From NCBI GenBank assembly GCA_016872055.1, contig VHBH01000004.1, forward strand, positions 45,530-77,529: a DNA stretch of 32,000 bases. Reading direction: 5' to 3'. The notes beneath the pieces are model-generated. The model worked only from the letters and a program-made list of their open reading frames with translations. It ran no database searches and had not been told where the DNA came from. Made by a program: the position numbers and the translations under genes. The DNA is from Nitrososphaerota archaeon. Its GTDB lineage: Archaea > Thermoproteota > Nitrososphaeria > Nitrososphaerales > Nitrosopumilaceae. Numbering within the stretch: position 1 is the first letter of the stretch; each line of letters begins with the position of its first letter. This document shows, piece by piece, positions 1-32,000 of the stretch.

Positions 1-524
1 ATTTCCTTTGCTTTCATTACAGCAAGCACAACTCTGTCCGAGAAGCTTGGCTGGAGTTCGCCTTTGATATCGCCAAGCAAAAACTTTTGGAAAAATGCCT
101 CCGCTATTCTTGATTTTCCCAAAATATTCCCAAGCTGAGGTCTGTACAGCCACAAGTACGTATAGTAAAAGATGAGCTCTTCATCCATTCCTCTCCATGT
201 TTTTCTCCCGAGCATCTCAATGCGCCTAGTTTCTAGTGTGTTTAGAATAAACCCAAAAGCATGGTCATTGGATAGGATCTTTTTGCATAATCTTACTCGC
301 ATTGCTTCATACCATATCGCTACGCGAAATTGCCTGTACTTGTCAAAGTCTGTTCCGATATAGCGCTCAGGGGAAACAAGACTGATCCTGTTTTCCTTTA
401 GCTTGGTGATTGTCTCTTTTTTGTCTGAAAATTCAACCGTAATCTTTTCTTTTTCAGACCATCTTCTTGCCAAAAATGTGGCAATTTCCACCAGAGTGTC
501 ATTTCGTAGTTGTAATAACTGCAT
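1..524 (-). CDS. Partial CDS covering about the first 174 codons; the 3' end lies beyond the window start. Function unknown, possibly the VWA (CbbO/NorD-like) partner of the upstream AAA+ ATPase.
   Basis: Hand translation of the minus frame starts at ATG 524..522 (MQLLQLRNDTLVEIATFLARRW...). I checked every in-frame triplet down to position 3 and found no stop. The ATG overlaps the TAA of the upstream ATPase gene by 1 nt (TAATG), which suggests translational coupling. It is absent from the ORF track because no stop lies inside the window. The partner identity is a context guess only. Confidence 0.5.
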   Translation of the reverse strand, partial: MQLLQLRNDTLVEIATFLARRWSEKEKITVEFSDKKETITKLKENRISLVSPERYIGTDFDKYRQFRVAIWYEAMRVRLCKKILSNDHAFGFILNTLETRRIEMLGRKTWRGMDEELIFYYTYLWLYRPQLGNILGKSRIAEAFFQKFLLGDIKGELQPSFSDRVVLAVMKAKE

Positions 525-1324
525 TATTTACCAAACATGGATGTGATGATATCGCTTACCTTTTGATATTCAACATTTCCCCACTGTGAATACACATTTG
601 CAAATACAATGTCAGCTGCTTTTTTTGCATCAAGGCCAGAGTCTAAGAGTTTTGTAAATGCGATTGTCTCTCTAAGACTTGGAGAATAATACAATTCCTC
701 TACTGCGGCTGCTTGTCTTAGTATGTTTGCTAGCTTTATTCCTTGTTTTAGCATATCATCGTGGTTTTCGGATGCATATTTTTTGACGATTTGAAATTCA
801 GTTTCTTCAGGAGGATAGTCAAGTCTAATTCTAACCGGAAATCTGCTCAGTAATTGTGGTGGAAGCTCTTTAGTTCCGACATGTGTTAGTGGATTTATTG
901 TTGCAATGACAAACCATTTTTGATTTGCGTTGATGGTCTCTCCAGTTGATTCCTTGAGGACAATTTGCCTTCTGTCGTCTAGTGCCTCATCTAGTCGAAG
1001 CAAAACATCTGCTTCTGCAGCATTTAGCTCATCAAGATAAAGAATGCTTCCTTCCTTCATTGATTTTATCAGGATCCCTTCATCAAATCCTATTGTTCCT
1101 TCGTTGAGGGTTTTTGTCCCAATAAGATGACTCTCACGTGTTCGAAGACTAAAGTTGATTGACTCTAGTTTTGCATTCTTTCTGTTTGTGAACTCGCGAA
1201 CCAATGTGGTCTTGCCTGTTCCCTTTGGCCCTATTATCAGCGCAAACAGGCCAACATCATAGGCCTTATTCAAAACATCTAGGGAATTATTCCAATCTAG
1301 ATATGTCGATGTTGCCTGTAACAT
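524..1324 (-). CDS. AAA+ ATPase, MoxR / CbbQ-NirQ-NorQ family
   Basis: The 266-aa size is typical of CbbQ/NorQ. It has Walker A GPKGTGKT and Walker B ILYLDELN. A TATA-like TTTAAATA (plus-strand coordinates 1346-1353) lies 22 nt upstream of the ATG. Confidence 0.85.
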   Translation of the reverse strand: MLQATSTYLDWNNSLDVLNKAYDVGLFALIIGPKGTGKTTLVREFTNRKNAKLESINFSLRTRESHLIGTKTLNEGTIGFDEGILIKSMKEGSILYLDELNAAEADVLLRLDEALDDRRQIVLKESTGETINANQKWFVIATINPLTHVGTKELPPQLLSRFPVRIRLDYPPEETEFQIVKKYASENHDDMLKQGIKLANILRQAAAVEELYYSPSLRETIAFTKLLDSGLDAKKAADIVFANVYSQWGNVEYQKVSDIITSMFGK

Positions 1325-1374
1325 GATATCTGGATGTCTGTACTTTATTTAAAATAATTAGTTGTTGTCTGGCA

Positions 1375-2835
1375 CTAGTTTTCCCATTTTGCTAGGTGCT
1401 CGTAGGAATCATTCATTGTCTTGAGCAGTTTTTTATGCCATTCCTCAAATCCATCAGGGGTTGTCGGATAATTGCGATAGTGCTCAGTTAACCACCTGTT
1501 TTGCTGTGTTGTATATCTAAGACCATCTGCAAGTTTTTTGTTTAACGCACCGCGAATTAGCATTCCCATTTTGCCTACCATTGAAAAGTCCGGGTGTTCT
1601 CCTTTGCTTATTGCCTCTACATCCATGTTACCCAAAAAGTGCTTCATTCCATAATTTATCTGATCATTTGTGAGCATCTGCAATAATCTTCTGAACACTT
1701 CAAGGCCTGCTGTTTTGTAACCGTATTCTCTGACATAATCGACATTGTATTGCCACAATCCCTTCTCTGTTACATCCCCTGCTTCTATTGCATTTGCGAC
1801 GTTTTTGCCAATTATGGTTCCCGCAATCAATGCAGGGCCGATTCCTCCTGCATCAAGTGGCTTTGGCATCCATGCAGAATCTCCAACAAGCATGAATCCA
1901 TTTGCAACCATGCAATCATTCTGTCTTCTAACTGACACCTGAAAGTTTCCTGTTGCATTATGCAAGTCTGATGGATCAGTTGAGAGTCTTGGATTTTTGA
2001 TTGCCCTGTTTCTTGCAACATACTGGTTTATGAGGCCGGATACATCATCGTGCTTTCCAAGTCGCTTGTTTCTTTTGTCTAGAAGTGTTTTTTCTACTCC
2101 AAGACCGATGTTTACCTTGTTCTTTCCTTTTGGAAAGACCCACCCATATCCGCCAGGAGCAATGTCTTGGTCTAGGTGAATTAGGCAATAATCAGGATCA
2201 AACTCAGATAGATCGTCTTCACCCTGATCAAAATACATGATGTGGCGTCCGGTGGATTCAAGATCTGTTCTATCTATTTTGCGCTCCATTCTCGTGGTAT
2301 TTTTTATTTGGTTTCGAAGCATCGAAGTAACGCCGGTAGCATCAATTACAACCTTGGCTGTCTTTTTGTATGGCTGGTTTGTTTTTTTGTTGAGGCCTTC
2401 TACTCCTATGATTTGACTCCCATCATAGAGCAGGCCTGTCAGATTTATTTCAAAATCCACGCTGATTCCACGTTTTTGTGATTCTTTGTATTGTGTTTGT
2501 GGAAGTTGTTGTCTGTTTAACAAAAATCCATCACCGTCAAATGGAATGGATGTTTCTCTGTCTGGCGACAGCGCCATTACTCCTTTAACAGTATGTTCGA
2601 TTTCTGGTGCGCCCCAAGAAATCTTAATGCGGCTTCCCATATAGTCAACAGCTTCCTTTGATACCGCGTCACCACAAACCCAACCATTGATGGACTTGCT
2701 CCCAGTCATTATTGGGGCATTTCTGTCTATTACAAGAATTGATAACTTTTGATTAGAATAATGAGAAGCAGAGTGTGCTGCAATCATGCCAGCTAGTCCT
2801 CCGCCAGCTACGATCAAGTCATAGTCCGTTTTCAA
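1375..2835 (-). CDS. FAD-dependent geranylgeranyl reductase-family oxidoreductase (likely archaeal lipid saturase)
   Basis: The N-terminal dinucleotide-binding motif is DLIVAGGGLAGM, followed by a GGR-like body (GDSAW, GGIG). The start codon is TTG at 2835. The FAD motif begins at residue 5, so no downstream ATG can serve as the start. TATA TTTAAATA (2858-2865) lies 23 nt upstream. Confidence 0.8.
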   Translation of the reverse strand: MKTDYDLIVAGGGLAGMIAAHSASHYSNQKLSILVIDRNAPIMTGSKSINGWVCGDAVSKEAVDYMGSRIKISWGAPEIEHTVKGVMALSPDRETSIPFDGDGFLLNRQQLPQTQYKESQKRGISVDFEINLTGLLYDGSQIIGVEGLNKKTNQPYKKTAKVVIDATGVTSMLRNQIKNTTRMERKIDRTDLESTGRHIMYFDQGEDDLSEFDPDYCLIHLDQDIAPGGYGWVFPKGKNKVNIGLGVEKTLLDKRNKRLGKHDDVSGLINQYVARNRAIKNPRLSTDPSDLHNATGNFQVSVRRQNDCMVANGFMLVGDSAWMPKPLDAGGIGPALIAGTIIGKNVANAIEAGDVTEKGLWQYNVDYVREYGYKTAGLEVFRRLLQMLTNDQINYGMKHFLGNMDVEAISKGEHPDFSMVGKMGMLIRGALNKKLADGLRYTTQQNRWLTEHYRNYPTTPDGFEEWHKKLLKTMNDSYEHLAKWEN

Positions 2836-2983
2836 TATGTGACAGCTGAAAGAAGATTATTTAAAACAATCTTGAATTATTTTTTGGGTCAGATCGTCGC
2901 GGCGTCTTCACAGCTTGCGTATTGCTCAGACTGGAGCGGCTTGTTAGCTCTTCATTCCCAACCCTATACTACTCTAAATGATA

Positions 2984-3415
2984 TTAAATTGTGCTTGTGA
3001 GGATTTCAGAATAAGTCTTGAGAATGTCTCTTTGAGAATATACTGGCGTATAGATTTTGATCTTGATTGGGTCATCTGCGGCAGGCTGGATTTTACCTTC
3101 AACTAATGACTGCTTTGATATTCTCATGTATAGCCCAGAACCGTCGCAACGGTTCTCCAAGTCTTCCACAATCTCATTAATGTCTTTTTTTGTAATGTTT
3201 GAAATTAGGTTCTTGACAAAGAGTGCAGCTTTCTTCTTTTTTATTTTTCCATTTACCAAAGCTATTGGATTGTCATAATGCCCTTGGAGTTTCTGCATAG
3301 TAAAATCGCCTTCATCCACACCGAAGATCTGTTTGAATGAATCAAAGACTTTTTTCGAGTCTTCAGTTGCATGTATGATGACTTGAATCTCTACTTCGAG
3401 TTTTTTTTCCGTCAA
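2984..3415 (-). CDS. Small conserved archaeal protein, DUF54/COG1325-like putative RNA-binding (exosome-associated) protein
   Basis: It is 143 aa with an N-terminal VIIHATED-type motif that I associate with COG1325. It starts 1 nt after the eS1 gene stop, within a translation-gene operon. The family assignment is from memory only. Confidence 0.45.
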   Translation of the reverse strand: MTEKKLEVEIQVIIHATEDSKKVFDSFKQIFGVDEGDFTMQKLQGHYDNPIALVNGKIKKKKAALFVKNLISNITKKDINEIVEDLENRCDGSGLYMRISKQSLVEGKIQPAADDPIKIKIYTPVYSQRDILKTYSEILTSTI

Positions 3416-3416
3416 A

Positions 3417-4031
3417 CTATGCTTCTAGTAGTGTGACTTGTGCTTCGGCGGTTCTAATTAGTTTTACCTTTTCAAGACCTACGTGTCTCATTCTGATCAC
3501 TTTTTTTGCCGCTGCCATGATGTCAGAGTTTATCTTTCCATAACATGTAGCCTGCACAAACTGATCAATTGTCATTTCTGGAATTGTTTTATTCATCACG
3601 TCCCTCGCAATTAATCGCAATGCGTGCTTGCGTGATGTATTGAGTTTTTTGTGTGTTAGAGCAATCACTTTAAGTCTGAATAGGTAGTTGTCTTTTGTTT
3701 TTACATTCATGACAAAGTTGACCTTGCTAGAGCCGCGTCGGATGAGGCTTCTAAGGAATTCTTTTGCGTATTCATATCTCTTGAAAATGGTATATGCCTT
3801 GTCTCCTTCGACCTTGGTAATCTGGAAGTAAATCTTGTATTGGTACTGAGATGGATCGCCTTTTAGAATATCAAATAACGTTACCTCTATGACACGACCG
3901 ATTGCTTTTTGATCATCAGTGATTGGTATGTACGCAAGTGGTGCATTGTTAAATGACTCTGGGGCTATTACTGTGACCCATTTTTTCTCACGCCACTTGT
4001 CCTTTACTTTTCCACCCTTTCTACGAGCCAA
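3417..4031 (-). CDS. rps3ae: 30S ribosomal protein eS1 (S3Ae)
   Basis: MARRKGGKVKDKWREKKW... is the characteristic eS1 N-terminus, and the 204-aa length fits. The start is TTG at 4031. TATA TTATATTT (4054-4061) lies exactly 23 nt upstream. Confidence 0.92.
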   Translation of the reverse strand: MARRKGGKVKDKWREKKWVTVIAPESFNNAPLAYIPITDDQKAIGRVIEVTLFDILKGDPSQYQYKIYFQITKVEGDKAYTIFKRYEYAKEFLRSLIRRGSSKVNFVMNVKTKDNYLFRLKVIALTHKKLNTSRKHALRLIARDVMNKTIPEMTIDQFVQATCYGKINSDIMAAAKKVIRMRHVGLEKVKLIRTAEAQVTLLEA

Positions 4032-4066
4032 TTATTAAGCGACCCTGAAGCCAAAATATAATTGTA

Positions 4067-5332
4067 CTAGATTATGTCTGCGCCGAGATACTTTTGCAGA
4101 GGTTTTGGTACACTAATGTGGCCGTCTTGCGTCTGAAAGTTTTCCATTATTGCAACAAGCGTTCTTGTGGTGGCAACAAGTGTGCTGTTTAGCGAATGCA
4201 GATACTGGGTTTGCTCGTTGGACTTGTCGCGGAACCTGATCTTTAGCCTCCTTGTCTGAAAATCAAGGCAGTTAGAACAAGAGACTATCTCGCGATACGA
4301 GTTCTGGCCCGCCATCCACGCCTCAATGTCATATGTCTTAGCTGAAACCTTACCCAAATCTCCGCTTGATAGCAACATTATCCTATATGGGATCTCAAGC
4401 TTTTGATAAAATTCTTCTGCTATTAGAAGCATTTTCTCATGTTCACTCCACGAGTCTTCAGGTCTTGCAAAGACGTACTGCTCTACTTTCTCAAACTGGT
4501 GTACGCGGAAGATTCCCTTCTGGTCCCGTCCATGGGCACCTGCCTCTTTTCTAAAACACGGGCTGACTCCACCATATCTGATAGGCAAGTCCTTTCCGTC
4601 TAGGATTTCGTCTGCATGCATTGCCGCAATGGAATGCTCTGACGTACCTATCAAAAACATGTCTTCGTCCTGAACCTTGTATATGACATTTTCAAAATCG
4701 TCTGCAATTATGGCGCCTTCCATGGAGCTGCGATTGATCATGTATGGCGGCTGGACTAATCCATACTGTTTTTCTGCCAAAAAATCTAACGCAAAATGAA
4801 TCAGTGACTGGTTTAATCTCACCATATTATTTTTCAGATAGTAAAATCTCGCGCCTGCTGTTTTCGCAGCACGCTCAAGGTCAACTAGTCCTAGATTTTG
4901 CGAAATATCGATGTGGTCTTTGATTTTATAATCAAACTTTGGAATAGCGCCCCAGCTACGCACTACAACATTTGCAGAATCATCAACACCAATGGGAACT
5001 GACTCGTGGACCAAGTTTGGCATTTTCATGTTCAGTCTATTGTGTTCTGACTCTGTTTTGATTTGGTCTGCTTCTAATGTCTGGATTTCTTGTGATACTT
5101 TTTGCATTTCTGCAATTGATGTATCTGCATCTTGGCCAGATTTTTTCTTCGACGCAATTTCCATTGCAACCTTGTTCTTCTGCTTGCGCAACTCATCTGT
5201 TTTTATGATTAGCTCCCGTCGTTTACCATCAAGCGAGATTAACAAGTCCAAGTCAAACTGGACATGTCTGTCTGAGAGCATCTTGCGAATGATTTCAGGC
5301 TTTTCTTTGATGAGTTTTGGATCTAACATCAT
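4067..5332 (-). CDS. serS: Seryl-tRNA synthetase
   Basis: It is 421 aa with an N-terminal coiled-coil arm (MLDPKLIKEKPEIIRKML...) and a class II core (FRKEAG, GLDFQ-like, NSTLVATTR). Its ATG overlaps the upstream Pcc1-like gene by 4 nt. Confidence 0.93.
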   Translation of the reverse strand: MMLDPKLIKEKPEIIRKMLSDRHVQFDLDLLISLDGKRRELIIKTDELRKQKNKVAMEIASKKKSGQDADTSIAEMQKVSQEIQTLEADQIKTESEHNRLNMKMPNLVHESVPIGVDDSANVVVRSWGAIPKFDYKIKDHIDISQNLGLVDLERAAKTAGARFYYLKNNMVRLNQSLIHFALDFLAEKQYGLVQPPYMINRSSMEGAIIADDFENVIYKVQDEDMFLIGTSEHSIAAMHADEILDGKDLPIRYGGVSPCFRKEAGAHGRDQKGIFRVHQFEKVEQYVFARPEDSWSEHEKMLLIAEEFYQKLEIPYRIMLLSSGDLGKVSAKTYDIEAWMAGQNSYREIVSCSNCLDFQTRRLKIRFRDKSNEQTQYLHSLNSTLVATTRTLVAIMENFQTQDGHISVPKPLQKYLGADII

Positions 5333-5565
5333 TCCATCACCTTTAGTGCCATGGATACATGGGCCAAAACCTCGTCAATTGTAGCAGTAAGTGTTTTCAT
5401 ATTCCCTGTACTATGAAAATTAAAAACAAGTGCGTTATCAAGATTTTCTATCTCAAATGACAGTCCATTTGGAAAATCGACATTGTCTGGTTCCAAGGCA
5501 GCCCTGATTGCTTCGGCTTTTTTCTTGGTTATGTTATCGATTGTTATTTTTGCTATGGTTTCCAT
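5329..5565 (-). CDS. KEOPS complex Pcc1-like subunit (tentative)
   Basis: It is 78 aa, and its size and the AEAIRAALEPD pattern resemble archaeal Pcc1. It overlaps the end of the RecJ-like gene by 32 nt and the serS start by 4 nt. Confidence 0.5.
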   Translation of the reverse strand: METIAKITIDNITKKKAEAIRAALEPDNVDFPNGLSFEIENLDNALVFNFHSTGNMKTLTATIDEVLAHVSMALKVME

Positions 5566-6952
5566 TTACGCTGTCTTCTAGATAGTCCAAAAACCCATCA
5601 AGCTTGTCTTTTTTGATTTTTGCTCCTGCTGCCGCGTCATGCCCTCCTCCAATTCCATTGAATTTCTCTGCACCTAATTTCATCAGGGCAGAAAGGTTAA
5701 CCTCGGTTTTACAGCCAATTGATTTTCGTGATGAAAACTTGATCGTGTTTTCCTCGCCATTTGTTCGAAGTATGATGATCTTGCCTGCGTTTTTTGGCGA
5801 GCCGGCAAGCAGTGATGATATTGTCCCTGTCATGGTCTCTGGAATCACTCCCTCACCGTTTACCATCACGCATTTTGCAGAATCGCTGATCCGCCACCGC
5901 TCATTTGTTAAAATATTCATGTAATCCCGGATGAGTTTTCTGTATTCCAACAGGATGTTTTCTCCTTCTTGGAGCATCTTGTTTCTATCTCCCATACATA
6001 TTGCAATTCCAACCCCGGACCTACCAATTCTTCCACAAGAGTTCAACATTGTAGAGAATTCTCTGGCATCGCGCAAAAAACTTCGTCGCTCTTCTGCTGG
6101 GAATGTGTATGTGTGACCAATTAACTCCTCCATGATATGGCTGGCGTTTTGCGAGCTGGCGAACTTTGTAATGGATTCAATTATAGTGCGTTTTTCGTCC
6201 TCTGCAAGATCTGATGGGGTTCGCCATCTTCCACCGTCCTTGAGCTCAATCCCTGATGACTTGAAAAGAGCAAGACTTGCATCCCTATTCCAGGTCAATC
6301 CTTCAATGAACGGCTGCGAGGTAAACGCCAGAGCATCAACTAGTGGCCTCGTCTCTCTACCAACCAAAAGCAAGTCCATGTCGACTTGGAGTCCACCAAT
6401 GTTTTTCGCCTCTTCTACTACTTCGAGATTTTTGCCCAAAAACGACTTTTTCTCTCCTTGGTCTTGCCTGTCGCCTAGGGCGGAAACTACTGCAATTGGT
6501 GCAAGGTCAGAGTTTCTCTTGTCTAGTGCTTTTGCAGCCAAAAATGCCATGCCTCCAGCACAGATCTCGGTTCCGCCATTGACTCCATACTTCCAAGCGT
6601 TTATCACACAATTATTGTCGTATTCTTCTTGCGGAATTTCATGATGGTCTAGGATAAACCAATTCTGGCCTAGTGCTTCGTCCATCTGATTTGCAAATCC
6701 TCCACCCAAGTCGGTTACAATGTGAAAATCGCGAGAGTCTGACTGCATGTTTTTGATGACTGCTTGACTCATCTCTTTTGTGGTACGTACAGTTACCTTG
6801 GCGCCTGCTCGAATCAGCGCTTTTGTCATAATGGCCCCAGATGTTAGACCATCACAATCGATATGGGTTACAACACAAATGTCCTTGTTGCTTTTGATGA
6901 GGTCGAAAATTATGTCGCTAAAATTTGATAAATGCTGATCGAGGTTACCCAT
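5534..6952 (-). CDS. DHH/DHHA1 phosphoesterase, archaeal RecJ/Cdc45-like (GAN-type) nuclease
   Basis: The DHH motif I is THIDCDGLTSG, with DHH-like LDHH and the DHHA1 motif GGGHDAAAG near the C-terminus. Its ATG overlaps the uS15 stop by 1 nt (TAATG). Confidence 0.8.
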   Translation of the reverse strand: MGNLDQHLSNFSDIIFDLIKSNKDICVVTHIDCDGLTSGAIMTKALIRAGAKVTVRTTKEMSQAVIKNMQSDSRDFHIVTDLGGGFANQMDEALGQNWFILDHHEIPQEEYDNNCVINAWKYGVNGGTEICAGGMAFLAAKALDKRNSDLAPIAVVSALGDRQDQGEKKSFLGKNLEVVEEAKNIGGLQVDMDLLLVGRETRPLVDALAFTSQPFIEGLTWNRDASLALFKSSGIELKDGGRWRTPSDLAEDEKRTIIESITKFASSQNASHIMEELIGHTYTFPAEERRSFLRDAREFSTMLNSCGRIGRSGVGIAICMGDRNKMLQEGENILLEYRKLIRDYMNILTNERWRISDSAKCVMVNGEGVIPETMTGTISSLLAGSPKNAGKIIILRTNGEENTIKFSSRKSIGCKTEVNLSALMKLGAEKFNGIGGGHDAAAGAKIKKDKLDGFLDYLEDSVNGNHSKNNNR

Positions 6953-7401
6953 TATTCAAGTTGGGCTACGACTGACTTATATTTCCAGTTTTGTGGGATT
7001 GCGCCGATCTTTTTGTAGTATGTGGCAATTCGATGAACCTTTGCCTCTACCAGCTCAAGTGATCTGACGTTTCTTTTGTCCGAGTTGTTGTTTTTGAGGT
7101 GTCTTTGCAGGTTGATTGCCTTTTTGACTATATTGTTGAGGTCTTCTGGAATGTCTTGCTTGACATTGTTTTCTTCGAGAATCTTTTTGACTGATTTTTT
7201 TGTAATTGTCTTTGCAAGCGGTATTGCATGCTGGTCTCGAAGCTTTATTCCAATTTGAGCCATAGGAACGCCGTCTTTGCCATACTTTACAACTAGTTCC
7301 TCCACTTCTTTTGCGCTAGTTGTAACCCAAGATGGTGAACGTTGGTTTATTGGTCTTGTAGAGTGTGATTGACCATGTCTGTGGGTGTGTACACGTCCCA
7401 T
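6952..7401 (-). CDS. rps15: 30S ribosomal protein uS15 (S13e/S15P)
   Basis: MGRVHTHRHGQSHSTRP... is the canonical archaeal uS15 N-terminus. I moved the start from the track's 7446 to ATG 7401 because TATA GTTTATGT (7424-7431) lies 23 nt upstream of 7401. Confidence 0.9.
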   Translation of the reverse strand: MGRVHTHRHGQSHSTRPINQRSPSWVTTSAKEVEELVVKYGKDGVPMAQIGIKLRDQHAIPLAKTITKKSVKKILEENNVKQDIPEDLNNIVKKAINLQRHLKNNNSDKRNVRSLELVEAKVHRIATYYKKIGAIPQNWKYKSVVAQLE

Positions 7402-7513
7402 GTCGGCTTTGATCCTAGAACTAACATAAACGTTACCACAAAACAATTCTCAGAAATGATGATTAGAAAAAAGTTAAATAGAAACCATAGCCCCCAACAC
7501 ACAGGTAAACAAT

Positions 7514-7843
7514 ATGAGTAAAGCACTATTCGGAACAGCAATTATTGCTGTAGCCGTAATCTCGATGGGAATGACAGCACCAGCATTTGCCCAATACATG
7601 GGTAATGTTGATTCTGAATCTGGCGCGACAGGCAGTAACACTCTCGAAGAAGCCCTAAAACTTCAAAAAGAACGTGTTACATCTGCAGCCGAAAACCCAG
7701 CTACAGGTTCTGGCACTCCATACCTAGCAGCTGACGGTGTCTTGGGAGCCTCTGCAATTGCAGCAGCCGTATTTGGAGGAATTGCCGCGGCATTTTTCTT
7801 CAAATCAAGAACCGGAAGATATGCAGCTCAAGGAAGAGGGTAA
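7514..7843 (+). CDS. Small secreted or membrane-anchored protein; candidate accessory AMO component
   Basis: It is 109 aa with a signal peptide ending APAFA-Q, a Gly/Ser/Thr/Ala-rich linker and a C-terminal TM helix (ASAIAAAVFGGIAAAFFF) followed by basic residues. It has its own TATA (GTTAAATA, 7473-7480) and a T-rich terminator. Confidence 0.7.
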   Translation: MSKALFGTAIIAVAVISMGMTAPAFAQYMGNVDSESGATGSNTLEEALKLQKERVTSAAENPATGSGTPYLAADGVLGASAIAAAVFGGIAAAFFFKSRTGRYAAQGRG

Positions 7844-7955
7844 ACCCACTTCTATTTTTCCATTTTATTGAATCATTCCTAGCGACAAGCGATCAGCATC
7901 CATCCATGAGTATCAGAGAAATGTATATATCGCACATGAGGCGGTCATTAGTTTA

Positions 7956-8225
7956 ATGACTCCATTATTCGGTACAGTGTTCAGTATTCTGTCTACCGTA
8001 TTTGGACAATTGGGACCAGGTTATGACCCATTGTTCTATGATGTCATGGTATACATCTTCGGCACAATAATGTTTACCGTATTCCTCTTGGGAATTATTG
8101 CATATTGGCTAAGAGTCCATGGCTGGTCATACAAAGACAACCGTGAAAGATGGGTTGACGAACTAGACAGACACTTTGAAAGAGAAGGTATCGGTTTGAT
8201 ACCAGACAACGGAAAGTACTGGTAA
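7956..8225 (+). CDS. Small two-helix membrane protein; candidate accessory AMO component
   Basis: It is 89 aa with two hydrophobic segments (LFGTVFSILSTVFGQL and VMVYIFGTIMFTVFLLGIIAYWL) and a charged C-terminal tail. TATA GTATATAT (7923-7930) lies about 25 nt upstream. Its terminator, AACCTCTTTTTTCATTATTTTT, resembles those of the amo genes. Confidence 0.7.
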   Translation: MTPLFGTVFSILSTVFGQLGPGYDPLFYDVMVYIFGTIMFTVFLLGIIAYWLRVHGWSYKDNRERWVDELDRHFEREGIGLIPDNGKYW

Positions 8226-8287
8226 AACCTCTTTTTTCATTATTTTTAAATTTCTTTTAACTTAGGGTCTATATCTGACCTAGACAT

Positions 8288-8824
8288 TTATTGCGGTGGA
8301 GCAAAGTCTCGCTCACTTGCCTCGTCGTAGCCTTTTGTATAGAACTCGATTTTATAGTGAGCACCGCTGACTAGGGGCTCTCTAATGTAATAGGGCGACT
8401 CACTACCGTCTACATATACTTTGGACTTTGATTCGTCCATATCTCTCATCGGAAAGCCATTTTCGTGGTATGTAGTCCAAGTCCATAGGAAATGCCCTAC
8501 CTCAAACGGGTATTCCTGCTTCCACTCTGCATGGATCGTACCATCGTTTGTCAAAGTATACAATGAATGCCTACAATTCTCATTGTTTCCAATGTTTGCT
8601 GGAATCTCTATTTTCTGCTTGTCCACGTATAGTTCCAAGGTTGTAGAGATCTTGTATTTGGATTCAATGTCATTGATGCATACCCTCAGTGGATTGTCCA
8701 TGTTCATCCACTGCTGGATGAATATGCTGGCGGTTCCAACAGATATGGCAATTACTCCCGTAATTATCAGGTAGCGTATGGTGCCCTTTCTTTTGGCAGG
8801 ATTGCCCAAGCCAGGCCAATTCAT
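8288..8824 (-). CDS. Membrane-anchored extracytoplasmic protein of unknown function, immediately downstream of amoB
   Basis: It is 178 aa with an N-terminal TM anchor (YLIITGVIAISVGTASIFI). The beta-rich ectodomain has two Cys (RVCIND, NENCRHS) and several His/Trp clusters (IHAEW, GHFLWTW, YHENG). I recognise no family. Confidence 0.7.
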   Translation of the reverse strand: MNWPGLGNPAKRKGTIRYLIITGVIAISVGTASIFIQQWMNMDNPLRVCINDIESKYKISTTLELYVDKQKIEIPANIGNNENCRHSLYTLTNDGTIHAEWKQEYPFEVGHFLWTWTTYHENGFPMRDMDESKSKVYVDGSESPYYIREPLVSGAHYKIEFYTKGYDEASERDFAPPQ

Positions 8825-8902
8825 AGTCCAGACTTGATTCCTATAGGATAAAGTCGTTTCTCTGAGTCAATATAATAAAATGAAAAGAGAGGGTTTGTTG
8901 GT

Positions 8903-9469
8903 TTAGATTACTTGCCAGGGGCGAGTTGCGAATGTTATCACATAGCCAACGCCAATGATGATTGATTGATACATGATGTTGGTGTATGGAATTGCTTTTA
9001 GTATCGGCTCGCCGGTTACTACTACTGTTTGTCCTGGGCCTAATCCTGGTCCAACTTGAGCAACGTTGAGTTGAGTGTGTACGTGGTATACGCCTGGCTC
9101 TAATGCCTTTGCTCTGATTTCATAATCGAGTACGGCGTTACCTGGGATTTGAAAGACGTTTCCTGGTGGGGTTCTTGCAAGAATCTCCCATCTGTTACCT
9201 GCATTGGTGGACTCTGAGAATATAGAGTTCCAACCTCTGAGATCTCTTTCAACAAGACTTACGAACTTGCCAGCTAAGACTAGTTCTTCACCGGTTTGCA
9301 GTGATTGTCTGTTGAAGGTTTCATCTTCAATCTTTACGAAACGACTCTGTAGTTGTGCTTGAACACCGTGTGCCTCTGCAGTCTGTACCATTTGAACCAA
9401 ATTTGGACCAAGTGTACCGAGTGCCAAAATTACACTAAGTGCTAGTACGATTGTTTTCTTGTCGACCAT
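8903..9469 (-). CDS. amoB: Ammonia monooxygenase subunit B (archaeal type)
   Basis: The 188-aa protein is recognisably thaumarchaeal AmoB. Its signal peptide ends AEA-HG, leaving an N-terminal His as in PmoB/AmoB copper sites. It has a cupredoxin-like body and a C-terminal TM helix. Confidence 0.95.
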   Translation of the reverse strand: MVDKKTIVLALSVILALGTLGPNLVQMVQTAEAHGVQAQLQSRFVKIEDETFNRQSLQTGEELVLAGKFVSLVERDLRGWNSIFSESTNAGNRWEILARTPPGNVFQIPGNAVLDYEIRAKALEPGVYHVHTQLNVAQVGPGLGPGQTVVVTGEPILKAIPYTNIMYQSIIIGVGYVITFATRPWQVI

Positions 9470-9548
9470 AGTTATCCCGTTAATTAATCATCGACCCACA
9501 TAGAATGATATATGTTTTACCGTTTTAATCAGTAGTGAAAGTTAATAC

Positions 9549-9569
9549 GATCAATCCATGGTATTGATC
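9549..9569. promoter_or_regulatory. Inverted repeat GATCAAT-N7-ATTGATC in the amoB/amoC divergent intergenic region
   Basis: GATCAAT (9549-9555) and ATTGATC (9563-9569) are perfect reverse complements. The spacer contains the palindrome CCATGG. Each arm carries a GATC. Confidence 0.5.
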
Positions 9570-9578
9570 TAATTGTTA

Positions 9579-9598
9579 AACATCAATGTTGAACATTG
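9579..9598. promoter_or_regulatory. Overlapping palindromes AACAT-CA-ATGTT-G-AACAT-TG (includes the perfect 7-1-7 palindrome CAATGTTGAACATTG)
   Basis: CAATGTT (9584-9590) and AACATTG (9592-9598) are perfect reverse complements. AACAT (9579-9583) also pairs with ATGTT (9586-9590). Confidence 0.5.
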
Positions 9599-9720
9599 GA
9601 AATATGGATTTTTGTACCTATAAAAATTCTTATTTCAAGTATTTATCATATAATTCTAATACATATTATCAGTAATTTTTATAAAAATTTCAATAAAACT
9701 GGCTAAAAATAAACTCATGT

Positions 9721-9728
9721 TTTATATA
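9721..9728 (+). promoter_or_regulatory. amoC TATA box (TTTATATA)
   Basis: It lies 23 nt upstream of the amoC ATG at 9751. This spacing recurs across the window and implies a leaderless transcript. Confidence 0.7.
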
Positions 9729-9750
9729 TTGAAAATTACCATTCTGTGTC

Positions 9751-10314
9751 ATGGCACAGATGCCGGCACTAATCCCAAAAGAAGTTGAGATTCAGAGACT
9801 AAAGAAAATCTGGCTCATCGTTATTGCAATGGGATCCACAGCAGCATCCGTGGAAGTAGACAACTTCGTAGATGGTTCCTTACATCAAACCTCTATCAGA
9901 GACTCTGCATTCACACCAGCACACTGGTGGCTCTACTCACACTTTGTGGCACTACCACTAGGTTGGGGTTCAGTTGCAATCTATGATAGAAAGGTACCAG
10001 TACTCAGAGGTCCAAACAACTCCATGAACACAGGCTTAAAGATGACCATTCTAGGTTACCTGGCAACCATGTTCACAATCGGGGTCAATGAAATGTGGCA
10101 CTTCTGGTTCGTAGAGGAAATCTTCGCAGTTCCAAACCACTGGATGTTCAACATGGGTGTAGTAGTAGCATTCATGGGTGCTCTAGCATACGTCGTAAGA
10201 GTCTATGCTAGACTTGTCGAACTAGGTGCAGAAACACCAGGTGAGAACCCATATGTTGCAGAAATGTACAAGATGGCCTTAGAAGGCAAACTGTACAGTA
10301 GAGCAATCCCATAA
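9751..10314 (+). CDS. amoC: Ammonia monooxygenase subunit C (archaeal type)
   Basis: The 187-aa polytopic membrane protein (MAQMPALIPKEVEIQRLKKIW...HWWLYSHF...) is recognisably thaumarchaeal AmoC. Confidence 0.95.
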   Translation: MAQMPALIPKEVEIQRLKKIWLIVIAMGSTAASVEVDNFVDGSLHQTSIRDSAFTPAHWWLYSHFVALPLGWGSVAIYDRKVPVLRGPNNSMNTGLKMTILGYLATMFTIGVNEMWHFWFVEEIFAVPNHWMFNMGVVVAFMGALAYVVRVYARLVELGAETPGENPYVAEMYKMALEGKLYSRAIP

Positions 10315-10339
10315 AACTCTCTTTTTCTCTTTATTTTTC
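10315..10339 (+). terminator. amoC oligo-T terminator (AACTCTCTTTTTCTCTTTATTTTTC)
   Basis: Two T5 tracts lie directly after the stop codon. Archaeal termination uses oligo-T signals. Confidence 0.6.
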
Positions 10340-10371
10340 AAGATCGACTCAGCCCGACATTTTAAGAAAGA

Positions 10372-10379
10372 CTTAAAAG
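10372..10379 (+). promoter_or_regulatory. amoX TATA-like box (CTTAAAAG)
   Basis: It lies 24 nt upstream of the amoX ATG at 10403. Confidence 0.5.
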
Positions 10380-10402
10380 CCAACTATCGATTACAATTTC
10401 AA

Positions 10403-10768
10403 ATGACTCTACCAAAAGGATTTGGTTCAGGCGGCGGCTCCGGCGGAGCATCAAGTGCCGATGTAGAGAAGATGATTGGCAGACGTGTAGAAAACATGAC
10501 TGGCATAATCACCCTTTCGTATATTGCAGCTTGGCTAGCGACCTTTGCCGGAACAGCAGTTGGATATTTCTATTATCCATGGGCTTATCCAACACCAAGC
10601 GGTCACTATGCATTCATAGTCCTGACAATCATCGAAGCAATTGGCTATCTCTTCTGTGTTAAAGTAATGGAAGAAGGTACCAAGAAGAAGAGCAATGCAA
10701 TTGTAGGTGCAACATTAGGCGCAACCGCTGTTGGAACAGTTTTCATCGCCATGTTCATCGGAACATAG
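10403..10768 (+). CDS. amoX: AmoX, small membrane protein conserved between amoC and amoA in archaeal ammonia oxidisers
   Basis: It is 121 aa with a Gly/Ser-rich N-terminus and hydrophobic helices. It occupies the canonical position between amoC and amoA. Confidence 0.85.
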   Translation: MTLPKGFGSGGGSGGASSADVEKMIGRRVENMTGIITLSYIAAWLATFAGTAVGYFYYPWAYPTPSGHYAFIVLTIIEAIGYLFCVKVMEEGTKKKSNAIVGATLGATAVGTVFIAMFIGT

Positions 10769-10781
10769 ACAAGTTCCTCAA

Positions 10782-10802
10782 CTTTTTCCTATTTTCATTT
10801 TT
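10782..10802 (+). terminator. amoX oligo-T terminator
   Basis: T tracts at 10783-10787, 10792-10795 and 10798-10802 follow the stop codon. Confidence 0.5.
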
Positions 10803-10860
10803 AAATTCTCTCTAGGCATTCCTGATCGCGCCGTTTACTATGCCGATAATTGTCTAAAAT

Positions 10861-10868
10861 TTTATATA
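10861..10868 (+). promoter_or_regulatory. amoA TATA box (TTTATATA, preceded by an A-rich BRE-like AAAA)
   Basis: It lies 24 nt upstream of ATG 10892. The octamer is identical to the amoC TATA box. Confidence 0.7.
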
Positions 10869-10891
10869 CTCACCACTGCCCTAACCGGTTA

Positions 10892-11542
10892 ATGGTCTGG
10901 CTTAGACGATGTACGCACTACTTATTCATAGTAGTCGTAGCAGTCAACTCAACCCTGCTTACAATTAACGCAGGAGACTACATCTTCTACACTGACTGGG
11001 CATGGACTTCGTTTGTCGTGTTCTCAATATCACAGACATTGATGTTGGTGGTAGGTGCAACTTACTATCTGACATTTACCGGAGTTCCAGGAACCGCAAC
11101 ATACTACGCGCTGATTATGACCGTCTATACATGGATCGCAAAAGGCGCATGGTTTGCACTCGGTTACCCATATGACTTCATTGTTACACCAGTTTGGTTA
11201 CCATCAGCAATGCTGATTGACCTAGCATACTGGGCTACAAAGAAGAACAAGCACTCACTGATACTATTCGGTGGTGTGATGTGTGGAATGTCACTTCCAT
11301 TGTTCAACATGGTAAATCTCATTACCGTGGCTGATCCATTGGAGACTGCTTTCAAATACCCAAGACCAACATTGCCTCCATACATGACTCCAATAGAACC
11401 CCAAGTGGGCAAGTTCTATAACAGTCCAGTTGCACTCGGTGCAGGCGCAGGTGCTGTATTATCAGTAACTTTTGCCGCTCTAGGATGTAAACTGAACACG
11501 TGGACGTATAGATGGATGGCAGCTTGGTCCAAGTGGGACTAA
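10892..11542 (+). CDS. amoA: Ammonia monooxygenase subunit A (archaeal type)
   Basis: MVWLRRCTHYLFIVVVAVNSTLLTINAGDYIFYTDWAWTSF... is the canonical 216-aa thaumarchaeal AmoA. The track start (TTG at 10850) lies upstream of the TATA box, so I reject it. Confidence 0.95.
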   Translation: MVWLRRCTHYLFIVVVAVNSTLLTINAGDYIFYTDWAWTSFVVFSISQTLMLVVGATYYLTFTGVPGTATYYALIMTVYTWIAKGAWFALGYPYDFIVTPVWLPSAMLIDLAYWATKKNKHSLILFGGVMCGMSLPLFNMVNLITVADPLETAFKYPRPTLPPYMTPIEPQVGKFYNSPVALGAGAGAVLSVTFAALGCKLNTWTYRWMAAWSKWD

Positions 11543-11550
11543 AATCCTAC

Positions 11551-11578
11551 AACTCTCTTTTCTCTTGTTTTTTATTTT
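11551..11578 (+). terminator. amoA oligo-T terminator (AACTCTCTTTTCTCTTGTTTTTTATTTT)
   Basis: A pyrimidine-rich stretch with T4, T6 and T4 tracts starts 9 nt after the stop. It shares the AACTCTCTTTT core with the amoC terminator. Confidence 0.6.
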
Positions 11579-11670
11579 GTCTTGCCAAGAGGCTTGATTA
11601 ACAAATATTGTACATCTTGTGATCTTTTGTTGTCTTGTATCGGGATATGATTTGGTAGAATCTTGTATTA

Positions 11671-12525
11671 TTGAGCCAGCACCAGATACTCTCAGCAGAA
11701 CCCAAGCCATTTGTCAAGTGGGCGGGAGGAAAAAGGCAACTAATCTCTGCAATTGACAGGCATATCCCGTCTGAATTTTGCACATATTTTGAGCCGTTTT
11801 TGGGAGGTGGGGCTGTACTATTCCATTTATTGAGCAAAAATCCTACCATGAAATGCAAAGTCTCTGATTTGAATTCTGACTTGGTCTTGGCTTATGTTAC
11901 AATTCGAGACAAAGTGAACGAGCTGATTTCATCACTGGAAAACCATGCAAAAAACTATCACAAAAATCCAGACTCTTATTATTATTGCATAAGGGAGAGC
12001 GAGCCGACAGGCCAGATTGACAAGGTCTCGCGATTACTATTCCTCAATAGGACCTGCTTTAATGGACTGTATCGAGTAAACAGCAAGGGAAAGTTCAATG
12101 TACCGCTTGGCAGATATTCCAATCCAAACATTGTAAATGAGGAAAACCTAGTTACTGTAAGCCATATTTTACAATCAAAAAAAATTCAAATCAACTGTCG
12201 CGACTTTACCGCAATCCTATCGGATGCCAAGAAAGGCGATTTTGTGTACTTTGATCCACCATACCAACCAGTAAGCAATACTGCAAACTTTACCAGCTAT
12301 ACGAATAAGGATTTTACCTATTCTGACTTGGAAAATCTAGTTGAAGTGTCTGAAAAGCTCATAGATAGGGGCTGCAAGGTTTTGCACTCCAATTCTAATT
12401 CTAAGGAAGTAAAAGACCTATTCTCAAAGAACTGGAAGGTAATCGAGGTTGCTGCCAATAGAGCCATAAACTCGGATTCTGCAAAAAGGACAGGCCAAAA
12501 GGAACTACTCATCAAAAATTATTAG
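11671..12525 (+). CDS. dam: Dam-family (D12 class) N6-adenine DNA methyltransferase, orphan
   Basis: Its motifs are KWAGGKRQL, the SAM motif EPFLGGGAV, NRTCFNGLYRVNSKGKFNVPLG and the catalytic DPPY. TTG at 11671 is the only possible start after the in-frame TAG at 11656. No nuclease gene is adjacent. Confidence 0.85.
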   Translation: MSQHQILSAEPKPFVKWAGGKRQLISAIDRHIPSEFCTYFEPFLGGGAVLFHLLSKNPTMKCKVSDLNSDLVLAYVTIRDKVNELISSLENHAKNYHKNPDSYYYCIRESEPTGQIDKVSRLLFLNRTCFNGLYRVNSKGKFNVPLGRYSNPNIVNEENLVTVSHILQSKKIQINCRDFTAILSDAKKGDFVYFDPPYQPVSNTANFTSYTNKDFTYSDLENLVEVSEKLIDRGCKVLHSNSNSKEVKDLFSKNWKVIEVAANRAINSDSAKRTGQKELLIKNY

Positions 12526-12529
12526 AATG

Positions 12530-12603
12530 AGCTTCGAACGGGATCCGAACCCGCGACCTTTACCTTACCAAGGTAACGCTCTACCAGGCTGAGCTATCGA
12601 AGC
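12530..12603 (-). tRNA. tRNA-Thr (GGU)
   Basis: Hand-folded cloverleaf: acceptor GCTTCGA/TCGAAGC, D arm GCTC...GAGC, anticodon stem TTACC/GGTAA with loop TTGGTAA, and T arm GCGGG TTCGGAT CCCGT. TATA TATAATTA (12629-12636) lies 26 nt upstream. The 3' end is 5 nt from the dam stop. Confidence 0.85.
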
Positions 12604-12697
12604 GATAATTTTTTGCTCAATCAAATCCTAATTATACTTACTTGAGATAATCTGCAAAAACACCAACTGTTAAATTTCAGCCAGATTTAGCTATTTT

Positions 12698-12822
12698 GCA
12701 GGAGTAGCCGAGCCTGGCCAAAGTAAGCAACAAAAATTGCTTTTGGATGCGCGGGACTTAAGATCTAATAATGGGTGATCCCGTCTCTTAGGGGTTCGTG
12801 GGTTCAAATCCCACCTCCTGCA
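12698..12822 (+). tRNA. tRNA-Leu (UAA) with two introns: D-arm intron about 12724-12748 and canonical 37/38 intron about 12763-12777
   Basis: Removing the 25-nt and 15-nt inserts gives GCAGGAGTAGCCGAGCCTGGCCAAAGGCGCGGGACTTAAGATCCCGTCTCTTAGGGGTTCGTGGGTTCAAATCCCACCTCCTGCA. That is a canonical archaeal class II tRNA-Leu with a long variable arm. TATA GTTAAATT (12669-12676) lies 22 nt upstream, and a T7 tract follows the 3' end. Confidence 0.85.
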
Positions 12823-12829
12823 CCTTTTT

Positions 12830-13216
12830 TTATTTAGGGTGTTTGATTCCACGAGAATTCAAAACTTCGTAGATATCTGGTAGTGAAAACACATAGCCAA
12901 CATGGACACAGTCTTTTTGCTCGCAAAGCTGACAGAACAGCTCGCCCTTTTGGATTGCGACTTCGGCAATTCTGTTCTTGATATTGTCTTTTAGCACAAC
13001 CCGGTCGTCGTCCACTGCAACTTTTTCAATCTTTGGAGCATATCTTGCAAAGGTCTTGTCCTTTTGCATTGTCTCCTCTAGCATGTAAGTTACATAACCT
13101 GAAAAGCTGTTAATGCCCTTCATTACTAGTTCGGACTTGTTCTTTTCAAATACGTCAAAGAACTTATCGTATACTTCTTCGGAGACAGTAATGGATTTGA
13201 AACCTGCTTTTGGCAT
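12830..13216 (-). CDS. Ribbon-helix-helix (CopG/Arc-like) DNA-binding protein with a C-terminal Cys/His cluster
   Basis: It is 128 aa. The N-terminus KSITVSEEVYDKFFDVFEK fits the RHH strand-helix pattern. The C-terminal part carries CQLCEQKDCVH (C-x2-C-x5-C-x-H). It is divergent from the wHTH regulator gene. Confidence 0.6.
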   Translation of the reverse strand: MPKAGFKSITVSEEVYDKFFDVFEKNKSELVMKGINSFSGYVTYMLEETMQKDKTFARYAPKIEKVAVDDDRVVLKDNIKNRIAEVAIQKGELFCQLCEQKDCVHVGYVFSLPDIYEVLNSRGIKHPK

Positions 13217-13325
13217 TTTACTTACCTATTACCGTACTTTAAGGTACTCTATTATTTAACGTTTTTTGTAAGCGTGAAACTCACATTGATAGCATAAATA
13301 ATTAGGCTTGATAATAAAAGCGACT

Positions 13326-14207
13326 TTGGCAAAAGGGTATTCACTACAAAAAATACAAGAAAAGGTAATTGAGGTTTTATCCGATTCCAAGACTGGCTTG
13401 TCTGGAGTAGAGATTGCAGAAAAACTCAATGTCAATAGGGCCACAATGGCAAAATATCTCAATGTTTTTGCAGCAGAAGGATTAATTCGCCAAAAAAACA
13501 TTGGCAACGCAAATCTGTGGTTTGTGGACTTTGGAACCGAAACGCTCCAGTTTCCGGCAGACTACTATAGGGTCAAAGAAAAATTCCTAGAATATCTGAT
13601 TGTAAATGACCAACACCAGACATATCAATTAATTCGAAATTCATTTCATTCCGGAGCAGATACTACAACTCTGATAAACGAAGTGATCTTACCTGCAATT
13701 GTATCAATAGACGACTTGTATTTGAAAGCAAAAATTGGCACATCCGAGGCAAAAATGCTTCGCGGAATAATTACAAGTTCCATACAAATTCTAAATTCAC
13801 ATGATGAGCCAGATACAAAAAGAAACATAGTCTTGCTCTCAGCAGACTCATCCAGCGTTCTTTACTCACAGGCAGCATCTGCTGCACTTGCATCAAAGGG
13901 ATGGCAAATCTGGCAAGTTGGTGATGTGTCTGACTCTATTGGGGTCCTATTTGATCTTGACTTGCAGAAATTCATCACAAAAATCTGGAAGCAAAAACAA
14001 GGAGAAATGGTAATCACAATATTTTCCGCAACTGAAGAAGGAGCCAAATTTTTCTCAGAATCTGCAAGTTCTATCAAGTCAAAATTTGGCAAAAATCTTC
14101 ACATCGTGGTTCATTCCAGAACACAAAAACAAAGCACAAAGGCTGAATTTGCAAGCGAAAAACTAGATGCAGTCATACAATGGATAGATTCCATTTCTGG
14201 TTTGTAA
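13326..14207 (+). CDS. Winged-HTH regulator fused to a B12-binding-like (helical bundle plus flavodoxin-like) module lacking the DxHxxG His ligand
   Basis: The wHTH is LSGVEIAEKLNVNRATMAKYLNVFAAEGLIRQK. Next comes a helical segment resembling the B12-binding_2 cap (LINEVILPAIVSIDDLYLKAKIGTSEAKMLRGI). A Rossmann-like part follows: NIVLLSADSSSVLYSQAASAALASKGWQIWQVG ... MVITIFSAT ... LHIVVHS. I placed the start at TTG 13326 because TATA CATAAATA (13293-13300) lies about 25 nt upstream. The track's TTG at 13308 remains an alternative. Confidence 0.65.
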   Translation: MAKGYSLQKIQEKVIEVLSDSKTGLSGVEIAEKLNVNRATMAKYLNVFAAEGLIRQKNIGNANLWFVDFGTETLQFPADYYRVKEKFLEYLIVNDQHQTYQLIRNSFHSGADTTTLINEVILPAIVSIDDLYLKAKIGTSEAKMLRGIITSSIQILNSHDEPDTKRNIVLLSADSSSVLYSQAASAALASKGWQIWQVGDVSDSIGVLFDLDLQKFITKIWKQKQGEMVITIFSATEEGAKFFSESASSIKSKFGKNLHIVVHSRTQKQSTKAEFASEKLDAVIQWIDSISGL

Positions 14208-14209
14208 AA

Positions 14210-14303
14210 TGGTGGGCCGAGAGAGATTCGAACTCTCGACCTTTCGATGTCTGAAAGATTATTTTATCAGTCGAACGCTCCAGCCAAGCTGAGCTACCGG
14301 CCC
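14210..14303 (-). tRNA. tRNA-Ile (GAU) with a 16-nt canonical intron (about 14249-14264) and genomically encoded CCA
   Basis: The reverse complement reads GGGCCGGTAGCTCAGCTTGGCTGGAGCGTTCGACTGATA[AAATAATCTTTCAGAC]ATCGAAAGGTCGAGAGTTCGAATCTCTCTCGGCCCACCA. The anticodon loop is CTGATAA. TATA CTTTTAAG (14326-14333) lies 23 nt upstream. Confidence 0.85.
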
Positions 14304-14340
14304 TAAAAAAATCAAATAAAACGGACTTAAAAGTGTGTGG

Positions 14341-14892
14341 TCAGTTCTTCCATTTTATGGAGCAACCAATCGATGGATCAAAATCTTTTGGAATTGGTTG
14401 ACCTGCAAGTAATTTCTCTACGGTTGTAACCATTGTTTTTTCAGTAGCCTTATCCTCAGGCTTCATCGCGTTGTCTATTTTTCCATGAAACACTAGCTTA
14501 CGTTCCTTGTTGAACAAAAACGGATCTGGTGTGCAAACTGCCCCGTATTTTTTTGCTATCTGCTGTGTTTCATCTACCAAATACCAAAATGAAATTCCTT
14601 TCTGCTTTGCAAATTCCTTCATGCTATCAAAACTGTCGTCTGGATATGCAACTGCGTCATTACTGTTGATTCCAACTACTGCCAGCTTTCCTTTGAACTT
14701 GTTTTGGACTTCGTTTATTGCATCAACCTTTGCCTTGACATATGGACAATGGTTACACATGAAAATTACAAGAAGTGCATCATAGTCTTTGAAGCTAGCA
14801 AGTGAGTGATTTTTGTCGTCTACTCCCAAAAGATCAAAGTCTGGAGCAGAATCGTCCTTTCTGAGTACTACTTGGGATTCCATTAAGACCAT
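14341..14892 (-). CDS. Thioredoxin-fold thiol-disulfide oxidoreductase (AhpC/TSA-redoxin family)
   Basis: It is 183 aa with the motif MCNHCPYV (CxxC) and the conserved context INSNDAVAYPDDS ... CTPDPFLF typical of this redoxin family. TATA TTTTATTT (14914-21) lies 22 nt upstream. Confidence 0.8.
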   Translation of the reverse strand: MVLMESQVVLRKDDSAPDFDLLGVDDKNHSLASFKDYDALLVIFMCNHCPYVKAKVDAINEVQNKFKGKLAVVGINSNDAVAYPDDSFDSMKEFAKQKGISFWYLVDETQQIAKKYGAVCTPDPFLFNKERKLVFHGKIDNAMKPEDKATEKTMVTTVEKLLAGQPIPKDFDPSIGCSIKWKN

Positions 14893-14978
14893 GTTGTGCG
14901 CAATTTGTTTTGCAAATAAAAATTCTTGCCTATATCAAGGACAACAATTAAAATCTGCACGACAAAGCAACTCTCTAA

Positions 14979-15050
14979 GGGCTGATAGTTCAGGGGTAGA
15001 ATGCTCGCCTTGCACGCGAGAGGTCAGGGGTTCAAATCCCCTTCAGTCCA
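14979..15050 (+). tRNA. tRNA-Ala (UGC)
   Basis: The acceptor GGGCTGA/TCAGTCC includes the G3:U70 alanine identity pair. The anticodon stem is CTCGC/GCGAG with loop CTTGCAC, and the T arm is AGGGG TTCAAAT CCCCT. TATA ATTAAAAT (14947-14954) lies 25 nt upstream. Confidence 0.9.
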
Positions 15051-15122
15051 TACATCGATCTTTTTTGCAAATCTGGGCTTGAGAGATGGATTTAAATATG
15101 ATATTTAGGGTGGAATATTGAA

Positions 15123-15236
15123 ATGGCAGCAGCATATTCATCCGAAGCAATCGCTGTATGGATACCACTGATAGTCGGTTTAGCTCCAGGCTTAGTTTAC
15201 TGGTTCGTTATCACCGGCATGAGAAATAAAAAATAA
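15123..15236 (+). CDS. Unannotated 37-aa single-TM micro-protein (MAAAYSSEAIAVWIPLIVGLAPGLVYWFVITGMRNKK)
   Basis: It is below the ORF-track size cut-off. TATA TTTAAATA (15091-15098) lies 25 nt upstream of the ATG, and a T-rich terminator-like stretch follows the TAA. It has one clear hydrophobic helix with a basic C-terminus. Confidence 0.45.
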   Translation: MAAAYSSEAIAVWIPLIVGLAPGLVYWFVITGMRNKK

Positions 15237-15344
15237 TCTCATTTCTTATCTTTTATTCTTAATTTTTGTAAAACCTTCTAGTCCACATTGTTTACAATGT
15301 GTAATTCCTCATGTGATTAATGGCGCTTGTGTAGGAAAAATGAA

Positions 15345-16418
15345 GTGAAAATATTCATATTCGCGCTATTGTTCCTACTCTTGCCAGTAACAACCGCATT
15401 TGCCCAAGTTACTGACACACAATCCGCACTTGGGGTCAAGCTTACAAACTCAGACCCCTTCATCTACAAAGACGATGAAGGATACACAGTTGTAATAGGC
15501 GAAGTGGAAAATACAAAGGGCTTTCCAGTGAATAATGTCAAGGTCTGGGTTGGCTTTTTCTCTGGTGAGGCAGCAGGCCCTGCTGGAGAAACCCCGCTAG
15601 AGACAGTAACTGGAACTTCTCTTTTAGAGGTGATCCCAGCAAAGGGTAAATCTCCATTTATCATTAAATCTGAAACGCCAGATCCAGAAATTACCAAAGT
15701 AACAATAAATATTCTAGGATTCAACTCTGCTACCCAAAAGGAGCGACTACTAGAAGTAGAGCCAGGCGCATTAATCATTGGTGAGACAATTACATTTGAT
15801 GCGCAAATTACAAACACCGGCGCATATACTGCAGAAAACATCAGGGTACACCTGATCGGATTTGATGCGTTCAGTCCGCCAAGAATTGTTGGAATCCAAA
15901 CCATACTATTGGATGATATTACATCAAAGAAAACAGAAGAAGTATCGTTTGATACTGTAATGGACAACAGAGCATCATCATTTAAGATTATTGCAGAATC
16001 TGATGACTCACAATCAAAAATGACAAACGTGGAAGAAATATCACTAGAGTCGCCAACTAGACTAATTACAATAAATGATGTTAATGTGTTGGATTCTGAT
16101 GGAGAGCGAATCTCCAAAATCAAGATTGGCCAAACCGTAGATGTCTCAAGCAATCTCTCAATATTTACGGCATCTGAGAATCCAGAGCAAGACTATGTGT
16201 ATTATGTCCAAGTGAGACAGTTTGGAGAAAAGTCACAGGTAGAATTCTTGGGATTTACCGAAGGCAAGTTTGACTCAACAGATCTGCAAATATCTACAGT
16301 CAGCTGGACTCCACAAGGTGAGGGAGGGTTTTTCATAGAGACATATGTCTGGGATCTTGATGCAGTGGCACTAGCAGCCCCAAGCAAGACAATATCAGTA
16401 ATACTGGTAACACCATAA
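15345..16418 (+). CDS. Secreted protein with repeated beta-sandwich (CARDB-like) domains
   Basis: The signal peptide is VKIFIFALLFLLLPVTTAFA-Q. Repeated segments follow the pattern ...V.I.N.G...A.NV.V... I placed the start at GTG 15345 because GATTAATG (15315-15322) lies 23 nt upstream. The track's TTG at 15327 is an alternative. Confidence 0.65.
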   Translation: MKIFIFALLFLLLPVTTAFAQVTDTQSALGVKLTNSDPFIYKDDEGYTVVIGEVENTKGFPVNNVKVWVGFFSGEAAGPAGETPLETVTGTSLLEVIPAKGKSPFIIKSETPDPEITKVTINILGFNSATQKERLLEVEPGALIIGETITFDAQITNTGAYTAENIRVHLIGFDAFSPPRIVGIQTILLDDITSKKTEEVSFDTVMDNRASSFKIIAESDDSQSKMTNVEEISLESPTRLITINDVNVLDSDGERISKIKIGQTVDVSSNLSIFTASENPEQDYVYYVQVRQFGEKSQVEFLGFTEGKFDSTDLQISTVSWTPQGEGGFFIETYVWDLDAVALAAPSKTISVILVTP

Positions 16419-16442
16419 ATTCATCTTTGTATATTTGGTAGT

Positions 16443-16913
16443 ATGGCAAAGTTTTCCCTAGTTGCAATGGGTGGCACTTTTGATGTCATACATAAGGGTC
16501 ATCTTGCGTTGTTGCAGGGGGCGTTCTCCGTTTCAGACAATGTCATAATTGGCCTGACAAGTGACGAGCTTGCCAAAAAAAAAGGCAAAAAGCTAAATCA
16601 TGAATATTTGCAAAGGCTGGAAACACTAAAGCAGACAATAGAAAGAAAATTCTTAGGTAAATCATACACCATTAGTAAGCTTGACAACGATTTTGGCCCT
16701 GCAGTAATTGAGGGAAACATCCAGGCACTGGTAGTAAGCGAAGAAACAGCACACCAGGGGGATGTACTAAACAGGCTTCGAGCGCAAAGAGAACTCCCAC
16801 CCGTCCGAATCATAATGGTGCCAATGGTATTGGCCCAAGATGGCAAGCGAATTTCCACCACTAGGATTCGCAACTCCGAGATTGACGCTCAGGGAAACCT
16901 AATTCAAAGTTGA
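16443..16913 (+). CDS. coaD: Phosphopantetheine adenylyltransferase, archaeal type (cytidylyltransferase family)
   Basis: It is 156 aa with the GGTFDVIHKGH nucleotidyltransferase signature and an ISTTRIR-type C-terminal motif. TATA CATAAATT (16414-16421) overlaps the upstream stop codon. Confidence 0.8.
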   Translation: MAKFSLVAMGGTFDVIHKGHLALLQGAFSVSDNVIIGLTSDELAKKKGKKLNHEYLQRLETLKQTIERKFLGKSYTISKLDNDFGPAVIEGNIQALVVSEETAHQGDVLNRLRAQRELPPVRIIMVPMVLAQDGKRISTTRIRNSEIDAQGNLIQS

Positions 16914-16974
16914 CCAAGTGTTGTTTACTTTTTGAGTCATCTGGATAAAACGGAAATTTTCAAGAATTCCATGC

Positions 16975-17304
16975 TTGACTCTGATTAACCACATGTCAAA
17001 AAAGCTCAAAAACGATGTTACGGGACTGCAGGAAGGACTTCATCCAGAAAGCCTGACGTTTTGGTATGGCGTGGTAATCAAAGAAGCAAAGGAAATGGCG
17101 CCGTCCTGGCTCGTGGATAAAATCAACGTAAAGCAGGATCCTATCTTACCAATGAAGTTTAACTTAGATATATCAAAAAGAGCTGTTCGATATTTTATGA
17201 TGGCAGTGGACAACAACCTGCACAAAATGCCTACATCCACAAAATTTTACTTTCTCAAAGTAGAAGAGACACTATCCAATGAAATGGACAAGTCACTAGT
17301 CTAG
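16975..17304 (+). CDS. Hypothetical protein
   Basis: It is a 109-aa ORF with no family I recognise. TTG 16975 sits 24 nt after GATAAAAC (16944-16951). ATG 16993 is an alternative start. Confidence 0.45.
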   Translation: MTLINHMSKKLKNDVTGLQEGLHPESLTFWYGVVIKEAKEMAPSWLVDKINVKQDPILPMKFNLDISKRAVRYFMMAVDNNLHKMPTSTKFYFLKVEETLSNEMDKSLV

Positions 17305-17582
17305 CCCTTTGTGATCTCTACTGTTTCTGTGGTGGTCTTGGTGTCTGTTATCTGATTTACGTTATCCAAAACAGACTGGATAAAATCCACAAAAATGTCT
17401 ACCTGGACTGTGTCCTTTAGGACAATCGAATGTGCGGACTTGTCCTTTAGTGCAATTATCACTTCATTGTCGTAAACATTTAGAATTGATGAGATGAATG
17501 TCTCTTTCCCATCCTTGATGAAAATAAGACTAGCAAGCTTTGCTGCTTCGTGTTTGTCCTGACAGATTATCCAAGTCTTCAT
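17301..17582 (-). CDS. Hypothetical 93-aa protein translationally coupled to trpS
   Basis: Its ATG overlaps the trpS TGA (ATGA). I recognise no family. The Thr-rich C-terminus reads TDTKTTTETVEITKG. Confidence 0.5.
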   Translation of the reverse strand: MKTWIICQDKHEAAKLASLIFIKDGKETFISSILNVYDNEVIIALKDKSAHSIVLKDTVQVDIFVDFIQSVLDNVNQITDTKTTTETVEITKG

Positions 17583-18691
17583 TTGTCTTCTAGAAGGAAT
17601 TTGTCGATCTGCTCTTTGGCTTTTTCTCTTCTTTGTTGATGTGAAACTAGAAAGTCGGTCACTTTTTCAATTAGGATTGCTTTTAGCTCACCTGTGAGCA
17701 TTTTGCCTGACTTGTAGTCATCATAGATTGTCTTTAGTTTTTTATCGTCTGGCTCAAAAAAGATTCTCAGATATTGATATGATACATCAATATCTGGATT
17801 TCCACCAATTTTGCGGTGCTCTTCTACTGTTGACTGGCCACCGGAAAATGCATACTTGTTTATCTTTTTCTTGATTTGCTCTGGGGTATCAGTCGTGTAT
17901 ATTGTGCCGGATTCTTCGGATGCGGACATTTTTCCGCCAGGCCCCGAGAGGGCTGGGATCATAATATTGTGGATTAGTGCAGGTTTTTCTTTGCCTATTC
18001 GTGGTGCAACATCGCGTGTAATTCTAAAGTGCGGGTCTTGGTCCACTCCAAGTGGAATCAAAACAGGCCTGTCCTCAATAAAGCACGGGGCTGACTGTAG
18101 TGATGTGTAAAATATCATGCCCACATTTGTCTCGTTTGTAAAGCCAAAGACTGCCTTGGTGTTGGAAAAGTTGATCTTTTTTGCAACTTGAGATGCAATC
18201 GGATATAGAGTTTTGATGTTTCTTGTGTTGATGATTATCTTTGTTTTTTCTGGCTTGAATCCAAGTGCGATAAAATCCAACGCGTTTTCATAGGCAAACT
18301 TGCTTGTCTGCTCAAGTGTTAGGTCTTGCTTTGCAAAGAATTTTTCATCATCTGTTAGCTGAAAGTATAGGTTCGTGTCAAATTTTTCCTGCAACCACTT
18401 TGTGAAAACCCATGGGACGAGATGCCCGATATGGGTGTGGCCGGAAGGACCTCGTCCCGTATACAAAAAGAACTTTTCTCCCTTTTGATAATCTGAGAGA
18501 ATTCGTGATAGGTCTCGGTGCGAGAAGAAAACGCCCCGTCTGAGCATAAAGTGAAGCTCGCCGGTCACGGATTCGATTTTTTTTAGAATTTCCTGCGTGA
18601 TCTTTTCTGTACCAAACTGTTTGATGAGCTTATCATAGTCGATTTCTCCTTCTACGTGCCAGGGAGTAACAATGAAATCATCAGAAGGCAT
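17579..18691 (-). CDS. trpS: Tryptophanyl-tRNA synthetase (archaeal/eukaryal type)
   Basis: It has the HIGH-region TGRGPSGHTHIGHL and KMSAS in place of KMSKS. The N-terminal VTPWHVEGEIDYDKLIKQFG is typical of archaeal TrpRS. Confidence 0.9.
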   Translation of the reverse strand: MPSDDFIVTPWHVEGEIDYDKLIKQFGTEKITQEILKKIESVTGELHFMLRRGVFFSHRDLSRILSDYQKGEKFFLYTGRGPSGHTHIGHLVPWVFTKWLQEKFDTNLYFQLTDDEKFFAKQDLTLEQTSKFAYENALDFIALGFKPEKTKIIINTRNIKTLYPIASQVAKKINFSNTKAVFGFTNETNVGMIFYTSLQSAPCFIEDRPVLIPLGVDQDPHFRITRDVAPRIGKEKPALIHNIMIPALSGPGGKMSASEESGTIYTTDTPEQIKKKINKYAFSGGQSTVEEHRKIGGNPDIDVSYQYLRIFFEPDDKKLKTIYDDYKSGKMLTGELKAILIEKVTDFLVSHQQRREKAKEQIDKFLLEDK

Positions 18692-18713
18692 CCATGGTCA
18701 AGTTAGGTTAAGG

Positions 18714-18721
18714 TTTAAAAA
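18714..18721. promoter_or_regulatory. Single shared TATA box (TTTAAAAA / TTTTTAAA) serving divergent trpS and pheS
   Basis: It lies exactly 23 nt from the trpS ATG (18691, minus strand). It also lies exactly 23 nt from the TTG at 18744 that opens the conserved PheS N-terminus (plus strand). Confidence 0.6.
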
Positions 18722-18743
18722 GTCTTTTCGGGTCGTTTTGCTG

Positions 18744-20150
18744 TTGTCTCAAGTTCTCCATCCCATTGAGAAAACAATAATCAAATTATTACAAGCTGAA
18801 AAAAATCTCACAGAATCGCAAATCATGGAAAAAACCAAACTTTCTGCAGACCAGACAAGGCGCGGAATAGAATGGCTTCGGCTCAAGAATTTGGCAGTGG
18901 TGCAAGAATCAGAACAATTGTTTTTTGCTTTGGGCAAAAATGGACTTGGGGCAAACAAGGAAGGTTTGCCAGAAAGAAAACTGGTAAATCTCATTTCTGG
19001 TGCACCTGTACCGTTTGATGATCTGCGAAAAAAATTGCTAGATGAGATGAATGTGGCAATTGCAAATGCCAAAAAAAACGACTGGATCACAATAACTAAA
19101 AACGATTCTGGAAGTATTGTTTCGCTAAAGACAAATCCGAACCAGACAAGCGAAGAGAAAATCCTTTCGGTAATAGGTGAAGGCAAAATCACACAAGACC
19201 AGATCAAAGATTCAGCCGCGCTGGAATCACTCAAAAAAAGACCTGACTATATAGTAATAGAGTCTGTCAAAACCAAGACAATTTCGTTATCGGAGGAGGC
19301 AAAGTCAATTGACGTTGATGCAGCTGACTCTGGCGCAATCGACGTTGAAGCGGACGTTCCTATGATTCATGCAGCAAAAACTCACCCACTCAAAGATACA
19401 ATTGGTGAAATTCGCGAAATCTTTGTCAGTCTTGGCTTTACAGAAATTGCAGGCAATCTGGCACAGCCTGGATTTTGGAACTTTGATGCATTATTCACAC
19501 CGCAGGACCATCCTGCTAGGGAAATGCAAGATACATTTTACATCAAAGACAAGCGTGCACAAAACTTTGCAACCCAAGCCCAGATAAACTCGGTCTCTAC
19601 CTACCACAAAAAGGGATGGAAATATCCATGGAATCTGGATGCTGCACGAAAAATGGTTTTGCGAACCCATACCACATGCGTCACCATAAAATATCTTGCA
19701 GAGAACAAGCCTACCGAAGCCCGAGTGTTTTCATTGGGTCGTGTATTCAGAAACGAAAAGGTCAGCTACAAGCATCTGGTGGAATTTAATCAAGTAGAAG
19801 GAATCGTGGTTGGAAAAAATGTCTCGCTACGAGACCTGATGGGAATCCAAACACAATTTTACAAAAAGCTAGGCCTCAACAAAATAAAGTTTTGGCCCAC
19901 ATTTTTCCCGTACACCGAACCGTCATTGCAGACAATGGTATACAATGAAAAGCTAGACAAGTGGATTGAGCTGTTTGGCATGGGAATATTCCGACCTGAG
20001 GTGACTAGACCATTTGGAATTACTCGCCCGGTTTTGGCGTGGGGTGGAGGAATTGAGAGAATTGCAATGCTAAAGTATGGACTGGATGATGTTCGAGAAT
20101 TTTACAACAACAACCTAAACTGGCTGAGGAGCACTCCAAAATGCCAGTAG
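18744..20150 (+). CDS. pheS: Phenylalanyl-tRNA synthetase alpha subunit
   Basis: It has the class II core (HPAREMQDTFY, FRNE, GFGIERI-like GGGIERIAML) and an N-terminal wHTH region. I placed the start at TTG 18744 (MSQVLHPIEKTIIKLL) using the TATA spacing. The track's 18672 start would overlap trpS and the promoter. Confidence 0.88.
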   Translation: MSQVLHPIEKTIIKLLQAEKNLTESQIMEKTKLSADQTRRGIEWLRLKNLAVVQESEQLFFALGKNGLGANKEGLPERKLVNLISGAPVPFDDLRKKLLDEMNVAIANAKKNDWITITKNDSGSIVSLKTNPNQTSEEKILSVIGEGKITQDQIKDSAALESLKKRPDYIVIESVKTKTISLSEEAKSIDVDAADSGAIDVEADVPMIHAAKTHPLKDTIGEIREIFVSLGFTEIAGNLAQPGFWNFDALFTPQDHPAREMQDTFYIKDKRAQNFATQAQINSVSTYHKKGWKYPWNLDAARKMVLRTHTTCVTIKYLAENKPTEARVFSLGRVFRNEKVSYKHLVEFNQVEGIVVGKNVSLRDLMGIQTQFYKKLGLNKIKFWPTFFPYTEPSLQTMVYNEKLDKWIELFGMGIFRPEVTRPFGITRPVLAWGGGIERIAMLKYGLDDVREFYNNNLNWLRSTPKCQ

Positions 20151-21775
20151 TCACACTATATCTATCAAGGCTGCAAAAACTCGTAGGCAAGACAAGCAAA
20201 AACAGGATAATTGATTCGCTGCCGTTTTTGGGCCTAGACATAGAAGAGCAAACTGACAAATACATTCGCGTAGAATACAGCCCAAACAGGCCGGATTATG
20301 CAACAGATGTTGGAATTGCGACCGGACTTCAGGGACTACTTGGAATCAAAAAAGGAATTGCCAAGCTAGTAGTCAAAAAAGCTGACAGAAACTATTCCAT
20401 CAGGACAGATCCTGCAGTAAAAAAGATCCGACCATATGTTTTAGGATTGATTGCAAAGGGGGGAAAGCTAGACGATGAAATCATTCGACAGCTAATTGCG
20501 CTACAAGAAGACCTTCACTTTGGCATTGGAAGAAGGCGCAAAAAGGCATCAATTGGGATACACAACCTTGACGCCGTAAAACTTCCTTTATTGTACACAG
20601 TCAAATCCAGAGTTCACAAGTTTGTGCCGCTTGCTGCAGACAAGGAAGTTTCTGTATCGCAGATCCTCGATACCATGGATGCTGGCAAGGAATACTCCGC
20701 AATACTTGGGAGTGCTTCTGGTGTTCCGATGATTCTAGATGCACAGCAAAACACCATCTCCTTTCCACCAATAATCAACTCTGCATTGACCACAGTAACT
20801 ACATCTACTACGAACATACTTGTGGAAGTAACCGGAAATGATCCCAGTGCAGTATCTGACACACTGTCTGTGATCGCATCTGCATTGCAGGGACTGGGCT
20901 TTACTTTGTACGATGTGAAAACCGACAAGAAAAGCTCTGCCGAGTCGCTAAAAACAAGAATCATCTCACTTGAATCTACTCTGGTCAATCAAATCCTTGG
21001 ATTGAATCTGTCTTCGGCTCAAATCTGTAATATGTTGCGAAAATGCAGATTAGATGCAGTAGTTAGGAACAAAAAAATCTCTTGCACAATTCCAAGATAT
21101 CGCTTTGATATTTTTGGCCCAATGGATCTGGTAGAAGAAGTGGGACTTGGATATGGAATTCAAAATCTTTCCCCAACACTTCCGTCATCTGTTTCAGTTG
21201 GACAAAAAAGTGAGACAACGCTCAAGCTTGACCAGCTTGGACAGATTATGATAGGCCTAGGCTTTGCTGAGGCATTAAACTCGTCTCTTACAAGCAAGCA
21301 AATACTATACAATAACACCAAGCGTGACTCTGCAAAGCTAATCGAGGTTGCAGAATCAAAAAGCCAAGAGCACACCGTATTGCGTGACTCTATCCTACCG
21401 GGACTATTGGAAAACCTTTCAAAAAACATTCACGAGCAATATCCACAAAAACTATTTGAAACGGGAATTGTTTTTTCCGGAAACTCCTCAATCACAGAAT
21501 CTATTTCATTTGCATGTGTTACTGCACACAAGGACTCTGGCTATACTGAAATCAAGTCCGTGTTGCAATCTCTACTAAAGACCGATTCCAACATTGAATG
21601 CAAAACTAAAACTGCACAAGATCCAATGTTTGAAAAAGGCAAAACTGCCGAGATTTTGGTAAACGGCAAAAAAATTGGTTTGGTGGGTGAGATAGATTCT
21701 CAAGTTATGGAGAACTTCAAAATACGCGTACCAGTAAGTGGATTTGAAATAATACTTAGTGACTTTCTCATCTAA
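20141..21775 (+). CDS. pheT: Phenylalanyl-tRNA synthetase beta subunit (archaeal type)
   Basis: It is 544 aa. MPVVTLYLSRLQKLVGK...EYSPNRPDY is the typical archaeal PheT N-terminus. It overlaps pheS by 10 nt. Confidence 0.9.
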   Translation: MPVVTLYLSRLQKLVGKTSKNRIIDSLPFLGLDIEEQTDKYIRVEYSPNRPDYATDVGIATGLQGLLGIKKGIAKLVVKKADRNYSIRTDPAVKKIRPYVLGLIAKGGKLDDEIIRQLIALQEDLHFGIGRRRKKASIGIHNLDAVKLPLLYTVKSRVHKFVPLAADKEVSVSQILDTMDAGKEYSAILGSASGVPMILDAQQNTISFPPIINSALTTVTTSTTNILVEVTGNDPSAVSDTLSVIASALQGLGFTLYDVKTDKKSSAESLKTRIISLESTLVNQILGLNLSSAQICNMLRKCRLDAVVRNKKISCTIPRYRFDIFGPMDLVEEVGLGYGIQNLSPTLPSSVSVGQKSETTLKLDQLGQIMIGLGFAEALNSSLTSKQILYNNTKRDSAKLIEVAESKSQEHTVLRDSILPGLLENLSKNIHEQYPQKLFETGIVFSGNSSITESISFACVTAHKDSGYTEIKSVLQSLLKTDSNIECKTKTAQDPMFEKGKTAEILVNGKKIGLVGEIDSQVMENFKIRVPVSGFEIILSDFLI

Positions 21776-21872
21776 GATATACAAAGACGAGATTTTACTA
21801 GATAAATTTCACTAATGATTTACCAGTAAAAAAACTGCGCAAGTGATTTTATTAAAAATAGTTTTTTTGCCA

Positions 21873-21992
21873 ATGACAAAAATAAGTACCAAATTTTCAG
21901 AAGTATTGCTACTATTACTGGTAATTGCGATTATTTCGGCATCGATTACGTTTACCACAATAGTCTTTGAGATTCTGCAAGTATATTGTTAG
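21873..21992 (+). CDS. Possible 39-aa single-TM micro-ORF (MTKISTKFSEVLLLLLVIAIISASITFTTIVFEILQVYC)
   Basis: It is an ATG-initiated ORF inside a 600-bp gap with one hydrophobic helix. An A/T-rich TATA-like stretch (21847-21860) lies 13-19 nt upstream, closer than the usual spacing. Confidence 0.25.
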   Translation: MTKISTKFSEVLLLLLVIAIISASITFTTIVFEILQVYC

Positions 21993-22199
21993 CCCATCCT
22001 TGCCTGACTGTCTGGTGAACAACAAAGTCTTATAATTACCAAAAAATACTCGAGGGAATTTAAGATCTCGCACAGTTTTTTCCAAGCATTCCTACTTCTT
22101 ACTCTATTTTTTATGCATCTAGTCTTTCCTTTTTTCTATACCTGACTTAATATTTGAGAGAATTGCTACGGATTTTGCCCTAACAAAGGCATACAGACG

Positions 22200-22347
22200 G
22201 ACTAGAATGATATGATGCTTAAACATGATTTCTGGGTCCACCCAGGTATGCGACATGGGGCTACCCCGGTCACAGAGCATGTTTGAGGAAATAGGCTAAA
22301 GACCTGTGAGAACGTGTGAGTCAGTGCCGGGGTACATTATCCTAGCA
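22200..22347 (+). ncRNA. Candidate structured RNA of unknown class (GC-rich island with nested helices)
   Basis: Three structural elements stand out. A hairpin CTGGG-TCCA-CCCAG lies at 22232-22245. A long-range 8-bp perfect helix pairs TACCCCGG (22262-22269) with CCGGGGTA (22327-22334), extendable by CAC/GTG. An outer closing helix pairs CTAGAATGAT (about 22202) with ATTATCCTAG (about 22337-22346). A TATA-like TTAATATT (22148-22155) lies upstream. Strand and ends are uncertain. Confidence 0.3.
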
Positions 22348-22379
22348 AAAAATATTAGATTTGCAAATCTACTCATATT

Positions 22380-22787
22380 ATGAATTACTGGCTGTGCAAG
22401 CAAGAACCGTCCACATACAACATGGACTTGCTCCAAAAGGAAAAGACCACAACCTGGGACGGTGTCCACAACAACCTAGCAATAAAGCACATCAATTCGA
22501 TGAAAAAAGGTGATCAAGCGTTTTTCTATCACAGTGGAGACGAAAAACAAATTGTTGGCATCATGGAAATAATATCCAATCCATATCCAAACCCGAAAGA
22601 AAAAAATCCGAGATTTGTTGTAGTTGATGTAAAATTCAAAAAGCGACTGGAAAACCCAGTAACGCTTGCACAGATCAAGACAAATCCGAAATTCAAAGAT
22701 TGGGAGCTGTTGCGAATATCAAGGCTCTCTACAATGCCAGTCCCTACTCAGATCTGGAGTGAAATACTGAAAATTTCACAAAAATAG
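22380..22787 (+). CDS. EVE domain (PUA-like, DUF55) protein
   Basis: The pattern MNYWLCKQEPSTY...W.GV.N..A..H...MK.GD.AFFYHSG....IVGI.E......P ... SRLS..PV matches stand-alone EVE proteins. TATA AAATATTA (22350-22357) lies 23 nt upstream. Confidence 0.8.
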   Translation: MNYWLCKQEPSTYNMDLLQKEKTTTWDGVHNNLAIKHINSMKKGDQAFFYHSGDEKQIVGIMEIISNPYPNPKEKNPRFVVVDVKFKKRLENPVTLAQIKTNPKFKDWELLRISRLSTMPVPTQIWSEILKISQK

Positions 22788-22835
22788 AAACTGGCAATAG
22801 GTTTATTGATATATGCCGCGGTGTATACTTTAGTT

Positions 22836-23075
22836 ATGGCAACAGCATACGTTTTGATAAACTGTGAACTAGGTTCAGAAGAAGCCATTATCAAGCAATT
22901 AAAGTCACTTGATGGTGTAAAAGAGGTTCACGGCACTTTTGGCGCATATGACATCTTAGCCAAAATCGAATCCCCAACAGTAGAGGCGTTACGTGAGACC
23001 ATTACTTGGAAGATTCGAAAAATAGAGAAAATCCGATCTACATTAACCCTAATGGGTATTGAGGGTCAGTCTTAA
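22836..23075 (+). CDS. Stand-alone Lrp/AsnC-type ligand-binding (RAM) domain protein
   Basis: The 79-aa product MATAYVLINCELGSEEAIIKQLKSLDGVKEVHGTFGAYDILAKIE... matches the RAM-domain pattern. I moved the start from the track's TTG 22806 to ATG 22836, downstream of an A/T-rich TATA region at 22802-22815. Confidence 0.7.
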   Translation: MATAYVLINCELGSEEAIIKQLKSLDGVKEVHGTFGAYDILAKIESPTVEALRETITWKIRKIEKIRSTLTLMGIEGQS

Positions 23076-23099
23076 ACACTTACCTCTTTTTCTTGTGTC

Positions 23100-23663
23100 A
23101 TGCTTTTACATTTCATATTCATGGTTACCAAGGAAGACTTAGAGTCACGGACCAAGGAATTTGAGTACATTCAGCAGATGGCTCAATTTTACAAAAAATG
23201 GATCAAAGACACATTTTCTTTGGATTATGATGTAAAATGCGACCAGATGATAGTTCCAAAACAGAGCCTGATTCGAAGACTGGACACTGCAGTATTAGTA
23301 GAAGACCACAAGTCTCGCGACCACGACACATTTCATTTCTACTTGGCAAACTTTAGGCCGATGTGGACTGACTGCACGTGCGAAGGGTACTATGCAGAAA
23401 ACTTTGCAATGGTATTGTGGGTCAAGCCTAAAGAAGACGAGCTTTTGCTGACGTGTCAGAAAAACTGCACGGTAGTGTCGCATGAATTAGCACACGAATT
23501 GTTGCGCCAAAAAAAATTTAAAAATCAATACGAAATGGTCCATGATGTCTGGTCAAAGCATCTCTTCAAGGATCTCGCATTTGAGCAATACGGAAAAAAC
23601 TTTGAGCGCAACACATCGCAGCCATATTTTATGACACTTGATGCATCCGAGCTTCGGTCATAA
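23100..23663 (+). CDS. Hypothetical protein with an HExxH motif (possible zinc metallopeptidase-like)
   Basis: It is 187 aa with SHELAHELLR preceded by Cys pairs (CTCEG, CQKNC). I recognise no family. Confidence 0.5.
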   Translation: MLLHFIFMVTKEDLESRTKEFEYIQQMAQFYKKWIKDTFSLDYDVKCDQMIVPKQSLIRRLDTAVLVEDHKSRDHDTFHFYLANFRPMWTDCTCEGYYAENFAMVLWVKPKEDELLLTCQKNCTVVSHELAHELLRQKKFKNQYEMVHDVWSKHLFKDLAFEQYGKNFERNTSQPYFMTLDASELRS

Positions 23664-23708
23664 TATAATCACCCGCTGTTTTAATCCGTCCAGATTTGAA
23701 ATAATATT

Positions 23709-23927
23709 ATGCTGGTTTGCAGGGGATATTGCAAGACAAAATACAAGGAATACCTGGGTGAGTTCTCGCTAAAATACAACGGGCAGAAAAGATGCGGAAT
23801 ATGCGACGTTTACATGAAAATCCAGGAGATAAAATGCCCGTGCTGCAAATCCGTCTTGCATGTAAGGCCAAGACACTCACGTGCCAAGACAAAATACTAT
23901 GAGAGTAAAAACGTACAGTGGATCTAG
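23709..23927 (+). CDS. Small Cys-rich zinc-ribbon-like protein
   Basis: It is 72 aa with Cys pairs C-x3-C, CGIC and CPCC and a basic C-terminus. TATA TTTTAATC (23679-23686) lies exactly 23 nt upstream of the ATG. Confidence 0.55.
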   Translation: MLVCRGYCKTKYKEYLGEFSLKYNGQKRCGICDVYMKIQEIKCPCCKSVLHVRPRHSRAKTKYYESKNVQWI

Positions 23928-24559
23928 CTGCACTTGGTCACAGAATAGATTCTGTTCTCAAAGTTTGCAGTCTTGATTTCTAGCCTGTTTTCAGCGTCTG
24001 ACTTTCTTGACTTGCTGAGCCTTTCTAACTCGACTAGGGAATCGCCCTTGAAGCCGACTGAAGTGCCAAAGATTGCATCGGTCAGCATTGTTCCATGATC
24101 GCCCTTTTTGACATCATCTACTATGCCGTAAAACTTGATTGCCTCTCTTTTTTGGACCGGGGTTCCGGTTGACTTGTTGAATGCGACTGCAATGTACATG
24201 CCGTTATTTTTGACTGCGACTGGAACCTTGTGATTTTTGCCAGAGGTGCCAGGAATTGTTTCGTTGATCAAAATATCGCATTTATGGTACATGCTTGCTA
24301 CATATGCGTAAAATCTAAAGTCGGCAAACTTACCGGCATCATCACTTTCACAGTCGATAAAAATTCTATGCAACATGACAAGGGCAGTGTCGTTCATGCT
24401 TTGAAGTCTGTCATCAAGACGACCTCGCTCTAAAAGATTTGAACCGCATTCTTTGGCAATTTTTTTCAATATAAAATCAGGCAGATTGTAGTTTTTCAGT
24501 GCGGCAATGTACGAGCCTGCTTGTGACATGCCGAAGCTTGGGAATCCTTTATTGACCAT
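23924..24559 (-). CDS. Hypothetical 211-aa protein
   Basis: It is a long ORF with normal composition and an A/T-rich upstream region. Its 3' end overlaps the zinc-ribbon gene's 3' end by 4 nt (convergent). I recognise no family. Confidence 0.55.
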   Translation of the reverse strand: MVNKGFPSFGMSQAGSYIAALKNYNLPDFILKKIAKECGSNLLERGRLDDRLQSMNDTALVMLHRIFIDCESDDAGKFADFRFYAYVASMYHKCDILINETIPGTSGKNHKVPVAVKNNGMYIAVAFNKSTGTPVQKREAIKFYGIVDDVKKGDHGTMLTDAIFGTSVGFKGDSLVELERLSKSRKSDAENRLEIKTANFENRIYSVTKCS

Positions 24560-24710
24560 GCATATGACCTCCCTTAGAAATAATACAATGAATCATACCC
24601 CGTACCTTATGGTAAAGCTGCTTTTTGCTTATAACTGTTGGGAATAACTAAATTTTCAAACAAAAAAGCCTGATACGATTTATAACTAATTGGTAGGGAA
24701 TTATTAATTC

Positions 24711-26981
24711 GTGGAAATAGAGACGACACAAAAACTCGTAACTGATGTCTATGAAAAACTAGAACAAAACATTTCCAAATTTAGAAATGTTGTCAATCGC
24801 CCACTTACACTCTCTGAAAAAATCCTTGTAGGACACTTGGCGGAATTTGGCGGAAAAGAGCCGGAGCGAGGAAAGAGCTACGTCTTTTTGAGACCTGACA
24901 GAGTAGCACTGCAAGACGTTACGGGGCAAACCGTGATGCTAGAATTCATGCAGGCAGGACTAAAGCAAGTCGCCCTGCCAACCACAGTCCACTGTGATCA
25001 CCTGATCCAGGCAAGGGTGGGTGCAAAGGAAGACACCAAGCTTGCGATTTATGAAAATAATGAGGTTTACACGTTTTTGGAATCTGCTTCCAAAAAATAT
25101 GGTGCGGGATTCTGGAAGCCGGGTGCCGGTATCATACACCAAGTGGTGCTGGAAAACTATGCGTTTCCGGGAGGAATGATGATTGGGACCGACTCACACA
25201 CACCAAACGCTGGAGGCCTTGGAATGGTGGCAGTTGGAGTTGGCGGAATGGATGCAGCAGAAGTGATGGCGGGAATGCCATGGGAGTTGCTATACCCAAA
25301 AAGAATAGGGGTATACCTTACGGGACAGATGAGTGGATGGACTGCACCAAAAGACATCATACTCTATGTTGCAGGCCAGCTAACGGTATCTGGCGGAACT
25401 AATGCAATTATCGAATATTTCGGCCCAGGAGCCAAGACAATCAGCTGCACAGGAAAAGCAACCATAACAAACATGGGTGCAGAAATTGGCGCTACCTGTT
25501 CTATCTTTGAATATGATGAAAAGATGGCAAACTATCTAAGAGCCACCGGCCGAGGACAGCTTGCAGATATTGCAAATCAGCACAAGGATATTCTGACGGA
25601 GGATGAAGACGTGGTGAAAAATCCTACGAAATATTTTGACAAGGTGATAATGATTGATCTCTCAAAACTAGAGCCGCACATTGTTGGTCCACACACGCCT
25701 GACTTGGCAAGGCCTATCTCAAAACTGGCAGAGGATGTAAAAAAGAACAATTATGTCGATGACATTTCCGTTGCGCTAATTGGTAGCTGTACAAATTCAT
25801 CATATGAAGACATGTCACGTGCAGCATCCGTTGCAAAGCAGGCAAAACAAAAAGGGGTTAAGTCAAAGATTCCATTATTAGTGACACCTGGCTCTGAGCA
25901 AGTCAGAGCAACAATAGAGCGAGACGGGCAAATGCAAATGCTAGATGACATCGGTGCAACTGTGTTGGCAAACGCATGTGGTCCATGCATCGGTCAGTGG
26001 AGTAGACCTGAGCTCAAAAACGATAACCCAAATACTATAATCACTTCGTTTAACCGAAATTTCCCTGGACGAAATGACGGAAAACGAAACACTATGAATT
26101 TCATTGGAAGTCCTGAGCTGATAATTGCACTATCACTTGGCGGGAGACTGTCGTTTAACCCAATTAATGACGAGTTAACGGCACAAGACGGAACAAAATT
26201 CAAGCTGGCGCCACCAGAGATCGCACCCGATGTTCCTAAGGATGGATTCAAGACTGGAGTGGACGTCTATGTTTCGCCATCGCAAAACCCAGATTCCGTT
26301 AGTGTGATAATTGATCCAAGCAGCTCAAGACTGCAGAAACTAGAGCCGTTTACTCCATGGGACGGTAATGACTATATCGACTTACCAATAATGGTCAAGG
26401 CAAAGGGGAAGTGTACCACTGATCACATTTCACCTGCTGGCGCCTGGCTATCATATCGGGGACACCTGGACAAGCTGAGTGACAACCTCCTTTTGGGGGC
26501 GGTAAATGCTTTTTCTGGTGATGTAGGCAAGGGCAAAAACACACTGGATAATATCGTAGAGTCTTTTCCAAGCATTGCAAGAAAATACAAGTCAAAGGGC
26601 CTGAAGTGGGTAATAATTGGAGATACCAACTATGGGGAAGGAAGTAGTAGAGAACATGCGGCACTGACTCCAAGGTTTTTGGGATGTGGAGCAGTAATAG
26701 CAAAATCATTTGCAAGAATCCACGAGACAAATCTCAAAAAACAAGGACTACTCGCATTGACATTTTCAAATCCTACCGATTATGACAAAATCCAGGAAAC
26801 AGACCGACTTAGTCTTGTCGACTTGGGCAAGATAGAGCAGGAAAAACCAGTACGATGTATAATAACACACGTAGATGGAAAGAAAGAAGAGATTTACCTA
26901 TCCCACACATTCAACTCTTCGCAGATTGAATGGTTCAGACAAGGCTCTGCGCTAAACGTTTTACGAAATAAATCAAGATAA
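24711..26981 (+). CDS. acn: Aconitate hydratase (monomeric, mitochondrial-type aconitase)
   Basis: It is 756 aa with the Fe-S ligand motifs IGSCTNSS and NACGPCIGQW, a GTDSHT substrate motif and a C-terminal swivel domain. The start is GTG at 24711, with TATA TTTATAAC (24679-24686) 25 nt upstream. Confidence 0.93.
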   Translation: MEIETTQKLVTDVYEKLEQNISKFRNVVNRPLTLSEKILVGHLAEFGGKEPERGKSYVFLRPDRVALQDVTGQTVMLEFMQAGLKQVALPTTVHCDHLIQARVGAKEDTKLAIYENNEVYTFLESASKKYGAGFWKPGAGIIHQVVLENYAFPGGMMIGTDSHTPNAGGLGMVAVGVGGMDAAEVMAGMPWELLYPKRIGVYLTGQMSGWTAPKDIILYVAGQLTVSGGTNAIIEYFGPGAKTISCTGKATITNMGAEIGATCSIFEYDEKMANYLRATGRGQLADIANQHKDILTEDEDVVKNPTKYFDKVIMIDLSKLEPHIVGPHTPDLARPISKLAEDVKKNNYVDDISVALIGSCTNSSYEDMSRAASVAKQAKQKGVKSKIPLLVTPGSEQVRATIERDGQMQMLDDIGATVLANACGPCIGQWSRPELKNDNPNTIITSFNRNFPGRNDGKRNTMNFIGSPELIIALSLGGRLSFNPINDELTAQDGTKFKLAPPEIAPDVPKDGFKTGVDVYVSPSQNPDSVSVIIDPSSSRLQKLEPFTPWDGNDYIDLPIMVKAKGKCTTDHISPAGAWLSYRGHLDKLSDNLLLGAVNAFSGDVGKGKNTLDNIVESFPSIARKYKSKGLKWVIIGDTNYGEGSSREHAALTPRFLGCGAVIAKSFARIHETNLKKQGLLALTFSNPTDYDKIQETDRLSLVDLGKIEQEKPVRCIITHVDGKKEEIYLSHTFNSSQIEWFRQGSALNVLRNKSR

Positions 26982-26983
26982 CG

Positions 26984-27136
26984 TGGGGCCGACCGGAGTT
27001 GAACCGGCGATCTACAGGTCACTGCAGCTCCAAACTCACATCATCTTGTGAAATCAGTTTGGATTGTATTACTTCTGGAGCCTCTAGCGATGACTTTGTC
27101 AATCATAGTCGCCTTACCAGGCTGGGCTACGACCCC
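26984..27136 (-). tRNA. tRNA-Trp (CCA) with two introns: 24 nt in the anticodon stem (about 27084-27107) and 55 nt at 37/38 (about 27020-27074)
   Basis: After removing the inserts, the reverse complement gives GGGGTCG TA GCCCAGCCTGGTAAGGC G ACAGG CTCCAGA CCTGT AGATC GCCGG TTCAACT CCGGT CGGCCCC A. TATA AATAAATC (27161-27168) lies 25 nt upstream. The 3' end is 3 nt from the aconitase stop. Intron boundaries are uncertain by a few nt. Confidence 0.75.
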
Positions 27137-27224
27137 ACGAATTAAACAAATCCAGACTTGGATTTATTCTATCTGGTGCCGTCAAAAAATTAGATTTATT
27201 ATAAAATCAAAGATTCAATGTGTA

Positions 27225-27761
27225 ATGGCAAAACCCATTCTCATAATAGGTGCGTTGATTCCAGTGATCTTTGCCATTTTGATCGCAATCCCAATGATTA
27301 TGAACCCACAAATTCCGTTTACTGCTGCAAACGCTGACGATAAAATCAACATAGAGCTGATAAAGTATGATCTCAAAAAAATCTCACTTGGGGTAACTGA
27401 CAGGCTTGCGCCACAAAAATCCGAAATCCTGACCATATCTGATGATGGCGCATTAAAGTATACTCTGAATGTACCAGATGTTGCGCCAGTGGAGAAGACC
27501 ATGATCTTACCAAAGGGAAATGTGACCAAAATCACTGCGCTGATAAAAGAGACTGGCTTTATGCAATTACCGATTGACAACATTTCTGCAGATGAATCTC
27601 AAACCGAATTTACAAAATTCTCACTCAAAGTAACGCTAAACGGCAAAACAAAACATATCCAGTGGGCAGAACAAAATACCACATCAACATTTGTTCCACC
27701 ACTGATATCAAGGTTGGAGCTAGAACTTGAACAGCTCATTGATTATGTAGAAAAGAACTGA
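27225..27761 (+). CDS. Membrane-anchored hypothetical protein
   Basis: The 178-aa product starts MAKPILIIGALIPVIFAILIAIPMIM (a TM anchor). I moved the start from the track's 27048, which runs through the tRNA-Trp gene, to ATG 27225. TATA TTTATTAT (27195-27202) lies 23 nt upstream of that ATG. Confidence 0.6.
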   Translation: MAKPILIIGALIPVIFAILIAIPMIMNPQIPFTAANADDKINIELIKYDLKKISLGVTDRLAPQKSEILTISDDGALKYTLNVPDVAPVEKTMILPKGNVTKITALIKETGFMQLPIDNISADESQTEFTKFSLKVTLNGKTKHIQWAEQNTTSTFVPPLISRLELELEQLIDYVEKN

Positions 27762-28040
27762 CCACAATCAACTACACCCTATCATCTTTCCAACATGCGT
27801 ATTTCTAACACTCTGATTTCATCTTCTAAAATCATCCCTGTCATATTCAATAGGCTTTTGTTTTGCCATTATTTTCTTTACGGACATTTTGCCTAAAATA
27901 TTATGTCGCGAATTACATGTCACAAACATGTGTTAAAAGCCCACAAGTAAAACGGAACCTCTGCGTGAATCGTAGACAATTGCTAGTGATCTGCGCACGC
28001 AAAACTTTAGTGGTAATTATATTGCACATTTCCCTATTCC

Positions 28041-28048
28041 TATAAATA
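28041..28048 (+). promoter_or_regulatory. pdxS TATA box (TATAAATA)
   Basis: It lies 23 nt upstream of ATG 28071. Confidence 0.65.
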
Positions 28049-28070
28049 AGCAAAATTAGCTAATGTCTTT

Positions 28071-29039
28071 ATGATTCCACTATCCGGTGACCTACCAAGC
28101 GCAAAGGGTAAAGTGAGTGAGCGAGTAGGTGCATCTTCCAGAGTACGTGGAACATCCACACTCAAACGCGGATTTGCACACATGCTCAAAAATGGTGTAG
28201 TCATGGATGTCACAACAGTAGAGCAGGCCCAAATAGCAGAAGAAGCTGGAGCCGTCTCTGTAATGGTTTTAGACAAACTTCCGTCCGATGTGCGAAAGGC
28301 AGGAGGAGTTGCAAGAACTGCAAGCATACGAGTAATAGAGGAAATAATGGACGCAGTGACAATACCCGTCATGGCAAAGTGCAGAATAGGTCATGTGTAT
28401 GAAGCTCGTGTACTAGAAGAGACAAACGTGGACATGATTGATGAATCCGAAGTGCTAACACCAGCTGACGAAACTCATCACATCTGGAAATGGGACTTTA
28501 CAACTCCGTTTGTCAATGGTGCAAGATCCTTGGCAGAGGCATTGCGGAGAATAGAGGAAGGTGCCGCAATGATTAGGACCAAGGGAGAGCCTGGAACTGG
28601 AAATGTTGCAGAAGCAGTAACACATATCAAAAAAGTAAATGACGAATTACGATTAATCAAATCAGTTTATGACTCTGGGGATCACCAGGATCTGGTCAGA
28701 ATTGCAAGAGAATTCAAAGTATCATATGATCTGGTGGAACAAACTGCACGTGTTGGCAGATTACCAGTTGTGAATTTTGCAGCAGGCGGAATTGCAACAC
28801 CAGCAGATGCTGCCTATCTTATGTCACTGGGATGTGACGGAATCTTTGTTGGCTCTGGTATATTTAAAGCGGAAGATGCCAAAGAGCGAGCGTTAGCAAT
28901 TGTACTTGCAACTACATTTTGGGAAGATGCAGACAAGGTCAAAGAGGCCCAGAGAATGATAGATGAGCGACAATCAATCCTGGGACTTGATGTCAAAAAT
29001 CTCGAAATGCGAATGCAAGAGCGTGGTAGTACGGCATGA
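28071..29039 (+). CDS. pdxS: Pyridoxal 5'-phosphate synthase, synthase subunit PdxS
   Basis: It has [44 protein letters not shown] and the [13 protein letters not shown] motifs typical of PdxS/SNZ. Confidence 0.93.
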
Positions 29040-29746
29040 GCGTAAATGTTGGCGTTTTGGGAATTCAAGGAGATGTTGCAGAAAATATTGCGGCAACTCG
29101 AGCAGCTCTAGGACGAGCAGGAATCAAAGGTATCGTGCGACAGGTAAAGACATCATTAGAGATTTCAAAGCTGGACGCGTTGATATTGCCAGGGGGCGAG
29201 AGCACCATGATGGGACAAATGACACTAGTCAACGGGGCAATAAAGACAATCAAGGACAAAATCCAAAAAGGAATGCCTGTATTTGGAATATGCGCAGGCC
29301 TGATTTTGTTATCCAAACATGCCGAAGATAGAATTGTTGGAAAAATGGATCAACCGCTATTGGAATTACTGGATGTGCGAGTGGAGAGAAACTCGTTTGG
29401 ACGACAACGCGACTCATTTGAGACAGAAATCTCTGCACAGCCAATAGGAATACCAAAATCCCACGGCGTGTTTATTCGGGCACCATCAATTGAAGGAATT
29501 GGCAAGGACGTTCAGACAATCTCAAAGTATAATGAAAAAGTGGTTGCGGTAAAACAAGGAAATATTTTGGGTGTTGCATTTCATCCGGAGCTGACCGGTG
29601 ACGTTTCATGGCACCGATACTTTGTATCAATGATAAAGCCACAAAATAACAACCATAAACCACAAAACCAAAAACCCAAACAAAACAACCAAAAACCAAA
29701 GCAGCAAAATATTCCAAAACCTAAACCGCAAAACAACAAAAAATAA
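29036..29746 (+). CDS. pdxT: Pyridoxal 5'-phosphate synthase, glutaminase subunit PdxT, with a 36-aa K/P/Q/N-rich C-terminal extension
   Basis: It has GVLGIQGD, the catalytic GICAG and the FHPE motif. Its ATG overlaps the pdxS TGA (ATGA). The low-complexity tail follows the conserved core. Confidence 0.9.
29636..29743 (+). repeat. A/C-rich low-complexity coding tract ([36 protein letters not shown])
   Basis: The tract consists almost entirely of A and C on the coding strand, with reiterated CCACAAAA / CCAAAAC units. Confidence 0.8.
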
Positions 29747-29785
29747 CCTCATCGATAATATTATTCTGGATTTTGTAGTGCATCA

Positions 29786-30352
29786 TTGGATGATCAGCTG
29801 TTACACATAAGAAGAGCATTTGGAATTCTATTTGTTTTGGTGTCCGCGGCAGTATCTGTCGCATCCACACTTAGCTTGATAATTTCACTGGAGAACTATC
29901 CTGTGTTTTGGTATGCCATTGTATGGACTACCTCATTTGGTATTCCATTTGGTGCGTATTTTGCAAAATCTAGAGCAAAACTGATGATGATTAGACAGCG
30001 AATGAAAAACAGCGTTAGCTGGTCCACACCAGTCAAAGCAGTAAATGGATTATGCTGGGCTTTGCCTTTTGCACTAATTGGTATTTTTCCATCATTAATT
30101 CAGTACCTGATATTGTTTGGGATAGGACTTGGAAATCTTTCCACATACATCCTTATGCGAAAATTCAGTGGAGTGACAAATAACGAGCAATTGATGGTAG
30201 GTGCTGTATCGTTGGCTTTTATTCCAGCTGCAGTACAAATTGATCAAACAATATTTTTGCATAATCAACCGTTTGCAGTATTTTTATCTAGAATACTGAT
30301 TGCGATATCGTATGCACTGGGTGGAATTTTTGCACTGTTGTCTAGGAAATAA
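29786..30352 (+). CDS. Polytopic membrane protein of unknown function
   Basis: It is 188 aa with about five hydrophobic segments. The start is TTG 29786, with TATA ATAATATT (29755-29762) 24 nt upstream. No early in-frame ATG exists. Confidence 0.6.
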   Translation: MDDQLLHIRRAFGILFVLVSAAVSVASTLSLIISLENYPVFWYAIVWTTSFGIPFGAYFAKSRAKLMMIRQRMKNSVSWSTPVKAVNGLCWALPFALIGIFPSLIQYLILFGIGLGNLSTYILMRKFSGVTNNEQLMVGAVSLAFIPAAVQIDQTIFLHNQPFAVFLSRILIAISYALGGIFALLSRK

Positions 30353-30379
30353 TTGTAAAACAAATAATGTCTGTAATCT

Positions 30380-32000
30380 TTACTGAATTCTATGCATTGG
30401 AATTAAATCCTTTGCAAATATTTTAAGCGACTCTTGAATCTCTTTTGATATGGAATCTTTTAGTGATAACCCTTTTGATTTCTTTTCATTCCAGACCTTG
30501 GAATTGAATTCCTCAATTTCTTTTGTGTACTGACTCATGTCTAGAAAGCCTTCTGGCTTTGGACGCTTTTGTCTGTGAATTGTTTCATTAGAGTATAGTT
30601 CCTGCCAGAGATGATCCGTGATAAATGGAGAAATTGGTGCAAGCAAGAGCAGTATTGTGGATAAAACCCTGTGTAATGTGTAAATTGCCGCATTTTTTTC
30701 TGCCTCTGTAAAACCTTCACCGTATGCACGCGCCTTTACCATCTCGATATAGTGAGCTGCAAACAGATTCCAGGTGAATTCACGAATTGCTATTGCAGGC
30801 ACAAAAAAGTTGTATTCAGAGTAGCCTTTTTGGCATTCTACAATGACTCGGTCCAATTCTGATAGGATCCACTTATCTGTAGCAGTTGGTTCTGCCTTTT
30901 CTATTATATCATAGCTAGAAATGAACCGAGATACATTCCAAAGCTTGGATAGGAATTTTTTTGTTGCCTCTATTTTCTGCTCAGAGCACCTAAAGTCATA
31001 ACCGTGATTGATCTCTGATGCACTCCAAAATCGAAAAGTATCTGCGCCAAATTTTTCAATTATTGGTAGTGGGTCTACTGCATTGCCTTTACTCTTTGAC
31101 ATTTTCATTCCTTTCTCATCCAGACCATATCCCATTATCCAGGCCTCAGACCATGGACTGGAACCTGTGAGCTGATCGCATCGCAATATTGTATAGTACA
31201 ACCAGGTTCGAACAATATCTTTAGCCTGCGGTCGTAGAGTTGCTGGATAGGTCTTTTTAAAAAATTCTGAATCCTTGTTGTACTTTGAGATGAATAATGG
31301 TGAGACTGATGAGTCCATCCAAGTATCAAATGTTCTAGTTTCGCCAACAAATTCTTTAGCTCCACATTTTTTGCACTGCTCAAATGGTGCAGGATCTAAC
31401 CATGGTTTGTAGTATTTTCCGGGAGTTGGTACATGTGGATCCGAGCAGGCCTTGCAGTACCAGATTGGGATTTCTGTTCCATAATATCGTCTTCTGGATA
31501 TAGGCCAGTCAATTGATATGGAGTCTAGCCAGTTCATCAGGATTTGTTTGTGCATGTCTGGATAAAATTTGATTTTCTGTCCAATTTCGCGAATTTTTTC
31601 TATAACGTCAATCTGTTTTACGTAATATTCCTCCATGGGTATGATTTCAATTGGAATTTTACTGCGCTCAGAAACCGGCGTTCTGTGAGTAATTTCCTCG
31701 ATTTTCTCAACTAGGCTGGCATTTTGCAAGTCTTCGATTATCTGGTTTCTTGCCTGCTTGACTTTGAGGCCTGCATATTTCCCTGCAGATTCTGTCATCA
31801 AGCCGTTCATACCAATTGCAACAATTTCTTCTAGTTTCATTTCTCGAAATAGAGCAACGTCGTTTTGGTCACCATATGAACAGACCATGACAGCGCCGGA
31901 ACCAAATTCCTTCTGTGCAGAGTGATGCGTCCTAATTGTGACTTCTCTGTTTATTACTGGAACGATGATTTTTTTGTCAACAACATCTTGGTATCTTGAG
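30380..32000 (-). CDS. valS: Valyl-tRNA synthetase, C-terminal about 540 codons (N-terminus beyond the window end)
   Basis: It has GMKMSKSKGN (KMSKS), DTWMDSS, RPQAKDIVRTWLYYTILR and the MVCSYGDQNDV editing-domain region. The frame stays open upstream of the track's internal Met (…VVDKKIIVPVINREVTIRTHHSAQKEFGSGAVMVC) to the window edge. Confidence 0.85.
   Translation of the reverse strand, partial: SRYQDVVDKKIIVPVINREVTIRTHHSAQKEFGSGAVMVCSYGDQNDVALFREMKLEEIVAIGMNGLMTESAGKYAGLKVKQARNQIIEDLQNASLVEKIEEITHRTPVSERSKIPIEIIPMEEYYVKQIDVIEKIREIGQKIKFYPDMHKQILMNWLDSISIDWPISRRRYYGTEIPIWYCKACSDPHVPTPGKYYKPWLDPAPFEQCKKCGAKEFVGETRTFDTWMDSSVSPLFISKYNKDSEFFKKTYPATLRPQAKDIVRTWLYYTILRCDQLTGSSPWSEAWIMGYGLDEKGMKMSKSKGNAVDPLPIIEKFGADTFRFWSASEINHGYDFRCSEQKIEATKKFLSKLWNVSRFISSYDIIEKAEPTATDKWILSELDRVIVECQKGYSEYNFFVPAIAIREFTWNLFAAHYIEMVKARAYGEGFTEAEKNAAIYTLHRVLSTILLLLAPISPFITDHLWQELYSNETIHRQKRPKPEGFLDMSQYTKEIEEFNSKVWNEKKSKGLSLKDSISKEIQESLKIFAKDLIPMHRIQ

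Follow-up and report, generated by a model that had tools for sequence, protein, structure and literature searches.

Do the three small genes that adjoin the AMO genes in the window, the whole 32,000-nucleotide stretch of DNA analysed here, encode further parts of the same enzyme? The first-pass annotation had described an extended AMO locus of seven genes, and all seven open reading frames were found where it had placed them (Table 1). The gene order in the window is methyltransferase-amoA-amoX-amoC-amoB-178aa-89aa-109aa-rpS15-DHH. We hold with good confidence that the block from 7514 to 11542 represents the AMO gene cluster of a Nitrosotenuis-like archaeon, complete and of the Nitrosopumilaceae type, in which the 89-aa protein is AmoY, the 109-aa protein AmoZ and the 178-aa protein very probably AmoE. 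The block is real, yet already explained, as AmoY and AmoZ are published and an AmoE was reported in 2026.

Table 1. Features of the AMO block, in window coordinates.
Feature	Position	Strand	Details and basis
amoZ (AmoG in 2026 preprint)	7514..7843	+	109 aa; ORF, hydropathy, N. cloacae match
T-rich tract after amoZ (CTTCTATTTTTCCATTTTATT)	7844..7872	+	sequence
TATA-like element (ATGTATATAT), 26 nt upstream of amoY ATG	7921..7930	+	read from sequence
amoY (AmoF in 2026 preprint)	7956..8225	+	89 aa; ORF, N. cloacae match, structure model, hydropathy
T-rich terminator-like tract after amoY (AACCTCTTTTTTCATTATTTTT)	8226..8262	+	sequence
178-aa single-pass membrane protein, probable Nmar_1505 orthologue	8288..8824	-	ORF, alignment, structure model, synteny
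T-rich terminator-like tract after amoB (ACCCTCTCTTTTCATTTTATTATATT)	8868..8902	-	read from sequence; function inferred
amoB	8903..9469	-	188 aa; N-terminal cupredoxin domain and C-terminal membrane helix; Pfam Monooxygenase_B, NCBIfam AmoB
amoC	9751..10314	+	187 aa; Pfam AmoC, E 1.1e-13
T-rich terminator-like tract after amoC (AACTCTCTTTTTCTCTTTATTTTT)	10315..10342	+	sequence
amoX (AmoD in 2026 preprint)	10403..10768	+	121 aa; conserved position between amoC and amoA
amoA	10892..11542	+	216 aa from ATG at 10892; Pfam Archaeal_AmoA, E 2.2e-117
T-rich terminator-like tract after amoA (CAACTCTCTTTTCTCTTGTTTTTTATTTT)	11543..11582	+	sequence

Pfam and NCBIfam confirmed amoA, amoB and amoC; no family of either collection matched the amoX, 178-aa, 89-aa or 109-aa products. 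The mechanically called amoA reading frame opens at a TTG at position 10850; the biological start is the ATG listed in Table 1, and amoA of Ca. Nitrosotenuis cloacae likewise encodes 216 aa. Across related loci amoC was 93–100% identical. The hydropathy profile of AmoX contained three hydrophobic segments (residues 35–53, 67–90 and 98–121), and three helices are described for this subunit in the cryo-EM preprint on the N. maritimus AMO, which reports eight subunits per protomer (Yang et al., September 2026, bioRxiv 10.64898/2026.08.31.748207, PDB 9XJ2). AmoA, AmoB and AmoC would form the copper-dependent catalytic core of the enzyme, and AmoX would contribute three membrane helices.

The two smallest proteins were assigned by comparison with Ca. 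N. cloacae, whose gene order is identical to that of the window. For this organism, Hodgskiss et al. 2023 (ISME J, PMC10030591) give in their Table S16 the tags SU86_RS02080 for amoB, SU86_RS02070 for amoY and SU86_RS02065 for amoZ, amoY and amoZ being the second and third genes after amoB, with a single gene between amoB and amoY; in N. maritimus they are the third and fourth. The other published AmoY/AmoZ tags are NVIE_004540/NVIE_004550 and Nmar_1506/Nmar_1507. The window was matched to the N. cloacae tags by gene order and by tag numbers spaced in steps of five. The 89-aa protein was 98% identical to the 89-aa product of the N. cloacae gene at the amoY position and the 109-aa protein 88% identical to the 109-aa product at the amoZ position. 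Both had been proposed as possible counterparts of AmoY and AmoZ, and they are AmoY and AmoZ, respectively. The status of the two as AMO subunits is backed by BN-PAGE co-migration, cross-links and co-expression (PMC10030591), a proposal that left the 178-aa gene aside. The cryo-EM preprint includes AmoY as AmoF and AmoZ as AmoG, together with a new cluster-encoded single-helix protein, AmoE; in N. maritimus the AmoF-AmoG pair acts as a clamp between neighbouring protomers and holds the trimer together (10.64898/2026.08.31.748207).

Using amoB as anchor, we collected 80 related Nitrosopumilaceae loci, from Nitrosotenuis, Nitrosopelagicus, Nitrosopumilus and Nitrosarchaeum, and found the same order across them; amoZ was present in at least 67 of the 80. 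A Nitrososphaeraceae genome retains the arrangement DHH-rpS15-105aa-92aa. Its 92-aa protein (P0188) is 54% identical to AmoY of the window (E 2e-36), and the 105-aa product of the gene upstream is 34% identical to AmoZ (E 2e-11). All three small genes are under purifying selection (pN/pS 0.07–0.27, with amoY at 0.07 and amoZ at 0.27), and the mean column identity of the amoY alignment was 73%. The description of the block as an extended AMO locus is therefore supported by synteny beside amoB, which is kept in at least four genera, by the Table S16 assignment and by the high identities to N. cloacae. What is established for the window itself is that the genes are real, and their topology, homology, synteny and selection; physical membership of the proteins in the AMO enzyme would carry over from the literature on other species, namely N. 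viennensis, N. cavascurensis and N. maritimus.

AmoY had been described as a two-helix membrane protein. It is a membrane protein, but the structure model and hydropathy revealed one true membrane segment rather than two (residues 25–55, pLDDT >90): the N-terminal helix 3–17 is amphipathic, with a hydropathy under the membrane threshold, and the C-terminal helix 60–77 is cytoplasmic. For AmoZ the predicted signal peptide and C-terminal membrane anchor were borne out by hydrophobic segments at residues 1–27, ending AFA|QY, and 72–98. This pattern fits a signal peptide with a cleavage site close to AFA|QY, then a short outer segment that is helical, a membrane helix towards the C-terminus and, in the cytoplasm, a basic tail. 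Both proteins are single-pass; the N-terminus faces outward, and the C-terminus, which is charged, lies in the cytoplasm. Together they would take the place of AmoB's second domain and helix, both absent in archaea.

The motif CTCTYTTT occurred 10 times in the window, compared with about 5 expected occurrences, and four of these sites stood directly after the stop codons of amoY, amoB, amoC and amoA. Comparable T-rich tracts were found 3' of amoX and amoZ, so that the terminator style which amoY and amoZ had been said to share with the amo genes is indeed present. A run of at least five T within 40 nt of the stop codon was detected in 60 of 74 orthologous amoY loci. No T-rich terminator followed the 178-aa gene, neither in the window nor in any of 41 orthologues. 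The TATA-like element of amoY, as read from the sequence, is similar to those of the TTTATATA type that lie upstream of amoA and amoC; a sigma-70 promoter scan is not applicable to archaea. Upstream of the 178-aa gene there is a single TATA-like element, which lies within the tract that follows amoB. Synonymous divergence was unusually low in amoA, amoB and amoC as well as in amoX, amoY and amoZ (pS 0.13–0.37, compared with 0.6–0.86 in flanking genes). In the 178-aa gene it was saturated, as in ordinary flanking genes.

The 178-aa gene, for which no strand had been given before, lies on the minus strand. Its product had been called a membrane-anchored ectodomain protein, in agreement with one hydrophobic segment (residues 16–38) followed by a confidently modelled domain (mean pLDDT 81.9 overall, above 90 in the domain). 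A conserved cytoplasmic N-terminus (M-WPGxGxPxKRK) precedes the membrane helix, and the outer domain of about 135 aa carries C49 and C84, both invariant in the family alignment. The model suggests a disulfide-bonded, beta-grasp-like domain. All 102 clusters of homologues are named "hypothetical". The gene has a fixed place between amoB and amoY in 80 loci and still adjoins amoY-amoZ where amoB lies 11 genes off. In Nitrosopumilus loci two genes separate amoB from amoY, one encoding a soluble acidic protein of 94–104 aa (Nmar_1504 type) and the other the 178-aa homologue; the Nmar_1504-type gene of the N. maritimus cluster has no neighbouring counterpart in the window. Nmar_1504 was excluded from the AMO complex (10.64898/2026.08.31.748207), which leaves the 178-aa homologue as AmoE. 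The preprint names no locus tag for AmoE, but in the N. maritimus cluster Nmar_1505 alone is left unassigned, and the 178-aa gene occupies the Nmar_1505 position. By this elimination and by its matching architecture, the 178-aa protein is very probably AmoE, and the link to AMO proposed for it is probably right too. According to the preprint, AmoE is confined to marine lineages, but the 178-aa family was found in non-marine Nitrosotenuis and also on a contig with a Nitrosotalea-type arrangement.

It is highly improbable that chance placed the three small genes next to amo, as unrelated neighbours encoding membrane proteins. None of the three gave a Pfam, NCBIfam or PDB sequence match, and all bear the database name "hypothetical protein", as such neighbours might. 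However, synteny and the literature already contradict this explanation: the order is kept throughout the loci collected, the amoZ-amoY adjacency reaches into the Nitrososphaeraceae, proteomic and structural evidence is published for AmoY and AmoZ, and both share with the amo genes their terminator and synonymous-site signatures.

Less easily dismissed, but still unlikely, is an explanation that accepts AmoY and AmoZ and takes the 178-aa protein for an independent outer-face membrane protein merely kept beside amoYZ, not a stoichiometric AMO subunit; it might, for instance, serve in metal handling or assembly and derive from a metal-binding family rich in histidine. The missing terminator style and the saturated synonymous divergence, which suggests much lower expression, are in line with it, as are faster protein evolution (52–88% identity in related loci, compared with 77–100% for other amo proteins) and the failure to find the gene next to amoYZ in the single Nitrososphaeraceae locus examined. 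A profile search of 1.84 billion proteins with the 178-aa family yielded 502 relatives at E <=0.001; those inspected, about a dozen, were membrane-anchored, mostly with HxH and HTHD motifs. One histidine-rich relative is encoded 4 bp downstream of genes for a CopA-type P-type ATPase and for a protein that matches HMA, DsbD_2 and cupredoxin. This context comes from three contigs of identical gene content, probably one organism, however, and CopA-type neighbours were absent at P0425 and P0394, the other two distant relatives checked. Moreover, most of the histidines seen in the wider family are gone from the archaeal proteins, and the preprint builds a cluster-encoded single-helix AmoE, for which Nmar_1505 is the one gene left, into the N. 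maritimus complex. As AmoE, the 178-aa protein would be an accessory subunit at the periphery of the enzyme, restricted to certain lineages and with a single membrane helix near its N-terminus. It may be made at lower, ordinary levels, and its gene is possibly transcribed by read-through of the amoB terminator.

New here is that the 178-aa gene is not marine-specific, that it keeps its place by amoYZ where amoB lies apart and that, unlike the six other amo genes, it combines saturated synonymous divergence with the lack of the shared T-rich terminator. Also new is the relationship of its outer domain to a wider membrane-anchored family, compared with which it is depleted in histidine and one member of which adjoins the CopA-type ATPase. 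That unnamed family, without a Pfam entry (P0420, P0425 and P0430, for example, with profile E-values of 1e-8 to 1e-14), has in common with the 178-aa proteins an N-terminal anchor, a domain of about 120 aa and a set of invariant residues, namely the two cysteines, P75, G79, T90 and G95, with H98 nearly so; the C-x-N-H, HxH and HTHD motifs are lost in the amo-linked archaeal proteins. The distant relatives with inspected gene contexts, namely P0394, P0420, P0425 and P0392, do not adjoin amo genes.

The published AmoY and AmoZ and the pair in the window agree in size, single membrane helix, position of amoZ upstream of amoY and the rpS15 and amoB neighbourhood. They belong to the same family, in sister species, and show no difference of substance. 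A disulfide is modelled in N. viennensis AmoZ, whereas the 109-aa protein has no cysteine, which counts against its reading as AmoZ. According to an April 2026 review, amoD/pmoD has no known homologue in AOA. In bacteria, AmoD, AmoE and PmoD are copper proteins of cupredoxin-like type whose genes follow amoB or pmoB. They resemble the 178-aa protein in the gene position directly after amoB, the single membrane pass and the outer domain, and bacterial AmoE shares its name with the archaeal AmoE of the preprint. No sequence or fold similarity between the 178-aa protein and these proteins was found, and Foldseek against the PDB returned only weak beta-grasp matches for its model (E >=0.016). The 178-aa protein is anchored near its N-terminus, in contrast to PmoD, whose helix is C-terminal and which has a CuA-type site.

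All seven open reading frames which the first-pass annotation had assigned to an extended AMO locus were recovered in the ORF listing exactly where it had placed them. No family was assigned in Pfam and NCBIfam scans to amoX and the three small proteins adjoining the amo genes. For the three small proteins these scans returned sub-threshold noise alone (FixQ, DUF4179 and a Na/Ca exchanger). PDB sequence searches with the three small proteins, amoX and amoA yielded nothing relevant. Because even the amoA query remained without a match, the PDB copy searched holds no archaeal AMO structure. An Rfam scan revealed no RNA families inside the block (7514-11542). The result of a scan for sigma-70 promoters and hairpin terminators matched the shuffled expectation. 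Since this model is not applicable to archaea, archaeal TATA-like and T-tract elements were read directly from the sequence.

Genes of the extended amo locus in the window
Gene	Position	Strand	Length	Evidence
109-aa gene (amoZ)	7514-7843	+	109 aa	ORF listing
89-aa gene (amoY)	7956-8225	+	89 aa	ORF listing
178-aa gene	8288-8824	-	178 aa	ORF listing
amoB	8903-9469	-	188 aa	ORF listing, Pfam/NCBIfam
amoC	9751-10314	+	187 aa	ORF listing, Pfam/NCBIfam
amoX	10403-10768	+	121 aa	ORF listing
amoA	10892-11542	+	216 aa	ORF listing, ATG start at 10892; Pfam (E 2.2e-117)/NCBIfam

The gene order was compared in 80 loci from GTDB species genomes which were anchored on amoB and in which the genes were mapped by tblastn. 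The first-pass annotation had asked for amo-linked synteny to be checked, and the comparison revealed one common order, methyltransferase-amoA-amoX-amoC-amoB-178-89-109-rpS15-DHH, across four genera (Nitrosotenuis, Nitrosopelagicus, Nitrosopumilus and Nitrosarchaeum). For Ca. Nitrosotenuis cloacae (CP011097.2) gene order and gene lengths match the window exactly. A 'Thaumarchaeota' MAG encodes a protein 100% identical to the 178-aa protein, and N. cloacae WP_048187067.1 matches the latter at 88% identity. Rearrangements are rare among the loci. In a Cenarchaeum-type genome (L064:12197-14511) the convergent pair of the 178-aa and 89-aa genes is inverted as a unit and split from amoZ, and insertions of 1.2-1.9 kb were observed between amoY and amoZ in one locus (L075:11647-14148) and between the 178-aa gene and amoY in another (L034:11016-13051).

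The methyltransferase is a D12-class adenine methyltransferase of 284 aa (11671-12525, + strand, in the window) which directly follows amoA in almost every one of the 80 loci. Its family, Pfam MethyltransfD12, was assigned in the N. cloacae orthologue, and its orientation is reversed in several Nitrosopumilus loci (e.g. L044, L045, L053 and L060). Outside the block four tRNA genes were found at 12529-12603 (-), 14210-14303 (-), 14979-15050 (+) and 26984-27136 (-). A tRNA-Thr(GGT) gene abuts the methyltransferase stop codon. Two of the four, with 91-94 nt and 153 nt, are longer than usual and are likely to carry introns; one of these was unassignable by ARAGORN, the other was missed by ARAGORN and found by Rfam only.

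AmoY (NVIE_004540, Nmar_1506) and AmoZ (NVIE_004550, Nmar_1507) have been proposed as AMO subunits on the basis of BN-PAGE co-migration, cross-linking, co-expression and synteny (Hodgskiss et al. 2023, PMC10030591). According to this study amoYZ lie 1-2 genes away from amoABCX in most Nitrosopumilaceae. Its Table S16 lists amoA (RS02095), amoX (RS02090), amoC (RS02085), amoB (RS02080), amoY (RS02070) and amoZ (RS02065) for N. cloacae, and amoB (RS08065), amoY (RS08080) and amoZ (RS08085) for N. maritimus. As these tags run in steps of five, the number of genes separating amoB from amoY is one in N. cloacae and two in N. maritimus. Both counts agree with the loci seen here, the match to the tags being a positional one. 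The N. cloacae gene at the amoY position, likewise of 89 aa and by gene order and tag spacing SU86_RS02070, encodes a product with 98% identity to the 89-aa protein. The 109-aa gene is located on the same strand directly upstream of amoY, at a distance of 112 bp, and is orthologous to the designated amoZ; its product is 88% identical to that of the N. cloacae gene in the amoZ position (SU86_RS02065). Homologues of the 89-aa protein were found in Nitrosotalea-named MAGs (~69% identity) and as a 92-aa protein in a Nitrososphaeraceae MAG (54%, E 2e-36), so that the family is conserved across the AOA orders represented by these genomes. The Nitrososphaeraceae MAG retains the order DHH-rpS15-105aa-92aa. 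Its 105-aa protein aligns with the 109-aa protein over the full length (34% identity, E 2e-11) and has the same layout of signal peptide, helix and anchor. Because the Table S16 positions, the identities and the Nitrososphaeraceae pair agree, the 89-aa protein can be assigned as AmoY and the 109-aa protein as AmoZ; the first-pass annotation had considered the two proteins plausible counterparts of the proposed extra subunits.

The architecture of both proteins was analyzed by hydropathy, alignment and structure prediction. Two hydrophobic segments of the 109-aa protein, 1-27 (AFA/QY) and 72-98, correspond to the signal peptide and the C-terminal anchor claimed for it beforehand. Together with the alignment they give the AmoZ layout of signal peptide, short helical outer domain and C-terminal membrane helix; the segment LEEALKLQKERV aligns with the Nitrososphaeraceae homologue. 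The AmoZ model of N. viennensis contains a disulfide in the soluble domain, and the 109-aa sequence is free of cysteine. This is no bar to AmoZ membership, since the disulfide is a trait of one modelled species and not a family definition. Hydropathy analysis of the 89-aa protein revealed one segment (25-56). Its AlphaFold model shows a membrane helix at 25-55 (pLDDT >90) which is flanked by an amphipathic N-terminal helix (3-17) and a C-terminal helix (60-77). The two-helix description given initially for this protein thus holds only in part. Size and topology are those of AmoY, i.e. ~90 aa with a single membrane helix. The aligned family exhibits a mean column identity of 73% and the motif GQxGPxYDPLFYDVMxYIFG. 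In other species, the presence of AmoY in the AMO complex is supported by BN-PAGE and cross-links (PMC10030591) and by a cryo-EM preprint (10.64898/2026.08.31.748207).

That preprint, from September 2026, reports the structure of AMO from N. maritimus at 2.88 Å (PDB 9XJ2), in which each protomer comprises eight subunits. Its cluster figure labels AmoA-AmoG and leaves out Nmar_1504, which is described as a soluble beta-barrel outside the complex; no locus tag is given there for AmoE. The 178-aa gene occupies the amoB-amoY interval in the 80 loci and fits the AmoE position. Its modelled product, an N-terminal helix followed by a confident ~135-aa domain without a PDB match, also fits the AmoE description. 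In Nitrosopumilus sp. b1 two genes fill the interval from amoB to amoY, a 176-aa homologue of the 178-aa protein and an acidic, soluble ORF (94-104 aa). Of the 56 non-Nitrosotenuis loci (L025-L080), 54 carry such an ORF of the Nmar_1504 type between amoB and the 178-aa homologue (exceptions L073 and L077). None of the Nitrosotenuis loci contains it, nor does the window, in which amoB and the 178-aa gene are 78 bp apart (8825-8902). A homology of the 178-aa protein to Nmar_1504 itself was rejected, as in Nitrosopumilus loci this slot is taken by a separate soluble ORF of ~94 aa, which the window lacks. With the soluble ORF taken as the Nmar_1504 type one intervening gene is left, and by elimination in the N. 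maritimus cluster the 178-aa family is very probably Nmar_1505 and hence AmoE. A literature search on Nmar_1505 found no paper naming it. In locus L032 (10639-10953) the Nmar_1504-type ORF carries neither a signal peptide nor a membrane segment. As read there, the lack of both fits poorly with the periplasmic role proposed for this protein in the preprint. The extended locus suggested in the first-pass annotation is supported; it consists of the known amo genes, the AmoY and AmoZ genes published in 2022/23 and a third gene which is very probably that of the 2026 AmoE.

The preprint (10.64898/2026.08.31.748207) describes AmoE as restricted to marine AOA lineages. This restriction was not borne out by the loci compared here. 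The 178-aa family is present in the Nitrosotenuis loci L001-L024, including N. cloacae and N. chungbukensis, wherever the region is covered (L020 ends after amoB), and also on a contig with a Nitrosotalea-type arrangement. The marine restriction looks like a statement about sampling and not like a defining feature. On the Nitrosotalea-type contig amoB is separated from the rest by 11 genes, among them Amt and P-II, and the 178-aa homologue still adjoins amoY-amoZ-rpS15. This contig and the jointly inverted 178/89 pair of the Cenarchaeum-type locus demonstrate that the 178-aa gene is linked to amoYZ and not to amoB. The amoZ-amoY pair itself adjoins rpS15 and a DHH-family protein gene in Nitrosopumilaceae (window 6952-8225), and in two further loci (L081:4842-6279 and L086:8187-9423), the Nitrosotalea-type contig and that from Nitrososphaeraceae being among those compared; its linkage to rpS15/DHH is older and more stable than that to amoABCX. 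Beside amoYZ in the single Nitrososphaeraceae locus examined the 178-aa gene was not found.

The 178-aa gene also differs from the six other amo genes in its divergence and its flanking signals. In comparison with close Nitrosotenuis relatives (L002-L024) the synonymous divergence (pS) was 0.13-0.37 for amoA, B, C, X, Y and Z, whereas the 178-aa gene reached 0.69-0.86, the same level as rpS15, DHH and the methyltransferase (0.6-0.86) and 2-4 times that of the six genes. Because a gene of high pS sits here among genes of low pS, the low values are gene-specific, and they are probably due to a codon constraint linked to expression and not to a sweep of the region. The stop codons of the six genes are followed, in the window and across genera, by T-rich tracts of the CTCT(C)TTTT...TTTTATT type. 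Their occurrence after both the 109-aa and the 89-aa gene upholds the amo terminator style noted for these two at the outset. By contrast, this motif was found in none of 41 orthologues of the 178-aa gene, and a run of five T in 2 of 41. The 178-aa family evolves faster at the protein level (52-88% identity in the related loci versus 77-100% for amoA, amoB and amoC) and is under purifying selection. Taken together, linkage, synonymous divergence, terminators, protein evolution and selection suggest that the 178-aa protein is an accessory component which is less abundant and confined to certain lineages.

When 49 homologues of the 178-aa protein were aligned, the cytoplasmic N-terminus proved conserved, C49 and C84 invariant and H111 nearly so. 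In the AlphaFold model (mean pLDDT 81.9, domain >90) a long N-terminal helix leads into a beta-rich domain with one helix. A Foldseek search against the PDB gave weak beta-grasp matches alone (best E 0.016, none at E <=0.001), with neither a cupredoxin nor a PmoD-like protein among them. In a profile search of 1.84 billion representatives 502 proteins were found at E <=0.001. The distant relatives inspected (about a dozen) possess an N-terminal anchor and the same two cysteines and belong to no Pfam family. C-x-N-H, HxH and HTHD motifs occur in most of them and have been lost from the archaeal amo-linked proteins.

Several of these relatives have distinct architectures. The N-terminal region of P0392 (L093:2874-3575) is plastocyanin/cupredoxin-like with a weak Pfam Cupredoxin_1 match (E 0.14), P0488 is extended at its C-terminus by a region which weakly matches multicopper oxidases (Cu-oxidase_2, E 0.043), and P0383 is a 380-aa fusion whose N-terminal part is of no recognised kind. 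Pfam matches of the fusion partners were weak only, including ThiS (E 0.063), and were not used as evidence. P0394 (L085:3726-4205; 159 aa) is a full-length relative with 31% identity to the 178-aa protein and the same N-terminal tail and anchor; its contig has a GC content of 42%, AhpC/Redoxin and CBS-domain genes adjoin, and no amo genes are nearby.

The gene for the histidine-rich relative P0420 is located 4 bp downstream of that for a CopA-type P-type ATPase (L088-L090: 490-4510, three contigs of identical gene content which probably represent one organism). The gene upstream of the ATPase encodes a protein with HMA, DsbD_2 and cupredoxin matches. This context hints that the family at large may take part in copper handling; nothing comparable was found in the other distant-relative contexts checked. 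A more far-reaching scenario would be that the 178-aa protein is a histidine-depleted offshoot of a broad, unnamed copper-handling family of the outer face whose members are anchored in the membrane and contain a disulfide, recruited to amoYZ in the Nitrosopumilales ancestor and not only in marine lineages, which serves AMO as a low-abundance assembly or copper-delivery factor and not as a purely structural subunit. We consider this combination unlikely.

Much of global nitrification is driven by archaeal AMO, an enzyme whose subunit composition had long been unsettled. The question posed by the window has already been answered by the publication of AmoY and AmoZ in 2023 and by the 2026 cryo-EM preprint, which places them in one structure together with the cluster-encoded AmoE. 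Bacterial AmoD, AmoE and PmoD contain a cupredoxin-like copper domain, whereas the 178-aa protein, very probably the archaeal AmoE, gave no such match in Pfam, NCBIfam and Foldseek. The block in the window is no new kind of system, as its biology is published, with AmoY and AmoZ tabulated for the sister species. Its residual value lies in modest new points on the 178-aa gene: an AmoE-type gene which also occurs outside the marine lineages, is linked to amoYZ, shows none of the expression-linked signatures found in the other six and is distantly related to histidine-rich proteins. They are relevant to whether AmoE is a core subunit of the known complex or an accessory factor.
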